Shown: piece by piece, positions 1 through 64,000 of the stretch
How positions within the stretch are numbered: the stretch's first letter is position 1
Layout: the number at the start of each line of letters is the position of its first letter
Source: Micromonospora sonneratiae
GTDB taxonomy: Bacteria; Actinomycetota; Actinomycetes; Mycobacteriales; Micromonosporaceae
Direction: 5' to 3'
NCBI RefSeq assembly: GCF_042679305.1
Contig: NZ_JBHTMP010000017.1
Location: 13,551 to 77,550 of the forward strand
Length of the DNA stretch: 64,000 bases
Made by a program: the position numbers and the translations under genes
Notes under the pieces: model-generated
Database searches by the model: none
Told to the model about the DNA's origin: nothing
What the model saw: only the letters and a program-made list of their open reading frames with translations

Positions 1-1
1 G

Positions 2-2059
2 ATCGACCCGGTCATCGGCCGGGATGCCGAGATCCGTCGGGTCATCCAGGTGCTGTCCCGCCGTACCAAGAACAACCCGGTCCTGATCGGTGAGCCGGGC
101 GTGGGCAAGACCGCCATCGTCGAAGGCCTGGCCCAGCGCATCGTCGCCGGTGACGTGCCCGAGTCGCTGCGCGACAAGAAGCTGGTCTCGCTCGACCTCG
201 GCGCGATGGTGGCCGGCGCACAGTACCGGGGCCAGTTCGAGGAACGACTCAAGTCCGTACTGGAGGAGATCAAGAACTCGGACGGCCAGGTCATCACCTT
301 CCTCGACGAACTGCACACCGTCGTCGGTGCCGGCAAGGGCGAGGGCTCGATGGACGCCGGCAACATGCTCAAGCCGATGCTGGCCCGGGGCGAACTGCGG
401 ATGGTCGGCGCGACCACCCTCGACGAGTACCGCGAGCACATCGAGAAGGACCCGGCGCTGGAGCGCCGGTTCCAGCCGGTGCTGGTCGGGGAGCCGACCA
501 TCGAGGACACCATCGGCATCCTGCGCGGGCTCAAGGAACGCTACGAGGTCCACCACGGCGTACGCATCACCGACGCCGCCCTGGTCGCCGCCGCGTCGCT
601 CTCCGACCGCTACATCACCGACCGATTCCTGCCGGACAAGGCGATCGACCTGGTCGACGAGTCCGCCTCCCGGCTACGGATGGAGATCGACTCGCGTCCG
701 GTCGAGGTGGACGAGATCGAGCGGGCGGTACGCCGGCTGGAGATCGAGGAGATGGCGCTGGCCAAGGAACCGGACCCGGCCTCGGCGGAGCGGCTGACCC
801 GGTTGCGCAAGGAACTGGCCGACAAGCGGGAACAACTCACCGCGCTCAGCGACCGGTGGAAGCTGGAGAAGGACCACATCACCCGCATCTCCACCGCCAA
901 GGAGGAGCTGGAGCGGCTCGGTGGCGAGGCCGAGCGGGCGGAGCGCGACGGCGAACTGGAACGCGCCGCCGAGCTGCGCTACGGCCGGATCCCCGAGTTG
1001 CGGGCCGACCTCCAGCGGGCCGAGGCGGAACTAGCCGGCATCCAGGCCGACGGCGCGATGCTCAAGGAGGAGGTCGGGGCGGACGACATCGCCGCCGTGG
1101 TCGCCTCATGGACCGGCATCCCGGCCGGTCGGCTGATGGAGGGCGAGACTGCCAAGCTGCTGCGGATGGAGTCGTCCCTGGGAGCCCGGGTGATCGGGCA
1201 GGCCGAGGCCGTCGCCGCCGTCTCCGACGCGGTCCGGCGGGCGCGGGCCGGGGTCGCCGACCCGGACCGGCCCACCGGCAGCTTCCTCTTCCTCGGCCCC
1301 ACCGGGGTCGGGAAGACCGAGCTGGGCAAGGCGCTGGCCGAGTTCCTCTTCGACGACGAGCGGGCCATGGTCCGCATCGACATGAGCGAGTACGCCGAGA
1401 AGCACTCGGTGGCCCGGCTCGTCGGTGCCCCGCCCGGCTACGTCGGGTACGAGGAGGGCGGCCAGTTGACCGAGGCGGTACGCCGCCGGCCGTACTCGGT
1501 GATCCTGCTGGACGAGGTGGAGAAGGCCCACCCGGACGTCTTCGACGTGCTGCTGCAGGTCCTCGACGACGGTCGGCTCACCGACGGGCAGGGTCGTACG
1601 GTCGACTTCCGCAACGCGATCCTGATCCTGACCTCGAACCTCGGCTCGGCAGTGATCGCCGACCCCACCCTCTCCGACGAGCAGCGTCGGGACGCGGTGC
1701 TGGCGGTGGTGCGTTCCCACTTCAAGCCGGAGTTCCTCAACCGACTCGACGACATCGTGGTCTTCGCGGCGCTGACCGGTGAGGAGCTGCGTTCCATCGT
1801 GGACATCCAGATCGGTCGGATGCGTCGGCGGTTGGCCGACCGGCGGCTCACCCTGGACGTCTCCGACGATGCCCGCACCTGGCTGGCCGAGCACGGGTAC
1901 GACCCGATCTACGGTGCTCGGCCGCTGCGCCGGCTGGTGCAGTCGGCGATCGGCGACCGGCTGGCCAAGGCGCTGCTCTCCGGTGAGGTGCGTGACGGAG
2001 ACACGGTCCGGGTGGAGTTGGCCGACGGCAAGGACAGCCTGACGGTCGGCGCGGCCTGA
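2..2059 (+). CDS. clpB: ClpB AAA+ disaggregase, 5'-truncated by window edge
   Basis: Frame is open from nt 2 ([47 protein letters not shown]). NBD1 Walker A/B, coiled-coil middle domain, NBD2 Walker [20 protein letters not shown] and GARPLRR are present. Stop at 2057-2059. Confidence 0.96.
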
Positions 2060-2068
2060 TCGACGGAG

Positions 2069-2113
2069 CACCGGCGTACCTCGGTCCTGGTTCAGGGTCG
2101 AGGTACGCCGGTG
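2069..2113 (+). terminator. Terminator-like hairpin after clpB
   Basis: Perfect 15-bp inverted repeat CACCGGCGTACCTCG / CGAGGTACGCCGGTG with a 15-nt loop, starting 10 nt after the stop. No clear U-tract. Confidence 0.55.
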
Positions 2114-2144
2114 TCGCCATATCGCGGGTGTCGTCATATCACCG

Positions 2145-3164
2145 TTGGCGAATCAATCGGGCGATACCGAAGGTCCAACCAGGACGGTAGCGTCGGGCAC
2201 CGTGAGCCACTCCAATCCAGCGGCCCGGCCACCCCGGCCCTCCAATGTCACCCTCGCCGGCCACCTGCAACTCGCGGCCATGGTGTTGCTGCTGGTCAAC
2301 GTCGGTACACAGATCGCCGGAGCGATCCATTACGACGGCGTGATCGATCGGGCTGGTCGGCTGAGCAGGGTCGACCCGGAGTTGGTGTCGTTGGAGCACG
2401 GCGGCAACGTATTTACCACCGTCGTGGGTACGGTGCTGGCCACCCTGCTGGCGGTGGTGTTTGCGGCCTGCCTCGTGCCACTGCGCCGGGGCAGCAACGT
2501 GGCACGGATACTCATCCTCGTCGCTGCCGGTCTCATCCTGCTGGCCTGCCTCGGCCCGGTCGGGGCCGGCGCGCTGTTCCTGCCGATCGCCTTCATGGCC
2601 TCCCCTTTCCTGGCGGAGGAGCCCTGGTCGGACGTATCGACGCCCGGCGAGACCGAGGCACTGTCCAGGGAGGACGCGTTCTACGAGGCGTTGCTGGACC
2701 CGGCCACCGACCTGTTCCACCTCGGGGTCGGTGCCAGCGCGTTCATCGTTTTCGGTCTGATGGTGGCGGTCGCGGTGCTGGTGCTGCTGCCGTCGGCCAA
2801 CCGCTTCTTCGTACCCCGGCCGGAGGTGCCGGCGTTGCCATGGCCGATGCCGATGCCGATGCCGATGGCTGGCCAGGTCTACTACGGTCACCCGGGTACC
2901 CACTTCCCGCCGGCACATCCGCATCCACAGGGATATCCGTATGTGTTCGTGTACCCGGCCGGGTACTGGCCAGCCGGCGTACCGGGCATGCCAGCCGGCC
3001 CGCAGCCGGACTCGGTCGGCCCGACGGACCCGTCGGACTCGCCCTGGCAACCCGACCCGTCGGACCCGCCCAGCCAGCCGGAACCGGCCGCCCCTGCGAG
3101 CGGACCGGACTCGTCGGGATCCTCATCCTCGGGGGAGGCCTCACCACCGCCGTCCGCCAGCTGA
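2145..3164 (+). CDS. Polytopic membrane protein with Pro-rich C-terminal tail, function unknown
   Basis: Several hydrophobic helices (LQLAAMVLLLVNVGTQIAG, ILILVAAGLILLACLGPVGAGALFLPIAF), a PMPMPMPM run and a P/S/D-rich tail. Start uncertain (TTG 2145 or GTG 2202). Confidence 0.6.
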   Translation: MANQSGDTEGPTRTVASGTVSHSNPAARPPRPSNVTLAGHLQLAAMVLLLVNVGTQIAGAIHYDGVIDRAGRLSRVDPELVSLEHGGNVFTTVVGTVLATLLAVVFAACLVPLRRGSNVARILILVAAGLILLACLGPVGAGALFLPIAFMASPFLAEEPWSDVSTPGETEALSREDAFYEALLDPATDLFHLGVGASAFIVFGLMVAVAVLVLLPSANRFFVPRPEVPALPWPMPMPMPMAGQVYYGHPGTHFPPAHPHPQGYPYVFVYPAGYWPAGVPGMPAGPQPDSVGPTDPSDSPWQPDPSDPPSQPEPAAPASGPDSSGSSSSGEASPPPSAS

Positions 3165-3245
3165 CCTGGTCGACCCTTGCCGGGATGCGGCCGTGCACAC
3201 GTTTGTTACCGTCACCGGCCGATCGGGTTGGAGAGGACGGGGCGA

Positions 3246-3902
3246 ATGAACGGCACGCTGGCGTACGTCGTGGTCACGCTGAGTTGTCTTGTCGCGGTTG
3301 CCGGGGTGGTGGTGGCCGTCCTCGCCGTACGGGCGGCCCGGAAGAAGGCGGAGCAGGCCGCCAAGGCGACGAAGACGCCGGCCGACCCGTTCCGGTCCGC
3401 CGACGATGACGCCGACGCGCTGCGGGGGGATCCACGACGGCTACAGCCCGGCGACATCGTGGAGATCCGGCACACGTCGTACGGCGTGCGCGGCACACTA
3501 CGCTTCACCGAGGGGGACTGGAGCTGGACCGAGCACCTGCTCGACGACGCCGGTGGCACGAAGCGCTGGCTCTCCGTCGAGGAGGATCCCGACCTGGAGC
3601 TGGTGCTCTGGACCGAGGAGCCGGCAGCGACGGTGACCCCCGGCAAGCCCACCATCAACTTCGACGGGCGGCGCTTCACCCGCAAGGAGTCGGGCCGGGC
3701 CCGGTACACCGCCATCGGCACCACCGGGCTCAACCCGACCGGCACCGTGGCCTACCACGACTACACGGCCGGCGAGGCGCGGCTGTCGTTCGAGTCGTAC
3801 GGCGACAGCGGCAAGTGGGAGGTGGGCCGGGGCGAGCGGCTGCATCGGGCCGAGGTGCAGATCTACCCACAGGCCGGCCAACCTGGCAAGGTCATCAGCT
3901 GA
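3246..3902 (+). CDS. DUF4178-like protein with N-terminal TM anchor
   Basis: ATG 3246 follows GGAGAGGA. TM helix AYVVVTLSCLVAVAGVVVAVLAV, then GDIVEIRHTSYGVRGTLRFTEGDWSWTEHLLDDAGGTKRWLSVEED, which matches the DUF4178 pattern as I recall it. The stop overlaps the next start (TGATG). Confidence 0.75.
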   Translation: MNGTLAYVVVTLSCLVAVAGVVVAVLAVRAARKKAEQAAKATKTPADPFRSADDDADALRGDPRRLQPGDIVEIRHTSYGVRGTLRFTEGDWSWTEHLLDDAGGTKRWLSVEEDPDLELVLWTEEPAATVTPGKPTINFDGRRFTRKESGRARYTAIGTTGLNPTGTVAYHDYTAGEARLSFESYGDSGKWEVGRGERLHRAEVQIYPQAGQPGKVIS

Positions 3903-4474
3903 TGCTCGTCACCCTCGACGCCCCGTACGCCGACACCTCGGCCGCCGACCTCAGCTTCGCGCTCGAATCGGCCGAGCGGCCGGCCCTGTACGTGCTCGAC
4001 CTCGTCCTGCCTACGACGACGTCGGCCGACCCCGCAGGAAGCCAGCCCTCCGACCCCGCAGGGAGCCAGCCCTCCGGCGACGACGGGGTACGGCTGCGGC
4101 TGCGGCTGCTCGGGGCCTCACACCAGGTGACGGTGAGCGCCTCCGGTCTCGACTTCGTCGAGACTGTCGCCTGTCTGCCCGGTCGGCAACCCGACCTGCC
4201 CGCCACGGTGGAGGACGCCGCCACCGGCTACCGGTTCACCGCGCGGGTGCTGCGCCTGAACAGCGCGGAACTGGCCGCCCGGTCCGCCGCACTGCGACAG
4301 GAACTCGCCGACGACCCGTACGCGTTGGTCGGGGTCTTCCCCGGCGGGCCGGACGCGATCACCGCGTTGCAGGCCGGAGTCCATGCTGGGGCCGGGATCG
4401 GCTGGCGGACCTGGCATGCCTATCCACAAACCGGAGAACTCGTCGAAACCGAAACGACGGTGAGGATGCGATGA
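3902..4474 (+). CDS. Conserved hypothetical protein (DUF2617-like)
   Basis: ATG 3902 overlaps the upstream stop. Begins MLVTLDAPYADTSAADLSFAL. Contains an in-frame 24-bp tandem duplication (DPAGSQPS x2, 4028-4075). The family label is from memory. Confidence 0.6.
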   Translation: MLVTLDAPYADTSAADLSFALESAERPALYVLDLVLPTTTSADPAGSQPSDPAGSQPSGDDGVRLRLRLLGASHQVTVSASGLDFVETVACLPGRQPDLPATVEDAATGYRFTARVLRLNSAELAARSAALRQELADDPYALVGVFPGGPDAITALQAGVHAGAGIGWRTWHAYPQTGELVETETTVRMR

Positions 4475-4896
4475 CGTACCGCAGATGGTTCATCATAGGT
4501 GGGGTGTTTGCGCTGGTCGGAGCGCTGGTGGCGAGCTTCGCCATCTTCTACGGCAGCTTCTCACCGCGCGGCTATGTCAAGGATCGGTACACCCGGGCGG
4601 CGTCCCAGGACATCGGCCAGCAGGCCATGGCGTACACCTCCCGGAAGTCGCCCAGCGCGGTGGCCGCCGAGGTCACCAAGGCCTGGAAGCCCGCCGACCA
4701 GTACGTCGACGGCAGCGGCGTGTACCTGCGCTACGACGACGACTCGGTGGTGATCCTCCCGACCGCCGCCGGCTCGCTGATCCTGTTGGAACGGATGACG
4801 ACCGCCTACCCGCGCTACCGCAGCACCGTCGGTAACTCCTGGGGTTGGGGTCGGGGCACCACGGTCCGGGGCGGTGGCCCCGGCTCAGGCAAGTAG
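4471..4896 (+). CDS. Membrane-anchored protein (DUF4247-like)
   Basis: ATGA overlap with the upstream stop. N-terminal TM WFIIGGVFALVGALVASFAIFYG and a Gly-rich C-terminus. Confidence 0.65.
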   Translation: MTYRRWFIIGGVFALVGALVASFAIFYGSFSPRGYVKDRYTRAASQDIGQQAMAYTSRKSPSAVAAEVTKAWKPADQYVDGSGVYLRYDDDSVVILPTAAGSLILLERMTTAYPRYRSTVGNSWGWGRGTTVRGGGPGSGK

Positions 4897-4951
4897 TCCG
4901 GGCGGCAGCCCGTCACCCCCTCAACACCCCTCACCCTTGGAGTCGAAGTTG

Positions 4952-5371
4952 ATGACCCTCGCCACCGACCTGCTGGTCACCCTCGCGTACGGCGTGGTCG
5001 GCGTCCTGCTCATGGGGATCGGCTACGTCCTGGTCGACGTCGCCACCCCGGGCCGGCTACGGGAACTGATCTGGGTCGACCGGAACCGTAACGCCGCACT
5101 GTTGCTGGCCTCCAACCTGCTCGGCGTCGGCATCATCGTGGTCGCCGCCATCGTCAGCAGTGCGGACGACTTCGTCGCCGGGATCATCGGCAGCGCCGCG
5201 TACGGCATCCTCGGTCTGGTCATCATGTCCGCCGCGTTCCTGCTGCTCGACCTGGCCACCCCGGGCCGGCTGGGTGAGATCCTGGTCGACCCGGAGCCGC
5301 ACCCGGCGGTCTGGGTCTCCGCAGTGATCCACCTCGCCACCGGTGCCGTCGTCGCCGCGGCGATAAGTTGA
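4952..5371 (+). CDS. DUF350 (YjfL-like) integral membrane protein
   Basis: ATG 4952 follows GGAG. Two internal repeats each end in D(V/L)ATPGRL(R/G)E, typical of the DUF350 duplicated TM hairpin. Confidence 0.75.
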   Translation: MTLATDLLVTLAYGVVGVLLMGIGYVLVDVATPGRLRELIWVDRNRNAALLLASNLLGVGIIVVAAIVSSADDFVAGIIGSAAYGILGLVIMSAAFLLLDLATPGRLGEILVDPEPHPAVWVSAVIHLATGAVVAAAIS

Positions 5372-6198
5372 TGGCGGTCAAGAAGGGCGCTGCGGCGACG
5401 AAGGCCGCAGGCAAGAACGAGGGCTGGAAGGCCTTCGGCTGGATCATGGGCGTTACGGCGGCCATCATCGCCGGCATCCTCGTCTTCTCGGACACGGACA
5501 ACGACACCATGGTGCCCGCGCCGACCGCCACCGAGCGCACCGACACGGTCGCGATCCTCACCCGGGCCAGCCAGGCACAGAACATCTGCTACGGCTGGCA
5601 ACTGGAGGGCGGCTACCGCAGCGACGCGGTCAGCGTCGGCTCCAACCTCGGTGACAACGTGCCGGTCGACGAGGACCCGACCCGCTGCCCGCGCTGGATC
5701 CTGGTCACCGCCGACGTCAACTACACGTCGGAGAGCAGCGAGAGCAACGACTGGGTCTACGTCAACGTGAGAAGCTCCAGCGACCTTTCGACGATCGGCT
5801 TCACGGCCGGGTTGGAGCAGCTCGGGGTCGACGACGACGCCTTCCTCGACGAGCCGGGCTGGGCCATCACCCGGGCCGCCGTCTTCCTACCGCTGCTGGC
5901 GGCCGAGCATGGGCTGGCTGAGCCCGTACCGGTCGTCACGGCGGATCCCGACCCCACCGCGTCGGTTCCGCCGCTACCCGCCGCAGGCAACGACTTCCTG
6001 CGCGACCGCTGGGCCTACCTGCTCGGCGTGGCAGGCCTACTGCTCGTCACGGTGCTGTTCGTGACGATCGGACTGGTGCAGCGCCGGCGTCGGTCGGCCG
6101 AACTCGTCGCCGCCGAACGTCGTGCCGCGTTGATCGCCGAGCGGCGGGCCAGCCGTGCTGGCGGATCAACGTTCTCCCAGAGCAAACGGAAGAAATGA
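5371..6198 (+). CDS. Two-TM membrane protein, function unknown
   Basis: ATG 5371 overlaps the DUF350 stop (TGATG). N-terminal TM WIMGVTAAIIAGILVF, a central extracytoplasmic region, C-terminal TM LLGVAGLLLVTVLFVTIGLV and a basic tail. Confidence 0.65.
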   Translation: MAVKKGAAATKAAGKNEGWKAFGWIMGVTAAIIAGILVFSDTDNDTMVPAPTATERTDTVAILTRASQAQNICYGWQLEGGYRSDAVSVGSNLGDNVPVDEDPTRCPRWILVTADVNYTSESSESNDWVYVNVRSSSDLSTIGFTAGLEQLGVDDDAFLDEPGWAITRAAVFLPLLAAEHGLAEPVPVVTADPDPTASVPPLPAAGNDFLRDRWAYLLGVAGLLLVTVLFVTIGLVQRRRRSAELVAAERRAALIAERRASRAGGSTFSQSKRKK

Positions 6199-7778
6199 CC
6201 ACCACCACCTCACCCCCTGCCCCACCGACCGTCCCCCGCTGGCGGCTGGCCCGCGCCTCCGTACTGGTCGCGGTCTTCGTCTGTGCCGCCTGCGGGCTGG
6301 TCTACGAACTCGCCCTGGTCGCGCTCGGCAGCTACCTGATCGGCGACACGGTGGGGCAGGCCTCCATCGTGCTCGGCGTGATGGTCTTCGCGATGGGTGT
6401 CGGCGCGCTGGCCGCCAAACCCTTCCAGTCGAAGGCCGCTGCCGCGTTCGCGGCCGTGGAACTCACCCTCGCGTTGCTCGGCGGACTCTCCGTGCTCGGG
6501 CTCTACGCCGCCTTCGCCTGGCTCGACCTCTACGCCCCCGCGCTGGTCGCCACCGCGTTCGTACTCGGCCTGCTGATCGGTGCGGAGATTCCGCTGCTGA
6601 TGGTGCTCCTCCAGCGCATCCGTGAGCAGTCCGCCGGCAGCGCGGTCGCGGACCTGTTCGCCGCCGACTACGTCGGTGCCCTCCTCGGTGGGCTGGCCTT
6701 CCCGTTCCTGCTGATGCCCGTCTTCGGGCAACTACGCGGCGCGCTGGTCGTCGGCGCGGTGAACGCGATCGCCGGACTCGCCCTGGTCTTCACCGTCTTC
6801 CGGAAGGACCTGAGCCGCCGGGCACGTACCGTGCTCACCGCCGGCTCCGTCGTGGTCATGGTCTGCCTCGGGTACGCCTACGCGGTGGCGCACGACTTCG
6901 AGGTGACCGCACGTCAGCAGCTCTACCGTGATCCGGTGGTGCACGCCGAGCGCAGCCGCTACCAGGAGATCGTGCTGACCCGGTCGGTTCCGATGGTCTC
7001 GCAGGGCGTCACCGACCTGCGCCTCTACCTGAACGGGGACCTCCAGTTCAGCTCCGTCGACGAGTACCGCTACCACGAGGCGATCGTGCACCCGGTGCTG
7101 CGTGGCACCCGGGGATCGGTGCTGGTGCTCGGCGGTGGTGACGGGCTGGCCGTACGGGAGGTGCTGCGCTACCCCGACGTGAACTCGGTGACCGTGGTCG
7201 AGCTGGACCCGGCGGTGGTGCAGTTGGCCCGGACCGAGCCGCAGCTGCGCACCCTCAACCGTGGGGCGTTCGACGACCCCCGGGTACGCCTGGTGCACAC
7301 CGACGCCTTCGGCTGGCTGCGGGAGGTACGTGAGCGGTTCGACGCCGTCATCGTGGACCTGCCGGACCCGGACGAGACCGCCACCGCGAAGCTCTACTCG
7401 ATCGAGTTCTACACGCTGGTCCGGGCGGTGCTGGCCGACGGGGCGCGGATGGTGGTGCAGTCCGGCTCGCCCTACTTCGCGCCCCGGTCGTACTGGTGCA
7501 TCGAGCAGTCGATCCGTGCCGCCGGTTTCGCCACCACCCCGTACCACGTGGACGTGCCGTCCTTCGGCGACTGGGGCTTCCATCTCGCGAGCGCGGGTCC
7601 GGCCGCACCGGCGCTCGGCCTACCCGCCGACGTGCCGCAGTTGCGCTATCTCGACGCCGGCACGCTCGAAGCCGCCACCCACTTCCCGCCGGACCGGTCG
7701 CGGGTCGACGTGCCAGCCTCGACGCTGCTGCACCCCCGGGTGCTGGAGTTCGCCCGCGCCGAGTGGCGTAGCTACTGA
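6195..7778 (+). CDS. speE: Polyamine aminopropyltransferase (spermidine-synthase-like) fused to an N-terminal multi-TM domain
   Basis: ATGA overlap with the upstream gene. About 200 aa of TM helices precede the SpeE core: YQEIVLT, LYLNGDLQFSSVDEYRYHEAIVHPVL, VLVLGGGDGLAVREVL, VVELDP, VIVDLPDP. Architecture resembles mycobacterial membrane-type SpeE. Confidence 0.85.
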   Translation: MTTTTSPPAPPTVPRWRLARASVLVAVFVCAACGLVYELALVALGSYLIGDTVGQASIVLGVMVFAMGVGALAAKPFQSKAAAAFAAVELTLALLGGLSVLGLYAAFAWLDLYAPALVATAFVLGLLIGAEIPLLMVLLQRIREQSAGSAVADLFAADYVGALLGGLAFPFLLMPVFGQLRGALVVGAVNAIAGLALVFTVFRKDLSRRARTVLTAGSVVVMVCLGYAYAVAHDFEVTARQQLYRDPVVHAERSRYQEIVLTRSVPMVSQGVTDLRLYLNGDLQFSSVDEYRYHEAIVHPVLRGTRGSVLVLGGGDGLAVREVLRYPDVNSVTVVELDPAVVQLARTEPQLRTLNRGAFDDPRVRLVHTDAFGWLREVRERFDAVIVDLPDPDETATAKLYSIEFYTLVRAVLADGARMVVQSGSPYFAPRSYWCIEQSIRAAGFATTPYHVDVPSFGDWGFHLASAGPAAPALGLPADVPQLRYLDAGTLEAATHFPPDRSRVDVPASTLLHPRVLEFARAEWRSY

Positions 7779-7922
7779 CCTGCGTGTCATTACCACAACG
7801 ACGTGGTGGTTCGGGTCGTCACGCTAGCGACGTGCAGATACGGTGAGTTCTCGTCACAAGGGCAACATCAGAGGCAAGGGTCCGGCGGTCCGGTTGGCGG
7901 GCAGCCCTACGGAAGGAGCACC

Positions 7923-8678
7923 GTGTCGGTTCCGATGAGTCCGGTTGCGCCGGCGGGCGGGCAGCGCCCGGGCGTCGTCAGCATTTCCAGCTATCTACTT
8001 TTCCTGGTCGCCGGGTTGCAGGTGCTCGGGCTCATCATGGCGCTGATGGTGATGAGCACCTTCAACGAGGTCTACGAGGAGCTGTACGCCGGTACCGAGA
8101 TCGCCGATGCGGCCACCACGATCGCCACGATCACCCTGATCGGTACGTCGATCGTCAGCCTGCTCATCGCGGCGGGTCTGGTGCTGCTGGCCATCTTCAA
8201 CCTCAAGGGCAAGAACCCGTCCCGGATCGTGACCTGGGTCGTGGGCGGCATCTTCGTCTGCTGCTCCGGCTTCGGACTGCTGGGGTCGGCCGTCGGCGGC
8301 ATGATGCCCACGGAGACGGGTGGCACCACGACCGGGCCGGATCCGGCCGAGGTCCAGGAGGTCCTGTCCGACCGGCTGCCCGGCTTCTACGAGCCGCTCA
8401 GCCTCGCCATCAACGTGATTACGGTGATCGCGCTGCTGGTGTCGCTGATCCTGCTGGCCCTGCCCGCCGCCAACGAGTACTTCCGTAAGCCCCAGGCTGC
8501 CGGCTGGGAGCCGCCGGTACCGGGTGCCGCCTACCCGGGATACCCACAGGCGCAGCAGCCGTACCAGACCGAACAGCCGCCGTACCCGGGCCAGCAGCCG
8601 CCGTACCCCGGCGGGCAGCAGCCGCCGTACCCGGGTGGGCAGCAGCCGCCGTACCCGCCGGCACCGCCGGCGAGCTGA
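7923..8678 (+). CDS. Membrane protein with (Q)QPPYPG repeat tail
   Basis: GTG 7923 lies 6 nt after GGAAGGAG. Four TM helices. C-terminus reads QQPYQTEQPPYPGQQPPYPGGQQPPYPGGQQPPYPPAPPAS. Confidence 0.6.
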   Translation: MSVPMSPVAPAGGQRPGVVSISSYLLFLVAGLQVLGLIMALMVMSTFNEVYEELYAGTEIADAATTIATITLIGTSIVSLLIAAGLVLLAIFNLKGKNPSRIVTWVVGGIFVCCSGFGLLGSAVGGMMPTETGGTTTGPDPAEVQEVLSDRLPGFYEPLSLAINVITVIALLVSLILLALPAANEYFRKPQAAGWEPPVPGAAYPGYPQAQQPYQTEQPPYPGQQPPYPGGQQPPYPGGQQPPYPPAPPAS

Positions 8679-8700
8679 TCGCAAAAGGTAGATCGTCGCG

Positions 8701-8750
8701 GATCCCCCCGAGTAGGTTCCAGTATCCAGGGACACTCGGGGGGATCTTTC
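8701..8750 (+). terminator. Intrinsic terminator
   Basis: Perfect 13-bp stem GATCCCCCCGAGT / ACTCGGGGGGATC followed by TTTC, 22 nt after the stop at 8678. Confidence 0.6.
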
Positions 8751-8801
8751 AATTCGCGTATCCACCCCGGCCATCGACCGCGCCGACCTGAGGAGACCGC
8801 C

Positions 8802-9653
8802 GTGTCCACAGCGCCCGACCCGCACCGCGCCGATCCCGACCCGGCTGCGCCGTACCCGCCGTCGCCGGGTTCGGGACGACGGGCGATCATCACCGGGGCG
8901 ACGGCCGGGATCGGCGCGGCGTTCGCCCGGCGGCTGGCCCAGGACGGCTGTCGGCTCGTCCTCGTTGCCCGGGACGAGCAGCGGCTGGCCGAGTCGGCGG
9001 CGGAGCTGTCCGACCGCTACGGCGCTACGGTGACCGTGCTTCCGGCGGATCTGTCCACTGACGAAGGCTGTGCAGCGGTCGAGGAGCAGCTCCGCGAGCC
9101 GGTGGATCTGTTGGTCAACAACGCCGGCATCAGCCTCAACCGCTCGTTCCTGCGCTCGACCGTGGCGGACGAGACGCGGCTGCTGCGGCTCAACGTGCAC
9201 GCGGTCATGCGGCTGACCCTCGCCGTACTGCCCGGCATGGTCGATCGTCGACATGGGGCAGTGATAAATGTCTCTTCGGTTGCTGGCTTCGGCGCACTGA
9301 TGCCCGGATCGACCTACCCGGCCAGCAAGGCATGGGTGACAAATTTCAGCGAGTCGATGGCCCAGTCGGTACGACGCTACGGCGTACGGGTGATGGCGCT
9401 CTGCCCCGGCTACACCCGTACGGAGTTTCACGACCGGGCCGGCATCAACATGTCGAAGACGCCCGGGTGGATGTGGCTGCGGGCCGATGACGTGGTCCGG
9501 GATGCCCTACGTGACCTGGGGAAAGGCAAAATCGTCAGCGTTCCCGACTGGAAGTACAAGGTCGCCGTCTTCGGTATGCGGCACACGCCGGGCGGGCTGC
9601 TGCGGGCGGTCGGACGCAAGGGCCGGGGACGGCTCGGACGTGAGGAACGGTGA
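8802..9653 (+). CDS. Short-chain dehydrogenase/reductase (SDR)
   Basis: Cofactor motif ITGATAGIGAAF, NNAG, and catalytic S...YPASK. Confidence 0.85.
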   Translation: MSTAPDPHRADPDPAAPYPPSPGSGRRAIITGATAGIGAAFARRLAQDGCRLVLVARDEQRLAESAAELSDRYGATVTVLPADLSTDEGCAAVEEQLREPVDLLVNNAGISLNRSFLRSTVADETRLLRLNVHAVMRLTLAVLPGMVDRRHGAVINVSSVAGFGALMPGSTYPASKAWVTNFSESMAQSVRRYGVRVMALCPGYTRTEFHDRAGINMSKTPGWMWLRADDVVRDALRDLGKGKIVSVPDWKYKVAVFGMRHTPGGLLRAVGRKGRGRLGREER

Positions 9654-9854
9654 TCCGACAACTGTTCGACAAATCTGTTCGCAGCCGGTTTTCCGGTCGT
9701 GCAGACGGGACGGTGGGCCCCACGTTGGAACCGGTTGGATTGATACGGAGAGTAGTCGGATAGGGCTGTCTCTGACCCTTCCGCAGCCGTGCCAGTCCGT
9801 ATCTGCCCGGGTCATCCGTTCGGTCAATAGAGTCGCGCAGTACCCTTGTCCGCC

Positions 9855-10394
9855 ATGGGGGACCACGACGACCTGCGTAAATTCATCACTGACCTAGCTG
9901 TTGTACATGGACGGGTGGTGTTGTCGTCAGGTCGAGAAGCGGACTGGTACGTCGATCTGCGTCGCGTGACGCTCCATCACGCGGCGGCACCGTTGGTTGG
10001 TCGGGTACTCCTCGACCTCACCTCAGACTGGGAGTACGACGCGGTCGGTGGCCTGACGCTGGGCGCCGACCCGGTAGCCCTCTCGATGCTGCACGCGGCT
10101 TCCGCGACGCGGCCTGGGCTGGACGCCTTTGTGGTACGTAAATCAGAGAAGACGCACGGGTTGCAGCGTCGGATCGAAGGCCCGAATGTGGCCGGCCGCC
10201 GGGTGTTGGCGGTGGAAGATACCTCGACAACGGGGGGCAGTGTCCTCACCGCCGTCGAGGCGTTGCAAGAGGCCGGGGCCGAAGTCGTGGGTGTTGCGGT
10301 TATTGTTGATCGTGGCGCCGGCGACGCGGTGCGAGCCGCCGGATTGCCGTACCGGGCGGCCTATACGTTGGCTGACCTCGGCCTTGTGGCCTAA
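9855..10394 (+). CDS. pyrE: Orotate phosphoribosyltransferase
   Basis: LSSGREADWYVDLR, plus the PRPP-binding loop VLAVEDTSTTGGS. ATG 9855 preferred over TTG 9846. Confidence 0.9.
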   Translation: MGDHDDLRKFITDLAVVHGRVVLSSGREADWYVDLRRVTLHHAAAPLVGRVLLDLTSDWEYDAVGGLTLGADPVALSMLHAASATRPGLDAFVVRKSEKTHGLQRRIEGPNVAGRRVLAVEDTSTTGGSVLTAVEALQEAGAEVVGVAVIVDRGAGDAVRAAGLPYRAAYTLADLGLVA

Positions 10395-10451
10395 AAATTT
10401 GCCGATTCGGATCTGCTGATATGCAGGCGGGTCGATGCTGCTGGTGGAAGG

Positions 10452-10829
10452 ATGGATTACGTGGGAACTGCGTTGGCTGAAATGACTATGCCTCAGATCT
10501 CGCCGCTTGCCGGCGAGCCAATCGAACGTGCCGATGCCGAGCGTCTCGCGGGGGTTCTCAAGGCCCTTGCCGACCCGGCTCGTCTTCGGCTGCTCAGCCT
10601 GATCCAGTCGGCGCCCGAGGGCGAGGCGTGCGTGTGTGACCTCACCGCACCGCTTGGCCTCTCGCAGCCGACGGTCAGCCACCACTTGCGTATCCTCACC
10701 GAGGCCGGCTTGCTGGAGCGGGAGAAGCGCGGTGTGTGGGCGTACTACCGGCTGGTGCCGTCGGCGATCGCGACGATTGCCGACCTGCTGACCCCGCCCC
10801 GTAAGCGGGCGACCAAGAAGGCGCGCTGA
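10452..10829 (+). CDS. ArsR/SmtB-family metalloregulator
   Basis: LKALADPARLRLLSLI, alpha-3 metal site EACVCDL, recognition helix LSQPTVSHHLRILTEAGLL. Confidence 0.85.
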   Translation: MDYVGTALAEMTMPQISPLAGEPIERADAERLAGVLKALADPARLRLLSLIQSAPEGEACVCDLTAPLGLSQPTVSHHLRILTEAGLLEREKRGVWAYYRLVPSAIATIADLLTPPRKRATKKAR

Positions 10830-10843
10830 ATCAGAGTGAGCTG

Positions 10844-10877
10844 CCTGGTGCCGCCCCACTCGCGGGGTGGCACCAGG
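10844..10877 (+). terminator. Terminator-like hairpin after the ArsR gene
   Basis: 14-bp stem CCTGGTGCCGCCCC / GGGGTGGCACCAGG (one G-U pair), 15 nt after the stop. Confidence 0.5.
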
Positions 10878-11425
10878 CGGTCAACCGGGTGCGGTCACCG
10901 CAGTCGGTGATTCGACCTGCCCGCCGATTCTGATCGATCGCGATGAAACCGATCAGGCCCGCCCGACATCTCGACGTTGTTATCGGAGCGGCCTGCTTAT
11001 CGGTACTGTCATCAGCGTCGACATCCACCGTCGGTGGCGCTTCTTCGCGTCACTGATCGGATTGACGTGGTCGCAGATCGGATTGACGTGCTTGACTGAC
11101 GGCACCGTCAGTGCGAGTAGCGAGATGGTTACCCATCGGTTTCCGGCTGCTCCGATGTCCACCTCTGTGGGCGGTGCCTGTCCACCTCGCGGATGCTGCT
11201 GATGACGTCTGCGGTCCTCGCGATCGATCCAGCCGTCCTGGTGATCGATCTGCGGCTCTCGCGATCGGTAGTGCTTCCCTGCGGATCGGATCGGCACCAC
11301 GCCGCCGCAGCTGGTGTCGATCGCCACAGTTGGGGTCGCCACAGCCGCAGCCGCCACGGTGAACCGGCTACCGCCGGCCCAGCCGTGACGACCCCGTGGA
11401 TCCTGGCCCTGGCTGTTCGCGCTGT

Positions 11426-12379
11426 CTACTGCCCGTACGGCTGCTGACCGGAGGTCTGCTGGCCACCGTAGGTCTGTGGACCGCCGTACGTCTGCTGCCC
11501 GCCGTAGGTCTGCGGTCCGCCGTACGTCGGCTGCCCGTACGCCGGCTGCTGCTGCCCGTACGCCGGCTGCGTGGACGGTTGCTGGCCACCGTACGTCTGC
11601 TGGCCGTAGGCCGGCTGCTGCTGGCCGTACGCTGCCGGCTGGCCGTACGCCGGCAGTTGCTGGGTCTGGGTCTCCCCGTAGTGCTGCTGGGTCTCCTGGA
11701 TCGCCTGCTCCGCGGCGGCCTTCTCCTCGGGGCTAGTGCCCTTCTTCGCGCCCATCCGCGCCCGGAGCAGCTCGATGATGATCGGTACGACCGAGATGAA
11801 CACGATCGCGACCAGGATGAACTCGATGTTGGCCTTGACGAACGGGATCTGGCCGAGGAAGTAGCCGAGCACCGTGACACCGGTACCCCACAGGACGCCG
11901 CCGACGACGTTGTAGACCACGAACGTCTTGTAGTTCATCCGGCTCACCCCGGCCACGATCGGCGTGAAGGTCCGAACGATGGGTACGAAGCGGGCCAGGA
12001 CGATCGAGCGGGCGCCGTACTTCTCGAAGAACTCATGCGCCTTGATCAGGTTTTCCTGCTTGAACAGCCGTGAGTTGGGGCGTCGGAACAACGCCGGCCC
12101 CACCCGTCGCCCGAACAGGTAACCCACCTGGTCACCGGCGATCGCCGCGATCGTGATCAGCAGACACACCAGCCACAGCGGGTAGGTGATGTACTGCCCG
12201 TCGGCGGTGAGCAGACCGGTGGTGAACAGCAGCGAGTCACCCGGCAGGAAGAACCCGATCAGCAGGCCGGACTCGGCGAAGACGATGACCAGGATGCCGA
12301 GCAGCCCGAAGGTCGAGATCAACCACTCCGGATCCAGGAAATCGGGCCCCAGGGCCAGGGTGGTGGTGGGCGTCGGCAC
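11426..12379 (-). CDS. DedA/SNARE-associated family membrane protein with Q/Y/G-rich C-terminal tail
   Basis: FFLPGDSLLFTTGLL and FVPIVRTFTPIVAGVSRMNY are DedA hallmarks. About 85 aa of tail made of (Q)QPAYGQ / QTYGG repeats. Confidence 0.85.
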   Translation of the reverse strand: MPTPTTTLALGPDFLDPEWLISTFGLLGILVIVFAESGLLIGFFLPGDSLLFTTGLLTADGQYITYPLWLVCLLITIAAIAGDQVGYLFGRRVGPALFRRPNSRLFKQENLIKAHEFFEKYGARSIVLARFVPIVRTFTPIVAGVSRMNYKTFVVYNVVGGVLWGTGVTVLGYFLGQIPFVKANIEFILVAIVFISVVPIIIELLRARMGAKKGTSPEEKAAAEQAIQETQQHYGETQTQQLPAYGQPAAYGQQQPAYGQQTYGGQQPSTQPAYGQQQPAYGQPTYGGPQTYGGQQTYGGPQTYGGQQTSGQQPYGQ

Positions 12380-12429
12380 GAGGTGACCTCCGATGTCTTC
12401 CGGTCAGTGTCGGCTTTCATCCCCGTAGT

Positions 12430-12460
12430 GCCGGTGGCATGGTCTCTGCCCGCCACCGGC
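12430..12460 (-). terminator. Possible terminator of the hen1-pnkp operon
   Basis: 9-bp stem GCCGGTGGC / GCCACCGGC, 64-94 nt downstream (minus strand) of the Pnkp stop. Confidence 0.35.
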
Positions 12461-12523
12461 AACGGGCACGAAAATAGTCTAGGCCGCCTTCCGATACCCC
12501 CGGTGCGCGACGTCACACCAGGT

Positions 12524-15070
12524 CTACAGCCGTGGATCGACCGGTTCCGACTCACAGGCGAGGATGGCGAAGACCAACTCGTGTCGACGCCACAGCGGAG
12601 CACCCTCCGCCAGGCGGTCCAGAGCCGCCAACCCGAGCCCGTGCTCACGTAGCGCCAGCCCTCGCTTACGGCCCAGGGACCGCTGCCGCAGCGCTGCGAG
12701 CTGCTCCGGTTCGGTGTACTCCGGCCCGTAGATGATCCGCAGGTACTCCCGCCCACGGCACTTCACACCCGGCTGGAGCAGTCGACCCTTCCCGTCGACC
12801 GCCGCCAGCCCGGCGTACGGCTTGACCACCATGCCCTCGCCCCCGGCCGCGGTCAGCTCCAGCCACCACTGCGTCGCCTCCGCCACCGCCGCGTCGTCGT
12901 CGAGGTCCACGATCCGGCGTCGGGTCGGAGTGAACAACGCGGGGTCGGCGTCGTGCAGCCGGTCCGCCATGGCCAGGTGCCAGCCGTGGTCCCGGCCCGC
13001 GTGGGATGCGCCCTGACTGGCGAGTACGGCGAATGGGGCGAGCGTCACACCGTCCAGCCCGTCCGTCGGTGCCACGTACGCCCGGTAGGCGGCGGTGTAA
13101 CCGGCCACGTCTGCCTGCCGGCGGGACATCCGGTCCCGCAGTCCGGTCACCGGCAGGCCACGCCCGGCCGCCCGGTCCAGCACCTCCAGTACGGCGGGCA
13201 GCGCGGCCCGGCTGGCCGCCCCGACACTGGCGTACTGGTCGCGGATGAGTCCCATCGCCTTCGCCGACCAGGGCAGCAACTCACAGTCGAGCAGCAGCCA
13301 GTCGGTGTCCAGTTCGGCCCAGAGGCCGGCAGTGGTCACGGCGGACCGGACCCGGGCCAGCAGTGCCTCGTCCAACGGGCTCCCGAAGAAAGGTCGTCCG
13401 GTACGGGTGTAGACCACCCCGCCACCCGGTACCGCATCCGCCCCGGCCAAATGACCGGTTTCCTCCCGGCAGACCAGAACCACCGCGCGGGAGCCCATGT
13501 GCTTCTCCTCGCAGACCACCCGATCCACGCCGGCCGCCCGGTAGTCGGCGAATGCCTGTGCCGGGTGCTCCAGGAACCCGTCGACGGTGGAGGTCGAGCA
13601 CGGTGCCATCGTCGGCGGCAGCCACGGCAGCCAGTGGGGGTCGACGGAGAACCGGCTCATCACCTCCAGTGCTGCCGCCGCGTTCTCCGCCGCGACCGTC
13701 ACCTTCCCGTAGCCGTAGTCGAGGTGCCGTCGTCCGGTCACGTCGGCGAGATCGAGTACGTCGTCCTGGCGTACCGGTTCGGCGGCGACGGGAACCAGCG
13801 GCCGGGCCGGCGGGTAGTACTCCTTCGCGGCCGGTACCGAGACGAGGTCGCGTTCCGGGTAGCGCAGGGCGGTCAGCGAACCACCGAAGACGCAGCCGGT
13901 GTCGATGCAGATCGTGTTGTTGACCCACTCCGGGGTCGGGGTCGGGGTGTGCCCGTAGACCACCATGGCACTGCCCCGGTAGTCGCGCGCCCACGGGTAG
14001 CGCACCGGCAGGCCGTACTCGTCGGTTTCGCCGGTGGTCTCCCCGAACAGCGCGAACGCCCGTACCCGCCCGGATGCCCGGCCCTGGTACTCCTCCTTGA
14101 GTCCGGCGTGCGCGACCACGAGCCGCCCGCCGTCGAGCAGGTAGTGGCTGACCAGACCGTCGATGAAGGTGGCCGCCTCGGCGACGAAGGCCGGCTCTTC
14201 GGCTTCGAGCTGGGCCAGTGTCTCGGCCAGGCCGTGCGACACCGTGACGTTGCGACCACGCAGCTTGCGCAGCAACTTCTGCTCGTGGTTGCCCGGCACG
14301 CAGATGGCGGTGCCGGCCGCGACCATCCCCATCACCAGGCGGAGCACGCCCGGCGAGTCCGGGCCGCGGTCGACCAGGTCTCCGACGAAGACCGCCGTAC
14401 GGCCGGCCGGGTGCGTCGCGCCGACCGGACGCCCGTCGGTGTCGGTGTGCAGCGTCCAGCCCAACCGGACCAGCAGTGCCTCCAGTTCAGCCCGGCAACC
14501 GTGCACGTCACCGATGATGTCGAACGGACCGGTCAGCTCCTTCCGGTCGTTGTACAGCTTCTCGTACCGGATCTCGACAGTGTCGATCTCCTCCGGGCCG
14601 CGCAGCACGTGTACCTTGCGGAACCCCTCCCGGCCCAGGCGGCCGATGGAGCGTTGCAGGTCGCGTCGCATCCGGCCGAGGACCTGGCGACCGAAGGTAC
14701 GGTCGGCCCGGCTCTGCGTACGCTCCCAGCACAGCGGCTCGGGTACGTCGAGCACGATCGCCACCGGGAGCACGTCGTGTCCCCGGGCGAGCTGGACCAG
14801 CCCGGCACGGGCGTGAGGTTGCAGGTTGGTGGCGTCGACGACGGTCAACCGGCCGGCCCGGAGCCGCTTACCGGCGACGTAGTGCAGCGCGTCGAACGCC
14901 TCCGCCGAGGCGGACTGGTCGTTCTCGTCGTCGGCCACCATGGCCCGGAACGCGTCGGACGAGAGCACCTGGGTGGGCGCGAAGTGCCGGCGGGCGAAGG
15001 TCGACTTGCCCGAGCCGGAGATGCCGACCAGGGCGACCAGGGCCAGTTCGGGAATGTCGATGCTGGTCAC
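12524..15070 (-). CDS. pnkp: Polynucleotide kinase-phosphatase with ligase domain (bacterial Pnkp, RNA repair)
   Basis: GTG 15070 overlaps the hen1 stop (GTGA). Kinase P-loop GISGSGKST. Metallophosphatase motifs GDVHGC, GDLVDRGP, GNHE. Adenylyltransferase lysine motif EEKHMGSR. The upstream 216 codons of the 1064-aa ORF overlap hen1 out of frame and are rejected. Confidence 0.9.
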   Translation of the reverse strand: MTSIDIPELALVALVGISGSGKSTFARRHFAPTQVLSSDAFRAMVADDENDQSASAEAFDALHYVAGKRLRAGRLTVVDATNLQPHARAGLVQLARGHDVLPVAIVLDVPEPLCWERTQSRADRTFGRQVLGRMRRDLQRSIGRLGREGFRKVHVLRGPEEIDTVEIRYEKLYNDRKELTGPFDIIGDVHGCRAELEALLVRLGWTLHTDTDGRPVGATHPAGRTAVFVGDLVDRGPDSPGVLRLVMGMVAAGTAICVPGNHEQKLLRKLRGRNVTVSHGLAETLAQLEAEEPAFVAEAATFIDGLVSHYLLDGGRLVVAHAGLKEEYQGRASGRVRAFALFGETTGETDEYGLPVRYPWARDYRGSAMVVYGHTPTPTPEWVNNTICIDTGCVFGGSLTALRYPERDLVSVPAAKEYYPPARPLVPVAAEPVRQDDVLDLADVTGRRHLDYGYGKVTVAAENAAAALEVMSRFSVDPHWLPWLPPTMAPCSTSTVDGFLEHPAQAFADYRAAGVDRVVCEEKHMGSRAVVLVCREETGHLAGADAVPGGGVVYTRTGRPFFGSPLDEALLARVRSAVTTAGLWAELDTDWLLLDCELLPWSAKAMGLIRDQYASVGAASRAALPAVLEVLDRAAGRGLPVTGLRDRMSRRQADVAGYTAAYRAYVAPTDGLDGVTLAPFAVLASQGASHAGRDHGWHLAMADRLHDADPALFTPTRRRIVDLDDDAAVAEATQWWLELTAAGGEGMVVKPYAGLAAVDGKGRLLQPGVKCRGREYLRIIYGPEYTEPEQLAALRQRSLGRKRGLALREHGLGLAALDRLAEGAPLWRRHELVFAILACESEPVDPRL

Positions 15071-16659
15071 AGCGATTCCTTTCCACGCGCTTCGGTGCCG
15101 CTGCCCGTCGGCGCCTGGGGGCCGTTGTCCGTCGGCGCCTGAGGCTGGTTGTCCGCCGGCGATTCGGCACCGCTGCCCGCCGTCGGCGTGCCGCTGCTGA
15201 TTCGGCTGAAGACGGCGAGTTGGCTGGAGCAGCCCACCTCGGGGTCGGCCTCCCCCACGCCGCTGATCGACACCGTGTAGCCGTACGTCCGGCCGACCTC
15301 GTGTGCCCAGTCGGCGAACTGGGCGCGGGCCCACTCGAAGCGGTGGTCGGTGTGCCGCATCGCCGTCGGGGCCAGCCCCTCGTACCGCACGTTGTATTCG
15401 ACGTTCGGCGTCGTCACGATCACCGTGGTCGGCTGGGCGTGACCGAAGACGGCACTGGCCAACGCCGGCAGCCTTGGCGGGTCGACATGCTCGATGACCT
15501 CCATCAGCACGGCGGCGTCGAAGCCGCGTAGCCGGTCGTCGCGGTAGGTCAGCGCCGACTGCCACAGCCTGATCCGGTCCCGCTGCCGTTGCGGCAGTCG
15601 GTCCAGGCGCAGCCGACGTTCGGCCACCGCCAGCGCCACCGAGGAGACGTCGGTACCGACGATCTCGGTGAAGCGTCGGTCGCGGATCAGGTCGGCCAGC
15701 AGTGACCCACCACCGCACCCCAGGTCGAGTACGCGGGATGCGCCGCTGTCGACCAGGGCCGCCAGTACGGCCGTCCGGCGCTGCGCCGCCAGCGGCTGCC
15801 GCCCGACCGTCGGTTCGGCGGTGTCTGGTTCGACCGTGTCCGCCGTCGGCAGTTCGTCCCGGGACCGGAGTTCGGTCAGCCGGAGTTCGGCCGCCTGGGC
15901 TTCGTTCAGTTGGGTGAGTGCCTTACCGGCCAGCGCCCGTCGATGGGCGAGGTACCGGCGGATGATCAGCGACCGCTCCGGGTGCCGGGCCAGCCAGCCC
16001 TCGCCGGCCCGGAGCAGCTTGTCGATCTCGTCGGGGGCGACCCAGTAGTGCTTGGCGTCGTCGAGCACGGGAAGCAGGACGTAGAGATGGTTGAGTGCGT
16101 CGGCGAGCCGTACCGAACCGGTCAGCTTGAGATCGACGTACCGGCTGGCACCCCAGGACGGATGCTGGTCGTCGAGCGGGATCGCCGTGGCGGAGACGGT
16201 CCAGCCCAGCGGGGTGAACAGCCGATCGGCCAGGTCCGCCCCGCCTCGGCAGCGGAGCACCGGTACGCCGATCTCCAGCGGAATGGGCGTGCCGGTCAAC
16301 TCCGGGCGGTCCTTCGACGTACCCCGCAGGGCGGACCGGAACACCTTGGCCAGCGCGGACGCCAGCAGGCTGGAGGCGGCGTACGGCCGGTCGTTGACGT
16401 ACTGGCCGAGGGTGAAGCCCTCGGGTGCCGTACCCCGGCCGTTGTCCCTGCCCCGGCCAGGAGCCAGCCGGAGCGGGTCGACGTCGAGCAGCAGGGCAGC
16501 GGTGCAACGCGCCTCGGTCGCTTCCGGATAGAACACATGGACGGTGCCGGTCGGCACGTCGAAGGAGTGCGTCCGGTCCGGGTGCTTGACCAGCAGATAG
16601 CCGAGGTCGGTGGCCGGCTGGTGGGTGGTGGAGACGGTGAGCAGCACGCCGGACATCAT
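15067..16659 (-). CDS. hen1: Bacterial Hen1, 3'-terminal RNA ribose 2'-O-methyltransferase
   Basis: Starts MMSGVLLTVSTTHQPATDLGYLLVKHPDR (Hen1 N-terminal domain). SAM-binding RVLDLGCGGGSLL and EVIEHVDPPRL. Low-complexity C-terminal tail. Confidence 0.9.
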   Translation of the reverse strand: MMSGVLLTVSTTHQPATDLGYLLVKHPDRTHSFDVPTGTVHVFYPEATEARCTAALLLDVDPLRLAPGRGRDNGRGTAPEGFTLGQYVNDRPYAASSLLASALAKVFRSALRGTSKDRPELTGTPIPLEIGVPVLRCRGGADLADRLFTPLGWTVSATAIPLDDQHPSWGASRYVDLKLTGSVRLADALNHLYVLLPVLDDAKHYWVAPDEIDKLLRAGEGWLARHPERSLIIRRYLAHRRALAGKALTQLNEAQAAELRLTELRSRDELPTADTVEPDTAEPTVGRQPLAAQRRTAVLAALVDSGASRVLDLGCGGGSLLADLIRDRRFTEIVGTDVSSVALAVAERRLRLDRLPQRQRDRIRLWQSALTYRDDRLRGFDAAVLMEVIEHVDPPRLPALASAVFGHAQPTTVIVTTPNVEYNVRYEGLAPTAMRHTDHRFEWARAQFADWAHEVGRTYGYTVSISGVGEADPEVGCSSQLAVFSRISSGTPTAGSGAESPADNQPQAPTDNGPQAPTGSGTEARGKESL

Positions 16660-16796
16660 GGCAGCCAGATCATCGATACGTCGTCCGTTTTCCCCGCTCC
16701 TTTCGTTGCGAACTGCCCGACCGGGTGATTCCACGGATCCGCAATGGTTGCCGGGGCTCGGTACGTCCAAGGAGGCGAGGACCTCTGGAGGTGTCC

Positions 16797-17276
16797 GTGA
16801 CGTACGAGGAGTTCGCCGACTCCCGACTGGCGGCGTTACTGCGGTACGCGGTGATGTTGACCGGTGATCCACACCTGGCCCAGGACCTGGTGCAGGAAAC
16901 GATGGTGCGGGTGCAGCTCAACTGGCGGCGGGTGGACCGGGCCGACTCACCCGAACGCTACGTACGCCGAATGCTGACGAACCAGTTCGTCGACTGGCGG
17001 CGGGGGTCCTGGGTCAGGCGGGTGCTGTTGCGGGCCGAGCCGGAGGAACTCGCCGTACCGACGGACCACGCCCAGACCACCGCGGACCGGGACCAACTCT
17101 GGTCCCAGCTGGCCCGGCTGCCGCGCCGGCAACGGGCGGCGTTGGTGCTGCGCTACTACGAGGACCTGCCCGATGCGGAGATCGCCGAGGTGCTCGGGTG
17201 CGCGGTCGGGACCGTGCGGTCCGCCATCTCCCGTGCGCTGGCCACGCTTCGCGCCGAACTAGTGGAGGCTTGCTGA
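16797..17276 (+). CDS. ECF (group 4) RNA polymerase sigma factor
   Basis: GTG 16797 follows GGAGG. Region 2 DLVQETMVRVQLNWRR. Region 4 RQRAALVLRYYEDLPDAEIAEVLGCAVGTVRSAISRAL. Confidence 0.85.
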   Translation: MTYEEFADSRLAALLRYAVMLTGDPHLAQDLVQETMVRVQLNWRRVDRADSPERYVRRMLTNQFVDWRRGSWVRRVLLRAEPEELAVPTDHAQTTADRDQLWSQLARLPRRQRAALVLRYYEDLPDAEIAEVLGCAVGTVRSAISRALATLRAELVEAC

Positions 17277-18373
17277 TGATCGAGGACGACCTGCGGGCCT
17301 CCTTTGCCCGACACGAGACGCTGACCCCGGATGCCGGCCCGGTACGGGACGCCATCAACAGCACAGCGGTACGTAGACGGCGGCGGCGGTTCGTGACCCG
17401 GATGGCCGGTGCTGCCGTGGCTGTTCTCGTGGCCGTGTCGATGCCGGTGTTGGGCCGTACGCTCATGGCGGCTCCGACCCCGGTGCCGGAGACGGTCGGC
17501 AGCGTGCCCACGGCGGACCCGTCGGCTGCCGCGCTTCCCGACTCCGCGTTGAACTTCCTGCTGATCGGCGTCGACGGGGAAGCGGGTGGCCGGGACGTCA
17601 GCGATCGCGCCGACTCGGTGTTGATCGTGCACGTGCCCCGGGACCGGAGCCGGATGTACCTGGTCTCGCTGCCCAGGGATCTGGGGGTGGAGATTCCTGG
17701 GCACGGCTTCGGCAAGCTGAATGCGGCGTTCTTCCACGGCAGCCACCGGCCGGGCACCAGGTCGGATCTACGGGGTGGAGCTCGCCTGACGGTCCAAACC
17801 GTGACCAACCTGACCGGACTCCGCTTCGACGGAAGTGCAACGCTGACCTTTTCCGGCTTACGTGGCATCACCGACGCTGTCGGCGGAGTCCGGCTGTGTC
17901 TGCCCAGGAAGGTGCAGTCGGTCCACACCAAGCGGGTCTTCCCGGCCGGCTGCCAGCAACTCGACGGCGCCGCCTCGCTGGACCTGCTCCGGCAGCGCTA
18001 CCGGTTGTCCGAGGGGGCGCATGAGCGGGACCGCAACGGTCAACGGTTCACCCGGGCGATACTGACGAAGGTGTCGCCGACGTCGGACGGACTCGATCTG
18101 GCCAGGTCGATGGCGATCCTTGCGGCGGTCGACGACGGGGTGGTGCTGGATACCGGCACCCTGCCCATGGCCGGTCTGTTCGCCGCCCTGCAACGGACGT
18201 CCACGGTCGATCCGGTGGGGATCGGCTGGACCTATCGGGCCGAGTCGAAGGACGGACAGATCTTCGAGCGGCTCGATCCGTTGGTGAGTGGCAGCCTGTT
18301 CGAGGCACTCCGCCGTGACACCCTCGCCGCCTGGACGGCGCAGCATCCGGCCCAGCTGACCAGGTGGCAGTAG
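17276..18373 (+). CDS. LytR-CpsA-Psr (LCP) family protein with anti-sigma-like N-terminus and TM anchor
   Basis: ATG overlaps the sigma stop (TGATG). MIEDDLRASFARHE...RRRRRRF, then TM AGAAVAVLVAVSMPVLG, then LCP core NFLLIGVDG...RADSVLIVHVPRD...LVSLPRDL...GKLNAAF. Confidence 0.85.
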   Translation: MIEDDLRASFARHETLTPDAGPVRDAINSTAVRRRRRRFVTRMAGAAVAVLVAVSMPVLGRTLMAAPTPVPETVGSVPTADPSAAALPDSALNFLLIGVDGEAGGRDVSDRADSVLIVHVPRDRSRMYLVSLPRDLGVEIPGHGFGKLNAAFFHGSHRPGTRSDLRGGARLTVQTVTNLTGLRFDGSATLTFSGLRGITDAVGGVRLCLPRKVQSVHTKRVFPAGCQQLDGAASLDLLRQRYRLSEGAHERDRNGQRFTRAILTKVSPTSDGLDLARSMAILAAVDDGVVLDTGTLPMAGLFAALQRTSTVDPVGIGWTYRAESKDGQIFERLDPLVSGSLFEALRRDTLAAWTAQHPAQLTRWQ

Positions 18374-18377
18374 CCGG

Positions 18378-18587
18378 TCAGCGGTAGTCGTCCTCCGGGC
18401 CGATGATCCGGGCCTGCTCCAGCGCGTCCCACTCGGCGACTTCGAGGCCCCGATGCACGACAGGTTCGTCCTCGGCCGGATCGGCGACGATCGTCTGCTC
18501 GGCGACGTCGTCCGCCGACGCCTCCAGGTCCCGTTCCTCGGGCACCAGGTGGTCACCGGGCGCGAACTCCTCGTCGGGCTGGGTCAT
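18378..18587 (-). CDS. Small acidic protein (69 aa), function unknown
   Basis: MTQPDEEFAPGDHLVPEERDLEASADDVAEQ... About 30% D/E. AGGAGG lies upstream of the ATG. No recognisable catalytic motif. Confidence 0.5.
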   Translation of the reverse strand: MTQPDEEFAPGDHLVPEERDLEASADDVAEQTIVADPAEDEPVVHRGLEVAEWDALEQARIIGPEDDYR

Positions 18588-18980
18588 CGTCGCCTCCTTC
18601 CGGCCGTCGGCTGAGCCGGGTAGCCTGCCCCACCGGGATAATCCGCCCCTACCGGACAGATTGCCACCCGGGTAGGTCCACCGTACGGGTTCTGCCGTCT
18701 TCCCGCCGTCGCTGGCGCCCGGACACGGCCGTACCCGGATTAACACGGCTCGTACCCGGATTCTCCGGATGTTGCCCGTACCCGGACCCTGCGACGTTGC
18801 TCGTGTCCGGACTCCTTGCCCAGGGGCGTCCGGCGGCAAACACCGGACGCAATGCCGGTGGCCGGCCCGCTGCCGGTCAGGGACCGGTTACTTCCGGCTG
18901 GCCGGGCGGGTCGTCCGTGGTTGGTGGATCAGTCGCGGGATTGGCTTACCGAGGGCCGGTGGGAGTGACAAGATGGGAAA

Positions 18981-19358
18981 ATGGGCTTCCTGATCCGGCT
19001 CGTGATCACAGCGATCGCGTTGTGGATCACTACCCTGGTGGTGCCCGGCATCGAGGTGAGTGGCCGGTCCGCCGGGGTCAATGCGCTGACGTTGCTGGCG
19101 GTTGCGTTGATCTTCGGCATCGTCAACGCGGTGCTGAAACCGATCATCAAGGTGGTCGGCTGTGTGTTCTACCTCCTTACGTTGGGTCTGATCGCGCTGG
19201 TCGTCAACGCGTTGCTCTTCCTGCTGACCGACTGGATCGCCGGCCAACTCGACCTGCCGTTCAAGGTGGATGGTTTCTGGCCGGCCTTTTGGGGTGCGAT
19301 CGTGGTGGCGGTGGTCAGCTGGCTGATCAGCCTGGTGATCCCGGAACCGTCGGATTAG
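18981..19358 (+). CDS. Four-TM phage-holin-superfamily-IV-like membrane protein
   Basis: MGFLIRLVITAIALWITTLVVPGIEV...IFGIVNAVLKPIIKVVGCVFYLLTLGLIALVVNALLFLLTDWI, the pattern of actinobacterial 4-TMS holin-family proteins. Confidence 0.7.
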   Translation: MGFLIRLVITAIALWITTLVVPGIEVSGRSAGVNALTLLAVALIFGIVNAVLKPIIKVVGCVFYLLTLGLIALVVNALLFLLTDWIAGQLDLPFKVDGFWPAFWGAIVVAVVSWLISLVIPEPSD

Positions 19359-19523
19359 GGCTGCCCCGATCGTCGAGGCCAGGCGAGGAAGCGCGGGATC
19401 CGGGTCGGTTGTGCCGGCTCGGACGCTCTACGGGATACTGCCCGCGGAGGACAGCGCGGTCCGGCGCACCCATGGAAGACAGCGGCCGTCGTGGCCGAGA
19501 GCGGTTAGTAAGGAGCGTTTGAC

Positions 19524-20549
19524 ATGCCCATCGCTTCCCCCGAGGTCTACGCCGAGATGCTCGACCGTGCCAAGGCCGGCCGGTACGCGTATCCCGCGAT
19601 CAACGTGACGTCCTCGCAGACCCTCAACGCCGCCCTGAAGGGCTTCGCCGACGCAGAGAGCGACGGCATCATCCAGGTGTCCACCGGTGGCGCGGAGTAC
19701 CTCTCCGGTCCGAGCATCAAGGACATGGTCAGCGGTGCGGTCGCCTTCGCTGCGTACGCCCGCGAGGTGGCCAAGAACTACCCGGTGAACATCGCGTTGC
19801 ACACCGACCACTGCCCCAAGGACAAGCTGGACAAGTTCGTCCGTCCGCTGATGCAGATCTCGAAGGAGCGGGTGGCGCGCGGTGAGGAGCCGCTGTTCCA
19901 GTCGCACATGTGGGACGGCTCCGCCGTGCCGGTCGCCGAGAACCTGGAGATCGCCGCCGGGCTGCTGGACGAGGCCGCCCAGGCCAAGATCGTCCTGGAG
20001 ATCGAGGTCGGCGTCGTCGGTGGTGAGGAGGATGGCGTCGAGAACGCCATCAACGACAAGCTCTACACCACCATCTCCGACGGTCTGGCCATGGTCGAGG
20101 CGCTCGGCCTCGGCGAGAAGGGCCGCTACATGGCGGCGCTGACCTTCGGCAACGTGCACGGCGTGTACAAGCCGGGCAACGTCAAGCTCCGCCCGGAGAT
20201 CCTCCGGGAGATCCAGGACGCGGTCGCCGCCAAGTACGGCAAGGACAAGCCGCTCAGCCTGGTCTTCCACGGCGGGTCCGGTTCGCTGCTCTCCGAGATC
20301 CGCGAGGCGCTCGACTACGGCGTGGTGAAGATGAACATCGACACCGACACCCAGTACTGCTTCACCCGGCCGGTCGCGGACCACATGCTCCGCAACTACG
20401 ACGGCGTGCTGAAGGTGGATGGCGAGGTCGGCAACAAGAAGCTGTACGACCCGCGGGTCTGGGGCAAGCAGGCTGAGGCGGGCATGGCCCAGCGGGTCGT
20501 CGAGGCGTGTGAGCACCTGCGCTCGACGGGCACCAAGCTCGGCAAGTAG
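19524..20549 (+). CDS. fba: Class II fructose-bisphosphate aldolase
   Basis: YAYPAINVTSSQTLNAAL, LHTDHC, MWDGS, FGNVHGVYKPGNVKL, LVFHGGSGS. Confidence 0.95.
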   Translation: MPIASPEVYAEMLDRAKAGRYAYPAINVTSSQTLNAALKGFADAESDGIIQVSTGGAEYLSGPSIKDMVSGAVAFAAYAREVAKNYPVNIALHTDHCPKDKLDKFVRPLMQISKERVARGEEPLFQSHMWDGSAVPVAENLEIAAGLLDEAAQAKIVLEIEVGVVGGEEDGVENAINDKLYTTISDGLAMVEALGLGEKGRYMAALTFGNVHGVYKPGNVKLRPEILREIQDAVAAKYGKDKPLSLVFHGGSGSLLSEIREALDYGVVKMNIDTDTQYCFTRPVADHMLRNYDGVLKVDGEVGNKKLYDPRVWGKQAEAGMAQRVVEACEHLRSTGTKLGK

Positions 20550-20577
20550 GCGCTGAGCGCCCGCTGACAGCACACCG

Positions 20578-20611
20578 TACGGCCGGTTTCCCACCCGGGG
20601 AGCCGGCCGTA
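20578..20611 (+). terminator. fba terminator hairpin
   Basis: 9-bp stem TACGGCCGG / CCGGCCGTA followed by GGCCTTTCT, 29 nt after the stop. Confidence 0.55.
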
Positions 20612-20647
20612 GGCCTTTCTGCCCGGGATCCCGTTCCGCCTGCTTTC

Positions 20648-20727
20648 CCCGGTAACCGGGTAACCGGGTAACCGGGTAACCGGGTAACCCGGGTAACCGG
20701 GTAACCCGGGTAACCCGGGTAACCCGG
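20648..20727. repeat. Intergenic tandem array of about 9-10 units of CCGGGTAA(C)
   Basis: Read directly: ccggtaaccgggtaaccgggtaaccgggtaaccgggtaacccgggtaaccgggtaacccgggtaacccgggtaacccgg. Units are 8 or 9 bp, each containing the quasi-palindrome GGTAACC. Confidence 0.9.
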
Positions 20728-20939
20728 CAGCGTGCCGGGTAGGGGCACGGAAGAGGGCCCGGTGGCACAGGGCGACCAGGCCCTCCTGCCGGATCCTGGG
20801 GAGGGTTCCGGTCCCCTATTTCTAGTCGAGCCGATGGTCACCCGCACCGGCCGCTTGCGTGACGAACACCTCGGCCGTTCAGCCAACCAACCGCTCACAC
20901 CACTCGCCACCGGGGTGCTGCGCCAGGTTGAATGGTCCG

Positions 20940-21368
20940 ATGCAGAATCTGTTGCCCGAACCGCCTGCCACGCTCCTGCCCGGCGACCCGGCCGCCGAGG
21001 CGGCCCTCGCCCAAGCCGAGCAGGCGCAGACAGACGAGGCGTACGCCGCAGCTGCGGCACAGTTCCCGACCTTCAGCGCGGCCTGGGCTGCGCTGGCCGC
21101 GCGGGCCTTCGCCGCCGGCCAGGTCGTCCAGACGTACGCCTTCGCGCGGACCGGCTACCACCGGGGCCTGGACCAGCTGCGCCGTAGCGGCTGGAAGGGG
21201 CACGGTCCGGTACCGTGGGCGCATGGTCCCAACCGTGGCTTCCTGCGCTGCCTGCACCTGTTGTCCCGAGCTGCCGGCGAGATCGGTGAGTCGGACGAGG
21301 CAGCCCGGTGTGCCCAGTTCCTCCGCGACTGCGACCCGGCCGCAGGCGACGCGCTCGCCGGCAGCTGA
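20940..21368 (+). CDS. DUF3151-like protein (commonly next to fba in actinobacteria)
   Basis: MQNLLPEPPATLLPGDP...YAFARTGYHRGLDQLRRSGWKGHGPVPWAHGPNRGFLRCL. ATG 20940 preferred over the longer ORF. Confidence 0.7.
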   Translation: MQNLLPEPPATLLPGDPAAEAALAQAEQAQTDEAYAAAAAQFPTFSAAWAALAARAFAAGQVVQTYAFARTGYHRGLDQLRRSGWKGHGPVPWAHGPNRGFLRCLHLLSRAAGEIGESDEAARCAQFLRDCDPAAGDALAGS

Positions 21369-21563
21369 GCCGGTCAGCCGGCAGTCGGGCAGGCCGAACC
21401 GATCCTCGCCCAGCCCCCTGCCGGCTCACTACCGCGTCAGCCCGACCTGCCACTACCTCAGCCTGACCCGCCACTACCGGCCGATCAGTCGCTGATCACG
21501 CCGGTTGGTGGCGTCGGTCTCCAGCTGATGCGTCCGTCCCCGGCTGAAGATCCTGGTTGCGCC

Positions 21564-23810
21564 CTACAGCCCCTCGGCCACGGCAGCGGCGATCTTCAAC
21601 CAGGCATCCTTGGTGGCGGAGGAGAGCTGGCCGTACCGGATCGGCTCCCCGGCGTCGATCAGGCGTTCGTACGGGGCCAGTAGGACGGCTCTGGTCCGGG
21701 CCGCGAAGTGCTGTTGAATCGCCGGCAGGTCGATCTCCTTGCGTGACGGTGGCATCGACACGACCGTCACCGCCTGCCGGACCAGGCGCTGTCGTCCGCT
21801 CTGTTCGAGATGGTCGAGCATCCGCGCCGCAGTCTCGGCCGAGTCGTTCCGGGCCGACATGGTTATCAGTAGCTGGTCGGTCGCGTCGATCGCGGCCTGC
21901 CAGTTCTGTGCCCGTACGTTGTTACCGGTGTCCACGAAGATCAACTTGTAGAACCGGCTGACCACCTCACGGAGTTCGGCGAACGCGCTGGCCGTCAGCA
22001 TCTCGCCACCGGTGGCGGACTCGTCGGAGGCGAGTACGTCGAACATGCCCTCGCCCTGAGAACGGACATACTGGGACAGGTCGCCGACCCGCCCGTGCGC
22101 TCCCTGGAACTGGCCGAGATCGCGGAGCAGGTCGCGGACGGTACGGGCGTGGAAGTCCTGCTGCGCCCGCATCCCGAGGGTGCCCTGGGTCTCGTTGTTG
22201 TCCCAGGCCAGCACGTACCCGCCACGCCTCTGACCGAAGGTCATCGCCAGCAGCAGGATCGCCACGGTCTTACCGGCGCCGCCCTTGGGATTGACGACGG
22301 TCACCTGCCGCAGGCCGCCGAAGTTACGGCGGACGGTATCGATGTCCTGCCTGACCTCCTGCTCGTGCCGGCCGGGTGAGAGCCGTACCAGACCCAGCGA
22401 GGTCCGGTTGACCGCAGCCCGGAGGCCCATGGTGGCGACCGGGTCGGGTGGGCGGACCGCCCGGCGACGTGCGAACTCGTCGGCCGTCGGGGCCGAGTTT
22501 TCCGGCGTCCAGACTGGTTCGGGATAGGCCGGCCCGGGTTGGGGCGGCATCCGGACCACACCGGGGGCGTCCTGGAACGGCTGCTGCGGTACCGGGGTGA
22601 CACCGGGATACCGCTCGCCCCGGGGACCGGGGATCCCCGGTGGCGTCGGTGGTCCGGGCGGTACGGCATCGCCCGGCCGGTACACCGGTGTCGGCCAACC
22701 GGGCATCGGTGCCGGCGGTCCGGGAGGTGCCGGCGGGTGCATGGACGGCGTGGGCGGATATCCGGCCGGAGTCGGGCGTGCGGGGCCGGGAGGAGCCGCA
22801 GGAGAACCGGTTCCGGCCGGACTGGTCGGGTGGGCCGCTGGCTCCGGTGCGGGCGGGTACGGTGCTCCGCCGGGCGGCGATACCGGGTGGGATCCGCCGC
22901 CGGGCGGCGATACCGGGTGGGATCCGCCCTGGGGCGGCGACTGCCGGGGCTCGGGAGCCCGGGGAACAGGTGGTGCGGCGGTGCCACGGGCCGTCGGCGG
23001 GCGCTGCGGAGGTTGCGCCCACGGCGACTGTGCGGCCTGCGGCAGGGTGGCAGGTCCTTCGGCGGGCTCGGGGCCACCGACCATCGGGGTGTCCATGGTG
23101 AACGGTTGGTCGAGGGTGACGGGCAGAGCGGCGCGGGTCGACGCTCTGCCAGCGACCGGGTCGGAGTTGGCCGACGGCTCGGAACCGGCTTCCGGGTCGG
23201 GACCCTGCTGATCCGGGGCAGCCGGCCGGTCGGTGTCCGACTCGGGCTGGTCACCGAGTTTCGGCTGCGGCTGGTCACTGGCGGGTGCTGCCGGAACACT
23301 CGGGTTGCCCGGGCCCAGGTCGGTGCCGGGGGACACCGGTGCGGTGGGGGGAGTTGGCGGCCCGACCACGGGCCAGGCGCGGGTGGGCAGGTCCGCCGGT
23401 GGCGTGCCCTGCTGGTTCGGCGGGACCGGGCCCGGCCCGGGCGGGTACGACGGCGGCCCGGGTGGCGTTGCCTGCTGGTTCGGCGGTCCGGGTGGGTAAG
23501 TCGGCGGCCCGGGCTGGTACGTCGGCGGACCGGGTGGGTACGACGGCGGACCGGGTGGGTACGACGGCGGTCCGGGCGGATAGACCGGGCCGGGTGGCGT
23601 GGCCTGCTGGTTCGGCGGGACCGGTCCGGGGACTGGCGGGTGGGCGAGGGGAGCGCCATGGCCGGGGTGACCGCCGTCGGGTTGTGGCTGCCCCGGACTT
23701 GCCCACGGCTCTGCCGCCAACTCGTCCGGTGCCCAGAACGGCTCGACATCGCGCTGTGGGATCGCTCCCTGACCTGGTACGTGAACCCGGTCCGTGTGCT
23801 CGTCCTGCAC
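21564..23810 (-). CDS. MinD/ParA-family P-loop ATPase with ~470-aa Pro-rich disordered N-terminal region
   Basis: C-terminal domain has the deviant Walker A VVNPKGGAGKTV and Walker B-like KLIFVDTGN. The N-terminus is PPGPPSYPPGPP and GGSHPVSPPG repeats. Other ORFs over this span are alternative frames of the same Pro/Gly-rich DNA. Confidence 0.8.
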   Translation of the reverse strand: MQDEHTDRVHVPGQGAIPQRDVEPFWAPDELAAEPWASPGQPQPDGGHPGHGAPLAHPPVPGPVPPNQQATPPGPVYPPGPPSYPPGPPSYPPGPPTYQPGPPTYPPGPPNQQATPPGPPSYPPGPGPVPPNQQGTPPADLPTRAWPVVGPPTPPTAPVSPGTDLGPGNPSVPAAPASDQPQPKLGDQPESDTDRPAAPDQQGPDPEAGSEPSANSDPVAGRASTRAALPVTLDQPFTMDTPMVGGPEPAEGPATLPQAAQSPWAQPPQRPPTARGTAAPPVPRAPEPRQSPPQGGSHPVSPPGGGSHPVSPPGGAPYPPAPEPAAHPTSPAGTGSPAAPPGPARPTPAGYPPTPSMHPPAPPGPPAPMPGWPTPVYRPGDAVPPGPPTPPGIPGPRGERYPGVTPVPQQPFQDAPGVVRMPPQPGPAYPEPVWTPENSAPTADEFARRRAVRPPDPVATMGLRAAVNRTSLGLVRLSPGRHEQEVRQDIDTVRRNFGGLRQVTVVNPKGGAGKTVAILLLAMTFGQRRGGYVLAWDNNETQGTLGMRAQQDFHARTVRDLLRDLGQFQGAHGRVGDLSQYVRSQGEGMFDVLASDESATGGEMLTASAFAELREVVSRFYKLIFVDTGNNVRAQNWQAAIDATDQLLITMSARNDSAETAARMLDHLEQSGRQRLVRQAVTVVSMPPSRKEIDLPAIQQHFAARTRAVLLAPYERLIDAGEPIRYGQLSSATKDAWLKIAAAVAEGL

Positions 23811-23898
23811 AGTCCACCTCCCCCTTCCTTGCCCGAGGATATGCCGGTCGATCAGTATCAGCCGGGCAGCGAAGCCAACCGCAGCCTCGCACAGGAGA

Positions 23899-24885
23899 TC
23901 AGCGGTCGAACACCGCCCATGCGCCCGGCTCGATCCACCACGAGCGTTTCCGGCTCAGCTCGCCGGCCACCCCATCGTCCAGGTACGGCAGGCTGCCGTC
24001 GCGGGGCGTGATGGCGACAGCTCGCCCGCGAGCCCGCCGTACCTCGATGCGTACCCGCTTTTTACCTAACCGTGATCGGGTGACAACCGGAACGGCCACA
24101 GCGACCTCGATTACGCCGTTGGCGGGGTCGGCCCCGGTCAGCAGGGGAACCGGGTCGAGCGTGGCGTAGCCGTTGCCGTTGCCGACCGCGCAGGCCATGA
24201 TCGGGTCGTCGCCCTCGGAGAGAACGGCGTCGTCGACCTCGACCCGACCACGCCAGGGCAACGGTCGGCCGTCCTCGTCGGCGCCACCGAGCAGGGCGCC
24301 GTCGAGGGTGACCGAGCCACCGTCGTTGCGGAGCAGGTCGAGCCGGCGGACCCGGCCGTCGAGTACGGCGGCGGCCACCTCCGCCGGATCACGGGGCAGT
24401 CCCAACTGTCCGGCCAGATCGGCGTGATCGCTGCTCCGGGCCGGGTCGAGGGGGAGGATCGCGACCGGTGGAAGGTCGGGAACGGTTCGGTTGCCGGCGA
24501 GGTCGGCGGGACGCCGGCTGGGCGGCGGGGCGTACCGGCGGACCAGCCGACGCATCACGGCCCGTAACTGTCCGTCACTGGCGGTAGCAACCACGAGTCG
24601 GGTCTTGCTGTCGTCGTCCGGCCAGGTGAGCCCGTCCGGCCGGGCGGGACCGTCAAGTCTGGATAGCACCGCGTCGATTTCCTTGTCGGAGTTCGCGGTG
24701 ACCGTTTCGACCCGTGCACCCCGGGTCGTGAGAGCATCTGCGCAGTTCAGCACGGGTACGCGCGGTGTCTCTGCGCATTTTTCGTCGCCCGGTCCGGGTG
24801 CGGATCCGCAGCAGGCACCACCGCTGGCACAGCCTGCCGAGTCATCGCGACCGGCTCCGAGGGTGAGCAGCACCACGTCGTACAC
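23899..24885 (-). CDS. Hypothetical protein, possibly a degenerate DAG-kinase/NAD-kinase-like fold
   Basis: Good GC3 and length. LVVATASDGQLRAVMRRL resembles the GGDGT segment of DAGK_cat but is degenerate. Cys-rich N-terminus CASGGACCGS. The functional call is weak. Confidence 0.55.
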   Translation of the reverse strand: MYDVVLLTLGAGRDDSAGCASGGACCGSAPGPGDEKCAETPRVPVLNCADALTTRGARVETVTANSDKEIDAVLSRLDGPARPDGLTWPDDDSKTRLVVATASDGQLRAVMRRLVRRYAPPPSRRPADLAGNRTVPDLPPVAILPLDPARSSDHADLAGQLGLPRDPAEVAAAVLDGRVRRLDLLRNDGGSVTLDGALLGGADEDGRPLPWRGRVEVDDAVLSEGDDPIMACAVGNGNGYATLDPVPLLTGADPANGVIEVAVAVPVVTRSRLGKKRVRIEVRRARGRAVAITPRDGSLPYLDDGVAGELSRKRSWWIEPGAWAVFDR

Positions 24886-25007
24886 GTAGGTGTCCTCCTG
24901 CCTCTCACACGGCCTCTGCCGGCCGGGTCGTCACTTCTTGTTAATCTGGGCCCTCGGGCTCGCCGCGCGGTCGCCACCTGGCACCCGGGCCCCGTGAAGG
25001 CGGGTAG

Positions 25008-26300
<1,293 letters not shown>

Positions 26301-26342
26301 CCCACCCCACCCCTGCCCCTGCCCCTGCCCCTGCCCCTATGC

Positions 26343-26403
26343 GTTGATCATGAAGTTGTTGTCGCAAAAACCGGCGTGTCGCGGTGACAACTTCATGATC
26401 AAC
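26343..26403. repeat. Palindromic element copy 1 (probable purA terminator)
   Basis: GTTGATCATGAAGTTGTTGTC...GACAACTTCATGATCAAC, a 17-bp perfect stem. Homologous in both arms and part of the loop (AAACCGGC) to the copy at 27446-27506. Confidence 0.85.
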
Positions 26404-26435
26404 CCGGGCGGGCAACGCGGGTGGGGCGTGGGAAA

Positions 26436-26480
26436 GTTATCCACAGGGGGCGTTCCGTTACCCGGGGTTATCCACAGGGG
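26436..26480 (+). promoter_or_regulatory. Two direct repeats GTTATCCACAGGGG, 31 bp apart (candidate operator)
   Basis: Copies at 26436-26449 and 26467-26480, 40-80 nt upstream of the DUF559-like gene. Each contains TTATCCACA. Confidence 0.4.
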
Positions 26481-26517
26481 CTTGGATTGATCTTTGCGGG
26501 CCGCGACAGTGGCCTCC

Positions 26518-27450
26518 ATGGATTCGATGACGCTGATTCGGAAGATTGCCGCTAGCCAGGACGGGACCGTCACGCTCACCCAGGCGAACGCGGCTGGTCT
26601 GACCGTTCACGAGGTGCACCGACTGTGCCGTTCCGGACGTTGGCGTCGCCTGGCCAGAGCCGGCTATCTCGTTGATGCCGACCGGTACGCGGAGATCCCG
26701 CGCCGGGTACGCATCCGGGCCGCCGTCGCGTCGTTCGGCCGGAGTGCGGCGGCGGTGCTGGACACTGCCGCAGAGCTGCACGGGATCGCGGGCACTCGGC
26801 GGACGGAGGCGATTCACGTCTCCCTGCCAGGTCCAGCCGTCCGGCCCAGCCGGGACACCGATCCAGCTGTGATCATCCATCAACTGACCATCGGTGCGGC
26901 GCAGCTCTGCGACGTGGCGGGTATCCCGGTCACTCGTCCGGTGCGTACGGTTGCCGACATCATCGTCCGCGCGGACCGTTTCACGGCCGTCTCGGTGCTC
27001 GACTCGGCGGTCAACCGCCAGGTTGTCACGGCAGAGGAGTTCGCGATGATTCCGGGGCTGATCCGTGGCCGACGTGGTGCCGTCGCCGCTCGCGGTTACC
27101 TTGCCGAGTGCGATGGACGCGCCCAGTCGCCGCTGGAGACAAGGTTGAGGCTGCGGTGTGTGGACGGCAGGGTGGCGCCTGACGTGTTGCAGCATGAGGT
27201 TCGCGACCGGGACGGCTGTCTGCTCGGCGTCGGTGATCTGGCCTGGCTGGCGGCACGCCTGATCGGGGAGGCGGATGGCCGGGAGGTGCACGGCACGCCT
27301 GAGGCCGTCTACCAGGACCGGTGGCGGCAGAACCGGATCGTCAATGCCGGTTGGCGGATTCTGCGGTTCACCTGGGACGACACGATGCGGCCGGACTACA
27401 TCCCGTTCGTCGTCCGGAATGCGCTCGCTGCCTCCCCTCTACCGCGTTGA
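26518..27450 (+). CDS. AbiEi-like wHTH N-terminus + DUF559 (Vsr-like endonuclease fold) C-terminus protein
   Basis: N-terminus LIRKIAASQDGTVTLTQANAAGLTVHEVHRLCRSGRWRRLARAGYL. C-terminus SPLETRLRL...GEADGREVHGTPEAVYQDRWRQNRIVNAGWRILRFTWDD. Start ATG 26518 or TTG 26494. The stop TGA lies inside palindromic copy 2. Confidence 0.8.
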   Translation: MDSMTLIRKIAASQDGTVTLTQANAAGLTVHEVHRLCRSGRWRRLARAGYLVDADRYAEIPRRVRIRAAVASFGRSAAAVLDTAAELHGIAGTRRTEAIHVSLPGPAVRPSRDTDPAVIIHQLTIGAAQLCDVAGIPVTRPVRTVADIIVRADRFTAVSVLDSAVNRQVVTAEEFAMIPGLIRGRRGAVAARGYLAECDGRAQSPLETRLRLRCVDGRVAPDVLQHEVRDRDGCLLGVGDLAWLAARLIGEADGREVHGTPEAVYQDRWRQNRIVNAGWRILRFTWDDTMRPDYIPFVVRNALAASPLPR

Positions 27451-27506
27451 TCATGAAGCTGTTGTCCGAAACCGGCCCGATTCTGGACAACAACTTCATG
27501 ATCAAC
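27446..27506. repeat. Palindromic element copy 2
   Basis: GTTGATCATGAAGCTGTTGTCC...GGACAACAACTTCATGATCAAC, a 22-bp stem with one mismatch, 35 nt upstream of the purD start. Confidence 0.85.
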
Positions 27507-27540
27507 GGGGAGGGAGGGGGGGCGCGTAGGATCGGGCATC

Positions 27541-28794
27541 GTGCGCGTACTTCTCATCGGAAGCGGCGGGCGGGAGCATGCGCTCGCGCTCGGCCTGGCC
27601 GCTGATCCCTCGGTCCAGCAGCTCACCGCCGCCCCGGGCAACCCCGGCATCGCCACCGTCGCCGAGTTGCGCCAGGTGGACGCCGTCGACCCGGCCAGCG
27701 TCGCCGCGCTTGCGGTGGAGACCGGCGCCGACCTCGTGGTGATCGGCCCGGAGGCCCCGCTGGTGGCCGGGGTCGCCGACGCCGTACGCGCCAAGGGCAT
27801 CGCCTGCTTCGGCCCGTCCGCCGCCGCCGCGCAACTGGAGGGCTCGAAGGCGTTCGCCAAGGAGATCATGACGGCGGCCGGGGTGCCGACCGCCCGCGCC
27901 CCCACCTGCGTGACCGCCGAAGAGGCGGAACACGCGCTGGACGACTTCGGTGCGCCGTACGTGGTCAAGGACGACGGGCTGGCCGCCGGAAAGGGCGTGG
28001 TGGTGACCGACGACCGGGCCGTCGCGCTGGCCCACGCGGCTGCCTGTGAGCGGGTGGTGGTCGAGGAGTACCTCGCCGGACCCGAGGTTTCGCTGTTCGT
28101 GGTCACCGACGGCGAGGCAGCGGTGCCGCTGCTCCCGGCACAGGACTTCAAGCGGATCGGCGACGGCGACACCGGCCCGAACACGGGTGGCATGGGGGCG
28201 TACGCGCCACTGCCCTGGGCGCCGGCCGGACTGGTCGACGAGGTCATGCGCGACGTGGTGCATCCGACGCTGGCCGAGATGCGTCGCCGGGGCACGCCCT
28301 TCGCCGGCCTGCTCTACGTCGGCTTGGCGATCACCGCCACCGGTCCGAAGGTGATCGAGTTCAACGCCCGGTTCGGCGACCCGGAGACCCAGGTCGTACT
28401 CGCCCTGCTGGAGACGCCGCTGGCCGGGCTGCTGCACGCCGCCGCGACCGGCACGCTCGGCCAGCAGCCACCGCTGCGCTGGCGGCCGGGTTCGGCGGTC
28501 ACCGTCGTGGTCGCCGCCGCGGGCTACCCGGACGCGCCGCGCACCGGTGATGTGATCACCGGTGCGGACCAGCCCGGGATCATCCACGCCGGCACCCGTC
28601 GGGACGCCGACGGTACGTTGCGCTCCTCGGGCGGCCGGGTCCTCTGTGGTACGGCCATCGGCCCGGATCTCACCGCTGCGCGGGAAGCGGCGTACGCCCT
28701 GGTCGACGGGGTTGGCCTGGCCGAGTCCCAGCATCGGCGGGACATCGCCCTGGCGGCGGCGCAGGGACGGATCCAGCCCCCGACCGCCGGCTGA
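27541..28794 (+). CDS. purD: Phosphoribosylamine--glycine ligase
   Basis: GTG start. VRVLLIGSGGREHALA, ATP-grasp core YVVKDDGLAAGKGV, GDTGPNTGGMGAY, EFNARFGDPETQ. Confidence 0.95.
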   Translation: MRVLLIGSGGREHALALGLAADPSVQQLTAAPGNPGIATVAELRQVDAVDPASVAALAVETGADLVVIGPEAPLVAGVADAVRAKGIACFGPSAAAAQLEGSKAFAKEIMTAAGVPTARAPTCVTAEEAEHALDDFGAPYVVKDDGLAAGKGVVVTDDRAVALAHAAACERVVVEEYLAGPEVSLFVVTDGEAAVPLLPAQDFKRIGDGDTGPNTGGMGAYAPLPWAPAGLVDEVMRDVVHPTLAEMRRRGTPFAGLLYVGLAITATGPKVIEFNARFGDPETQVVLALLETPLAGLLHAAATGTLGQQPPLRWRPGSAVTVVVAAAGYPDAPRTGDVITGADQPGIIHAGTRRDADGTLRSSGGRVLCGTAIGPDLTAAREAAYALVDGVGLAESQHRRDIALAAAQGRIQPPTAG

Positions 28795-28818
28795 TGGTCC
28801 AGGCCGGGGGCTGAGGGC

Positions 28819-30165
28819 TCAGGCCCGGTCGTCGGGGCGGTCCCGGCGGGCGGTGGAGATCCACTGCTCGCCGAGCGGGACCGGTCCCTCGTCCAGCGGG
28901 GCGGTGACCGGGGCCGGCGGATGGATGGGTGGCTCGTCCAGGGCCTGTAGCGACGGCAGGGGAATGGCCACCAGCGCGACGACGAGCAGCGCCACGGCCA
29001 GGACCAGGAAGGCCGGCCGTACGCCGAGCCACTCCACGAGTGGTCCGGCCAGCAGATATCCGGCTGGCCCGGCGGCGTACGCGGACGAGGTCATCACCCC
29101 TACGACGCGCCCGCGCAGGTGCTCCGGCGTACGGGTCTGCATCGCGTAGTTGGCCAGCGGGTTGATCGGGCCGTACATCAGCCCGGTCGCCGCGGCCAGG
29201 GCGATCATCGCCGGGTACGGCGGCAGCGCGGCCAGCCCGACCAGGGCGATGCCGGTGCCGACCAGGGCGATCACGAACGCGGTACGGCGACGGATCCGGT
29301 GTCCCAGGCCACCGAAGAGGAGCGCCCCGACGATTCCGCCGGCGCTCATCGCCATCACGATGGTGCCCAGTCGGGACGGCGCACCCTGGGCGACGAAGTA
29401 CGCCGGCAGGATGACGCCCTCCGACGGTAGGTAGAGCGCCACGAGTGCCATGGTCAGCAGGGCGATGGTTCGCAGCAGGCGGTCCCGCCAGACGAAGGTC
29501 AGGCCCTCGACGGTGCCGTGCCAGATGCCCGCTGGCCGGGTCTCGGGCCGTCCCGCCCCGGGCAGCCGTACTGCCGCGATCAGCAGCATGGAGAGTACGA
29601 AGCCGGCGGCGGTCACCCAGAGGGTGCGTTCCGGGCCGAAGGCGGCGATGAGTACGCCACCGACGCCGGGGCCGACGAGGAAGGCGACACCCCACATCGC
29701 CTCGTGGACGCTGTTGGCCCGGTCGATCCGCCAGCGTGCCGCCGCGGCGGCGGCCGGCAGCATGGTCTCCCGTGCGGTGAGCCCGGCCGGGTCGAAGACC
29801 GCGCCGAGCACGGCCAGTACGACGATGGCGGCGATGTTCAGCCCGAGGGTGGCGTCCAGGATCGGGATCGCCGCGACCGAGGCGGCCGACAGGGCGTCGG
29901 AGACGATCGAGGTCCGCCGCCGACCGAGCAGGTCGACCACGGTCCCGGAGAGCAGACTGGAGACCAGCAGTGGCAGGGCGGTGGCCGCCGCGACGATACC
30001 GGCGGCGGTCGGGCTGCCGGTGCGTTCCAGGACCAGCCAGGGCAGCGCGACGGTGGCCACCCCGTTTCCGGTGCCGGAGAGCAGCGTCGCCGCCTCGACC
30101 AGCAGGAGCGGGCCCAGGCGGCGGGCGGGCGGTCCAGGGGTCGCCGGCGGCCGGCGGCTGGCCAT
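28819..30165 (-). CDS. MFS transporter (EntS/efflux-like)
   Basis: 12 predicted TM helices. Start ATG 30165 (MASRRPP...). DLLGRRR loop between TM2 and TM3. The other long minus-strand ORF here (28670-30259) is out of frame. Confidence 0.85.
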   Translation of the reverse strand: MASRRPPATPGPPARRLGPLLLVEAATLLSGTGNGVATVALPWLVLERTGSPTAAGIVAAATALPLLVSSLLSGTVVDLLGRRRTSIVSDALSAASVAAIPILDATLGLNIAAIVVLAVLGAVFDPAGLTARETMLPAAAAAARWRIDRANSVHEAMWGVAFLVGPGVGGVLIAAFGPERTLWVTAAGFVLSMLLIAAVRLPGAGRPETRPAGIWHGTVEGLTFVWRDRLLRTIALLTMALVALYLPSEGVILPAYFVAQGAPSRLGTIVMAMSAGGIVGALLFGGLGHRIRRRTAFVIALVGTGIALVGLAALPPYPAMIALAAATGLMYGPINPLANYAMQTRTPEHLRGRVVGVMTSSAYAAGPAGYLLAGPLVEWLGVRPAFLVLAVALLVVALVAIPLPSLQALDEPPIHPPAPVTAPLDEGPVPLGEQWISTARRDRPDDRA

Positions 30166-30351
30166 CGGGCATCTCTCCTTCGACTTGTCGGCCACGGGGA
30201 CGGACTTCTCGTCCACCGGGACCCGGCTCAGCAGCGGACGGGCGCGATTGACAGAGCATGTCATGATCGCCGTGCCGATGCGGATGAGAAACGGTTTCAC
30301 CTGCTCCGAGTGGGTGCGCCGGGGGCGGGTAGCTGGGAGGGCGACGGTTCG

Positions 30352-30996
30352 ATGGGTGGGTTCGCCAGCGCGGTGCTCGACTTCCCGACCGTCGTCTTCA
30401 CGTTCCTGCTGGTGGTCGTCATCGGCTATTGGCTGCTCGTGCTGGTCGGCGTGGTCGACCTCGACGGTGACGCCGAAGCCGGCGGATCGGTGAACCTTCT
30501 GGCCGGGCTCGGGCTCGGCGGGCTTCCGGCCACAGTGGTCCTGTCACTTCTGATCGCGGTGGCGTGGTTCGTCAGCCTCGTCGGCACCGTGCTGCTCGAC
30601 ATACTCCTCGGGCTGACCGGACTCGTCCTGGTCGTGCTCTCGGTTTTCGTGCTGGTGGTGGCGCTGGTCTGCGCCTGGTCGGTCACCCGGTTGCTGGTGA
30701 TACCGCTGCGCCACCTGTTCCCGTCCAGCGCGGGCCCTTCCCGTACCGCCTTTGTCGGCAGGTTCTGTGTCATCCGTACCGGTCGGGTGACGGTCGACTT
30801 CGGCCAGGCCGAGGTGACGGCGGAGGACGGGTCGTCCGCTGTCGTCCAGGTGCGGCAGACCGGCGACGAATCCCTTGGTGCTGGCAGCACCGCCCTCATC
30901 TACGACTACGACGCTGACGGCGAGTTCTTCTGGGTCACGGCCATCGACGCCGAACTCCGCCCGGGCCACTCGCCCCATCGACCGAAGGAAATTTGA
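30352..30996 (+). CDS. YqiJ/NfeD-like membrane protein with C-terminal OB-like domain
   Basis: ATG 30352. Three or four TM helices, then RFCVIRTGRVTVDFGQAEVTAEDGSSAVVQVRQ (NfeD-type beta domain). The stop overlaps the flotillin ATG (TGATG). Confidence 0.7.
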   Translation: MGGFASAVLDFPTVVFTFLLVVVIGYWLLVLVGVVDLDGDAEAGGSVNLLAGLGLGGLPATVVLSLLIAVAWFVSLVGTVLLDILLGLTGLVLVVLSVFVLVVALVCAWSVTRLLVIPLRHLFPSSAGPSRTAFVGRFCVIRTGRVTVDFGQAEVTAEDGSSAVVQVRQTGDESLGAGSTALIYDYDADGEFFWVTAIDAELRPGHSPHRPKEI

Positions 30997-33005
30997 TGGA
31001 AGTAATCACCACCGGGCTCGGCGTTCTGTTGGGTGTCATCCTTCTTGTCGTCATCTGCATCATGTTCATCGTCAGCCGACTGTTCCGGAAGGTGGAGCAG
31101 GGCAAGGCCCTGATCATCTCCAAGGTCCGGCGGGTCGACGTGACGTTCACCGGCGCGGTGGTCCTGCCGGTGCTGCACAAGGCCGAGATCATGGACATCT
31201 CGGTGAAGACCATCGACATCGAGCGGACCGGCAACGAGGGCCTGATCTGCCGGGACAACATCCGGGCCGACATCCGGATCACCTTCTTCGTGCGGGTCAA
31301 CAAGACCACCGAGGACGTGGTCAAGGTGGCTCAGGCGATCGGTACGGCCCGGGCCAGTGACCGGGAGACCCTGCAGGAGCTGTTCAACGCGAAGTTCTCC
31401 GAGGCGCTGAAGACGGTCGGTAAGCAGCTGGACTTCGTCGACCTCTACACCAAGCGGGACGAGTTCCGCGACCGGATCATCCAGGTCATCGGCACCGACC
31501 TCAACGGTTACAGCCTTGAGGACGCCGCCATCGACTTCCTGGAGCAGACCCCGCTGGCCCAGCTCGACGCCGCCAACATCCTGGACGCGCAGGGCATTCG
31601 CAAGATCACTGAGCTGACCGCGATCGAGCACGTCCGTACCAACGAGTTCCAGCGCAACGAACAGAAGGAGATCACCCGCCAGAACGTCGACGCCCGGGAG
31701 GCCATCCTGGAGCTGGAACGCCGGCAGGCCGACGCCGAGATCAAGCAGCGCCGCGAGATCGAGACGATGCGGGCCAGGGAAGAAGCGGAGATTTCCCGGG
31801 TACGGGCCGAGGAGCGGCTCAAGGCCGAGTCGGCCGGTATCCGTACCGACGAGCAGCTCGGCGTCCAGCAGGAGAACCTGGCCCGGGAGATCGCCGTCGC
31901 GGAGAAGAACCGGGAACGGGTCATCGCGATCGAGACCGAGCGGATCGAGAAGGACCGGCTGCTGGAGGTCATCGCCCGGCAGCGGGAGACCGAACTCTCC
32001 ACCATCGCCAAGGACAAGGAGGTGGAGGCGGAGAAGCGGTCCATCGCCGAGGTGGTCCGGGAGCGGATCGCGGTGGAGAAGACGGTCGCCGAGCAGGAGG
32101 AGAACATCAAGCGCCTGCGGGTGGTCGAGGAGGCCGAGCGGACCCGGCAGGCGGTGGTGATCCAGGCCGAGGCGGAGGCGCAGGAGAACCTGGTCAAGGA
32201 CATCAAGGCCGCCGAGGCGGCCGAGCAGGCGGCCAAGCACCGGGCCCGGGAGCAGATGGTGCTGGCCGAGGCCCGCCAGCAGGCGGCCGAGTTGGAGACC
32301 CGGGCGAAGATCCGGCTGGCCGAGGGCCTACAGGCCGAGGCGGCTGCCGCAGGCCTGGCCGAGGTGCAGGTACGCGAGCGGGGTGCCGAGGCGATCGAGC
32401 GGGTCGGCCGGGCCGAGGCGATCGTCGAGCGGGAGAAGGCGCTGGCGGTGGCCGAGGCGGTACGGGAGAAGCTCAAGGGCGAGGCCGAGGGTCTGACCGA
32501 GAAGGCAGCCGCGATGGCGGCCCTCGACGACGCGACCCGTGACCACGAGGAGTACCGCCTGCGGTTGGAGGCGGAGAAGGAGATCCGCCTGGCCGGCATC
32601 GACGTGCAGCGGCAGGTCGCCGAGGCGCAGGCCAAGGTGGTGGCGGCCGGCCTGGAGAAGGCCAACATCGACATCGTCGGTGGCGACACGGTCTTCTTCG
32701 ACCGGCTGATGGGCTCGATCACGCTCGGCAAGAGCGTCGACGGTTTCGTCCAGCACTCCGACGTCGCCCAGACCCTGGCGCGGCCGTGGCTGGACGGATC
32801 CTCGAACTTCACCGACGACCTGGGCAAACTGCTCGGCGCGCTGAACACCGCCGACGTGCAGAACCTCACCGTCTCCGCGTTCCTGATGCAGCAGATCAAG
32901 GCCGGTGGGTCGAACGCGGACAAGCTGCGGGAGCTGCTGACCGCCGCGCAGCGCCTCGGTGTGGCGGAGGCGCCGGTGGCCGCCCTCACCGGCGCGAAGA
33001 AGTGA
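30996..33005 (+). CDS. Flotillin / SPFH (band-7) family protein
   Basis: N-terminal TM hairpin. SPFH core KALIISKVRRVDVTFTGAVVLPVLHKAEIMDISVKTIDIER...RADIRITFFVRV. About 270 aa of A/E/R-rich coiled coil. Flotillin C-terminus. Confidence 0.9.
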   Translation: MEVITTGLGVLLGVILLVVICIMFIVSRLFRKVEQGKALIISKVRRVDVTFTGAVVLPVLHKAEIMDISVKTIDIERTGNEGLICRDNIRADIRITFFVRVNKTTEDVVKVAQAIGTARASDRETLQELFNAKFSEALKTVGKQLDFVDLYTKRDEFRDRIIQVIGTDLNGYSLEDAAIDFLEQTPLAQLDAANILDAQGIRKITELTAIEHVRTNEFQRNEQKEITRQNVDAREAILELERRQADAEIKQRREIETMRAREEAEISRVRAEERLKAESAGIRTDEQLGVQQENLAREIAVAEKNRERVIAIETERIEKDRLLEVIARQRETELSTIAKDKEVEAEKRSIAEVVRERIAVEKTVAEQEENIKRLRVVEEAERTRQAVVIQAEAEAQENLVKDIKAAEAAEQAAKHRAREQMVLAEARQQAAELETRAKIRLAEGLQAEAAAAGLAEVQVRERGAEAIERVGRAEAIVEREKALAVAEAVREKLKGEAEGLTEKAAAMAALDDATRDHEEYRLRLEAEKEIRLAGIDVQRQVAEAQAKVVAAGLEKANIDIVGGDTVFFDRLMGSITLGKSVDGFVQHSDVAQTLARPWLDGSSNFTDDLGKLLGALNTADVQNLTVSAFLMQQIKAGGSNADKLRELLTAAQRLGVAEAPVAALTGAKK

Positions 33006-33012
33006 CGCCCGG

Positions 33013-36000
33013 GTGGCTGAGTTCGTGACCGGGTCCACCACCGTCGAATCGGGCGACCAGAACCGGACCGCCGACCAGGCGGGGATGGACGCCGGCACCT
33101 ACGACGTACTCCGGAACCGGCTGGCGGAACGCGCCACGGAGCTGGCCCGCCGGGCCGAGCAGCTCAACGCCCGACGGCTGGACGTCTTCGGCGGCACCGA
33201 GCTGCGGCTGCTCGGCACCGAGCGGATCCGTACGCAGCACAACTGCGTACCCCGCGACATCGTGTCGGTCGGCGGGCTGATGCTGTTCGGCTACAACGTG
33301 TTCATCGGGCTGAAGCCCGAGACGACGGTGGACGACGTCTTCTCGCTGCACCGGTTCACCCGCGAGGCGGCCCCGGACACCGGCGGCGGGGAGGTCTTCC
33401 GGTTCGCCGAGGTGGACCCGGTCGAGCTTCCCGAACTGCTACGTGACCAGCAGTTCGAGCGCGACTTCGGCGAACTCTACCGGTACTACCGGGAGACCCG
33501 GCTGCTGCAACTACGGCGGACCGACGGCCGGCTGCTGGCCATCTTCCAGACCGGTCCGCGTACCGAGGACATCCGGGTCCTGCGCTGGCGGGTCGACGCC
33601 GACGGGACGATCGGCTACCTCGACAACCGGGGCGAGCGCGACCACGTGTTCCCGCCCGCGCACGACTTCGAGTGGATCGAGACCACTCGTGAGGACCACG
33701 TGCTCGGTCGGCACCCGCACATCTCGATCCGGGGCGAGGTGTTCGTCGAGACGGTCGGCGGCAACCTCACCGTGAAGATCGAGAACAACACGGAGACCGG
33801 CGAGGGCATCTACGGCGAGCCGGTGGACGAGCCGCTACAGAGCCTGGCCGACGCCGACATCCACTACGCCGTCGTCGGTCCGCTGATCCTGCTCCGGATC
33901 CGGCCGTACAAGGAGACCGAGTGGCGGCACCTGGTCTTCAACACGACCACCAAGACGGTCGTACGTCTGGACGGCATCGGACAGGCCTGTCAGCGGTTGC
34001 CGGAGGACCACGGGATCATCTTCCCCGGGGGCTACTACCTGGCCACCGGGGTCAGCCGGACCTTCGACACGGTGGTCGACGACCTCGAGTTCGAGCGGGT
34101 CATCCGGTCCACCAACGGGGAGGACGTGCTCTACGTCTTCCATGCCCGCAAGGACGGTCGCAGCCTGCTGCTGCCGTACAACGTGATCCGTAAGGAGGTC
34201 GCCACCCCGGTTCCCTGCCACGGCTACTCGCTCTTCGACGACGGCACGCTGGTGGTGTTCCGGGCGACCTCCGAGGAGCCGACCCGGGTCCACCCGATGC
34301 AGATCTGGCAGACCCCGTACCTGTCCGACACCTACTCCGCCGCCCAGCCGGTCGGCAGTGGTCCGTTGGAGCGGGTCGGTAACGCAGACCTGGTACGCGG
34401 CATCTCGGACTGCCTGTCGGTGGCCCGGATGGTGGGCGAGATGACCCCGGCGGTCGGGGTGTTCGAGGCACTGATCGCCGGGTGCACCCGGGCCTTCGAC
34501 CACTACCACTGGCTCGGCGACCCGGAACTGGACGACCTGGGCGGGCCGCTGGCCGAGGTCCGGGCGATCGCGCAGCAGGTCCTGGACGAGTTCGAGAAGG
34601 TCCAGTCGCTCACCGCACAGGCAGCGGCGACCCTGGAGGAAACCGCCGCCCGGATCGCCTCCCTGGTCCGCCGGGTACGCGGCGAAGCGCCGCTGACCGC
34701 CGACGACTGGGTACGCCAACTCGCCGGGCTGCGTCAGGCGCAGGGCCAGTTGGTGACCCTGCGTGAGCTGCGGTACGTCGACGCGGCCCGGATCGACCGG
34801 CTGGCCGCCGAACTGGCCGAGGAGTTGACCGCCGCCGCCCAGCGTGCGGTCCGGTTCCTCCAGCAGGAGGACGCCTTCGCCGACTACCACGTCGAGGTCG
34901 ACCGGTTGGCCACGGCCGCCGGCGCGATCAGCACCGTGGCCGAGGCCGGGCCGGTCCGGGACCGGCTGGCCGAACAGGCCGAAGGGCTACAGATCGTCAC
35001 CGAGGTGGTGGGCAGCCTCGACATCGCCGACGCGACCGTACGGACCGGCATCCTGGAGCAGGTCGCCGAGGTGCTGGGCGGGGTCAACCGGGTCCGGGCC
35101 ACGTTGGACGGCCGTCGGGCGCAACTGCTGGCGGCAGAGGGGCGGGCCGGCTTCGCCGCCGAGTTCGCCCTGCTCGGGCAGGCGGTCACGGGTGCGCTGG
35201 CGGTGAGCGACACCGCCGAGAAGTGCGACGAGCAGCTGGGCCGGCTGCTGCTCCAGGTGGAGAACCTGGAGTCCCGCTTCGGCGAGTTCGACGACTTCCT
35301 CGCCGAGTTGGCGACCAGACGTACCGACATCTACGAGGCGTTCTCGTCGCGCAAGCAGGCACTGCTCGACGAGCGGGCGCGCCGGGCCGACCGGCTGGTG
35401 TCCTCGGCCGAGCGGATCCTGGTCAGCGTACGGCGTCGGGTCGGCGGGCTGCGTTCCCTCGACGAGGTGAACACCTACTTCGCCTCCGACCCGATGGTCA
35501 CCAAGCTGCGCGGGGTGGCCGACGAGCTGCGTACCCTGGGCGACCAGGTGCGGGCCGACGAGCTGGAGGGGCAGGTCAAGGCCGCTCGCCAGGAGGCCGG
35601 CCGGACGCTGCGTGACCGGATCGACCTCTACCGCGACGGTGGTGACACGATCCGGTTGGGCCGGCACGCCTTCGCCGTCAACACCCAGTCGATCGACGTG
35701 ACCCTGGTTCCGCACGACGGGCGGATGATGGTCGCCATCACCGGCACCGACTACCGCGCACCGGTACGGGACGAGGCGTTCGAGCAGACCCGGGCGTTCT
35801 GGGACCAGTTGCTGGTCTCCGAGTCCGCCGAGGTGTCCCGGGCGGAGTACCTGGCCACGTCGATCCTGGCCGAGGCGGAAGCCGGCACGTCGGGACTGAC
35901 CCTCGACCTGCTGCACGAGACGGCGGTCGGCCCGGCCGGGTTGCGCGACCTGGTCCGCCGCGCGGCGGAGGGGCGGTACGACGAGGGCTACGAGCGGGGT

Positions 36001-38151
36001 GTGCACGATCACGACGCGGCCCTGATCCTCGATGCCCTGCTGCGTCTGCACACCGCGGCCGGGCTGCTGCGTTATCCGCCCGGGGCGCGGGCCGCCGCCC
36101 AGCTCTTCTGGGCGTACGGCACCGGGGACACGGCCCGGGCCGGGTGGTCGAGACGGGCCGCTTCCCTGGGCCGGGCCCGTGCCCGGTTCGGCCGTACGGC
36201 CGCCGTCGGTGAACTGTGCGCGGAACTGGCCGACGCGGCTACCGCGTACCTGCGCGAGGTCGGCCTCGACGACCAGTTGACCGCCGTCGACCTGGCCGGG
36301 GAGTACCTGTTCGAGGAGCTGGCGCGGGAATCGTCGGCCGGCATGGCTGCCGGGACGCCACGCGGGTTCGTGACCGGGGCCGGGGCGCGGACGCTGCTCG
36401 ACCGGTTCCGTCGGACGCTGGGCGGGCCGCAGTCCAGGTCGACCAAGGAGTTCGACGACGACCTGCGGGCGCTCGGTGACGACCTTGCCGCCCGGCACCA
36501 GTTGGTCGTCGCCTGGCTGGAGGCCTACCTGGGCACCGTCCCGGCCGGCGCTGCCGCCGACCCGGGAGCCGGTGTCGCTGCTGATCCGGGAGCTGGCGTC
36601 GCCGCCGATCCGGGCGGTCTCTCCGCGTACGACCTGCCGGAGGCGGTCGCCATCGAGCTGTGCGGTGCCAGCCTGCCCCGGTACGAGTCGGCAGCCAACC
36701 TGTCGACGGAGGTGGGTGGGCTGTTGGCCACCCATCGGCGCATCGTCGGGTCGAACCTGACGCTGCGACTCGACGAGACCCTGGCCCGGACCCGACGGTT
36801 CCGCAACGAGCAGGTGCCGGCCTACCGGGCCTACCAGCAGCGCCGTAACGAACTGGTGGCCCGCGAACGGCAGCGGTTGCGGCTGGAGGAGCACCAGCCG
36901 AAGGTGATGAGCGCCTTCGTCCGTAACCGGCTGCTGGACGAGGTCTACCTGCCGTTGATCGGTGACAACCTGGCCCGGCAACTCGGCGCGGTGGGTGACG
37001 GCAAGCGGGTGGACCAGATGGGTCTGCTCCTGCTGATCTCGCCACCCGGCTACGGCAAGACGACCCTGATGGAGTACGTCGCCAGCCGGCTCGGCCTGGT
37101 GTTCGTCAAGGTCAACGGTCCGGCACTGGGCTCGGCCGTCACCTCGCTGGATCCGGCCGAGGCGCCCAACGCGACCGCCCGCCAGGAGGTCGAGAAGATC
37201 TCGTTCGCGCTGGAGGCGGGCAGCAACGTGCTGCTCTACCTGGACGACATCCAGCACACCTCGCCCGAGCTGTTGCAGAAGTTCATCTCGCTGTGCGACG
37301 GGCAGCGTCGGATGGAGGGGGTGTGGGACGGCCGCACCCGCACGTACGACCTGCGGGGCAAGCGGTTCGCCGTGTGCATGGCCGGCAACCCGTACACCGA
37401 GTCGGGGCAGCGCTTCCGGGTGCCGGACATGCTGGCCAACCGGGCCGACGTGTGGAATCTCGGTGACGTGCTCGCCGGGCGGGACGAGATCTTCGCGTTG
37501 AGCTACGTCGAGAACGCGCTCACCGCCAACCAGGTGCTGGCCCCGCTGTCCACGAGGGAACGCGGCGACGTGGAGCTGCTGGTCCGGCTGGCCCGGGGCG
37601 ACGAGACGGTACGGGCGGACCAGTTGAGTCACCCGTACTCGCCGGTCGAGTTGGAGCAGATCGTCTCCGTACTGCGCAAGCTGCTGCGGGTCCAGCAGGT
37701 GGTGCTGACCAACAACCAGGCGTACATCGCGTCGGCCGCGCAGTCGGACGCGTCCCGTACCGAACCGCCGTTCCAGTTGCAGGGCTCCTACCGGAACATG
37801 AACAAGCTGGCGGAGCGGATCGTCCCGGTGATGAACGACGAGGAACTCGAGATGGTGATCGACGACCACTACCGGGGCGAGGCGCAGACCCTGGCCTCGG
37901 GGGCCGAGGCGAACCTGCTCAAGCTGGCTGAGTTGCGTGGCCGGCTCACCGCCGAGCAGGCCCGCAGGTGGGCCGAGGTGAAGGCCGGTTACCTGCGGGC
38001 CCGGGCGCTCGGCGGGGACCGGGACGATCCGGTGAGTCGTGCGGTCGGGGCACTCGGCCTGTTGGCCGACCGGGTCGGCGACGTGGAGTCGGCGATCCAG
38101 CAGGTGGGTGCCGGGGTACGCCGGGTCGAGGTGGGCGGAGCGGCCGGGTGA
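33013..38151 (+). CDS. Giant (~1710 aa) protein: beta-rich N-terminal domain, long helical region, C-terminal AAA+ ATPase
   Basis: Starts 8 nt after the flotillin stop (GTG 33013; alternatives GTG 33025 and ATG 33085). Walker A LLLISPPGYGKTTL (~aa 1343). Walker B VLLYLDDIQH (~aa 1407). AVCMAGNP sensor-1-like. High GC3 throughout. Confidence 0.85.
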   Translation: MAEFVTGSTTVESGDQNRTADQAGMDAGTYDVLRNRLAERATELARRAEQLNARRLDVFGGTELRLLGTERIRTQHNCVPRDIVSVGGLMLFGYNVFIGLKPETTVDDVFSLHRFTREAAPDTGGGEVFRFAEVDPVELPELLRDQQFERDFGELYRYYRETRLLQLRRTDGRLLAIFQTGPRTEDIRVLRWRVDADGTIGYLDNRGERDHVFPPAHDFEWIETTREDHVLGRHPHISIRGEVFVETVGGNLTVKIENNTETGEGIYGEPVDEPLQSLADADIHYAVVGPLILLRIRPYKETEWRHLVFNTTTKTVVRLDGIGQACQRLPEDHGIIFPGGYYLATGVSRTFDTVVDDLEFERVIRSTNGEDVLYVFHARKDGRSLLLPYNVIRKEVATPVPCHGYSLFDDGTLVVFRATSEEPTRVHPMQIWQTPYLSDTYSAAQPVGSGPLERVGNADLVRGISDCLSVARMVGEMTPAVGVFEALIAGCTRAFDHYHWLGDPELDDLGGPLAEVRAIAQQVLDEFEKVQSLTAQAAATLEETAARIASLVRRVRGEAPLTADDWVRQLAGLRQAQGQLVTLRELRYVDAARIDRLAAELAEELTAAAQRAVRFLQQEDAFADYHVEVDRLATAAGAISTVAEAGPVRDRLAEQAEGLQIVTEVVGSLDIADATVRTGILEQVAEVLGGVNRVRATLDGRRAQLLAAEGRAGFAAEFALLGQAVTGALAVSDTAEKCDEQLGRLLLQVENLESRFGEFDDFLAELATRRTDIYEAFSSRKQALLDERARRADRLVSSAERILVSVRRRVGGLRSLDEVNTYFASDPMVTKLRGVADELRTLGDQVRADELEGQVKAARQEAGRTLRDRIDLYRDGGDTIRLGRHAFAVNTQSIDVTLVPHDGRMMVAITGTDYRAPVRDEAFEQTRAFWDQLLVSESAEVSRAEYLATSILAEAEAGTSGLTLDLLHETAVGPAGLRDLVRRAAEGRYDEGYERGVHDHDAALILDALLRLHTAAGLLRYPPGARAAAQLFWAYGTGDTARAGWSRRAASLGRARARFGRTAAVGELCAELADAATAYLREVGLDDQLTAVDLAGEYLFEELARESSAGMAAGTPRGFVTGAGARTLLDRFRRTLGGPQSRSTKEFDDDLRALGDDLAARHQLVVAWLEAYLGTVPAGAAADPGAGVAADPGAGVAADPGGLSAYDLPEAVAIELCGASLPRYESAANLSTEVGGLLATHRRIVGSNLTLRLDETLARTRRFRNEQVPAYRAYQQRRNELVARERQRLRLEEHQPKVMSAFVRNRLLDEVYLPLIGDNLARQLGAVGDGKRVDQMGLLLLISPPGYGKTTLMEYVASRLGLVFVKVNGPALGSAVTSLDPAEAPNATARQEVEKISFALEAGSNVLLYLDDIQHTSPELLQKFISLCDGQRRMEGVWDGRTRTYDLRGKRFAVCMAGNPYTESGQRFRVPDMLANRADVWNLGDVLAGRDEIFALSYVENALTANQVLAPLSTRERGDVELLVRLARGDETVRADQLSHPYSPVELEQIVSVLRKLLRVQQVVLTNNQAYIASAAQSDASRTEPPFQLQGSYRNMNKLAERIVPVMNDEELEMVIDDHYRGEAQTLASGAEANLLKLAELRGRLTAEQARRWAEVKAGYLRARALGGDRDDPVSRAVGALGLLADRVGDVESAIQQVGAGVRRVEVGGAAG

Positions 38152-38166
38152 ACCCGCATGCCCGGG

Positions 38167-39300
38167 TCAGGTCAGTGATCGGAGGGCCTCGGGCCGGTAC
38201 GGGATGAGTTCGTCGTTCCGGCCGGAGCGGATCTTCTCCAGCCAGGCGGGATCGGTCAGGAGGGTACGTCCGGCTGCCACGAGGTCCGCCTCCTGGCGTT
38301 CCAGCAGGTCCACCACCGCCTGTAGGCCGGTGTTGTCCGCGTGCCGGAACTCCAGGAACTCCGTGCCGTCGAGCCCCACCGAGCCGACGGCGATCGTCGG
38401 GCGGCCGGAGAGCTTTCGGGTCCACCCGGCCAGGGTCAGTGGCGAGCCGGCGAATGCGGGCAGCCAGAACCGACGCGTCGAGCAGTGGAACGCGTCGACC
38501 CCGGCGGCCACCAGTGGGGCGAGGAATGCCGCCAGATCGGCTGGGGTTTCGACCAGCCGGGCCGCGTAGTCGCTGATCTTCCATTGCGAGAAGCGCAGGA
38601 TGATCGGGTAGTCCGGTGCCACCACGCTTCGGCAGGCTGCCACGATGTCGGCGGCGAACCGGGTTCGGGCGACGAGATCCCCGCCGTAGCGGTCGGTACG
38701 CCGGTTGGTCCGTTCCCAGAAAAACTGGTCGATCAGGTAGCCGTGTCCGGCGTGCAGTTCGATGCCGTCGAAGCCGAGACGTTGGGCGTCGGCGGCGGCC
38801 CGGGCGAATGCCGCGATCACCTGCTCGATCTCTGTTTCGGTCATCGGCTCGGCAACCGGTTCACCGGTGAGGGACAGCCCCGACGGACCGATCGGCGGGA
38901 CGCCCGGGTTGGGTTGGTCGTCGACCGTGCGATCGGTCCCGACGTGCCACAGTTGCGAGGCGATGCGTCCGCCAGCAGCGTGTACCGCCGAAACCACGTC
39001 AGCCCAGCCGGACAATGGCGCGGCACCGAACAGGCGTGGCACCCGGGGACTGCTGGCCGACGCCGGATGGTCGACCACCGTCCCCTCGGTGATGATCAGC
39101 CCGATGCCGTGCGCGGCCCGGCGGGCGTAGTACGCGGCGACGTCCGGGCCGGGTACGCCGTCCGGCGAGTAGTTGCGGGTCATCGGGGCCATCACCACCC
39201 GATTCGGTACGGTGAGCCGGCCGATCGTGAACGGGCGGAACAACGCCTCGACGGCGTTCGGGACGAGAGTGTTTCCGGACACTGGGATGACTTCTTTCAC
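38167..39300 (-). CDS. Old-Yellow-Enzyme family NADH:flavin oxidoreductase
   Basis: GTG 39300 overlaps the upstream stop (GTGA). FRPFTIGRLTVPNRVVMAPMTR, IITEGT, QLWHVG, GFDGIELHAGHGYLIDQF. Confidence 0.85.
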   Translation of the reverse strand: MKEVIPVSGNTLVPNAVEALFRPFTIGRLTVPNRVVMAPMTRNYSPDGVPGPDVAAYYARRAAHGIGLIITEGTVVDHPASASSPRVPRLFGAAPLSGWADVVSAVHAAGGRIASQLWHVGTDRTVDDQPNPGVPPIGPSGLSLTGEPVAEPMTETEIEQVIAAFARAAADAQRLGFDGIELHAGHGYLIDQFFWERTNRRTDRYGGDLVARTRFAADIVAACRSVVAPDYPIILRFSQWKISDYAARLVETPADLAAFLAPLVAAGVDAFHCSTRRFWLPAFAGSPLTLAGWTRKLSGRPTIAVGSVGLDGTEFLEFRHADNTGLQAVVDLLERQEADLVAAGRTLLTDPAWLEKIRSGRNDELIPYRPEALRSLT

Positions 39301-39890
39301 GCCACGTACGGGGTGGTGGCCTTCGCTTCGCGTAGCGCATGGCCCCACCAGGTGAGCTGGTCGAGGAGGGTTTTGGCGGCTGCGCCGCACTCGTCCGGCT
39401 GCCGGGGCGTCCCGTCGGCGTCGAACTGCTGCCACGCGTTCTGGAAGCTGACCGTGTCCCGGATGGTCACCGCATGCAGTTCGGCGAAGACCGGGCGCAG
39501 TGCCTCGACGGCCCGCAGGCCGCCACTGACGCCGCCATAGGAGACGAAGGCGACCGGCTTCGCGTGCCACTGCCGGTGGTGCCAGTCGATGGCGTTCTTC
39601 AACGATGCCGGGAAGCTGTGGTTGTACTCCGGGGTCACCACGACGAACGCGTCGGCGGCGGACAGCCGGGGAGACAGGTCCTGGAGGGCCCGAACGGCTT
39701 CCGGTGCCGCCTCGGCCCCGAATGCTGGCAGCACCATGGGGAGTGCGGACTCGGCCAGGTCGACGACGTCGACGATCAGGTCGGTGCGTTCGCGGGCCAG
39801 GCGGACGAACCAGTTCCCTACGGTCGGGCCGAACCGGCCCTCCCGGACGCTGCCGATCAACACGGCGAGTTGCAGAGGCTGACGAGACAT
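39297..39890 (-). CDS. NADPH-dependent FMN reductase
   Basis: MSRQPLQLAVLIGSVREGRFG...VVVTPEYNHSFPASLKNAIDW. Confidence 0.85.
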   Translation of the reverse strand: MSRQPLQLAVLIGSVREGRFGPTVGNWFVRLARERTDLIVDVVDLAESALPMVLPAFGAEAAPEAVRALQDLSPRLSAADAFVVVTPEYNHSFPASLKNAIDWHHRQWHAKPVAFVSYGGVSGGLRAVEALRPVFAELHAVTIRDTVSFQNAWQQFDADGTPRQPDECGAAAKTLLDQLTWWGHALREAKATTPYVA

Positions 39891-39949
39891 GGTGATCCTC
39901 CGGAGCCGGCGGGCGTAGATCGTGGCCAGGCGTTCGGCCACCCCCTCGA

Positions 39950-39980
39950 AGGATCGAACCTGAACAAATGTTGAGGTCAA
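39950..39980 (-). promoter_or_regulatory. SoxR-type promoter: -35 TTGACC, 19-nt spacer containing a SoxR-box-like palindrome, -10 GATCCT
   Basis: Minus strand reads TTGACCTCAACATTTGTTCAGGTTCGATCCT. The box CCTCAACATTTGTTCAGG resembles CCTCAAGTTAACTTGAGG. It points at the FMN-reductase/OYE operon and lies 16 nt from the divergent soxR start. Confidence 0.55.
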
Positions 39981-39995
39981 GTTACGCTGGTCAGC

Positions 39996-40451
39996 GTGCC
40001 CCCATCACCGGCGACCATCGAACTGTTGACCATCGGGGAACTGTCCGCCCGGAGCGGCGTTCCGCACTCGGCCCTACGGTTCTACGAGCGGCAGGGACTC
40101 GTCCACAGCCAGCGGACCACGGGGAACCAGCGTCGCTACCACCGCAGCACGCTGCGCCGGATCGCGTTCATCCGTGCTTCGCAGAACACGGGGATACCCC
40201 TGGCGGTGATCGGTGAGGTGCTGGCGCTGTTGCCCGCCGACGTGGCTCCGACCAAGGAGTTCTGGGACCGAGCCTCGGAGTGCTGGAGCAGGGAGATCAA
40301 CGATCGCATCGCCCGGCTGGAGCGGATGCGCGACCGCTTCACCCGGTGCATCGGCTGCGGATGCCTGTCGTTCGACGAGTGTGCCCTGGTCAATCCGGGT
40401 GACCAACTCGCCGATCAGGGCCCGGGGCCGCATCGGCTGCTCGGGCCCTGA
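39996..40451 (+). CDS. soxR: MerR-family redox sensor SoxR
   Basis: MerR HTH LTIGELSARSGVPHSALRFYERQGL. [2Fe-2S] motif CIGCGCLSFDECALVNP. Confidence 0.9.
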   Translation: MPPSPATIELLTIGELSARSGVPHSALRFYERQGLVHSQRTTGNQRRYHRSTLRRIAFIRASQNTGIPLAVIGEVLALLPADVAPTKEFWDRASECWSREINDRIARLERMRDRFTRCIGCGCLSFDECALVNPGDQLADQGPGPHRLLGP

Positions 40452-40461
40452 TCCCTGCCGA

Positions 40462-41664
40462 CTAGCGGGCGATGGCCCGGGAGATGACCAGGCGTTGGAT
40501 CTCCGAGGTGCCCTCGAAGATGGTGTAGATCTTGGAGTCCCGGTACCAGCGTTCGACCGGGTGCTCCCGGAGGAAGCCGGCCCCGCCGAGGATCTGGACC
40601 GCCTTCTCGGTGACCGCCACGGCCACCTCACCGGCCTTGAGCTTGGCCATCGAGCCTTCGCCGGCCAGGAACGGGCGGTTGTTCCGGCCCATCCAGGCGG
40701 CCCGCCAGACGAGCAGTCGGGCGGCGTCGATCTCCATCTTCATGTCGGACAACGCGAAGGCGATGGCCTGGTTCTCGATGATCGGCCGCCCGAACTGGAC
40801 CCGCTCCTTGGCGTACGCCAGGGCGTACTCGTACGCGGCGCGGGCGACGCCGAGCGCCTGCGCGCCGACGGTCGGGCGGGACAGTTCGAATGTCCGCATG
40901 GCGGCCTGGCTGGCGGTGCGTTGCCCGGACCGGGCCCGGTCCAGCCGTTCCTGTAGCTTCTCGGGGCCACCGAGCAGGCAGCGTCCCGGTACGCGTACGT
41001 CGTCGAGGAAGATGTCGGCGGTGTGCGAGGCGCGTAGGCCGAGTTTGGCGAGTTTCCGCGTCGAGGCGAGGCCGGGCGTGTCGGGTGGTACGACGAACGC
41101 GGCCTGCCCCCGGGAGCCGAGTGTCGGGTCGACCGCCGCGGTGACCACGTGCACGTTGGCGATACCGCCGTTGGTGGCGTACGCCTTCTGCCCGGTCAGC
41201 ACCCACTCGTCGGTGGCCGCGTCGTAGACCGCCCGGGTGCGCATGGCGGCCACGTCGGAGCCGGCTTCCGGTTCGGTGGTGCAGAACGCGGCCACGGCCG
41301 GCTCGTCGACGGTGCCGAAGCACTGCGGCACCCATTCGATCAGTTGTTCCGGCGTGCCGCTGCCGTAGATGGCGGCTACGGCCAGGGAGGTGCCGAAGAT
41401 GCTCAGGCCGATGCCGGCGTCGCCCCAGAAGAGCTCCTCGCTGGCGATCGGCAGGGACAGGCCGGTCGGGTCGGCCCAGCAGGTTGCCAGGAACTCGAAG
41501 CCGTATAGCCCGACCTTGGCCGCTTCCTGGATCACCGGCCAGGGGGTTTCCTCCCGGGCGTCCCACTCGGCGGCGGCCGGGCGCACGACCTCGCTGGCGA
41601 AGCCGTGCACCCAGTCGCGTAGATCCCGCTGTTCCTCGTTCAGATCGAGCGAGAACTCGGCCAT
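40462..41664 (-). CDS. Acyl-CoA dehydrogenase
   Basis: ATG 41664 (MAEFSLDLNEEQRDL...). FCTTEPEAGSD, QKAYATNGG, YTIFEGTSEIQRLVISRAI. Confidence 0.9.
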   Translation of the reverse strand: MAEFSLDLNEEQRDLRDWVHGFASEVVRPAAAEWDAREETPWPVIQEAAKVGLYGFEFLATCWADPTGLSLPIASEELFWGDAGIGLSIFGTSLAVAAIYGSGTPEQLIEWVPQCFGTVDEPAVAAFCTTEPEAGSDVAAMRTRAVYDAATDEWVLTGQKAYATNGGIANVHVVTAAVDPTLGSRGQAAFVVPPDTPGLASTRKLAKLGLRASHTADIFLDDVRVPGRCLLGGPEKLQERLDRARSGQRTASQAAMRTFELSRPTVGAQALGVARAAYEYALAYAKERVQFGRPIIENQAIAFALSDMKMEIDAARLLVWRAAWMGRNNRPFLAGEGSMAKLKAGEVAVAVTEKAVQILGGAGFLREHPVERWYRDSKIYTIFEGTSEIQRLVISRAIAR

Positions 41665-41665
41665 C

Positions 41666-42118
41666 TCAGGCCTTGGGGATGTCGAACAGGTTGGCGATGT
41701 TGGCGGCCAGGCCCAGGTCACCCTTTGCCTTCAGCTTGCCGGTCATGAACATCATGACCGGGTTGGCGCCACCGGAGACGATCTTGAGGAACTCGACCGG
41801 GCCCATGGTGAGGGCCAGCTTCGGCTCGCGCTCCGGGCTGGCCGGCACGGTGCAGGTGCCGTTCTCGATGACGACCTCGTAGGTGTCGGAGCCCCCGTCG
41901 GCGCGGCCGGTGATGATCCAGTGGATGACGGCGTTGGTGGAGCCGGCCCGGTCGGCGCGGAACAGTGACGGCATCCGGCCGAAGACCTCGTCGAGGATCT
42001 TGCCGCGCAGGTCGCTCTGCATCACCTGGGCGATCTTGTCGTCCGGGGTGGATTTGACGAGCTGGGCGAACTGCTTGGGGTCGACCGAGGAGAAGTTGGC
42101 CGGGTCGAAGTCAGTCAT
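41666..42118 (-). CDS. SCP2 sterol-carrier-like domain protein
   Basis: C-terminal FMTGKLKAKGDLGLAANIANLF is the SCP2 signature. Directly upstream of, and abutting, the ACAD gene. Confidence 0.8.
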   Translation of the reverse strand: MTDFDPANFSSVDPKQFAQLVKSTPDDKIAQVMQSDLRGKILDEVFGRMPSLFRADRAGSTNAVIHWIITGRADGGSDTYEVVIENGTCTVPASPEREPKLALTMGPVEFLKIVSGGANPVMMFMTGKLKAKGDLGLAANIANLFDIPKA

Positions 42119-42190
42119 TGAAGTCGCACCTTCCGGGACAAGATTAGTTACTACAGCGTAACCCTACGGGCGAGTAGGTAAGCTGACAAG

Positions 42191-42832
42191 GTGTCCACCA
42201 CACCCACCTTCAAGCGGCTGCCGCGCGCCGTACGGGAACAACAGATGCTCGACGCGGCCGTCAAGGTGTTCTCCCGGCGTGGCTTCCATGCCGCCAGCAT
42301 GGACGAGATTGCCGAGGATGCGGGGATTTCCAAGCCGATGGTCTACGCGTACCTAGGCACCAAGGAGGAACTCTTCGTCGCCTGCCTCCACCGCGAGGGC
42401 ACCCGGATGATGGAGGCGATCGCTGGTGTGATCAATCCCGAAATGCCCGCTGACCAGCGGCTCTGGCACGGGCTGAGGGCGTTCTTCCGGTTCGTGGCGG
42501 CGCACCGCGACGGTTGGGTGGTGCTCTACCGTCAGGCCCGGGGTGAGCAGCCGTTCGCCGGCGAGTTGGCTGTGATGCGCGCCCGGATGGTCGAGGTGGT
42601 CGCCGGCATGCTCGACCGGGCACTGCGGGCGGACGGCCGCGAGGTCCGCGAGATCGATCTGGAGATCCAGGCGTACGCCCTGGTCGGCGCGAGTGAGTCG
42701 CTGGCCGACTGGCTGGCGGACCGCCCTGACGCGGACCCGGACCAGTTGGCCGCCCGGATGGTCAACATTGCCTGGCTGGGGGCCGGTCAGTTGCTGAGCG
42801 GCGAGGTGTGGCGTCGCCCCACCGAAGGCTAG
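42191..42832 (+). CDS. TetR-family transcriptional regulator
   Basis: REQQMLDAAVKVFSRRGFHAASMDEIAEDAGISKPMVYAYLGTKEELF. Divergent from the SCP2-ACAD pair. Confidence 0.85.
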   Translation: MSTTPTFKRLPRAVREQQMLDAAVKVFSRRGFHAASMDEIAEDAGISKPMVYAYLGTKEELFVACLHREGTRMMEAIAGVINPEMPADQRLWHGLRAFFRFVAAHRDGWVVLYRQARGEQPFAGELAVMRARMVEVVAGMLDRALRADGREVREIDLEIQAYALVGASESLADWLADRPDADPDQLAARMVNIAWLGAGQLLSGEVWRRPTEG

Positions 42833-43053
42833 GCCGGGGTGGTGCGTCGCCGGCTGCGCCACTTCGCGGCGTACGGCAGCGCGAACAGGTACAGGCCGGA
42901 GAACAGGAGCAGGGCGAGCGGGAGCAGCGGCAGGTAGGACATCCAGAGGGCGGGCTCCTTCTGGGCCAGGGCGACGAACGCGATGACGACGGTCACCGTG
43001 AAGGTGATGGAGAGCCAGCGGTGGATTTGCCGTACCCACTTGTTCCAGTTCAA
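42829..43053 (-). CDS. Small two-TM membrane protein (74 aa)
   Basis: MNWNKWVRQIHRWLSITFTVTVVIAFVAL...LLPLALLLFSGLYLFALPY. Coding status is plausible but unverified. Confidence 0.5.
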   Translation of the reverse strand: MNWNKWVRQIHRWLSITFTVTVVIAFVALAQKEPALWMSYLPLLPLALLLFSGLYLFALPYAAKWRSRRRTTPA

Positions 43054-43264
43054 TGGGACCTCCTCGTCAGTGAGAAACCCCGACCCGCAGCGACCTGTCG
43101 GGTGGGATGTCGATGACGGTCACGCTAGCTGCGGTCCGATGACCGGTGCTTCTCGATTCCTGATCGGTCTGGTCGGCCGATCTGCCTTGCGTGGCGACGT
43201 CTCGGCAGCGTGCTGGCGGTGACGTGCCGCCTGGTGCGATCCCGGCCCTGCCGGCCCGTCGACT

Positions 43265-44575
43265 TCACCGGGACTGGCTGACCGGCACCGTCCCGAGCGG
43301 CACCGTCCCGACCGGCACCGGCGAGTCGGCCGGGGCCGGGTCCAGCAGTGGCCCTCTCACCGACTTGTCCTCGGCCGTGGGGCCGTGGGAGGTGAGCACC
43401 ACCGGGCAGGCCAGCTCGTCCTCGACCGTGGCGACCCAGTCGCGGGGTGGTTCGTCGTACCCGGGTCGGGAGCGCAGCAGTCGACCGGTCAGCGCGGCCT
43501 GCCGGTCCAGGTCCCCGACCGGACCCGGTGCGAGCCGGTCCGTCCAGTCGTAGCGGCGACAGATCCGTAGCTGCGGACCGGCCAGGTCCAGGTGCGTCAG
43601 CGCCAGTCCGTCCACACCGCCGGCCACCTCCAGCGCGTACCGGTGGGCCACCGCGTCGAAGTGCCCGAACCGGAACCGGCCCTGCCACGGGTTGGTCGGG
43701 TTGCGCGGGTCGGCGAACGGCAGGGTCGGGTCCTCGGTCACCAGTGGCCCGGGACCGTGCCGGGTGGTGGCGGTACGCAGCACGCCGAGTCGGGTCGCCG
43801 TACCCGACATGCCGGCCTCCGCCAGCAGCCGCTCGGCGTTGGTGAACGTCGTCGTGCTCCACGTGGTGTACGGGTGGAAGCCGTGCCACTCGTCCAGCAG
43901 CACGCCCTGGGCGCCCTCGAAGACACAGGTCCCGGACCGCAGCAGCGTCGTCAGGTGATTGCCATCCACTATGGACACGCGCTCGGCGAAGGCGGTGAAG
44001 GCGGTGACACAGTCGTCCACCGGTGGGGCGTCCAGCGGGCCGAGTTCGGCGGTGAGCCGGTCACGCAGCGCGGCCAGCCGCTGGCGCAGCACGGCAGGCG
44101 TGACGCAGTCGCCCACCCGGGGTGCCTCGCCGGGGTACGCGAGGTCGTACGCCATCGTCTCGCCCACCCCCATGCCGCAGGAGCCGTGCCGGTCGGCTCC
44201 CCGGGCGACCTCGCGGGCCCGGTTCGCGGCCCGGTGGTACGGCGTGGTCAGCAGCGCCGCCCCGTCCACGGTGAGCCGGTCGAGCGCGTCCGGCACCCCG
44301 ACGGCGGCGAGGTGGTCGGCCTCGACGGCCAGCGCCAGCGGGTCGACCACCATGAACCGGGACAGGTGGGTTCGCACACCGGGTCGGAACGTGCCCGCTC
44401 CGAACTGCGCGAAGGTGTGCCAGCGGCCGTCGGGCAGGACGACGTTGTGCGCCGCCTGCCCGCCCCCGTTGAAGCGGACCACCGCGTGGACCGGCCGTGT
44501 CGCACACAGCCAGTCCACGACGGTGCCCTTGCCGGCGTCCCCGTACCCGAGGTCGACCACGATCACATGGCTCAC
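43265..44575 (-). CDS. Divergent adenylosuccinate-synthetase-family paralogue
   Basis: GTG 44575 overlaps the vWA stop (GTGA). DLGYGDAGKGTVVD (P-loop), GGGQAAHNV, SCGMGVGETM, LTHLDLAG align with the purA motifs in this window but are substituted. Confidence 0.85.
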   Translation of the reverse strand: MSHVIVVDLGYGDAGKGTVVDWLCATRPVHAVVRFNGGGQAAHNVVLPDGRWHTFAQFGAGTFRPGVRTHLSRFMVVDPLALAVEADHLAAVGVPDALDRLTVDGAALLTTPYHRAANRAREVARGADRHGSCGMGVGETMAYDLAYPGEAPRVGDCVTPAVLRQRLAALRDRLTAELGPLDAPPVDDCVTAFTAFAERVSIVDGNHLTTLLRSGTCVFEGAQGVLLDEWHGFHPYTTWSTTTFTNAERLLAEAGMSGTATRLGVLRTATTRHGPGPLVTEDPTLPFADPRNPTNPWQGRFRFGHFDAVAHRYALEVAGGVDGLALTHLDLAGPQLRICRRYDWTDRLAPGPVGDLDRQAALTGRLLRSRPGYDEPPRDWVATVEDELACPVVLTSHGPTAEDKSVRGPLLDPAPADSPVPVGTVPLGTVPVSQSR

Positions 44576-45534
44576 AGCCGGGTGATCCGATCCGCGTCGG
44601 CCCGGACGGCGGGCAGCGGTGACACCGTGGTCGCCCGCCGGTTGGTACCCACCCGGGCGAGTGCCTTCGACACCGTCCTGGTGGTGGCCGAGCCCGCCTC
44701 GTCGAGGTCGTGCAGGCCGGTGTCGAGGTCGACGGCACCCTCGGCGAGGCCGATGGTGAGCGCGATCGTCTCGCAGACCGCGTTCAGGTCGTCCAGTTCG
44801 AGGACGTTCTGACCGAGCAGGTCCCGCCAGAAGTCCAGCACCCGCGCGTCCCCGGCGTACCCGGTTCCGGCCGGCAGCAGGTAGTAGGTGTCGTACCTAC
44901 GGGTCACCTCGTGGATCAGGTGGGCCAGCGGAACGGCCTCGGTCAACTCGTCGCCGATCAGCCTGCTCACCTCGCGCGGCTTGACCTCCGGGTAGGCCAG
45001 TTCGTCGCCGATGATGAACAGGTAGCCGCGGTGTCCCCGCCGCTCGAAACAGTCGATCGAGGTGTGCCGGGCCATGAAGTACAGGGCCAGCTCGTACGAC
45101 TCGGTCATCTGCCCGCCGCCGCCGCCCTCCAGCACGATCCGGCCGAGGTCGTCGTCCATCCGGTTGTCGGACTCGAACTGCCCGACCTGGAGCGGTACCC
45201 GGTCGCAGGTGGCGTCGCCGATCGCGCCGAACATGATCTGCGGATCGCGGGCGTACCCCTTGCGTTGCAGCAGGCCGAGCAGTTGCGGGAGCTTGGTCTG
45301 GAGCACCCGGGGTATGCGACGCATCGAGCCGGTGACGTCGAAGAGGACGGCGATCGCCAACGACTCGGGGTGTTCGGCCGAGTCACGGCTCTCCCGTGCC
45401 GCGCCGGACGGGTCGAGCGCCGGGTGGACCGTACGCGCCCCGCTGTCGCTGTAGGCGAAGGCGCTGGTGCCGGTCGACCGCCGATAGCGGTCGGCCGCGT
45501 CGTACACGTCGGTGGACCAGGTTCCACTACCCAT
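44572..45534 (-). CDS. von Willebrand factor A (vWA) domain protein
   Basis: ATG 45534 follows GGAGG. MIDAS VLFDVTGSM. Downstream GAIGD and FIIGDE strands are typical of a vWA Rossmann fold. Confidence 0.8.
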   Translation of the reverse strand: MGSGTWSTDVYDAADRYRRSTGTSAFAYSDSGARTVHPALDPSGAARESRDSAEHPESLAIAVLFDVTGSMRRIPRVLQTKLPQLLGLLQRKGYARDPQIMFGAIGDATCDRVPLQVGQFESDNRMDDDLGRIVLEGGGGGQMTESYELALYFMARHTSIDCFERRGHRGYLFIIGDELAYPEVKPREVSRLIGDELTEAVPLAHLIHEVTRRYDTYYLLPAGTGYAGDARVLDFWRDLLGQNVLELDDLNAVCETIALTIGLAEGAVDLDTGLHDLDEAGSATTRTVSKALARVGTNRRATTVSPLPAVRADADRITRL

Positions 45535-45583
45535 GTCAGCCTCCAGGTCGGGTTGGGAAGGATCGAATCCAGCGGACTCGAAG

Positions 45584-46573
45584 TCAGTGGGACGAGTCGG
45601 TGGTCAGGGAGAAGGGACGGAAGACGCGCGGTCCGTACAGGCGCTCGAGCACGTCGTCCAGCTCGCCGAGCAGCCGCCAGGCGTCGTCGGGTCGGGCGCG
45701 CAGCGCCCGTTGGGTGCAGCCGTCGGCGAAGGCCCGCAGCGCCCGAGGGATGCGGTCGCCCATCAGGTACGTCATGCAGCGCGTCGCCATGGCGATGTCG
45801 GTGCCCGGACCGGGCCGGTGTCGCGCCGGCACCTCGGGCGGGTACCAGTCGGCGTACGCCGGTACCAGCGCCGGGACGGTGTCCTCGCCGATCACCGAGT
45901 AGCACCAGTCGACGAGCACCACACCGTGCTCGGTGGGCTCGATGAGTACGTGGTCGGGCAGCACCGCGCCGTGCACCACGCCGGCCCGGTGAGCGAGACC
46001 GAGCGCGACCAGCAGCCGCCGCCACATCCAGGCCGCGTCCCGGGGGTCGAGTCCGTTCGGGTAGGCCCGGTGGACCTCGGCGAGGCTGTGCAGGTCGGGC
46101 GCGGTGGCGACCACGTTGATCACGCGTCGGGCGGCGGTCGCCGGGTCCCGGTGCCGGAACGTCTCGACCAGCCGGGGCACGTACGGCAGATAGCGGGGGT
46201 CGCCCCGCTCGGCCAGCGTGCGCAGGGCGGTGGCCTCGCGTTCCATCAGGTCGTTGTTGGTCGGGTCGCGGGGGAGTTTGAGCCAGCGGCCCGACCCGAC
46301 GTCGTACAGGTCGGTCAGGTCGCCGACGTGTACGACGGCACCGAGGCGGTACGTCCCGACGATGGTGACCGCGTGCCGGGCCCGCCAGCGGGTGGTGACC
46401 CGGATGAACGCTTCGGTGGCGGCGGCCCGGTCGGCTGCGGTGGCGGTGCCGAGCCGATCCGGGTGCAGGGCGGTGACCAGCCGGCGGTACTGGCGGTCCG
46501 GCGCGACGCCGCCGAACAGTTCCTCGTCGGTGCGGGCCGTCGTGACGTGGCGTAGCGCCTCGACGAGGTTCAC
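45584..46573 (-). CDS. J-domain (HPD) fused to APH/protein-kinase-like domain with altered catalytic motif
   Basis: GTG 46573 overlaps the Nudix stop (GTGA). YRRLVTALHPDRLG (J-domain HPD). Kinase-like VVHGAVLPDHVLIEP and VVLVDWCYS (HGD replaced by HGA; DW in the DFG/IDW position). Confidence 0.75.
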   Translation of the reverse strand: MNLVEALRHVTTARTDEELFGGVAPDRQYRRLVTALHPDRLGTATAADRAAATEAFIRVTTRWRARHAVTIVGTYRLGAVVHVGDLTDLYDVGSGRWLKLPRDPTNNDLMEREATALRTLAERGDPRYLPYVPRLVETFRHRDPATAARRVINVVATAPDLHSLAEVHRAYPNGLDPRDAAWMWRRLLVALGLAHRAGVVHGAVLPDHVLIEPTEHGVVLVDWCYSVIGEDTVPALVPAYADWYPPEVPARHRPGPGTDIAMATRCMTYLMGDRIPRALRAFADGCTQRALRARPDDAWRLLGELDDVLERLYGPRVFRPFSLTTDSSH

Positions 46574-47322
46574 CGGATCGTCTCCTCCCGCGCCGGGCGC
46601 AGCAGCGCCGGATGCAGGAGTCGGGCGTCGCCGGCCCGGTAGAGCCGGGCCCGGGGGCCGCCGCGCGCCCCACCGCGTTCGGTGGTCACGCCGGTGCTCT
46701 CCACGAAGCCGGGCACCGAGAGCACCTTCCGGTGGAAGTTGCCGGCGTGCAGCGCATGCCCCCACACCGTCTCGTAGACGGCCCGCAGCTCACCGATGGT
46801 GAACTCGTCACCGAGGAAACGGGTGGCCAACGGGGTGTACTCCAGCTTGGACCGGGCCCGCTCCAGGCCGTCGGCGACGATTCGCTCATGGTCGAAGGCG
46901 AGTTGCCGGGTGGGCAGGTCGGCCACGGGTAGCCAGGCCGCGTCCTCGGCGTCGGTGCCGGCGGCGGGATCGGGCAGGTCGGGTGCGAACGCGAGATGGG
47001 CGACCGACACCACCCGCATCCGTGGGTCGCGGTCAGGTGCGCTGTAACTGGCCAACTGCTCCAGGTGTACGCGTCGCAGCCGCTCGCCGCCGAGCCCGGT
47101 CTCCTCGGCCAACTCGCGCCGTGCGCAGGCGGCCAGGTCCTCGTCCGGCCGTACGAAGCCGCCGGGCAGCGCCCAGAAACCCGAGTACGGCGGTTCGGCG
47201 CGACGGATCAGTAGCAGGTGCAGCGCGTCGTCACGGATGGTCAGCGCGACCACGTCGGCGGTCACCGCGACCGGGGGAAACGCCTGTGGGTCGTACGCGG
47301 CGAGGAAGTCCTCTTCGGTCAC
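46570..47322 (-). CDS. Nudix hydrolase + C-terminal winged-HTH (NrtR-type regulator)
   Basis: GTG 47322 follows GAGGAG. Intact Nudix box GFVRPDEDLAACARRELAEETGL. C-terminal FTIGELRAVYETVWGHALHAGNFHRKV is typical of the NrtR DNA-binding domain. Confidence 0.85.
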   Translation of the reverse strand: MTEEDFLAAYDPQAFPPVAVTADVVALTIRDDALHLLLIRRAEPPYSGFWALPGGFVRPDEDLAACARRELAEETGLGGERLRRVHLEQLASYSAPDRDPRMRVVSVAHLAFAPDLPDPAAGTDAEDAAWLPVADLPTRQLAFDHERIVADGLERARSKLEYTPLATRFLGDEFTIGELRAVYETVWGHALHAGNFHRKVLSVPGFVESTGVTTERGGARGGPRARLYRAGDARLLHPALLRPAREETIR

Positions 47323-47339
47323 AGCGCCAGTTCTCCTCG

Positions 47340-47359
47340 TTCTGAGAAAATCTCAAGAA
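47340..47359 (-). promoter_or_regulatory. AT-rich near-palindrome upstream of the Nudix-regulator operon (candidate operator)
   Basis: TTCTGAGAAAATCTCAAGAA (arms TCTGAGA / TCTCA(A)GA), about 35% GC in a ~72% GC genome, 18-37 nt upstream of the GTG start. Confidence 0.4.
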
Positions 47360-47406
47360 GAGAATAACTGGTGATCGTTTCGGCCACCAGTCCCCGGTAC
47401 GGTCGA

Positions 47407-47961
47407 CTACCTCGTGAACGGAGACCTCGGAAGCTGCGGCAGGGGTGGCCGATCACCCGCCTCGTCGATGACGGTGATCTGCCACCGGACGACCGGGGCT
47501 GCCAGCATCCGGCCGGCGTACCAGCCGAGGGTGCCGGCGGCGATGAGGATCGCCCCGGAGAGGTAGTAGACGGTCAGGTCGCCGAGGTCGACGGTATGGG
47601 CGACCCGGTTCAAGATGATCAGCAGCCCATCCCGATCCAGACAGTGCGGACCGCGGACCTCATACCGTCCGAAGTGTGTCAATGCAACCCCCAGGCTGGC
47701 ACCGGTGCCAGCCTGGGGAAACGCATCCTCAGCGAGGCAGTGGTTCGAGCGCCTCGCCGGCCGACTCTGCTCGCCAGCCGCCAGGGGCCCGTGCCCCGGC
47801 ACGAGGATGTCGAACACCTCGGACCGCATGCGTGAGCAGACCGAGGGCGGCGCATCCGGGTCGACGGTGCCGCTCCGCCAGCCCTGCCACATTCCGAAGG
47901 CCGCGACGATCAGGGCACCGGCGGTCAGCACGGCCAGCCGGGTCCTGCTCTCCGTTCCCAT
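47407..47961 (-). CDS. Hypothetical protein with N- and C-terminal TM helices
   Basis: LAVLTAGALIVAAFGMW and YYLSGAILIAAGTLGWYAG flank a ~110-aa Cys-containing domain. No known motif recognised. Confidence 0.5.
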   Translation of the reverse strand: MGTESRTRLAVLTAGALIVAAFGMWQGWRSGTVDPDAPPSVCSRMRSEVFDILVPGHGPLAAGEQSRPARRSNHCLAEDAFPQAGTGASLGVALTHFGRYEVRGPHCLDRDGLLIILNRVAHTVDLGDLTVYYLSGAILIAAGTLGWYAGRMLAAPVVRWQITVIDEAGDRPPLPQLPRSPFTR

Positions 47962-48006
47962 GTCGCCAGTGTCGGAGAGGAAGGCAAGTGTCGATGGAGG
48001 GCCGGA

Positions 48007-48882
48007 TCACTCCGTCACTGGCAGGTCGTCCTGACGGATCGAGCCGATCAGGTGCGGTTTGCCGGAGGTCTCGTCGTACAGGGTGAAGTCGCGGTCGGCC
48101 GTCGTGCTGAACGCGACCGTGCCGGGCAACGTGATCGGCGTCTTGAACGACACGTCGACCGTGTACGCGTCGGGCAGCCGGCCGGCGAACGCCGCCAGGC
48201 ACCGGGCCTTGCTCCACATGCCGTGCGCGATCGGGCGCGGGAAACCGAACATCCGGGCTCCCAGCCGGGAGGTGTGGATCGGGTTGTGGTCGCCGGAGAC
48301 CCGGGCGTAGTCCGTACCCACCCGGCGATCCACCTGCCACCGGGCGGTAGCCGCCGGCGGTGCCGGTCGGTCCGCCGCCGCTGGCCGCTGGCCGTCCGTC
48401 GTCCGCTGCTCCCGGCTCAGGTACGTCGACACGCCCAGCCAGGCCACCACCCCGTCGATCGCTGCCGTGGCCACGACGTCGAACTGCTGTCCCCGGTCGT
48501 GCGGGCGCAGGTCGACGGCGCGTACCGACAGGTCGACGGGTTGTCCGGCGTCGATCGGCCAGTCCAGACTGATCCGGTTGGCCACATGGACCAGGCCGAC
48601 CAGCGGGACGGGGAAGTCCGGCGCGGACATCAGTTGCAGGGCGAGGGGAAACGCCATCACGTGCAGGTACGTGGCCGGCAGCGTGTCGGTCAGCCGGAAA
48701 CCACACACCCGGTCGTACGCGGCCAACCGGTCCCGGTCGACGGTGACGTTCCGGAGCAGGAGTTCGGAGTCGGGCAGGGTTTCGGGCCGGGGTGCCCGAC
48801 CCGGCCAGGGGAGCAGCCCGACGGCCGCCCGACGGTGGAACGGCCCGGTTGCCGGCATTCTGGTCAGTTCGACAGTGGACAT
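48007..48882 (-). CDS. MaoC-like (R)-hydratase, double hot-dog (HtdX-like)
   Basis: YARVSGDHNPIHTSRLGARMFGFPRPIAHGM hydratase motif. Abuts the fabG4-like gene as in the mycobacterial htdX-fabG4. Confidence 0.85.
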   Translation of the reverse strand: MSTVELTRMPATGPFHRRAAVGLLPWPGRAPRPETLPDSELLLRNVTVDRDRLAAYDRVCGFRLTDTLPATYLHVMAFPLALQLMSAPDFPVPLVGLVHVANRISLDWPIDAGQPVDLSVRAVDLRPHDRGQQFDVVATAAIDGVVAWLGVSTYLSREQRTTDGQRPAAADRPAPPAATARWQVDRRVGTDYARVSGDHNPIHTSRLGARMFGFPRPIAHGMWSKARCLAAFAGRLPDAYTVDVSFKTPITLPGTVAFSTTADRDFTLYDETSGKPHLIGSIRQDDLPVTE

Positions 48883-50373
48883 CTAAGCCCCCAGGAGGCT
48901 CTGGCCGCAGACGCGGACGACGTTGCCGGTCACGCCCCCGGACGCGGGCGAGGCGAACCAGGCGACGGTCTCAGCCACATCGACCGGCCGCCCGCCCTGC
49001 GCCATGCTGTTCATCCGTCGCCCGGCCTGCCGCAGCAGCGCCGGCATCCGGGCGGTCATCGCCGTCTCGATGAATCCGGGCGCGACCGCGTTGATGGTGA
49101 TGCCCCGACCGACGAGCACCGGGGCCATCGACTGCACCAGCCCGATCACCCCGGCCTTGGAGGTGGCGTAGTTGGTCTGCCCCCGGTTGCCGGCGATGCC
49201 CGCGATCGAGGAGACCCCGATCAGCCGGCCGCCCGTCGGGATCAGGTCGCGGGCCAGCAGCACGTCGTTGATCCGCTCCTGGCTGGAGAGGTTGACCTCC
49301 AGCACCGAGTCCCACCAGGCCGGGTCCATCCGGGCGATCGTCTTGTCCCGGGTGATGCCGGCGTTGTGGACGACGATGTCCACCCGTCCGTGTCGGCCGG
49401 CGAAGTGGTTCGCCAGTCGGGTCGGCGCGTTGGCCGCGGTCAGGTCGAGCTGTAGCGCCGTACCCCGGATGGAGTTCGCGACCTCGGCCAGCGTGTCGCC
49501 GACGGGCGGTACGTCCAGCGCGACGACGTGCGCACCGTCGCGGGCCAGCACCCGGGCGATGGCCGCGCCGATTCCCTGCGCCGCGCCGGTGACCAGCGCG
49601 ATCCTGCCGGCCAGTGGCCGGTCCCAGTCGACGTACGGCTGGTCGGCGGGCTGCCAGCCGACCCGGATCACCTGGCCGGAGACGTAGGCGGACCGGCCGG
49701 AGAGCAGGAAGCGCAGCGTCGACTCGATCGCGTACTCCGCGCCCGGGGTGACGTAGACGAGTTGGGCGGTCGTACCGCGCCCGAACTCCTTGCCGATGCT
49801 GCGGGTCAGGCCCTCCAGCGCCCGCTGGGCGGTGGCCTCCCGGGGTGACGCGCACACCTCGGGCGGGCTGCCGAGCACGATCACCCGGCCACTCGGTTGC
49901 AGGGTACGGGCGTGGGCGTGGAAGAAGTCGTAGAGCGGACGCAGCCCGGTCGAGTCGATGATCCCGGTCGCGTCGAAGATGAGCGCCGCGTTACGCGGCA
50001 CCTGGTCGGTCCCGGGCTCGGCCGGTGCGATGGCCACCGTGGTTTCCGGACCAGCCGCTGCCGTGGCCTCCGACTCGGCTGATGTCGGTGCCGCCGGATC
50101 GGGTGAAGCCGGTGCCGCCGGATCGGTGGGTGTCGTCAGTGGATTCGCGACCGCCATGAGCGGGTCGCGTACCTCGACGCCGGCACCGCCGAGCAGAATG
50201 GCGACCGGTGCGCGCATCCGTCCGTTGGGTGCGGCGTCGAGCAGGACCGGGCCGGGGACCAGCGGGTCGCCGGGGCGGTATCGGCGCAGCCGGGGCGGGT
50301 CGGGCAAGCCGAGGCGTCTGACCAAGGCACGACCTGATCCGGAGCGGGCAAAGGTCGCGTACCTGTCGCTCAT
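48883..50373 (-). CDS. Two-domain 3-oxoacyl-ACP reductase (FabG4-like SDR)
   Basis: N-terminal flavodoxin-like half plus C-terminal SDR: VTGAAQGIGAAIA, NAGITRD, S...YATSKAG. Confidence 0.85.
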   Translation of the reverse strand: MSDRYATFARSGSGRALVRRLGLPDPPRLRRYRPGDPLVPGPVLLDAAPNGRMRAPVAILLGGAGVEVRDPLMAVANPLTTPTDPAAPASPDPAAPTSAESEATAAAGPETTVAIAPAEPGTDQVPRNAALIFDATGIIDSTGLRPLYDFFHAHARTLQPSGRVIVLGSPPEVCASPREATAQRALEGLTRSIGKEFGRGTTAQLVYVTPGAEYAIESTLRFLLSGRSAYVSGQVIRVGWQPADQPYVDWDRPLAGRIALVTGAAQGIGAAIARVLARDGAHVVALDVPPVGDTLAEVANSIRGTALQLDLTAANAPTRLANHFAGRHGRVDIVVHNAGITRDKTIARMDPAWWDSVLEVNLSSQERINDVLLARDLIPTGGRLIGVSSIAGIAGNRGQTNYATSKAGVIGLVQSMAPVLVGRGITINAVAPGFIETAMTARMPALLRQAGRRMNSMAQGGRPVDVAETVAWFASPASGGVTGNVVRVCGQSLLGA

Positions 50374-50429
50374 GGGCGTAGCCTACTCGTCAGTAGGGTA
50401 GTGGCAACCCGGGTTGGGAAGGGGAAACC

Positions 50430-51722
50430 GTGCAAACCGTACGTCGTGTCGCGGTCATCGGGGGTAACCGGATCCCGTTCGCCCGCTCGGGTGGACGCTA
50501 CGCCAACGCATCGAACCAGGACATGCTCGGCGCGGCGCTGGATGGTCTGTTGGCCCGCTTCGGCCTCGCCGATCAGCGGGTCGGTGAGGTGGTTGCCGGG
50601 GCAGTGCTCAAACACTCCCGCGACTTTAACCTGACCCGCGAGGTGGTGCTCGGATCGCGGCTCGACCCGCACACCCCGGCGTACGACATCCAGCAGGCCT
50701 GCGGCACCGGGCTGGAAGCCGTGATTCTGGTGGCCAACAAGATCGCCCTCGGGCAGATCGAGGTCGGCATCGCCGGTGGCGTGGACACCACATCGGACGC
50801 CCCGTTGGCGGTCAACGAGGACTTCCGGCGTGCCCTGCTGAACATCAACCACTCCCGTACGGCCGCTGCCCGGCTCCGGGCCGCCACCCGGTTGCGTCCC
50901 ACCCACCCGTTCCGGCCGGAGACCCCGCGCAACGCCGAGCCGCGTACCGGACTGTCCATGGGCGAACATGCCGCGATCACCGCCCGACAGTGGGGGATCA
51001 GCCGTGAGGCGCAGGACGAGTTCGCGCTGCGCTCGCACCAGCGGCTGGCCGCCGCCTACGATCGCGGCTTCTTCGACGACCTGATGACGCCGTACCTCGG
51101 GCTGACCCGGGACCAGAACCTGCGGCCGGACACCAGCCTGGAACGGCTGGCCGCCCTCAAGCCGGTCTTCGGCAACCGGGGGCCGGACGCCGCCCTGGCC
51201 ACCATGACCGCCGGCAACTCCTCCCCGCTGACCGACGGCGCGTCGACCGTCCTGCTGGCCTCCGAGGAGTGGGCCGCCGAGCACCACTTGCCGGTGCTGG
51301 CGTACGTCACCTTCTCCGAGGTGGCTGCCGTCGACTTCGTACACGGCGACGAGGGGTTGCTGATGGCCCCGGCGTACGCCGTACCCCGGATGCTGGCCCG
51401 GGCCGGGCTGGCGCTGAGCGACTTCGACTACTACGAGATCCACGAGGCGTTCGCGTCGCAGGTGCTGGCCACCCTCGCCGCCTGGGAGTCGCCCGAGTTC
51501 TGCGAGAACCGGCTGGGGCTGGCCGCGCCGCTCGGACCGATCGACCGGAGCCGGCTCAACGTCAACGGCTCCTCCCTGGCCGCCGGGCACCCGTTCGCGG
51601 CAACCGGCGGGCGGCTGGTCGCCACCCTGGCCAAGCTGCTGGCCGAGCGGGGCTCGGGTCGCGGACTGATCTCCATCTGTGCCGCCGGTGGCCAGGGCGT
51701 GGTGGCGATCCTGGAACGCTGA
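50430..51722 (+). CDS. Acetyl-CoA acetyltransferase / thiolase (FadA2-like)
   Basis: Active-site context QQACGTGLEAV, NVNGSSLAAGHPFAATGGR, CAAGGQG. Confidence 0.9.
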   Translation: MQTVRRVAVIGGNRIPFARSGGRYANASNQDMLGAALDGLLARFGLADQRVGEVVAGAVLKHSRDFNLTREVVLGSRLDPHTPAYDIQQACGTGLEAVILVANKIALGQIEVGIAGGVDTTSDAPLAVNEDFRRALLNINHSRTAAARLRAATRLRPTHPFRPETPRNAEPRTGLSMGEHAAITARQWGISREAQDEFALRSHQRLAAAYDRGFFDDLMTPYLGLTRDQNLRPDTSLERLAALKPVFGNRGPDAALATMTAGNSSPLTDGASTVLLASEEWAAEHHLPVLAYVTFSEVAAVDFVHGDEGLLMAPAYAVPRMLARAGLALSDFDYYEIHEAFASQVLATLAAWESPEFCENRLGLAAPLGPIDRSRLNVNGSSLAAGHPFAATGGRLVATLAKLLAERGSGRGLISICAAGGQGVVAILER

Positions 51723-51791
51723 CCCGCGCGGTGGCCCGACTGTCCAACAACTGTTTGACGGTCGCCGGTCGGGCTTCCTAGACTCCCCAAC

Positions 51792-52343
51792 ATGTCTTTG
51801 GGAGATGGGTCGGCAGAGCGTGATCCGACCGTCGAGTTGCGGGCACTGGCCCATCCTGTCCGGCTGCGGATCCTCTCCCTGCTCACCGCGACGGAGATGA
51901 CCGCCGCCGAGGTCGCCCGGGAGTTGGACCTCACCCACGCCAACGCCAGCTACCACCTGCGCCACCTGCTCGACGCCGGCGTCATCCAGATCGCTGGCGA
52001 GGAGCGCATCCGGGGCGGGGTCGCGAAACGCTACCGGTACGACGCGACGCGCGACTTCGACCGACGCCGGCCGTCGCCGGATGGTGCCGAACCGACCCGC
52101 GACCATCGCCTGCTCTACGCGACGCTCGCCACGGAACTGCGCCGTCGCAGCCAGCAGGCCCGCCGTTCGTCGAACAACTTCCTCACCGACGCCGAATTCT
52201 GGATCGACCCGGAGACCTGGCAGGCCGTACGGGAACAGATCGCCAACGCCGCCGAGACGTTGCACCGGGCGGCACAACCGCCCCGCGCCCCCGGAGCGGT
52301 CCGGGTGAGCGCCACCGTCGCGTTGTTCCAGATGGAGGACTGA
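51792..52343 (+). CDS. ArsR-like wHTH regulator with C-terminal extension
   Basis: LRALAHPVRLRILSLLTATEMTAAEVARELDLTHANASYHLRHLLDAGV. One nt from the MFS gene. Confidence 0.8.
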   Translation: MSLGDGSAERDPTVELRALAHPVRLRILSLLTATEMTAAEVARELDLTHANASYHLRHLLDAGVIQIAGEERIRGGVAKRYRYDATRDFDRRRPSPDGAEPTRDHRLLYATLATELRRRSQQARRSSNNFLTDAEFWIDPETWQAVREQIANAAETLHRAAQPPRAPGAVRVSATVALFQMED

Positions 52344-52344
52344 G

Positions 52345-53610
52345 GTGGGCACCATGACATCCACGTTGGCGCCCCTGCGACACAGCGCCTTCCGCTACCT
52401 GGCTGCCGGCCGGTTCACCACGATGCTCGGCAACGCGATCGCACCGATCGCCCTGGCCTTCGCCGTACTCGACCTGACCGGCTCCGTACGCGATCTCGGG
52501 CTGGTCGTCGGTGCCCGGTCGTTGACCAACGTGCTGTTCCTGCTCTTCGGCGGGGTACTGGCCGACCGGCTGCCCCGGCAGGCGGTGATGGTGGTGGCCT
52601 GCACACTGGCCGGGGCCACCCAGGCGGCGGTCGCCACGTTGGTGCTGACCGACACCGCGACGATCCCACTGCTGATCGCGCTCGGTGCGGTCAACGGGGT
52701 GGTCACCGCGTTCGCGTTCCCGGCCGCTGCCGCACTGATGCCCCAGACCGTGCCGGCAGACCTGTTGCAGCCGGCCAACGCCCTCAACCGGCTCGGCGTC
52801 AACGCGGCCATGATCGGTGGTGCGTCGCTGGGTGGCATCCTGATCGCCGCTGTCGGCCCCGGCTGGGGGCTGGCCGTCGACGCGGCCACCTTCGCCCTGG
52901 CCGGGCTGACCTTCGCCCGGATCCGTGTCACCGGTGTCCGGGACCGGTCGACGTCCCGGCCCAGCACCTGGACCCAGTTGCGCGAGGGCTGGACCGAGTT
53001 CGCCTCGCACTCCTGGCTCTGGAGCGTGGTGCTCGGCTTCATGCTGATCAACGCGGCGTTGACCAGCGGGGTCAACGTCCTCGGTCCGGCCGTCGCGGAC
53101 GACACGATCGGCCGACGGTCCTGGGGCATCGTGTTGGCCGTCCAGACCGCGGGCATGGTCGTCGGGGCACTGGTGGCGTTGCGGATCCGGGCCCGCCGAC
53201 TGCTTCTGCTGGGGGTGGTCTGCATGATTGCCCAGGCGCCGGTGCTGGTGGCGCTGGCCTGGACCCCCCGGCTGGCCGTACTCCTGGTCGTCGGATTCGT
53301 CGCCGGCCTGACCATGGAGCAGTTCAGTGTCGCCTGGGAGACCTCGATGCAGCAGCACATCCCGGCTGACCGGCTGGCCCGGGTCTACTCGTACGACGCA
53401 CTCGGTTCGTTCCTGGCCATTCCGATCGGGCAGATCGCCGTCGGCCCGGTGGCGTTGGCGATCGGCACCGGACCGACCCTGTTGGCCGCCGCTGGTCTCG
53501 TGGTACTGGCGGTGCTCGGCATGGTGGCCAGCCCGGGCGTACGTCGGCTGGAGAATGTCGCCCGGCCCAGCGTGACCGATCAGGTGCCGGCAGTAGCGGG
53601 AGCCGCCTGA
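52345..53610 (+). CDS. MFS transporter
   Basis: 12 TM helices. GGVLADRLPRQ loop. Start GTG 52345 or ATG 52354. Confidence 0.85.
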   Translation: MGTMTSTLAPLRHSAFRYLAAGRFTTMLGNAIAPIALAFAVLDLTGSVRDLGLVVGARSLTNVLFLLFGGVLADRLPRQAVMVVACTLAGATQAAVATLVLTDTATIPLLIALGAVNGVVTAFAFPAAAALMPQTVPADLLQPANALNRLGVNAAMIGGASLGGILIAAVGPGWGLAVDAATFALAGLTFARIRVTGVRDRSTSRPSTWTQLREGWTEFASHSWLWSVVLGFMLINAALTSGVNVLGPAVADDTIGRRSWGIVLAVQTAGMVVGALVALRIRARRLLLLGVVCMIAQAPVLVALAWTPRLAVLLVVGFVAGLTMEQFSVAWETSMQQHIPADRLARVYSYDALGSFLAIPIGQIAVGPVALAIGTGPTLLAAAGLVVLAVLGMVASPGVRRLENVARPSVTDQVPAVAGAA

Positions 53611-53621
53611 TCAGCCCGGCC

Positions 53622-55454
53622 GTGTCAAGGGTTGGTCACAGGGCGGTTGGTGGGCAGGCGCTGCGAGCAGGGATTTACTACCCTCGTCAGGTGACCACCA
53701 CGCCACTGCCCCAGCCCGAGCCGGCGTTCATCCCGCCGTCCACCATGGAGCGACCGTCGGCCGTGCCCCGCCCCGGTCTCGGACGGGGCGCGCAGATCGG
53801 ACTCGGCCTGGCGCTGCTGGCCCCCGCCCTGATCGCCCTGCTCTGGTCGTACGTGATCCCGTCCGTGTCGACCCTGCTCAAGAGCTTCCAGAAGGACAAC
53901 CTGATCGGGCCGCCGAAATCCGTAGGTACGGCGAACTACGAGCAGTTCGCCGAGATCGGTCTTGGCTCGTTCGGGTTCGGCCTGCTGCTCGGCCTCGTAC
54001 CGCTGCTGGTGGTGTTGGTCGTCGCGCCGCTACTGGCCTTCGTTGCCGATCGTGCCGGCCGCGTCGGCCGACTGGTCACCCGGGGGCTGCTGGCCGCCCC
54101 GCTGGCCTGCTACGCACCCACCGCACTCGCCACTGCGTGGCGGGCGTACCGGCTCGAGCCTGGCGCGTGGATGGAAAGCCCGTACGCCAGCACGCTCAGC
54201 ATGGCCGCCGCGATGAGCTTCGGCCTGGTGGTCGCGGTCGCCGGCACCCTGTTCCTGAGTGCGGTACGGCGTCGTCCGGCGGGTGGCGGTGGGCGCGGGC
54301 TGGCGCTGCTGGCGGTTGGCGCCACCCTCGGCCTCGGGGTCGTCGCCGCTGCGCTGCAGTCCTCCACGTTGCAGTTCACCATCACCGGTGCGGGCACCGA
54401 GCGTGAGCTTGCCACGCCCACCTTCCTCGTCATGCAGCACGGCTTCCGGATGCTCAACATCGGACTGGCCGCAGCGGGATCCACCGTGCTCCTCGTGCTG
54501 CTGGCGCTACTCGGTCTGGTCGCCGTCGGACTGCTGATCCTCACCCGTACCCGGATCGAGTTCGACGGGTGGCGGGATCGCCCGGCACCGTCGACCGAGG
54601 CGGCGGCCGTGCAGCCGGCCGAAACAGCTTCGCAGCCGGCCGGGGTACCGGTGGCGCAGCCGACCGGGATGGTGGCGGTGGGACGCCGGTCCAACCCGGT
54701 CGCCCTGGTCCTGCTGGCCCTCGGGCTGGTGGTCTTCCTCGCTGTCGTGGGCTACGCACTGTGGCCGTGGTTGCGAAGTTTCTTCGGTGACACCGCGCCC
54801 CTGCCCGACCGGTTCTCGACCGGATCGGTGCTGGTCAACACCTGGGGGCCGACGCTGATCTCGGCGGTGGTCTCGGTGGGCATCGCCGCCCTCGGCGGCT
54901 TCGCGATCGGCGGTCTGCGCCCGCTGGGCCGCTTCAGCGAGGCGCTGCTGCTGTTGTTCGCCCCCTGGTTCTTCGTCGGCAGCGGTCCGCTGCTCATCGC
55001 CAACTACCTCCGGGCCCGCGATCTCGACCAGATCAACACGTTCATCGGGCTGATCCCGCCAAGCTGGGTGTCCATTCCCGCCCTGGTGGCGTTCACCCTG
55101 CTGTTCCGGGGGCAGCAGGCCCGTTGGCGGGCCGGCAGCGGCTTCGTGTCGAGCATGCTGCTGCCCGCGCTGCCGATGCTGGGGCTGGCCGGGCTGCTGA
55201 CCTGGTTGCTGGCCGCGCAGGACCTGATCTGGCCGTACGCCGTCGCCCAGGCGGCAGAAATGCTGCCGGCACCGGTCGTGCTTCTCCTCACCGGTGGTAC
55301 GAGTGCGTTCCGTGGTGGCGCGGCATCCGAGGCGATCGGCCTGGCCCTGCCGATTCCGATGGTGCTGTTGCTGTTGGCCGCCTTCGCGGCACTCCAGGTC
55401 TTCTACCTGGACCGGCTGGCCATCCGGGCCGGCCGGTCCGAGCAGCGGGCGTAA
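53622..55454 (+). CDS. Large polytopic membrane protein resembling two fused ABC-permease-like halves
   Basis: At least 12 TM helices. LLAPALIALLWSYVIPSVSTLLKSF resembles sugar-ABC permease N-termini. No adjacent ATPase or binding protein. Start uncertain (53622, 53691 or 53745). Confidence 0.6.
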   Translation: MSRVGHRAVGGQALRAGIYYPRQVTTTPLPQPEPAFIPPSTMERPSAVPRPGLGRGAQIGLGLALLAPALIALLWSYVIPSVSTLLKSFQKDNLIGPPKSVGTANYEQFAEIGLGSFGFGLLLGLVPLLVVLVVAPLLAFVADRAGRVGRLVTRGLLAAPLACYAPTALATAWRAYRLEPGAWMESPYASTLSMAAAMSFGLVVAVAGTLFLSAVRRRPAGGGGRGLALLAVGATLGLGVVAAALQSSTLQFTITGAGTERELATPTFLVMQHGFRMLNIGLAAAGSTVLLVLLALLGLVAVGLLILTRTRIEFDGWRDRPAPSTEAAAVQPAETASQPAGVPVAQPTGMVAVGRRSNPVALVLLALGLVVFLAVVGYALWPWLRSFFGDTAPLPDRFSTGSVLVNTWGPTLISAVVSVGIAALGGFAIGGLRPLGRFSEALLLLFAPWFFVGSGPLLIANYLRARDLDQINTFIGLIPPSWVSIPALVAFTLLFRGQQARWRAGSGFVSSMLLPALPMLGLAGLLTWLLAAQDLIWPYAVAQAAEMLPAPVVLLLTGGTSAFRGGAASEAIGLALPIPMVLLLLAAFAALQVFYLDRLAIRAGRSEQRA

Positions 55455-55455
55455 G

Positions 55456-55521
55456 GGAACAAGGCCAAGCGGTAACCGGAACGAGGCCAAGTAGTCAGCG
55501 GAACGAGGCCGAGACGTAGAA
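55456..55521. repeat. Three tandem 22-bp units GGAAC(A/G)AGGCC(A/G)AG-N9
   Basis: 55456-55477 ggaacaaggccaagcggtaacc; 55478-55499 ggaacgaggccaagtagtcagc; 55500-55521 ggaacgaggccgagacgtagaa. Lies between convergent genes. Confidence 0.85.
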
Positions 55522-55559
55522 GGATCGACGACGCCAACGGCGAGGCTGCGGCGACGCCG

Positions 55560-56120
55560 CTATTCGGTGATGCCCCACCACTGTTTGACGTTGATGGCCG
55601 CGCCACCGGCGTTGTCCCCGAGGTTCGGGTCGTTGTAGGAGAAGACCAACTGCGAACTCGGGCCGGCACTGGAATAGGACATGCAACCGCTGTCGGTGCC
55701 GACCGGGAACCAGGCACCGGCACCGTAGGAGCGGCCGTTGGCGTGCAGCCACACCGATCCTGCGGTGACCTTGGCGATCAGCATGTACCGGGGCTCGCCG
55801 GGAGCGGGCCAGCCGCTGCCCGCCACCGGTAGCTCACCCGCGATGTTCTTGGTCGTACCCCAGTAGTCGATCCGGACGGTGCCGGCGGCGGTGATCCGCA
55901 GGGCGTCCTCGGTCTCCAGACCGGCCGGTGCCGCCCACGGCGTGTGCAGGTTGCCCGGCGCGAACCACGGTGCCTGGTCGGTGAACTGTGGGGCGAAGCT
56001 ACGTCGGCAGCGGCCCAACGCCGTCTCGGTTGCCGAAGCTGGTAGGCCACCGCCAACCACAGCCAGTGTGATTGTCAGCGCGGCGGTGGACACCGCCGAG
56101 ATGGTCGATCTGATCCGCAT
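55560..56120 (-). CDS. Secreted protein, possibly LecA/PA-IL-like lectin fold
   Basis: Signal peptide MRIRSTISAVSTAALTITLAVVGGGLPASA. LRITAAGTVRIDYWG and LVFSYNDPNLGDNAGGAAINV recall PA-IL motifs (from memory). Confidence 0.6.
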   Translation of the reverse strand: MRIRSTISAVSTAALTITLAVVGGGLPASATETALGRCRRSFAPQFTDQAPWFAPGNLHTPWAAPAGLETEDALRITAAGTVRIDYWGTTKNIAGELPVAGSGWPAPGEPRYMLIAKVTAGSVWLHANGRSYGAGAWFPVGTDSGCMSYSSAGPSSQLVFSYNDPNLGDNAGGAAINVKQWWGITE

Positions 56121-56209
56121 GGTGCTTCCTCTCGCGTGGGTGGAAGGCAGCCGGTCCTGGTGCCGGACCTGACGCGCTCCTCGCTGTCGGGAGGTAGCGC
56201 CCATGCCAC

Positions 56210-56602
56210 ATGATGGGGCCCGTGTTCAAGAGGGATCGGGATCGCCGTAGGAAGAAGAAGACGAAGAAGAGCGATGCCTGCGACTACTGCGACTTCTGCG
56301 ATCCCGGCTGCGGCGACTGCAATCTCGGGCTCTTCGCCGCACTGCTGACCGTGGGATCGGTCACCGCCCGGGTGGCCCCGGTGCCGCTGGCCGACCGGGC
56401 CGGCCGGGCCGCGATCCTCGGTTACCGACGGTGGCTGTCCCACCGCTGGCCGGGAACCTGCCGGTTCACCCCGACCTGTAGCGCGTACGGCCTGGCGGCG
56501 GTCGAGCGGTACGGGCTGGCCAGGGGCGGACGGTTGGCCGCCGACCGGGTCCGCCGCTGCCGTCCCGAGGTGCCCCGGGGCACCCACGACCCGCTGCCAT
56601 AG
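56210..56602 (+). CDS. YidD-family (membrane protein insertion efficiency factor-like) protein with basic/Cys-rich N-terminal extension
   Basis: Core WPGTCRFTPTCSAYGLAAVERYGLARGGRLAADRVRRCRP. Extension RDRDRRRKKKTKKSDACDYCDFCDPGCGDC. Confidence 0.75.
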   Translation: MMGPVFKRDRDRRRKKKTKKSDACDYCDFCDPGCGDCNLGLFAALLTVGSVTARVAPVPLADRAGRAAILGYRRWLSHRWPGTCRFTPTCSAYGLAAVERYGLARGGRLAADRVRRCRPEVPRGTHDPLP

Positions 56603-56649
56603 GCGGCCCGAACGGCAGTGGGGAATCCCGGTGGGGAAGAATTCGGTGC

Positions 56650-58074
56650 GTGACGAGTATCCCGAACGTCCTTGCCAACCGGTACGCCTCGGCAGAACTG
56701 GCCGCCCTCTGGTCGCCGGAGGAGAAGATCCGGATGGAACGGCGGCTCTGGCTGGCCGTACTCCGGGCGCAGCGGGATCTCGGCATCGCGCTGCCCGACG
56801 GGGTGGTCGAGGCGTACGAGCGGGTGCTCGACCAGGTCGACCTAGCCTCGATCGCGGCCCGGGAGCGGGTCACCCGGCACGACGTGAAGGCGCGGATCGA
56901 GGAGTTCAGCGCGCTGGCCGGGCACGAGCACATCCACAAGGGCATGACCTCGCGGGACCTCACCGAGAACGTCGAGCAGCTACAGGTACGCCGCTCGCTG
57001 GAGCTGATCCGGGACCGGGTGGTCGCCACCCTGGCCCGGCTGGCCCGCCTGGCCGTGGAGCACTCCGACCTGGTGCTGACCGGCCGGTCGCACAACGTCG
57101 CGGCGCAGGCCACCACGCTGGGCAAGCGGTTCGCGTCGGCGGCCGAGGAACTGCTGATCGCGTACGAGCGGCTGGACGACCTGATCGACCGGTACCCGTT
57201 GCGTGGCATCAAGGGGCCGGTCGGCACCGCCGCCGACCAGCTCGACCTCTTCGACGGCGACCCGGAGAAGGTCGCCGAGCTTGAGCGCCGGGTCGCCACC
57301 CACCTCGGCTTCTCCCGGGTGCTGGACAGCGTCGGCCAGGTCTACCCGCGTTCGATCGATTTCGACGTGGTGTCCGCGTTGGCGCAGACGGCCGCCGCCC
57401 CGTCGTCGCTGGCGACGACCATCCGGCTGATGGTTGGCCAGGAGCTGGCCACCGAGGGCTTCAAGCCGGGGCAGGTCGGCTCCAGCGCCATGCCGCACAA
57501 GATGAACACCCGGTCCAGCGAGCGGGTCAACGGCTTCGCGGTGATCATCCGGGGTTACCTGTCGATGATCGGCGAGCTGGCCGGTGACCAGTGGAACGAG
57601 GGCGACGTCTCCTGCTCGGTGGTCCGCCGGGTGGCGCTACCGGACGCCTTCTTCGCCGCCGACGGGCTGTTCCAGACGTTCCTCACCGTGCTCGACGAGT
57701 TCGGCGCGTACCCGGCGGTGATCAACCGCGAGTTGGACCGGTTCCTGCCGTTCCTGGCGACCACGAAGATCCTGGTCGCGGCGGTACGTCGGGGCGTCGG
57801 CCGGGAGGTCGCCCACGAGGCGATCAAGGAGCACGCGGTCGGCGTGGCGCTGGCCATGCGGGAGCAGGGGGCGACCGAGAACGACCTGTTCGACCGGCTG
57901 GCCGCCGACGAACGGCTGGGCCTGACCCGTACCGAGATCGACAAACTGGTGGCCGACCGGGCCGACTTCGTCGGCGCGGCTCCGGCGCAGGTACGGGCGG
58001 TCGCCGGGCGGGTCGCCAACGTGGTCGCGGCGCACCCGGAGGCAGCCGCCTACCAACCCGCCCCGATCCTCTGA
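56650..58074 (+). CDS. purB: Adenylosuccinate lyase
   Basis: LANRYASAELAALWSPE, GRSHNVAAQATTLGKR, GSSAMPHKMNTRSSE signature. Confidence 0.95.
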   Translation: MTSIPNVLANRYASAELAALWSPEEKIRMERRLWLAVLRAQRDLGIALPDGVVEAYERVLDQVDLASIAARERVTRHDVKARIEEFSALAGHEHIHKGMTSRDLTENVEQLQVRRSLELIRDRVVATLARLARLAVEHSDLVLTGRSHNVAAQATTLGKRFASAAEELLIAYERLDDLIDRYPLRGIKGPVGTAADQLDLFDGDPEKVAELERRVATHLGFSRVLDSVGQVYPRSIDFDVVSALAQTAAAPSSLATTIRLMVGQELATEGFKPGQVGSSAMPHKMNTRSSERVNGFAVIIRGYLSMIGELAGDQWNEGDVSCSVVRRVALPDAFFAADGLFQTFLTVLDEFGAYPAVINRELDRFLPFLATTKILVAAVRRGVGREVAHEAIKEHAVGVALAMREQGATENDLFDRLAADERLGLTRTEIDKLVADRADFVGAAPAQVRAVAGRVANVVAAHPEAAAYQPAPIL

Positions 58075-58138
58075 CCGGGGCCGCCCACCGGGTGGCCGCC
58101 AGCTGCGGGGCGTGGGAGTCGGCTGCGCGGTGCGGTCG

Positions 58139-58594
58139 TCAGCTGCGGGGCGTTGGAGTGGTGGCCGCGCTGCCCAGGTCGGGGGCGCTGGCCGGCTCCG
58201 AGATGGCGCCCAGGCTGGAGCTGCTGGCCGGTTGAGCGGTGTCGGTGGCCGCCAGCGGCTGGTCCGGGGGCGGTACGTCCGCCACCGGGTACGCGATCAC
58301 GGCGGTGCCGTACGCGCACAGCTCCATCCACATCTCGCCGACCTCGCGGTGGTCGAAGCGCATCCCGATCACCGCGTTGGCACCGAGGCGGCGGGCTTCC
58401 TCACCGAGTTTGACCACCGAGTCGGTACGCCATCGGGTCAGGTTCTCCGGCGCCTTCGGGTCGTACGCGCCACCGCGTAGGTTCTTGACGCCTTCCCGGT
58501 ACGGGTTACGCGTCCGAGCCATCGATGACACTACTTCGCCAAGGATCTGGCGGATCTCGTAGCCAGGTAGATGGTCCATCGTCACGACCAGCAC
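58139..58594 (-). CDS. YbjQ/UPF0145 family protein with disordered C-terminal tail
   Basis: TMDHLPGYEIRQILGEV...LGANAVIGMRFD...CAYGTAV. Confidence 0.8.
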   Translation of the reverse strand: MLVVTMDHLPGYEIRQILGEVVSSMARTRNPYREGVKNLRGGAYDPKAPENLTRWRTDSVVKLGEEARRLGANAVIGMRFDHREVGEMWMELCAYGTAVIAYPVADVPPPDQPLAATDTAQPASSSSLGAISEPASAPDLGSAATTPTPRS

Positions 58595-58671
58595 GTTGTC
58601 GATGTTGTCAGAGAAACTGGTGGCCCATTTGTGAGGTCTGCTCGCGTCGGCGTGTTCTGCGAAACGGCGCG

Positions 58672-58719
58672 GCGCGGACGCCCGGGGGGTTCCGGGGACG
58701 TCCGCGCCGCGACGATCAC
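58672..58719 (-). terminator. Hairpin downstream of the protease gene
   Basis: 10-bp perfect stem GGCGCGGACG / CGTCCGCGCC with an inner CCCGG/CCGGG extension, 7 nt beyond the stop at 58726. Confidence 0.5.
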
Positions 58720-58725
58720 GAGTGG

Positions 58726-59409
58726 CTATACGCCGGACACCGAGGTGATCCAGGCCCGGCTGGCGGCGACACTGCCATAGTTCTGGATGCTCTGGCCGTC
58801 AGCGGTCGAAGCCACCCCAACCTGCGCACCGTTGTAGAACTCGGGCCCACCCGAGTCGCCCCGCCACGCGTTTCCGTTGATCCGGCTGCTGCGGATGGCC
58901 GGCCCGCCGTACGCGTCGGTCGCGCTGGTGCTGGTGACCCGTACGCTGGCGGTCTTGAGCTGGGACGACGCGGAGCAGCCGCTGTAGCAGGTCATGCCCC
59001 AGCCGTAGATCGAGTTGGTGGAGCCGATTGGCGGGTTGGCGCTGGCCAGCGTCACGTAGGTGGTGCTGACCGCGCTGTCGAGTTGGAGCAGGGCCAGGTC
59101 GTAGCGGGACGACGACGAGACGACGTTGCGGGTCACGCCGCCGGAGGCCCGGTAGACGCTGCCGACGCGTACCGACATGGTTCCGCTGACGCAGTGCCGT
59201 GCGGTGAGCACCCAGCGGGACGAGATGATCGTGCCGGAGCAGGTGAACGAGCCGTTGCTGAAGACGGCAGCGGCCCAGGGGGCCGAGGAAACCGTGCCGC
59301 CGCCGATGATCGGCTGCGGGCCGGCGGGGGCGGCCGAGGCGGTGGCGGGGGCGGCCAGCACGCCGGCGAGGGCGGTGGCGAACACTGCCGTGACGAAGCG
59401 CAAGCGCAT
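58726..59409 (-). CDS. Secreted trypsin-like (S1) serine protease
   Basis: Signal peptide MRLRFVTAVFATALAGVLAAPATASA. IIGG, TARHC (His), DLALLQL (Asp), GDSGGP (Ser). Confidence 0.88.
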   Translation of the reverse strand: MRLRFVTAVFATALAGVLAAPATASAAPAGPQPIIGGGTVSSAPWAAAVFSNGSFTCSGTIISSRWVLTARHCVSGTMSVRVGSVYRASGGVTRNVVSSSSRYDLALLQLDSAVSTTYVTLASANPPIGSTNSIYGWGMTCYSGCSASSQLKTASVRVTSTSATDAYGGPAIRSSRINGNAWRGDSGGPEFYNGAQVGVASTADGQSIQNYGSVAASRAWITSVSGV

Positions 59410-59609
59410 GGATGGGCTCCTTCCGAGGGGTGGCACCCGGGGTCTCCGGGTCGGTGAGCCGCCGCAGGCGGTGACTTGTCCGCCGTACGGGTTGACGCAA
59501 CGGAACGTTCGGCGTGAATGACCGGACGTTCCGACGCCACACGCTAGGACGAGCGCCATCCATTCACAAGTATCAAACAAAAGTTGACCATCCCGGTCGG
59601 GTCATACGA

Positions 59610-59689
59610 GCCGTCGACCGGGTCGTCACCTGGGTCGTCACCTGGGCCGTCGACCGGGCCGTCACCCGGGCTGTCGAGGCGTCGACCGG
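59610..59689. repeat. Intergenic tandem array, about 6.5 units of 12 bp G(C/T)CGTC(A/G)CC(N)GG
   Basis: gccgtcgaccgg gtcgtcacctgg gtcgtcacctgg gccgtcgaccgg gccgtcacccgg gctgtcgaggc gtcgaccgg. In the divergent protease/GDT1 region, flanked by AT-rich blocks. Confidence 0.8.
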
Positions 59690-59818
59690 GTGGCGGAACT
59701 GGTGCTTGTTTGGTGGGGAAACAGGCTGTCTGCGTAAAAAGTAGGTAATACTGTTACGGAGGGGCTGGCGTCCCACGTCGCGCTCGTCCCGCACCCGGTC
59801 CGGCCGGGAAGGATCCCG

Positions 59819-60424
59819 ATGACGTACGTACTCGTCGCGCTCGGCACGTTCGTCCTGATCCTGCCGGTGGAGCTGCCGGACAAGACCTTCGTCGCCACCC
59901 TCGTGCTCAGCACCCGCTATCACCCGTTGCCGGTCTGGCTCGGGGCGGTCACGGCGTTCGGGGTGCAGAGCGTCCTCGCGGTCGCGGCGGGCACCCTGTT
60001 CGCCCAACTGCCCCGGCTTCCGGTGGCGCTGGCCGCCGCAGGGCTGTTCGTGATCGGCGGAATGCTGCTGCTGCGCGGCGCGCGACAGGCGGACGCCATG
60101 GAGTCCGAGGAGGAACGGCGGTACGCCGACCAGGTTCCCGTGGGCCGGCGGGGCTGGCGGGCGGCCGGCGCGAGTTTTGTGGTGCTGTTCACTGCCGAGT
60201 GGGGGGACCTGTCCCAACTGCTCACCGCCGGACTGGTGGCCAGTGGGAAGCCACCGGTGGCCGTGTTCGTCGGATCATGGCTGGCGCTGGCGGTGGTCTC
60301 CGGCGCAGCTGTGCTGCTCGGCCGCTGGTTGTTGCGTAGGGTCCGGCTCTCCCTGGTGCGGTATGTCGGGGCCGGACTGTGCTTCGCGCTCGCTATGATC
60401 ACTGCGTTCGGCGCACTCCGCTGA
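59819..60424 (+). CDS. UPF0016 / GDT1 (TMEM165) family cation (Ca2+/Mn2+) transporter
   Basis: Two signature motifs, ELPDKT and EWGDLS, in a six-TM protein. Confidence 0.85.
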   Translation: MTYVLVALGTFVLILPVELPDKTFVATLVLSTRYHPLPVWLGAVTAFGVQSVLAVAAGTLFAQLPRLPVALAAAGLFVIGGMLLLRGARQADAMESEEERRYADQVPVGRRGWRAAGASFVVLFTAEWGDLSQLLTAGLVASGKPPVAVFVGSWLALAVVSGAAVLLGRWLLRRVRLSLVRYVGAGLCFALAMITAFGALR

Positions 60425-60616
60425 GCGCGGCGGTGCCCTTCGCCGGGCGCGGTGATGTGACCGATTTGGGGCGACAACCGTACCGCGGAGTAACCGGCTA
60501 CCTGCCGCGTGCCGGGATGACCGGTGCGTCACCTGCTCTCCCTGCCAGGTACGCTGGCCTTGCTCGCCCCTCGAGGGGCCGGATCCCCAAACTCCGTACA
60601 CAGTCAGGAGTGCCCC

Positions 60617-60880
60617 GTGCCTCGCGTCGTCGTCGACGTCATGCTCAAGCCGGAGATTCTTGATCCCCAGGGCCAGGCTGTCGCAAACGCGCTGCCGCGG
60701 CTGGGCGTCAACGATGTGTCCTCCGTACGTATCGGCCGCCGGGTCGAGATCGAGTTCTCCGGTGAACCGGACCTCGACCGCGCCCGGGAGATCGCGGACA
60801 AGCTGCTGGCCAACCCGGTGATCGAGGACTTCTCGATCCGGTTGGTCGAGGCGGACGACACCGAGGGCGCTCGGTCGTGA
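60617..60880 (+). CDS. purS: Phosphoribosylformylglycinamidine synthase subunit PurS
   Basis: GTG 60617 follows [32 protein letters not shown]. Confidence 0.9.
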
Positions 60881-61556
60881 CCGCCCGCGTCGGTGTGGTG
60901 ACCTTCCCCGGTTCACTCGACGACGGGGATGCCGCCCGGGCGGTACGGATCGCCGGTGCCGAGGCCGTACGCCTCTGGCACGACGACCCGGACCTGCACG
61001 GCGTCGACGCCGTGGTGCTGCCCGGCGGTTTCTCCTACGGCGACTACCTGCGCTGTGGTGCCATCGCCCGGTTCGCCCCGGTCATGCAGACGATCGTGGC
61101 CGCCGCCCAGGGCGGAATGCCGGTACTCGGCATCTGCAACGGCTTCCAGATCCTGTGCGAGTCGCACCTGCTGCCCGGCGCGTTGACCCGCAACGAGCAC
61201 CTGCACTTCCGCAACCGCGACCAGGTGCTACGCATCGAGTCGGCGGGTACGGCGTGGACCAACGTGTTCCAGCCCGGCCAGGAGGTGCTCGTCCCGGTCA
61301 AGAACGGTGAGGGGCGCTACGTCGCCGACCAGCGCACCCTGGACGAGCTTGAGGCGACCGGTCGGGTGGTGGCCCGCTACGTGGGCGGCAACCCGAACGG
61401 CTCGCAGCGGGACATCGCGGCGATCACCAACGAGGCCGGCAACGTCGTCGGCATCATGCCCCACCCGGAGCACGCCGTGGAGGCGCTGACCGGCCCCTCT
61501 CTCGACGGCCTCGGCTTCTTCACCTCGATCCTCAAGCACCTGGCGGGAGCGCCGGC

Positions 61557-61560
<4 letters not shown>
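60877..61560 (+). CDS. purQ: Phosphoribosylformylglycinamidine synthase glutaminase subunit PurQ
   Basis: GTGA overlap with pur[21 protein letters not shown] (Cys nucleophile), MPHPE. Confidence 0.95.

Positions 61561-64000
<2,440 letters not shown>

What the first reader, a model, noticed from the sequence alone, without database searches (positions are those of the whole stretch)
26343..27506. DUF559/AbiEi-like gene bracketed by two copies of a 61-nt palindromic element between purA and purD
Two homologous hairpin elements (GCGTTGATCATGAAG(T/C)TGTTGTC...ACAACTTCATGATCAAC) lie at 26343-26403 and 27446-27506 and flank a single gene. Copy 1 sits 43 nt after purA. Copy 2 supplies the stop codon of the enclosed gene and ends 35 nt before purD. 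Homology extends into the loop (AAACCGGC), so these are copies of one element family rather than two independent terminators. This looks like a REP/MITE-like element that was duplicated around, or used as the entry site for, a small selfish cassette (wHTH + Vsr-like nuclease fold).
Basis: seen in the sequence. Interest (0 to 1): 0.55.

Follow-up and report, generated by a model that had tools for sequence, protein, structure and literature searches.

The report
Nuclease gene bracketed by cognate palindromes
A conserved DNA-binding nuclease gene in Micromonospora sits between two copies of a 61-base palindrome that is also scattered at the ends of many other genes, and distant relatives of the gene in other actinobacteria are bracketed by their own matching palindromes, which points to an undescribed enzyme-and-repeat partnership resembling the REP-RAYT systems of proteobacteria.

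Summary
In detail: two 61-nt hairpins (26343-26403, 27446-27506) bracket one gene between purA and purD, and the second supplies its stop codon. The hairpin belongs to a dispersed Micromonosporaceae repeat family. I estimate tens to about 150 copies per genome. Copies lie almost only at gene 3' ends. The outer arms are nearly invariant, the inner stem covaries, and most loops carry CGGCGTGTCG. Each core sits between a C-rich 5' arm and a G-rich, G4-prone 3' arm. The gene encodes an AbiEi-type wHTH fused to a Vsr-like PD-(D/E)xK nuclease. It is not a recent selfish insert. It is a single, vertically inherited orthologue under purifying selection, found at purA-X-purD in every genome-derived Micromonospora locus fetched that holds both neighbours. 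The bracket is not chance either. In 29 of 48 non-redundant metagenomic loci holding relatives (29-75% identity, other genomic contexts), the gene is flanked by two matching, lineage-specific hairpins, against 0.5% of control window pairs. The downstream hairpin overlaps the stop codon. Best reading: a REP/RAYT-like partnership between a non-HUH nuclease and its cognate palindromes. The protein-hairpin interaction is inferred, not shown. No description was found in the literature searched.

The parts
25011..26300 (+). purA (adenylosuccinate synthetase); left neighbour, context only
   Evidence: Pfam Adenylsucc_synt, E=6e-184. Same neighbour in L020, L121, L122, L139-L144, L222 and L224.
26301..26342 (.). 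C-rich 5' arm of hairpin copy 1, including the CCCCTG microsatellite
   Evidence: Direct repeat D3. Family-wide, the left 40 nt are 57% C and 19% G. Genes without the element show no such skew.
26343..26403 (.). Hairpin core, copy 1 (61 nt; 21-bp stem; loop with CGGCGTGTCG)
   Evidence: Orthologous copy present in L020, L121, L122, L139-L142 and L224.
26404..26432 (.). G-rich 3' arm of copy 1 (canonical G4 motif present)
26436..26449 (+). Box 1, GTTATCCACAGGGG (operator-like; resembles a DnaA box)
   Evidence: Conserved upstream of the orthologues and of relatives down to about 36% identity. Among the 138 loci held at the time, found only at this gene's upstream region plus one single match in a non-actinobacterial MAG locus (L093).
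26467..26480 (+). Box 2, GTTATCCACAGGGG, 31 bp after box 1
   Evidence: Box spacing is 21-22 bp in L020/L121/L122 and L139/L142, and 31 bp here.
26518..27450 (+). Gene for a 310-aa protein: AbiEi-type wHTH plus AbiEi C-domain (residues 1 to about 185), fused to a Vsr-like PD-(D/E)xK nuclease domain (about 200-310)
   Evidence: Pfam AbiEi_4, E=1.3e-8; MTES_1575 and DUF559 below their cut-offs. PADLOC AbiEi, E=2.6e-20. AF2 model pLDDT 89. Foldseek hits to 6y8q, 1zel and 3r3p. E207, D240, E251 and D253 invariant in 58 orthologues. dN/dS 0.15-0.32.
27426..27445 (.). C-rich 5' arm of copy 2; lies inside the coding tail (…AASPLPR)
   Evidence: Inverted repeat I1; fold.
27446..27506 (.). Hairpin core, copy 2 (61 nt; loop motif degenerate); contains the gene's TGA stop at 27448-27450
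   Evidence: The stop codon lies inside the downstream hairpin in L121, L122 and L123 as well. Across relatives, the downstream hairpin starts at a median of -4 nt from the stop.
27507..27526 (.). G-rich 3' arm of copy 2
27541..28794 (+). purD (GAR synthetase); right neighbour, context only
   Evidence: Pfam GARS_N, GARS_A and GARS_C.

Best explanation
The locus is one conserved module: hairpin, operator boxes, gene, hairpin. The gene encodes a sequence-specific DNA-binding nuclease: an AbiEi-type wHTH fused to a Vsr-like PD-(D/E)xK domain. The two hairpins are copies of its cognate palindrome.

In Micromonosporaceae the same palindrome, with its C-rich and G-rich arms, has also spread to many solo sites at the 3' ends of unrelated genes. 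The logic is that of REP-RAYT systems: one vertically inherited, single-copy enzyme gene bracketed by two repeats of the class that is dispersed through the genome. The enzyme class is different.

Proposed mechanism, all inferred. The nuclease domain nicks at or near the palindrome. That could drive copying, excision, biased repair or homogenisation of the repeats. This would explain the near-invariant outer arms and the concerted change of the two flanking copies.

Solo copies, read in either direction as a C-rich tract, then a strong hairpin, then a G-rich tract, probably also act as bidirectional transcript-end structures (Rho-type termination or 3'-end protection). Recombination between the two bracketing palindromes can invert the gene.

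Shown: the anatomy, the dispersal, the conservation, and the cross-lineage gene-hairpin association. Inferred: binding, cleavage, the role in spread, and termination.
For: (1) The hairpin is a dispersed family. About 90 of them are Micromonospora or Catellatospora loci, and nearly all have the partner arm exactly 44 nt away.

(2) Copy number. There are 8 extra copies in 672 kb, about 1 per 84 kb. Several short assembly contigs end at or within a few bases of a copy (L037, L047, L035), as expected of a repeat.

(3) Selection. The outer 15 bp are nearly invariant. The inner stem covaries: 92% of cells paired, and 42 double-change cells against 20 in shuffles. Half of the copies lie at orthologous sites in two or more species.

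(4) Position. The flanking-gene arrangement is convergent in 28 cases, tandem in 39 and divergent in 4. The median distance from stop codon to core is 28 nt.

(5) Arms. The left 40 nt are 57% C and the right 40 nt are 57% G. This is specific to element-bearing sites. 48% of arms carry a G4 motif against 1.3% background.

(6) Presence/absence. The whole arm-core-arm unit (about 140 nt) is present in L044 and absent in L111, between genomes whose flanks are 93-94% identical. A site in the window at about 58.0-58.2 kb is empty.

(7) The gene is a single orthologue at purA-X-purD, with both hairpins present in L020, L121, L122, L123, L139, L142, L222 and L224.

(8) Key result. In 29 of 48 non-redundant metagenomic loci with relatives of 29-75% identity, the regions upstream and downstream of the gene share a lineage-specific 45-80-nt hairpin. 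Random window pairs 900 nt apart do so in 0.5% of cases, and cross-locus pairs by definition in about 1% (the cut-off is their 99th percentile). The contexts differ: AMP-ligase/tsaE (L157, L219), 4HBT/tadA (L220, L223) and methylmalonyl-CoA mutase (L221).

(9) Architecture is fixed. The downstream hairpin starts at a median of -4 nt from the stop. The upstream one ends at a median of 52 nt before the start.

(10) The two flanking copies change in concert at the same orthologous locus: GATCATGAAGTT, GATCAAGGG, GATCATGGGG and GATCATGAAGTTAGC types.

(11) In one complete genome (CP192020.1) the gene-flanking copies and four distant solo copies are the same type. Extra copies of the lineage's own hairpin lie near the gene in L220 and L221.

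(12) The protein has the fold of a DNA binder plus a nuclease, with invariant acidic residues.

(13) The segment between the two hairpins is inverted in L123 and L156, while the outer flanks stay with purA and purD.
Against: No biochemical link between the protein and the hairpin is shown.

Gene conversion between two repeats 1 kb apart could by itself keep them alike.

The conserved boxes, not the hairpins, may be what the wHTH binds. They are constant across lineages while the hairpins vary.

Other genes are also bracketed by two copies: a DUF1707-like gene in L008 and an MFS transporter in L005.

19 of 48 relatives showed no significant pair.

Outside Micromonosporaceae and Nocardiopsis, dispersal of solo copies could not be tested. 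In 259 kb of metagenomic loci the hairpins were almost confined to the gene's flanks.

A lone PD-(D/E)xK nuclease is not known to carry out transposition.

Loop orientation is not fixed (22 same and 10 flipped among orthologous pairs), so there is no defined polarity of the kind described for REP-RAYT (own knowledge).

Catellatospora has the hairpins, but I could not check whether it has the gene.
Confidence: 0.45

Rival explanations
1. Insulated toxic gene. The hairpins are generic lineage-specific REP/TRIT-like terminator repeats. This nuclease gene family is simply kept between two strong bidirectional terminators to block read-through, and local gene conversion keeps the two alike. There is no specific protein-hairpin recognition.
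For: Solo copies sit at gene 3' ends and are palindromic. The C-rich tract followed by a hairpin fits the rut-plus-pause model used to predict Rho-dependent terminators (bioRxiv 10.1101/2022.06.01.494293). Mycobacterial TRITs set a precedent: 147 conserved palindromic terminator-like hairpins around stop codons (PMC3152330). Other genes can also be bracketed. The constant boxes are the likelier wHTH target.
Against: It does not explain why 60% of family members across very different hosts and contexts have a matched pair, against 0.5% of controls. It does not explain why the ORF ends inside the hairpin so consistently. It does not explain why the outer arm sequence, rather than only the structure, is nearly invariant across genera. 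No U-tract is present, and mycobacterial RNAP needs one for intrinsic termination (PMC3993855 title and abstract).
Confidence: 0.25
2. Mobile cassette. Hairpin-gene-hairpin is, or recently was, a transposon- or homing-type element whose ends or target are the palindromes. Solo hairpins are MITE-like derivatives or footprints.
For: The module occurs in at least four different genomic contexts in different lineages. The nuclease domain resembles a homing endonuclease catalytic domain (3r3p). The arm-core-arm unit shows presence/absence polymorphism. One-gene indels of about 2.4 kb start 7-30 nt from a core in L065 and L009.
Against: Within each lineage the gene is single-copy, syntenic and under purifying selection, and it co-diverges with its neighbours. 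No empty purA-purD site was found. No target-site duplication was recognisable. The gene is not on plasmids or in viral contigs. No recurrent transposase sits next to solo copies.
Confidence: 0.15
3. RNA-level partnership. The protein recognises the hairpin in transcripts, for 3'-end formation, processing or stability of the roughly 100 mRNAs that end in the repeat. It autoregulates through the hairpins in its own 5' and 3' untranslated regions.
For: Solo copies lie in 3' UTRs. The TRIT authors proposed that a dedicated factor binds the double-stranded RNA motif (PMC3152330). Stem covariation fits an RNA or a DNA hairpin equally well.
Against: The loop motif occurs in either orientation relative to the upstream gene, and it flips between orthologous sites. 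wHTH/AbiEi and Vsr-like domains are DNA-acting folds.
Confidence: 0.1
4. Chance adjacency: an ordinary resident gene whose two intergenic spacers each happen to hold a common repeat.
For: At about 1 copy per 84 kb, roughly one adjacent pair per genome is expected somewhere by chance. Other pairs do exist.
Against: The same bracket is present in all orthologous loci with both flanks available, and in distant relatives with different hairpin sequences and different neighbours.
Confidence: 0.02

Closest known systems
REP/REPIN-RAYT systems (proteobacteria)
   Same: Short extragenic palindromes in many copies. A single-copy, vertically inherited enzyme gene is bracketed by two copies of the class that is dispersed in the same genome. 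The repeat sequence covaries with the enzyme lineage.
   Different: The enzyme is not a Y1 HUH (IS200/IS605 TnpA-like) transposase. It is an AbiEi-wHTH fused to a Vsr-like PD-(D/E)xK nuclease. The repeat is longer (61-nt core plus compositional arms) and lacks the GTAG head. Loop orientation is not fixed. The hosts are Actinobacteria. Activity on the repeat is untested.
TRIT, the 'Tuberculosis Rho-independent terminator' motif of Mycobacterium (Gardner et al. 2011, PMC3152330)
   Same: An actinobacterial, genus- or family-restricted palindromic hairpin of conserved sequence. On the order of 100 copies, bidirectional, tightly associated with stop codons and often overlapping them.
   Different: Different sequence and taxon. 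No associated gene has been described for TRIT. Here there are C-rich and G-rich arms and a bracketed nuclease gene. I could not test the TRIT model against these hairpins.
AbiE type IV toxin-antitoxin system (AbiEi antitoxin; PDB 6y8q, Rv2827c 1zel)
   Same: The N-terminal 185-200 residues have the AbiEi wHTH plus C-domain fold. AbiEi proteins are reported to autoregulate by binding inverted repeats upstream of their own gene (own knowledge, not read here).
   Different: There is no AbiEii nucleotidyltransferase partner. Instead a nuclease domain is fused to the AbiEi part. The repeats lie on both sides of the gene and elsewhere in the genome.
Vsr / DUF559 / EDxHD (I-Bth0305I) nucleases
   Same: The C-terminal domain fold matches, and the acidic residues are invariant.
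   Different: No adjacent cytosine methyltransferase, so not a Dcm-Vsr pair. Not located in an intron or intein, and not polymorphic, so not a classical homing endonuclease. Pfam scores are below the family cut-offs.
Integron gene cassettes (ORF followed by an attC imperfect palindrome)
   Same: An imperfect palindrome begins at or over the stop codon of the ORF, and a related one precedes the ORF.
   Different: No IntI integrase or attI nearby. The core-site order is reversed (GTTGATC…GATCAAC). It is a single gene between housekeeping genes, with solo copies scattered genome-wide.

Membership tests
REP-RAYT | Many extragenic copies of a short imperfect palindrome | tested here: met
REP-RAYT | Single-copy associated gene flanked by two repeats of the dispersed class | tested here: met
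   Same genome, CP192020.1: flanking copies plus 4 solo copies of one type.
REP-RAYT | Associated gene encodes a Y1 HUH transposase (IS200/IS605 TnpA-like) | tested here: not met
   Pfam, PADLOC and fold search give AbiEi plus a Vsr-like PD-(D/E)xK domain.
REP-RAYT | Repeat class covaries with enzyme lineage | tested here: met
REP-RAYT | Enzyme cleaves and rejoins the repeat | not testable with these tools
   Needs biochemistry.
TRIT (Mycobacterium) | Conserved-sequence palindromic hairpin, about 100 copies, at or over stop codons, bidirectional | tested here: met
   Description of TRIT from PMC3152330.
TRIT (Mycobacterium) | Matches the TRIT covariance model; restricted to Mycobacterium | not tested
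Rfam gave no gathering-level hit. By reading, the hosts here are Micromonosporaceae, outside TRIT's reported range.
Canonical intrinsic terminator | GC-rich hairpin followed by a U-tract | tested here: not met
   No terminator-like site in 26200-27650. The 3' flank is G-rich.
MITE | Terminal inverted repeats | tested here: met
   21-bp arms.
MITE | Target-site duplication and a parent IS with a transposase | tested here: inconclusive
   No duplication is recognisable in the filled/empty pairs. No recurrent transposase was found among 187 neighbouring ORFs. Only about 0.7 Mb was sampled.
AbiE type IV TA | AbiEi antitoxin fold | tested here: met
   PADLOC E=2.6e-20. Foldseek 6y8q and 1zel, probability 1.0.
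AbiE type IV TA | Adjacent AbiEii nucleotidyltransferase toxin | tested here: not met
   The neighbours are purA and purD, or other housekeeping genes.
Vsr/DUF559 | Vsr-like PD-(D/E)xK fold with conserved catalytic acidic residues | tested here: met
   3r3p: TM-score normalised to the target 0.66, probability 1.0. E207, D240, E251 and D253 invariant.
Vsr/DUF559 | Scores above the Pfam DUF559 or MTES_1575 gathering cut-off | tested here: not met
   17.0 bits against 20.6, and 24.5 against 38.2. Some orthologues do carry PF18741 or PF04480 in precomputed annotation.
Integron cassette | IntI integrase and attI nearby; attC core sites RYYYAAC…GTTRRRY | tested here: not met
   No integrase family among the called genes and their Pfam hits within ±10 kb. 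The arm ends read GTTGATC…GATCAAC.

The most novel reading that the evidence does not exclude
Actinobacteria harbour a previously undescribed counterpart of REP-RAYT. In it, a domesticated AbiEi-wHTH/Vsr-like nuclease, not a HUH transposase, is the cognate enzyme of lineage-specific palindromic repeats. It binds them, nicks them, and is responsible for their spread, homogenisation or maintenance. The repeats have been co-opted as bidirectional gene-end signals.
Probability: 0.3. Interest if true: 0.85.

Novelty: new variant of a known kind. Interest (0 to 1): 0.72.

Why it matters
If the partnership is real, it gives a function to a large, uncharacterised group of actinobacterial 'AbiEi / DUF559' proteins. 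It would show that REP-like repeat families can be tied to an enzyme class other than HUH transposases. It would also offer a candidate for the 'missing factor' proposed for sequence-conserved gene-end hairpins such as the mycobacterial TRITs. On the practical side, the hairpins break short-read assemblies. They mark transcript ends in antibiotic-producing Micromonospora. They also act as recombination substrates, as the inverted module in L123 and L156 shows. The hypothesis is directly testable with one purified protein and a 61-mer.

Tried and rejected
1. Rfam at gathering and at permissive thresholds gave only generic long-hairpin (miRNA-precursor) matches and a sub-threshold hit to Ms_IGR-8.

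2. Plasmid BLAST found no match. The viral-contig scan found only single-arm chance matches.

3. Single-arm hits in Streptomyces and Nocardioides proved to be coding sequence, not elements.

4. I tested whether each element's two flanks form a specific extended palindrome. Own-flank and other-flank duplex energies are the same (-42.0 against -40.9 kcal/mol), so the arms are compositional.

5. I looked for a recurrent transposase next to solo copies and found none.

6. I looked for a target-site duplication in filled/empty pairs and none was recognisable.

7. My interim reading was that the bracket was coincidental, because only purA-purD loci among about 90 element loci held the gene, and other genes are bracketed too. 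I abandoned it after the metagenome loci.

8. A homologue search with the Phytohabitans protein, meant to reach other genera, returned almost only Micromonospora.

9. Sliding 80-nt MFE did not discriminate hairpins in high-GC DNA. I replaced it with an explicit inverted-repeat finder.

10. Nine literature searches (sequence string, Micromonospora repeats, REP/RAYT in Actinobacteria, TRIT/RNIE, AbiEi plus DUF559, DUF559) found no description of this element or association.

11. An outgroup or empty purA-purD site was not obtained.
Full report
**1. The observation**

The two elements are real and sit at the stated coordinates. The arm GTTGATCATGAAGTTGTTGTC matches four times in the 64-kb window, as the two arms of each of two hairpins at 26343-26403 and 27446-27506. 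Shuffles give no matches. A profile HMM built from 76 family members finds only these two sites in the window. Both fold far better than shuffled controls.

purA (25011-26300) ends 43 nt before copy 1. The enclosed ORF (26518-27450) takes its TGA stop from inside copy 2. purD starts at 27541. The source contig is BAAGVI010000012 of GCA_054780955.1.

**2. The hairpin is a dispersed family**

About 90 of these are Micromonospora or Catellatospora loci. In nearly all of them the partner arm lies exactly 44 nt away, which gives a 61-nt element.

Hits in Streptomyces and other taxa are single arms inside coding sequence. There are no matches on plasmids, and viral contigs give only single-arm chance matches.

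The oriented consensus is GTTGATCATGAAGTTGTTGCC-N8-CGGCGTGTCG-YG-GCAACAACTTCATGATCAAC. The outer 15 bp of the stem are almost invariant. Stem positions 16-21 covary: 92% of cells are paired, and there are 42 double-change cells against 20±3.5 in shuffles.

The asymmetric loop motif occurs in either orientation. Among orthologous pairs it is the same in 22 and flipped in 10.

Beyond the copy that brought each locus in, there are 8 further copies in 672 kb. That is about one per 84 kb, or tens to about 150 per 7-Mb genome. Several short assembly contigs end at or within a few bases of a copy (L037, L047, L035), as expected of a repeat that breaks short-read assemblies.

**3. Where the copies sit and what surrounds them**

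All copies are intergenic. The flanking genes are convergent in 28 cases, tandem in 39 and divergent in only 4. The core starts a median of 28 nt after a stop codon.

The 40 nt to the left are 57% C and 19% G. The 40 nt to the right are the mirror image. The skew decays over about 60-100 nt. 48% of arms contain a canonical G-quadruplex motif against 1.3% of background windows.

Each element's own two arms pair no better with each other than with the arms of other elements, so the arms are compositional rather than specific. Genes without the element show no C skew after the stop, so the arms belong to the element.

A filled/empty pair between close relatives (L044 against L111, flanks 93-94% identical) differs by the whole arm-core-arm unit of about 140 nt. 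The window itself has an empty site at about 58.0-58.2 kb that is filled in two other species.

Half of the sampled copies are at orthologous positions in two or more species. The family is therefore both old and occasionally gained or lost.

There is no U-tract and no Rfam family match.

**4. The gene**

The 310-aa product has an AbiEi-type N-terminal region: Pfam AbiEi_4 and PADLOC AbiEi at E=2.6e-20. The AlphaFold model (pLDDT 89) matches AbiEi 6y8q and Rv2827c 1zel over the first ~200 residues. Its last ~100 residues match the Vsr-like catalytic domain of homing endonuclease I-Bth0305I, 3r3p. E207, D240, E251 and D253 are invariant in 58 orthologues. No AbiEii partner is present.

There are well over 100 orthologue clusters at 59-70% identity. 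Essentially all named ones are from Micromonospora or Verrucosispora, plus Phytohabitans.

Every genome-derived Micromonospora locus fetched for this gene has it next to purD, and between purA and purD wherever both flanks were held (L020, L121, L122, L123, L222, L224; L034 holds purD only). dN/dS is 0.15-0.32, and divergence parallels purD. It is thus a resident, functional, vertically inherited gene and not a recent insertion.

Two direct boxes, GTT(A/G/T)TCCACAGGGG, lie upstream in all orthologues. They are spaced 21-22 bp apart, and 31 bp apart here, a difference of one helical turn. Among the 138 loci held at that point the box occurs only upstream of this gene, apart from one single match in a non-actinobacterial MAG locus (L093).

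**5. The bracket is a property of the gene family**

At first the bracket looked coincidental. Only the purA-purD loci among about 90 element loci carried the gene, and pairs elsewhere flank unrelated genes.

A metagenome scan with the orthologue alignment changed this. It returned 80 loci with relatives of 29-75% identity. An explicit inverted-repeat finder shows a 45-80-nt hairpin on each side of the gene in most of them. The two copies within a locus are alike, but the sequence differs between lineages.

Quantitatively, in 29 of 48 non-redundant loci the 300 nt upstream and the 300 nt downstream share a match above the 99th percentile of cross-locus controls. Only 0.5% of random window pairs 900 nt apart elsewhere in the same loci do.

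The downstream hairpin starts a median of 4 nt before the end of the stop codon. The upstream one ends a median of 52 nt before the start. In these loci the lineage's hairpin is essentially confined to the two flanks.

Contexts differ between lineages:
- AMP-ligase/tsaE (L157 and L219), whose hairpins even keep the CGACACGCCG loop motif.
- 4HBT/tadA, for a second paralogue in M. pattaloongensis and Phytohabitans (L220, L223), with GTGATCAGGG-type hairpins and a solo copy 1.4 kb away.
- Methylmalonyl-CoA mutase in Nocardiopsis (L221), with four copies of its own hairpin within 2.4 kb.

At the orthologous purA-X-purD site the two flanking copies change together between lineages: GATCATGAAGTT, GATCAAGGG, GATCATGGGG, and an inner-stem variant in L123. 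In one complete genome the flanking copies and four distant solo copies are the same type.

The boxes accompany relatives down to about 36% identity. They are found in 26 of 59 loci, against 6 of 59 for an in-gene control.

**6. Rearrangements**

In L123 and L156 the boxes plus the gene are inverted between the two hairpins, while the outer flanks remain attached to purA and purD. The breakpoints therefore lie in the palindromes.

In L140/L141 the core of the downstream copy is missing but its G-rich arm remains, and the ORF runs on into the purD frame. In L183 and L152 the gene is truncated yet still flanked by hairpins.

**7. Interpretation**

The pattern has four parts:
- one single-copy, vertically inherited enzyme gene;
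- a bracket made of two copies of a palindrome;
- a palindrome sequence that tracks the enzyme lineage;
- dispersal of that palindrome as solo copies in the same genome.

This is the logic of REP-RAYT systems, as I know them from the literature. The defining HUH transposase is absent, so this is not a member of that family. The closest actinobacterial precedent for the solo copies is TRIT. TRIT has 147 conserved, palindromic, bidirectional hairpins around stop codons in M. tuberculosis, and its authors suspected an unknown binding factor (PMC3152330).

I propose that the AbiEi part provides sequence-specific binding to the arms and/or the boxes. The Vsr-like domain would nick there, which would underlie spread, homogenisation or biased repair of the repeats.

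Solo copies would double as bidirectional gene-end structures. Read in either direction, a copy presents a C-rich tract followed by a hairpin. That is the arrangement used to predict Rho-dependent terminators.

All of these activities are inferred. The rivals are insulation by generic terminators plus gene conversion, a mobile cassette, and an RNA-level partnership. They are listed with their tests.

**8. Novelty**

Nine literature searches found no description of the element or of the gene-hairpin association. I rate it a new variant of a known kind: a REP-like repeat with an associated enzyme gene, but a different enzyme class and a different phylum. Interest is high provided the protein-hairpin link is confirmed experimentally.

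Noticed in passing
window 26436-26449 and 26467-26480: Two direct boxes, GTTATCCACAGGGG, containing a perfect TTATCCACA (the E. coli-type DnaA-box consensus; own knowledge). They are conserved upstream of all orthologues, with spacing of 21-22 bp or 31 bp. They also occur upstream of relatives down to about 36% identity, and almost nowhere else in the loci sampled. They could be the wHTH operator, a promoter element or a DnaA site.
   Followed up: partly
window about 58036-58186: A convergent intergenic spacer that lacks the hairpin here, while the orthologous spacer carries it in L055 (488-548) and L114 (1660-1720). This is a natural empty site in this genome.
   Followed up: partly
L123 2844-3974; L156 1-730: The boxes plus the gene are inverted between the two hairpins relative to purA and purD in two different species. 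In L156 a (CCGGTCTGG/CCGGTCTCG)n microsatellite precedes the hairpin.
   Followed up: partly
L065 4683-7044; L009 1600-4048: One-gene indels of about 2.4 kb relative to orthologous loci begin only 7-30 nt from a hairpin core. One holds a 740-aa membrane or hydrolase-like ORF; the other holds a 601-aa ORF that looks secreted and arginine-deiminase-like by eye (no domain search was run). The elements may mark hot spots of gene gain or loss.
   Followed up: partly
L140/L141 about 3400-3440: The downstream hairpin core is absent but its G-rich arm (ggggaggggg) remains next to the gene end. Without the hairpin's stop codon the ORF runs on for about 77 codons over the start of purD.
   Followed up: partly
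L183 215-867; L152 283-1153: The AbiEi-nuclease gene is truncated in these metagenomic purA-purD loci. It is still flanked by hairpins on both sides in L183 and by the upstream hairpin in L152. These may be stages of decay.
   Followed up: no
L024 95-169; L064 6603-6677; L222 18544-18624: Longer (75-81 nt) hairpin subfamilies occur as solo copies in Micromonospora genomes: GTCGATCATGGAGTTGTGGTG…, GTCGATCATGCAGTTGTGG… and GTCGATCTTGCAGTTATGG…. Several repeat classes therefore coexist.
   Followed up: no
L220 8552-10984; L223 9823-10948: A second paralogue sits at a conserved TetR-4HBT-X-tadA site in M. pattaloongensis and Phytohabitans, with its own GTGATCAGGG-type hairpins and boxes. M. pattaloongensis therefore carries two gene-hairpin modules.
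   Followed up: partly
window 26301-26342 and element arms generally: The arms are microsatellite-like (CCCCTG x5 here; GAGGCCT, GGTGGCCGG and similar elsewhere) and strongly G4-prone on the strand 3' of the hairpin. 48% carry a G4 motif against 1.3% background. What generates or maintains this composition is unexplained.
   Followed up: partly
window 27439-27516: Sub-threshold Rfam match of copy 2 to the Mycobacterium sRNA Ms_IGR-8 (27 bits against a gathering score of 44). This may hint at similar gene-end hairpins in mycobacteria.
   Followed up: no
window about 15011-16527 (-) and about 33013 onward (+): A Hen1-like methyltransferase gene (an RNA-repair-type family by name) and a very large AAA_5/DUF3686 protein gene lie in the neighbourhood. 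Neither was examined.
   Followed up: no

What the first reader, a model, noticed from the sequence alone, without database searches (positions are those of the whole stretch)
30352..38151. NfeD-like / flotillin / giant AAA+ three-gene operon
Three plus-strand genes are packed with a TGATG overlap (30994-30998) and an 8-nt gap (33006-33012). They encode a YqiJ/NfeD-like membrane protein, a 670-aa flotillin and a ~1710-aa AAA+ protein. NfeD-flotillin pairs are well known. A tightly coupled giant ATPase as a third partner has no described function that I know of. It suggests an energy-driven machine operating at flotillin membrane microdomains, for example in membrane repair or remodelling, cargo extraction or a conflict system.
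Basis: partly seen in the sequence, partly recalled or inferred. Interest (0 to 1): 0.75.

Follow-up and report, generated by a model that had tools for sequence, protein, structure and literature searches.

The report
Flotillin operon with giant ATPase partner
Three tightly packed genes of Micromonospora sonneratiae encode a YqiJ/NfeD-like membrane protein, a flotillin and a 1712-residue MoxR-type AAA+ ATPase; they stay together in at least ten bacterial phyla, which suggests that some bacterial flotillins have an unstudied ATP-driven partner.

Summary
Three plus-strand genes sit between opposite-strand neighbours: g1 30352-30996, g2 30996-33005 and g3 33013-38151. g1 and g2 share a TGATG overlap. 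The g2-g3 gap is 7 nt, not 8.

- g1 is YqiJ-like (hhalign 96% against E. coli YqiJ).
- g2 is a YqiK-type flotillin (30% identity over 454 aa, E 1e-37).

In 138 of 140 loci with upstream DNA, a g2 homologue lies upstream of g3 on the same strand, usually adjacent. These loci span at least ten phyla. g1 is present in about 87%.

About 19 loci also carry PspA/IM30 next to the module. There is no vWA partner, effector domain, PADLOC match or phage copy. I found no paper on this link.

Best reading (inferred): a cytoplasmic AAA+ machine that remodels or works through the flotillin assembly during membrane stress. It is a new variant of the known NfeD-flotillin operon. Function is untested.

The parts
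30352..30996 (+). g1: YqiJ/NfeD-like inner-membrane protein, 214 aa. It has 3-4 hydrophobic segments, an acidic Gly/Asp loop, and a C-terminal region that aligns with the C-terminal part of E. coli YqiJ; an OB-like fold there is inferred, not modelled.
   Evidence: Translation; hydropathy. An 18-member family alignment (A3) against E. coli YqiJ gives hhalign probability 96.4%, E 1e-9, over 139 columns. 6 of 18 members hit Pfam YqiJ_N (PF21001). This protein has no Pfam or NCBIfam hit of its own.
30994..30998 (+). TGATG stop/start overlap of g1 and g2, which suggests translational coupling.
   Evidence: Read directly.
30996..33005 (+). g2: YqiK-type (SPFH2) flotillin, 669 aa.
   Evidence: BLASTP against E. 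coli YqiK gives 30% identity over 454 aa, E 1e-37. Close homologues carry PF01145 and are named flotillin family or YqiK.
30996..31097 (+). g2 N-terminal membrane anchor (aa 1-34). It is followed by a basic stretch (SRLFRKVEQGK), so the rest of the protein is inferred to be cytoplasmic.
   Evidence: Hydropathy; sequence. The positive-inside rule is inference.
31098..31685 (+). g2 SPFH/Band-7 domain (about aa 35-230), the most conserved part, with an invariant Cys85.
   Evidence: Aligned to the SPFH region of YqiK; conservation in the 31-member alignment A6.
31686..32615 (+). g2 Glu/Ala/Arg-rich region (about aa 231-540), inferred to be the flotillin coiled coil.
   Evidence: Composition E 20%, A 19%, R 13%; aligned to YqiK up to about aa 458. 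No coiled-coil prediction was run.
32616..33002 (+). g2 C-terminal region (aa 541-669) with the conserved IDIVGGD motif. It is not aligned to YqiK by BLAST and is a candidate docking surface (inferred).
33013..38151 (+). g3: 1712-aa cytoplasmic DUF3686 / MoxR-type AAA+ protein, named 'DNA repair ATPase' in public records.
   Evidence: Pfam; 100% match to the M. sonneratiae protein; no hydrophobic segment.
33139..34509 (+). g3 DUF3686 region (aa 43-499): a long helix and helical bundle flanking a divergent beta-propeller.
34870..35121 (+). g3 DUF7902 (aa 620-703), function unknown.
   Evidence: PF25472 E 5.6e-30.
35590..36102 (+). g3 conserved middle block (aa about 860-1030) with invariant polar residues: LGRHAFAVN, SESxxVxRAEYLA, and Y-x-EGY-x-x-G-V-H-D-x-D-A (H998, D999, D1001). 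No known domain matches it.
   Evidence: no Pfam or PDB match. Not modelled.
36544..36614 (+). 24-nt x 3 tandem repeat encoding GAGVAADP x 3, inside the least conserved part of g3.
   Evidence: sequence; regional conservation.
36883..37692 (+). g3 AAA+ core (aa 1291-1560). It carries Walker A SPPGYGKTT (37039-37065), Walker B LLYLDD (37231-37248), NP...LANRAD with N1459 and R1477, and a beta-hairpin before the sensor-1 strand.
37693..38148 (+). g3 C-terminal helical lid and extension.
   Evidence: Model. Conservation 0.72 for aa 1561-1660 and 0.35 for the tail.

Best explanation
This is a conserved, self-contained three-gene module.

- g1 is a YqiJ/NfeD-like membrane protein.
- g2 is a flotillin, anchored by one N-terminal helix, with its SPFH domain, coiled coil and C-terminal region in the cytoplasm.
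- g3 is a soluble giant. I infer that it forms a ring through its single MoxR-type AAA+ domain and reaches out with N-terminal beta-propeller arms.

Most likely mechanism (inferred): the flotillin forms its usual oligomeric cage or patch on the inner face of the membrane together with g1. g3 docks on it and uses ATP to assemble, open or dismantle the flotillin scaffold, or to load or extract client proteins held there. The physiological setting would be membrane stress or repair, in some lineages together with PspA/IM30.

Shown here:
- gene order, coupling and deep co-conservation;
- homology of g1 and g2;
- the fold class of g3's N-terminal (aa 1-528) and C-terminal (aa 1271-1712) parts;
- conserved ATPase motifs;
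- absence of transmembrane, vWA, protease, nuclease or effector domains.

Inferred: physical contact, hexamer formation, the remodelling activity and the stress role.
For: 1. Linkage. A g2 homologue is upstream of g3 on the same strand in 138 of 140 loci with enough upstream DNA, usually directly adjacent. A few loci have 0.75-2.3 kb or inserted genes between g2 and g3 (L088, L131, L138, L169, L171). g1 is present in 111 of 128 loci, plus 5 of 5 later ones. The loci named by organism cover Actinomycetota, Myxococcota, Acidobacteriota, Bacillota (a Clostridia MAG), Pseudomonadota, Bacteroidota, Deinococcota, Verrucomicrobiota and Planctomycetota. The protein list adds Sumerlaeia.
2. Coupling in the window: a TGATG overlap and a 7-nt gap.
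3. Co-inheritance. Pairwise identity matrices over 110 loci correlate at r = 0.93 (g2-g3) and 0.89 (g1-g3).
4. No other neighbour is conserved beyond lineage synteny, so the module is self-contained.
5. PspA/IM30 lies next to the module in 17 of the scanned loci (15 on the same strand). It is also present on pQBR103 within a yjf-like PspA cluster and divergently in a Verrucomicrobiota genome.
6. The ATPase motifs are at least 97% conserved, and the AAA+ core is the best conserved region. Activity therefore appears to be under selection.
7. g3 has no transmembrane segment. The bulk of g2 is inferred to be cytoplasmic, so the two would share a compartment.
8. Precedent from established knowledge: SPFH cages house AAA+ machines (HflK/C-FtsH), and in B. 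subtilis the SPFH protein YdjI recruits PspA to the membrane (PMC8581546, cited).
Against: - No direct evidence of interaction, co-transcription or ATPase activity.
- Two loci have g3 without g1 or g2 nearby (L083 Aureibacter; L090). g3 can therefore exist alone, or work with partners encoded elsewhere.
- 14 Streptomyces loci and one Polyangiaceae locus lack a detectable g1.
- Canonical MoxR ATPases work with vWA partners, which are absent here.
- Walker B is DD rather than DE.
- No aromatic residue is evident between Walker A and Walker B, where classical AAA+ unfoldases carry their pore-loop aromatic (reading). Threading-type unfolding is therefore not assured.
- About 800 residues of g3, including an invariant HD-containing motif, are unexplained and could carry a different activity.
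- The correlation is confounded by species phylogeny.
- An ECF sigma-E-type envelope-stress promoter motif is not enriched upstream.
Confidence: 0.55

Rival explanations
1. The module is a conflict (anti-phage or abortive-infection) system. The flotillin/YqiJ pair would be a membrane sensor or effector. The MoxR-type ATPase with its beta-propeller would be the regulated switch, by analogy with the MoxR-centred ternary conflict systems.
For: - MoxR AAA+ proteins, beta-propellers and Band7-like domains all occur in the MoxR-vWA ternary conflict systems of Kaur et al. 2020 (PMC7159879).
- The family shows a wide phyletic spread across at least ten phyla.
- It occurs on megaplasmids: pQBR103, Deinococcus, Hymenobacter and Streptomyces plasmids.
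- The Vibrio alginolyticus locus lies among HipA/HTH, TelA, RNA-ligase/kinase and IS605 genes.
Against: - No PADLOC model matches g1 or g2. g3 gives only P-loop-level hits to IetA (E 0.0014).
- No vWA partner and no recognisable effector domain.
- No copy in 50,697 phage records.
- Conservation is very high: 70-80% identity over 1700 aa across actinomycete genera of several families. That is unlike fast-diversifying defence genes.
- Flanks in 8 of 9 gene-called loci are metabolic or housekeeping genes.
- No variable cargo sits next to the core.
Confidence: 0.17
2. g3 is a DNA repair ATPase, as public records name it, and its position next to the flotillin genes has no functional meaning.
For: Only the inherited name: the Pfam DUF3686 description 'ATPase involved in DNA repair' and the NCBI name 'DNA repair ATPase'. 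There are weak P-loop-level matches to RuvB.
Against: - No DNA-binding, nuclease or helicase domain was found. The RuvB matches cover about 45 residues around Walker A and fall far below the cut-offs (19 bits against 282).
- The best structural relatives are MoxR-type chaperone-like ATPases, not DNA enzymes.
- The gene is almost always (138 of 140 loci) preceded by two membrane-protein genes.
- No paper supports the name.
Confidence: 0.03
3. g3 does not act on the flotillin itself. It uses the flotillin patch only as a membrane landing pad for another job. Examples would be maturation or insertion of a membrane protein complex (as MoxR proteins do for NorQ/CbbQ clients), or an enzymatic activity residing in the unexplained middle region.
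For: - The MoxR-type fold; known MoxR proteins mature other complexes (established knowledge).
- An invariant polar block with a GVHDxDA motif in the middle region and no domain match.
- Two loci have g3 alone.
Against: No conserved client gene lies next to the module. The only invariant partner is the flotillin. No vWA adaptor is present.
Confidence: 0.22

Closest known systems
yqiJ-yqiK (E. coli) and yuaF-floT (B. subtilis): NfeD2-SPFH2 flotillin operons (Hinderhofer et al. 2009, PMC2636767)
   Same: Same first two genes in the same order. A YqiJ/NfeD-like polytopic membrane protein is followed by a flotillin with an N-terminal anchor, an SPFH domain and an EA-rich coiled coil.
   Different: The E. 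coli operon ends after yqiK. Here a 1712-aa DUF3686/AAA+ gene follows in 138 of 140 loci. The word 'ATPase' does not occur in the 2009 survey. The g2 C-terminal roughly 200 residues are not aligned to YqiK.
HflK/C-FtsH (and prohibitin-m-AAA) SPFH cage plus AAA+ machine
   Same: An SPFH-family scaffold paired with an AAA+ ATPase at the membrane. This is the functional analogy I consider closest (established knowledge; Ma et al. 2022 as cited).
   Different: FtsH is membrane-anchored, belongs to the classical AAA clade and carries an M41 protease. The HflK/C cage is periplasmic. g3 is soluble, MoxR-type and has no protease domain. The g2 scaffold is inferred to be cytoplasmic.
MoxR-family AAA+ ATPases (CbbQ, NorQ, RavA)
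   Different: MoxR proteins are about 250-500 aa and work with a vWA/MIDAS partner (CbbO, NorD, ViaA). g3 is 1712 aa with a beta-propeller and long helical regions. No vWA domain occurs in the module.
MoxR-vWA ternary conflict systems (Kaur, Burroughs, Iyer, Aravind 2020, PMC7159879)
   Same: They combine a MoxR ATPase with beta-propeller or Band7-like superstructure-forming domains.
   Different: They are defined by a vWA co-chaperone and variable effector domains, and they diversify quickly. All three features are absent here.
pspA-ydjGHI of B. subtilis (PspA recruited by the SPFH protein YdjI; Scholz et al. 2021, PMC8581546)
   Same: PspA/IM30 is encoded next to an SPFH protein and small membrane partners. 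The same juxtaposition is seen in about 19 of the loci here.
   Different: That operon has no giant ATPase. YdjI is a different SPFH subfamily. PspA is absent from the Micromonospora window unit.

Membership tests
NfeD2/YqiJ-SPFH2 flotillin operon | Flotillin-type SPFH protein: N-terminal membrane anchor, SPFH/Band-7 domain, long EA-rich coiled coil | tested here: met
   Anchor aa 1-34 and EA/R-rich 230-540. 30% identity over 454 aa to E. coli YqiK, E 1e-37. Close homologues carry PF01145. The protein itself is below Pfam thresholds.
NfeD2/YqiJ-SPFH2 flotillin operon | Upstream gene encodes a polytopic membrane protein with a C-terminal NfeD/YqiJ-type domain | tested here: met
   hhalign of the family alignment against E. 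coli YqiJ gives 96.4%, E 1e-9, over 139 columns including the C-terminal domain. 6 of 18 members hit PF21001 YqiJ_N. The OB fold itself was not modelled.
NfeD2/YqiJ-SPFH2 flotillin operon | The two genes are adjacent on the same strand | tested here: met
   TGATG overlap in the window. The order is conserved in 111 of 128 loci plus 5 of 5 later ones.
Pfam DUF3686 (PF12458) proteins | Match to the family model above the gathering score | tested here: met
   E 2.9e-222, 738 bits against a cut-off of 25, covering the full model 1-448.
MoxR-type AAA+ (helix-2-insert / pre-sensor-1 hairpin superclade) | AAA+ core with intact Walker A, Walker B, sensor 1 and arginine finger | tested here: met
   SPPGYGKTT, LLYLDD (DD rather than DE), N1459 and R1477, all at least 97% conserved.
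MoxR-type AAA+ (helix-2-insert / pre-sensor-1 hairpin superclade) | Closest structural relatives are MoxR, midasin or dynein modules rather than classical AAA | tested here: met
MoxR-type AAA+ (helix-2-insert / pre-sensor-1 hairpin superclade) | Pre-sensor-1 beta-hairpin and helix-2 insert | tested here: inconclusive
   The model shows a hairpin (model residues 163-176, aa 1433-1446) before the sensor-1 strand. A conserved 14-residue loop (VTSLDP) sits where the helix-2 insert would be, but not as a hairpin. I did not superpose it residue by residue.
MoxR-type AAA+ (canonical MoxR systems) | vWA/MIDAS partner protein encoded alongside | tested here: not met
   No vWA hit in g1, g2, g3 or g3 sub-segments. 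No conserved extra neighbour.
HflK/C-FtsH type SPFH-AAA+ protease complex | The AAA+ partner is membrane-anchored and carries a protease domain | tested here: not met
   g3 has no hydrophobic segment and no peptidase domain.
HflK/C-FtsH type SPFH-AAA+ protease complex | SPFH proteins form a closed cage that encloses the ATPase | not testable with these tools
   No multimer modelling or imaging was available.
MoxR-vWA ternary conflict systems | vWA co-chaperone plus variable effector domains and rapid diversification | tested here: not met
   No vWA or effector domain. 70-80% identity across actinomycete genera of several families. No variable cargo.
Known anti-phage defence systems (PADLOC-DB 2.0) | Significant match of the components to a defence-system model | tested here: not met
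   g1 and g2 have no hits. g3 has only IetA P-loop matches at E 0.0014 and 0.007.
DNA repair ATPases | DNA-binding, helicase or nuclease module, or homology to a characterised repair ATPase beyond the P-loop | tested here: not met
   Only matches of about 45 residues around Walker A to RuvB, far below the cut-offs.

The most novel reading that the evidence does not exclude
DUF3686 proteins are the missing energy source of a widespread bacterial membrane-remodelling machine. In this reading a hexameric MoxR-type ATPase with beta-propeller arms drives assembly and disassembly of cytoplasmic flotillin cages, in some lineages together with PspA (the ESCRT-III homologue). That would be a bacterial counterpart of the 'scaffold plus dedicated AAA+ recycler' logic of ESCRT-III/Vps4. 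It would give bacterial flotillins a defined, ATP-dependent mechanism for the first time.
Probability: 0.35. Interest if true: 0.85.

Novelty: new variant of a known kind. Interest (0 to 1): 0.68.

Why it matters
What bacterial flotillins actually do is still debated. The studied models (E. coli YqiK, B. subtilis FloT/FloA) have no enzymatic partner to experiment on.

A large subfamily of YqiK-type flotillins is almost always followed by one specific giant ATPase. The subfamily is found in Streptomyces and other antibiotic producers, myxobacteria, vibrios, Proteus, Bacteroidota, Planctomycetota and the Pseudomonas megaplasmid pQBR103.

That ATPase offers a direct experimental handle:
- Walker mutants;
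- foci dynamics;
- pull-downs;
- cryo-ET of a machine that would exceed 1 MDa if g3 forms a hexamer (six 1712-residue chains).

It also corrects a misleading public name, 'DNA repair ATPase', that has been propagated to thousands of proteins. Finally, it links SPFH scaffolds, PspA and MoxR-type AAA+ proteins in one genomic context.

Tried and rejected
1. Apparent g2-g3 gene fusion in Glycomyces (L055). Rejected: g2 ends at TAA 7890-7892, a hairpin follows, and g3 starts at ATG 7975. The long ORF was a high-GC off-frame artefact.
2. Envelope-stress ECF (sigma-E-type) promoter GAAC-N16-18-CGT upstream of g1. Found in 5 of 62 loci against 2.4 +/- 1.5 in shuffles, so not enriched.
3. Conserved TTGAC...TGTCAyGATC motif upstream of g1 in Micromonosporaceae, considered as an operator. 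More likely it is the true start (M-T/A-x-x-V-N) of the divergent MFS gene, in frame with the called gene.
4. Consensus promoter and terminator scan inside the unit. Nothing informative.
5. Profile searches of the whole protein and of the conserved middle block against PDB sequences and Pfam. Only P-loop matches or noise.
6. AFDB fold search. The library was not available, so eukaryotic or differently built DUF3686 relatives were not examined.
7. Phage collection. No hit.
8. PADLOC. No meaningful hit.
9. Literature. DUF3686, PF12458, 'DNA repair ATPase' + flotillin, MoxR + flotillin, SPFH + anti-phage and others gave nothing on this link.
10. Search for any further conserved neighbour. None beyond lineage synteny and PspA.

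Full report
**Observation**

The window comes from Micromonospora sonneratiae: the g3 product is 100% identical to that species' protein. It is about 70% G+C.

ORF listing, junction sequences and translations confirm three plus-strand genes:
- g1: ATG 30352 to TGA 30996, 214 aa.
- g2: ATG 30996 to TGA 33005, 669 aa.
- g3: GTG 33013 to TGA 38151, 1712 aa.

The TGATG overlap at 30994-30998 is real. The g2-g3 gap is 7 nt (33006-33012), not 8.

The public gene call starts g1 42 nt earlier. An alignment of 13 related upstream regions has its only invariant columns at the TG of the ATG at 30352, preceded by a mostly purine-rich GGAG-like stretch.

The neighbours on both sides are on the minus strand: an MFS transporter upstream and an Oxidored_FMN gene downstream. 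The unit is therefore exactly three genes.

**What the three proteins are**

g1 has no Pfam or NCBIfam hit of its own, even at E <= 10. It has 3-4 hydrophobic segments.
- An alignment of 18 diverse family members matches E. coli YqiJ with hhalign probability 96.4%, E 1e-9, over 139 columns. The match runs from the second membrane segment through the C-terminal domain.
- Six of the 18 members hit Pfam YqiJ_N.
- YqiJ is the NfeD2-type partner of the flotillin YqiK (PMC2636767).

g2 also misses the Pfam Band_7 threshold.
- It is 30% identical to E. coli YqiK over 454 residues (E 1e-37). The aligned part covers the anchor, the SPFH domain and the EA-rich region.
- Its close homologues carry PF01145 and are named flotillin family or YqiK.
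- It has one N-terminal hydrophobic anchor followed by basic residues, and a 310-residue region with 20% Glu, 19% Ala and 13% Arg.
- The C-terminal roughly 200 residues are not aligned to YqiK. They do contain a family-wide IDIVGGD motif.

g3 has four parts.
- PF12458 DUF3686 at aa 43-499 (E 2.9e-222).
- PF25472 DUF7902 at aa 620-703.
- A weak AAA/AAA_5 match at aa 1339-1463.
- No hydrophobic segment anywhere.

The ATPase motifs are at least 97% conserved over 110 loci. They are Walker A SPPGYGKTT, Walker B LLYLDD, N1459 and R1477. The AAA+ core is the best conserved region of the protein.

Residues 500-1290 match nothing except DUF7902, and there is no vWA domain. This stretch contains an unexplained block of invariant polar residues that includes GVHDxDA.

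No solved structure shares more than the P-loop with g3. The public name 'DNA repair ATPase' has no support that I could find.

**The decisive test: co-occurrence**

The family is large. There are 1410 clusters at 50% identity for aa 1-1200.

I collected four sets of loci:
- 80 genome loci close to the query;
- 80 metagenome loci chosen to be close to a distant Vibrio member, at 29-36% identity to it;
- individual look-ups of distant representatives;
- plasmid records.

A g2 homologue lies upstream of g3 on the same strand in 133 of 135 loci with at least 2.3 kb of upstream DNA. The same holds in all five later loci, giving 138 of 140. In most loci the two genes are directly adjacent. A few have 0.75-2.3 kb or inserted genes between them (L088, L131, L138, L169, L171).

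g1 is detectable in 111 of 128 loci. It is missing mainly in 14 Streptomyces loci.

The taxa are:
- many actinomycete families;
- Myxococcota, Acidobacteriota and a Clostridia MAG;
- Vibrio, Proteus, Halomonas, Photobacterium and the Pseudomonas megaplasmid pQBR103;
- Niabella, Hymenobacter and Dysgonomonas (Bacteroidota);
- Deinococcus, Verrucomicrobiota and Planctomycetota.

Sumerlaeia appears in the protein list.

The two exceptions are Aureibacter (a singleton whose nearest relative is only 36% identical) and metagenome locus L090.

Pairwise identities of g2 and g3 correlate at r = 0.93 over 110 loci. This fits inheritance as a unit, although species phylogeny contributes to the figure.

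No further gene is conserved next to the module, with one exception. A PspA/IM30 gene sits immediately upstream of g1 in 17 loci. It is part of the same plus-strand run on pQBR103 and lies divergently adjacent in a Verrucomicrobiota genome.

**Mechanism**

What is shown:
- a self-contained, deeply conserved module of a YqiJ-like protein, a flotillin and a soluble MoxR-type AAA+ giant;
- ATPase motifs under strong selection;
- a protein-interaction-type propeller at the far end of g3;
- recurrent linkage to the membrane-repair protein PspA.

What I infer: g2 builds its usual oligomeric scaffold on the cytoplasmic face with g1. g3 forms a ring and docks on it through its N-terminal arms. ATP hydrolysis then remodels the scaffold or moves clients in or out, as part of a membrane-stress response.

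The closest functional analogy is HflK/C-FtsH, an SPFH cage plus an AAA+ machine. The closest family for genes 1-2 is yqiJK/yuaF-floT. The closest fold for the motor is MoxR.

The module fails the defining features of canonical MoxR systems because it has no vWA partner. It also fails those of FtsH-type complexes, having no membrane anchor and no protease.

**Rivals**

A conflict or defence role is possible.
- For: MoxR, propeller and Band7-like domains occur in the ternary conflict systems of PMC7159879. The module is on megaplasmids. The Vibrio locus looks island-like.
- Against: there is no PADLOC match, no vWA or effector and no phage copy. Conservation is very high. Eight of nine gene-called flanks are housekeeping.

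A second rival is that g3 uses the flotillin only as a landing pad for another activity. This stays open because about 800 residues of g3 are unexplained.

'DNA repair' rests on the name alone.

**Novelty**

Ten full-text searches found no paper mentioning DUF3686 or PF12458, or linking a giant or MoxR-type ATPase to flotillin operons. The 2009 survey of SPFH operons does not contain the word ATPase. The library lacks most subscription journals, so prior mention elsewhere cannot be excluded.

I file this as a new variant of a known kind: the NfeD-flotillin operon extended by a conserved, uncharacterised AAA+ partner.

**Dead ends**

- An apparent g2-g3 fusion in Glycomyces was an off-frame ORF artefact.
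- An ECF-type promoter motif is not enriched upstream of g1.
- A conserved upstream motif is probably the start of the divergent MFS gene.
- The AFDB fold library was unavailable.

Noticed in passing
window 30248-30268 (minus-strand ATG at 30264-30262): A motif TTGAC-N8-9-TGTCAyGATC is conserved upstream of g1 in Micromonosporaceae. Read on the minus strand it encodes M-T/A-x-x-V-N, in frame with the divergent MFS gene. That gene probably starts at 30264 rather than at the called 30165. This leaves only about 87 nt between the two divergent starts.
   Followed up: partly
L084 3815-4540; L167 1-404; L169 995-1750; 16 further loci listed: A PspA/IM30 gene lies next to the g1-g2-g3 module in about 19 loci from Bacteroidota-like metagenomes, pQBR103 and a Verrucomicrobiota genome. 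On pQBR103 it is part of a yjf-like cluster (rhomboid, DUF2491, DUF350, DUF1190, glutathionylspermidine-synthase-like). In L169 a separate 559-aa AAA protein sits beside PspA.
   Followed up: partly
window 35590-36102 (g3 aa ~860-1030): A block of invariant polar residues (LGRHAFAVN, SESxxVxRAEYLA, GVHDxDA with H998/D999/D1001) has no Pfam or PDB match. It may be a catalytic or metal site, or an interface.
   Followed up: partly
window 36544-36614: A 24-nt tandem repeat, three copies, encodes GAGVAADP x 3 in the least conserved part of g3.
   Followed up: no
window 26518-27450: A 310-aa AbiEi_4/AbiEi_1-type (antitoxin-like regulator) gene is wedged between purA (adenylosuccinate synthase) and purD (GARS) upstream of the unit.
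   Followed up: no
window 25011-26300 and about 43265-44575 (minus strand): Two adenylosuccinate-synthase (PF00709) genes lie within about 18 kb. The second sits in a minus-strand run that includes a NUDIX/NrtR-type gene two genes further on.
   Followed up: no
L055 7893-7974: In Glycomyces mayteni a perfect GC-rich hairpin (GGGGTTCGTCTCCGATCGGAGACGAACCCCGG) sits between the g2 stop and the g3 start. It may be an attenuator that sets a flotillin:ATPase ratio. Many Streptomyces loci also appear to have roughly 80-120 nt there, by approximate tblastn-based estimates.
   Followed up: no
L171 4673-5902: In Dysgonomonas macrotermitis two genes are inserted between the flotillin and the giant ATPase gene: a Peptidase_M54 (archaemetzincin-like, 209 aa) and a 184-aa ORF.
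   Followed up: no
L082 1-5232 and 13192-20821: The Vibrio alginolyticus copy lies among an IS605 TnpB, RNA ligase, HD/KTI12/AAA_33 kinase-like and R2K ATP-grasp genes, HTH_3-HipA, TelA, and NUDIX/NAPRTase NAD-salvage genes. This island-like context is unlike the other loci.
   Followed up: no
L035, L040, L042, L047, L050, L051, L059-L061, L063, L070, L071, L073, L079 (Streptomyces) and L078: These loci keep g2-g3 but have no detectable g1 within about 5 kb upstream, even with a family HMM. The YqiJ-like partner appears dispensable or replaced in part of Streptomyces.
   Followed up: partly

Follow-up and report, generated by a model that had tools for sequence, protein, structure and literature searches.

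The window, a stretch of 64,000 nucleotides from Micromonospora sonneratiae, carries three closely packed genes on one strand (Table 1), the third of which encodes a giant protein with an AAA+ module near its C-terminus. A sequence-only reading of this DNA had dealt with the giant protein and omitted what is decisive in its surroundings, namely the genes for a YqiJ-like protein and a flotillin directly upstream. A GGGAGG motif precedes the ATG of gene 1, the stop of gene 1 overlaps the ATG of gene 2 by 1 nt, and a gap of 7 nt separates the stop of gene 2 from the GTG of gene 3. Scanning positions 30100-38500 for promoters and terminators yielded nothing useful. The frame of gene 3 is open over 32959..38151 (+ strand, 1,730 aa in the list of open reading frames), and initiation at the GTG gives a product identical over its full length (100%) to the NCBI protein P0001, named "DNA repair ATPase". 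A chance ORF is excluded by its GC3 of 0.92, its homologues and its Pfam matches (738 bits for PF12458), while the 960-aa antisense ORF lying opposite (34987..37869) is a GC-rich shadow ORF.

The gene 1 product aligns with five orthologues, contains hydrophobic segments, and shares 46% identity by tblastn with the neighbouring proteins of the Amycolatopsis and Nocardiopsis loci. Using hhalign, it matched E. coli YqiJ with a probability of 90.5% (E 1.4e-6). The gene 2 product has a transmembrane helix at its N-terminus (aa 1-34), an SPFH domain and a long coiled coil of E/A/R composition, together with an extension at the C-terminus that is conserved. It matched E. coli YqiK over aa 8-419 (hhalign probability 99.8%, E 5.9e-30). 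Its homologues are named flotillin family, SPFH or YqiK, and many of its orthologues have PF01145. The flotillin-like and YqiJ-like proteins of the window itself were not recognised by Pfam at E<=1 or by NCBIfam, and a profile of the flotillin searched against the PDB gave a weak match to QmcA alone.

The order YqiJ-like gene with three transmembrane segments, YqiK-like flotillin, ATPase was found, adjacent and on one strand, in each of the 81 loci whose upstream sequence was available, which span the Actinomycetota, Acidobacteriota, Myxococcota, Gammaproteobacteria and one Clostridia MAG. The YqiJ-like gene was detected by tblastn in 80 of these loci and by alignment in the other (L005). Deinococcus, Proteus and plasmid pQBR103 carry the cassette as well. 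Between actinomycete families, identities reach 70-80% for the ATPase and 67-87% for the flotillin. When the flanking ORFs of 80 loci were clustered, no fourth gene proved to be conserved: the largest clusters were confined to a genus or consisted of shadow ORFs. The flanks differ completely between genera. PspA/IM30 lies directly upstream of the cassette in Simiduia and on pQBR103, and adjoins it in a minority of loci. In the window, the locus is set among housekeeping genes (purA, purD). An AbiEi-like gene is located 3.6 kb upstream. We conclude that the cassette is a conserved three-gene membrane module, and that gene 3 encodes its predicted cytoplasmic ATPase subunit.

Table 1. Features of the cassette (positions in the window; residues are those of the gene 3 protein)
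Feature	Position (nt)	Strand	Residues (aa)	Basis or remark
Gene 1, YqiJ/YuaF (NfeD-type)-like multi-TM protein, 214 aa	30352..30996	+		C-terminal beta domain
Gene 2, flotillin-family (SPFH/YqiK-like) membrane protein, 669 aa	30996..33005	+		translation, hhalign
Gene 3, DUF3686/DUF7902/AAA+ protein, 1,712 aa	33013..38151	+		start GTG 33013
Long N-terminal helix	33091..33189	+	27-59	
Beta-rich divergent propeller-like domain	33205..34311	+	65-433	core of DUF3686
Mostly helical stalk	34327..36882	+	439-1290	AF2, conservation/gap profile
Pfam DUF7902, within stalk	34870..35121	+	620-703	PF25472
Five-strand beta element interrupting stalk	35647..35763	+	879-917	AF2 fragment residues 359-397
Tandem repeat, 24 nt x 3, encoding GAGVAADP repeats	36544..36614	+		TRF score 93
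AAA+ alpha/beta core, sole nucleotide-binding module	36928..37458	+	~1306-1482	
Walker A SPPGYGKTT	37039..37065	+	1343-1351	invariant in aligned homologues; PPGYGKTT from 37042
Walker B LLYLDDIQH	37231..37257	+	1407-1415	invariant across 74 aligned sequences
Beta-hairpin between post-Walker B helix and sensor-1 strand	37309..37350	+	1433-1446	AF2
Sensor-1 strand end CMAGNP	37375..37392	+	Asn1459	G938 N939 P940 invariant (fragment numbering)
NRADV with candidate arginine finger	37438..37452	+	R1477	invariant
Helical lid and conserved C-terminal helical domain	37459..38145	+	1483-1711	AF2, conservation

Membership in the DUF3686/DUF7902 family

The gene 3 protein belongs to the Pfam DUF3686 and DUF7902 family. 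Its residues 43-499 match PF12458 (DUF3686) over profile positions 1-448 of 448 with 738.5 bits (cut-off 25; E 2.9e-222), PF25472 (DUF7902) follows in the helical region with 103.8 bits (cut-off 26; E 5.6e-30), and Pfam AAA and AAA_5 are above threshold at aa 1339-1463. The same precomputed set of domains is found in nearly all of the homologues listed. The length of the chain, within the ~1,600-2,000 aa of the family, and the position of the gene after YqiJ-like and flotillin genes agree with this assignment. Homologues number in the thousands: more than 6,500 clusters at 90% identity were matched, and at 50% identity there are 793 clusters. The full-length members listed are 1,500-2,060 aa long and have the domain at or near the N-terminus. 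Gene 3 is a real gene and an ordinary orthologue of a widespread family; its sequence in the M. sonneratiae window brings nothing new, and the family is already catalogued.

The ATPase and its operon were described in a comparative genomics study of 2024, which proposed a chaperone-like role in assembling membrane-linked complexes and found an "abbreviated operon" that lacks PspA to be widespread (PMC11237479). The supplement of that study contains no entry for the ATPase under DUF3686, YqiJ or propeller, and the accession given in the text of the study corresponds to a different operon. Our literature searches found no papers on DUF3686/PF12458 or on a "DNA repair ATPase" together with flotillin, YqiK or SPFH, and no experiment or solved structure for the family. 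Searches of the PDB with the single sequence and with a profile matched the P-loop stretch and nothing more, and NCBIfam gave only sub-threshold P-loop matches (RuvB, CDC48, IteA). The protein was not placed with confidence in any characterised family of known function; such a placement is what the sequence-only reading had named as its refutation. In keeping with that reading, Pfam, NCBIfam and PADLOC detected no nuclease, helicase or peptidase, nor any other enzyme or defence domain.

Architecture and the AAA+ module

AlphaFold2 models of the gene 3 protein (pLDDT 89 and 86; some residues are given in the numbering of the modelled fragment) predict five parts: an N-terminal helix, a propeller-like domain, a stalk, one AAA+ module and a helical C-terminal region. 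In the model, the N-terminal helix runs alongside the helices that come after the beta domain. A beta-rich N-terminal domain had been anticipated, and we indeed found beta-type residues enriched in aa 200-500 and ~27 strands in the AF2 secondary structure of aa 65-433, in a propeller-like but divergent arrangement. This domain contains a series of invariant polar residues (H236, K255, E257, N259, D280, E301, R305, C326, N368-D371, H427).

The region that follows had been described as an ~800-aa rod of helices over aa ~500-1300. Its composition bears this out, A/E/R/L making up 0.45-0.56 of aa 500-1300, and it is mostly helical, but the helical part begins near aa 440 and, instead of one continuous rod, comprises 11 or more distinct helices (10-58 residues each), interrupted by beta elements and a disordered linker. 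The five-strand element of the stalk carries a conserved GG..I.LG.H.F.VNTQ in the alignment consensus, and AF2 places more strands at aa 1223-1252. The linker (aa 1179-1195), which contains the repeats, is disordered and variable, with pLDDT below 50 at fragment residues 659-675 and 51% gaps in distant homologues, whereas gaps against distant homologues amount to at most 2% of aligned positions in aa 441-1040. The stalk consists of helical segments that are essentially gap-free across phyla. The C-terminus is helical as predicted, but extends over ~230 aa after the AAA core rather than ~150; aa 1561-1640 are highly conserved, and the helices, the last of them long, extend as far as aa 1711.

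The protein contains exactly one P-loop and one credible Walker B, and AF2 shows one alpha/beta core, in agreement with the single AAA+ module noted from the sequence; all of the peptides quoted at that time, including both Walker motifs, lie at the sites given for them. The Walker A motif has Ser in place of the canonical first Gly, and the Walker B motif has Asp-Asp where Asp-Glu is usual, so that hydrolysis could be weak or absent. The beta-hairpin ahead of sensor 1 (AF2 strands at fragment residues 913-918 and 921-926) is an element that we take to be the pre-sensor-1 insert of the established AAA+ classification. The sensor-1 strand end is followed by the MoxR-like pattern NP...G...P.ML.NR, and by analogy with the DRF motif of MoxR-type ATPases, R1477 may act as the arginine finger.

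The AAA_5 match, which covers profile positions 2-126 of 139, and the Foldseek ranking, in which dynein, NorQ, MCM, RuvB and CbbQ came out on top, assign the module to the dynein/midasin/MoxR structural class, as the sequence-only reading had supposed in preference to SMC or repair ATPases. Among compact structures, NorQ and CbbQ, both MoxR ATPases, are its nearest neighbours. Members of the classical clade match PF00004 over its full length and carry a pore loop 1 of the aromatic-hydrophobic-Gly type that connects beta2 with alpha2; these marks were not found, and no canonical substrate-engaging pore loop was recognised in the module. A classical AAA unfoldase was discarded on the missing pore loop and on lower structural scores, and a dynein-like intramolecular ring on the single P-loop.

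A putative remodeller of flotillin and PspA scaffolds

From the gene linkage and the fold class, we see a somewhat better than even chance that the gene 3 product forms rings and, as an ATPase, remodels the membrane-stress scaffolds of flotillin/PspA. The AAA+ modules would assemble into a ring, in which the conserved candidate Arg finger suggests inter-subunit active sites, and the propeller and stalk would reach the flotillin assembly on its cytoplasmic side. There, the gene 2 flotillin offers a candidate docking site in its C-terminal extension, ~250 aa for which no alignment to E. coli YqiK was obtained. ATP binding and hydrolysis could then be converted into conformational work, namely the assembly, disassembly or remodelling of flotillin and PspA scaffolds under envelope stress, with PspA as the bacterial ESCRT-III. 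This role would resemble that of Vps4 on ESCRT-III, or that of a MoxR ATPase acting via a partner protein. With Asp-Asp in Walker B and no aromatic pore loop, the protein looks more like a slow remodeller that works as a switch than like a processive unfoldase. E. coli and many other bacteria possess YqiJK-type flotillins without this ATPase, and it is therefore not a general requirement for flotillin function. In a bolder and rather doubtful version, the protein would form a hexameric hub with six propeller-tipped legs that grip the flotillin cage, ATP serving to open, move or recycle flotillin/PspA assemblies. It is just as speculative that such a hub would be the missing energy source of flotillin/PspA membrane repair, a non-homologous counterpart of Vps4 with a coat-like propeller-plus-helical-leg design.

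The same fold class could instead point to a chaperone or extraction machine directed at clients: the flotillin cage would only gather or retain client membrane proteins on which the ATPase acts by maturation, cofactor insertion or extraction, as do NorQ/CbbQ or FtsH inside HflK/C, and flotillin and PspA would not be substrates. The proximity to NorQ and CbbQ fits such a role, as does the partnership of HflK/C with FtsH, an SPFH-AAA+ pair that PMC13220708 treats as established, and the many invariant polar residues of the propeller-like domain suggest a specific ligand or peptide site. However, the cassette is joined neither by a VWA adaptor nor by a fourth conserved gene of another kind, Pfam detects no protease domain in the gene 3 protein, no candidate client is encoded nearby, and the flanks differ completely from genus to genus. 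We consider this role unlikely. It appears very improbable to us that the protein is a coat- or tether-like scaffold, its propellers and long helical legs meeting at an AAA+ hub to build a lattice or strut over flotillin-marked membrane, with ATP controlling assembly only.

Defence systems often include giant ATPases that have repeat domains, and the cassette is self-contained, has variable flanks, is patchy across phyla, occurs on megaplasmids (pQBR103, Deinococcus, Hymenobacter) and has the AbiEi-like gene in its vicinity in the window. A membrane-anchored sensor pair and a giant ATPase might on these grounds provoke abortive infection or block phages. This is improbable, since the identity between actinomycete families and the indel-free stalk indicate strong purifying selection, atypical of defence genes, the extra neighbours, where present, are PspA/yjf envelope-stress genes, and the locus in the window lies beside purA and purD. 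In addition, Pfam detected no effector domain, be it a nuclease, a protease, TIR or another, and PADLOC (PADLOC-DB 2.0), run on the ATPase and the flotillin-like protein, returned for the former only sub-threshold IetA P-loop matches (E 0.0014 and 0.007, ~30 residues) and for the latter zero matches. Finally, the label borne by P0001, and by the homologues that public databases list, would make the product a repair ATPase akin to SMC/RecN/Rad50. The case for it consists of the inherited names "DNA repair ATPase" and "ATPase involved in DNA repair", together with a long helical region superficially like SMC-type coiled coils. SMC, RecN and Rad50 split their motifs between both ends of the protein, whereas in the gene 3 protein one AAA+ domain at the C-terminus contains both Walker A and Walker B, ~60 residues from each other, and an SMC/RecN-type repair ATPase was discarded on this motif layout. 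The Pfam scan of the protein gave no SMC, AAA_23-type, nuclease, helicase or DNA-binding match, the similarity to RuvB is confined to ~44 P-loop residues far under threshold, in every locus examined the genes next to it encode membrane proteins, and the literature searches found no paper in support of the repair name. Nothing in the sequence or context of gene 3 supports the label, and that it is right is extremely unlikely.

The value of these results lies in correcting a label and in offering a testable mechanism, not in sequence novelty. A strongly conserved ATPase that is genetically tied to a flotillin/YqiJ pair, and at times to PspA, is an experimental handle on the debated function of bacterial flotillins and on the regulation of PspA/ESCRT-III-like polymers in bacteria without a Vps4-like ATPase, and the family occurs in tractable organisms such as Proteus mirabilis, Streptomyces and, on plasmid pQBR103, Pseudomonas fluorescens.

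Comparison with known systems

The window carries the abbreviated form, without PspA, of the operon described in PMC11237479, and gene 3 differs from that system in nothing substantive. Our analysis adds the AF2 models, the assignment to the MoxR/dynein class, the deviant yet invariant motifs and the synteny count. Genes 1 and 2 correspond, in the same order, to the homologous pairs YqiJ-YqiK of E. coli and YuaF-FloT of B. subtilis; these classical pairs lack an ATPase gene, and the gene 2 flotillin has 669 aa against 553 aa in YqiK, with a conserved C-terminal ~250 aa outside the YqiK alignment.

MoxR ATPases such as NorQ, CbbQ and RavA share with the gene 3 protein an AAA_5-type core and the pre-sensor-1 hairpin, at a sequence identity of 14-16%. 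The Walker B of the MoxR family is of the hhhhDExNR type, whereas the gene 3 protein has DDIQH. MoxR proteins are stand-alone, of ~250-350 aa, and are partnered by a VWA-domain protein; here the AAA+ module ends a 1,712-aa chain, the partners are a flotillin and a YqiJ-like protein, and the neighbour lists of the cassette loci contain no VWA domain. Dynein and midasin (Rea1/Mdn1) build an intramolecular ring from six concatenated AAA modules, whereas with one P-loop a ring of the gene 3 protein would need oligomerisation; their global TM-scores of 0.05-0.13 make only the AAA module comparable.

For bacterial PspA, a Vps4-like ATPase appears to be missing (PMC7619361). Vps4 with ESCRT-III and FtsH in the HflK/C cage are, like the cassette, cases of an AAA+ machine coupled, genetically or physically, to a membrane-shaping scaffold, whether this is an SPFH cage or, like PspA, a member of the ESCRT-III family.

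The ATPase gene and its domain organization

The open reading frame that holds the ATPase gene comprises 1,730 codons, and its third-position GC of 0.92 is a coding signature, given the 70% GC of the genome. With GTG 33013 as the start, 8 nt after the stop codon of the flotillin-like gene (33003-33005, 7 nt in between), the product is a 1,712-aa protein identical (100%, full length) to an NCBI Micromonospora sonneratiae protein labelled "DNA repair ATPase". An antisense ORF of 960 aa lies wholly within the gene. Shadow ORFs are common in GC-rich DNA, and we treat this one as typical of high-GC DNA because it failed the GC3-based coding filter, which the plus-strand gene passes.

Among the Pfam models, none for a nuclease, a helicase, a peptidase, an SMC protein or DNA binding matched the protein, in line with the sequence-only reading, which had recognized no nuclease, helicase or peptidase motif; searches of NCBIfam and PADLOC gave P-loop-level, sub-threshold matches only, and no TM segment was found. 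The change of composition described in that reading is also present: aa 200-500 show beta-type residues, and in aa 500-1300 the share of A/E/R/L rises to as much as 0.56.

The structure, whose prediction the same reading had suggested, was predicted in two pieces, and residues 521-1712 gave a confident predicted fold (pLDDT 86.4, pTM 0.70). The proposed rod of ~800 aa is mostly helical in this model, and it is not continuous: the model shows a stalk segmented into separate helices, strands and a disordered stretch, not a single coiled coil. Helices do follow the AAA+ core, over a longer stretch than the ~150 aa claimed. We aligned 74 sequences: actinomycete homologues at 70-80% identity, together with distant homologues, whose main sources are Gammaproteobacteria and metagenomes and whose identity over the C-terminal two-thirds is 29-46%. 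Residues 441-1040 are essentially gap-free even against the distant homologues (at most 2% gapped positions), and the length of the predicted stalk is therefore conserved. The least conserved part is the linker encoded by a tandem repeat (24 nt x 3), which specifies GAGVAADP repeats and coincides with the disordered stretch, the only disordered and poorly conserved one of the protein; it has 51% gaps in the distant homologues, about half of which are missing the repeat, and the repeat probably arose by recent slippage in a linker that tolerates such growth.

Features of the cassette, the ATPase and the surrounding genes (nucleotide positions in the window; aa, residues of the ATPase)
Feature	Position	Strand	Basis or remark
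purA	25011-26300		
318-aa ORF	26494-27450	+	between purA and purD
purD	27541-28794		
MFS transporter gene	28819-30300	-	divergent
214-aa multi-TM protein gene (YqiJ-like)	30352-30996	+	tblastn with neighbours of homologues
669-aa flotillin-like gene	30996-33005	+	N-terminal TM helix, SPFH-like domain, long E/A/R coiled coil
ORF of the ATPase	32959-38151	+	ORF list of the window
Antisense ORF	34987-37869	-	
Tandem repeat	36544-36614 (aa 1179-1202)	+	
DUF3686 (PF12458)	aa 43-499		Pfam, E 2.9e-222
Eleven helices of 10-58 residues	aa 522-872		predicted structure
DUF7902 (PF25472)	aa 620-703		Pfam, E 5.6e-30
Five-strand element	aa 879-917		predicted structure
Further helices	aa 921-1175		predicted structure
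Disordered stretch	aa 1179-1195		predicted structure
Strands	aa 1223-1252		predicted structure
Long helix	aa 1253-1289		predicted structure
Single alpha/beta AAA+ core	aa ~1306-1482		predicted structure
AAA/AAA_5	aa 1339-1463		Pfam
C-terminal helices	about 230 aa after the AAA+ core		predicted structure

The AAA+ module

The peptides quoted earlier were all found where they had been placed. SPPGYGKTT lies at nt 37039-37065 and LLYLDDIQH at nt 37231-37257, and the claim of a single AAA+ module agrees with the one P-loop and the one alpha/beta core of the model. Sequence likeness to solved structures is limited to the P-loop stretch (Rix7, VCP, NVL and RuvB; E about 1e-3 to 1e-4, 33-76 residues). 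In the predicted structure, a beta-hairpin (aa 1433-1446) stands between the post-Walker B helix and the sensor-1 strand; we take it to be the pre-sensor-1 insert of the established AAA+ classification. The sequence that follows, FAVCMAGNPYTESGQRFRVPDMLANRAD, has an NP...G...P..L.(N/D)R layout, typical of MoxR-type ATPases. As far as fold class goes, the earlier placement of the module with MoxR and dynein, and not with SMC or repair ATPases, is therefore supported. The observation behind the sequence-only reading is confirmed, and its interpretation is supported with the refinements described here.

Four elements are invariant in the 74 sequences, which come from distant phyla: SPPGYGKT, with Ser in place of the first Gly of the P-loop; the Walker B LYLDDIQH, with Asp-Asp, not Asp-Glu; the sensor-1 Asn; and R1477, a candidate arginine finger. 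The AAA core keeps about 75% identity even in comparison with the distant homologues, most of them gammaproteobacterial. The invariant Asp-Asp Walker B and Ser P-loop hint at an unusual, possibly slow, hydrolysis chemistry. Classical AAA proteins have an aromatic pore loop; no such motif was found in the corresponding loop, GPALGSAVTSLDPAEAPNATARQ, and this absence, together with the Asp-Asp Walker B, suggests a remodeller that works slowly, in the manner of a switch, and not a threading unfoldase.

The flotillin cassette and its distribution

The 669-aa protein is homologous to the E. coli flotillin YqiK (hhalign 99.8%, E 5.9e-30, aa 8-419), and its own homologues carry the database names "flotillin family protein / SPFH / YqiK"; the 214-aa protein is homologous to E. 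coli YqiJ (hhalign 90.5%, E 1.4e-6). The YqiJ-like and flotillin-like genes overlap by 1 nt and the gene downstream of the ATPase is convergent, so that the tightly packed cassette looks like a three-gene operon.

The hhalign alignment with E. coli YqiK leaves out a conserved C-terminal extension of the flotillin-like protein (~250 aa; aa ~420-669, nt 32256-33002; motif IDIVGGD..FFDR), a place where the ATPase might dock. Upstream, about 51 bp (30301-30351) separate the divergent MFS and YqiJ-like starts, whose promoters must overlap if both starts are right; a promoter scan covering this gap detected no sigma-70-like promoter. The 318-aa ORF encodes an antitoxin-type HTH (AbiEi_4, E 1.4e-8) and matches REase_MTES_1575 weakly, so that it looks like an insertion, AbiE-like or DUF559-like, between genes of purine biosynthesis.

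The three genes are adjacent, in this order and on the same strand, in Amycolatopsis, Nocardiopsis, Simiduia, Psychrobacter and one unassigned metagenome contig. A flotillin gene lies 5' of the ATPase in all 81 loci with upstream sequence, and a YqiJ-like gene was found in 80 by tblastn and in the remaining one by alignment; these loci include Actinomycetota, Acidobacteriota, Myxococcota, Gammaproteobacteria and a "Clostridia" MAG. The triad also occurs on Deinococcus megaplasmids, in Proteus mirabilis and on pQBR103, a Pseudomonas fluorescens SBW25 megaplasmid. The P. mirabilis record (NZ_OL790811.1, 4.08 Mb), which PLSDB labels "plasmid unnamed", evidently represents a chromosome, and a genetically tractable enterobacterium therefore has the flotillin-ATPase system. 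No conserved fourth gene was found around the cassette. DUF2170 and PspA/IM30 genes lie directly upstream of the triad in Simiduia, where a zinc-ribbon protein gene follows it, and in pQBR103 (NC_009444.1, 85407-100900) it is directly preceded by a PspA/yjf-type cluster (PspA/IM30, rhomboid, DUF2491, DUF350, DUF1190 and a glutathionylspermidine-synthase-like gene).

The N-domain was detected in at least 437 species (one genome scanned per species). The family, with 793 clusters at 50% identity and more than 6,500 at 90%, is modest in diversity and well populated; identities of 70-80% across actinomycete families indicate strong constraint.

Possible roles of the ATPase

A comparative genomics study described operons joining CesT/Tir-PspA with three further genes, one of them encoding a 3TM protein prototyped by YqiJ/YuaF, as well as more widespread abbreviated operons without PspA, and proposed a role like that of chaperones in putting together complexes linked to membranes (PMC11237479, mSystems 2024). 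The cassette is one of these abbreviated operons. The literature searched contained no mention of DUF3686 (PF12458) and no experiment, structure or phenotype for the family; the gene is an unremarkable orthologue, with nothing new at the sequence level, in a catalogued family that has been described computationally and is experimentally untouched.

The analysis establishes the gene, the order of its domains, the fold class of the ATPase, the conservation of catalytic-type residues, what the two partners are and a nearly universal linkage in one operon. We are highly confident that the ATPase belongs to a flotillin module, and we lean, by a little over even chances, towards the overall reading of a remodeller of the scaffolds of that module. 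The specific mechanism is tentative and a little less likely than not. Given the conserved candidate arginine finger, the AAA+ modules may assemble into a ring, and the propeller-like domain and stalk would extend to the flotillin assembly on its cytoplasmic side, possibly contacting the conserved C-terminal ~250 aa of flotillin. Movements driven by nucleotide could then serve, under envelope stress, to remodel, build or recycle the scaffolds of flotillin and PspA. Alternatively, the ATPase could be a client-directed chaperone or extraction machine with flotillin merely as its platform, which we consider unlikely. A defence or conflict system is improbable: we found no effector domains and no PADLOC match passing threshold, selection is strongly purifying, and the neighbours are housekeeping or envelope-stress genes. 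A coat- or tether-like scaffold is very improbable, and we give almost no credence to the annotated role in DNA repair, which is contradicted by the way the motifs are arranged, by the absence from the ATPase of any domain related to DNA and by the membrane-protein genes beside it.

Mislabelled as it is, the family offers a promising way into the biology of flotillin and PspA in bacteria. Bacteria seem to lack a Vps4-like ATPase for PspA, their ESCRT-III (PMC7619361), and the remodelling ATPase proposed here is a candidate non-homologous analogue of Vps4 for PspA. It differs from MoxR proper, having neither its defining size nor its DExNR and VWA partner, and from dynein and midasin, which contain six modules, whereas this ATPase has one P-loop.
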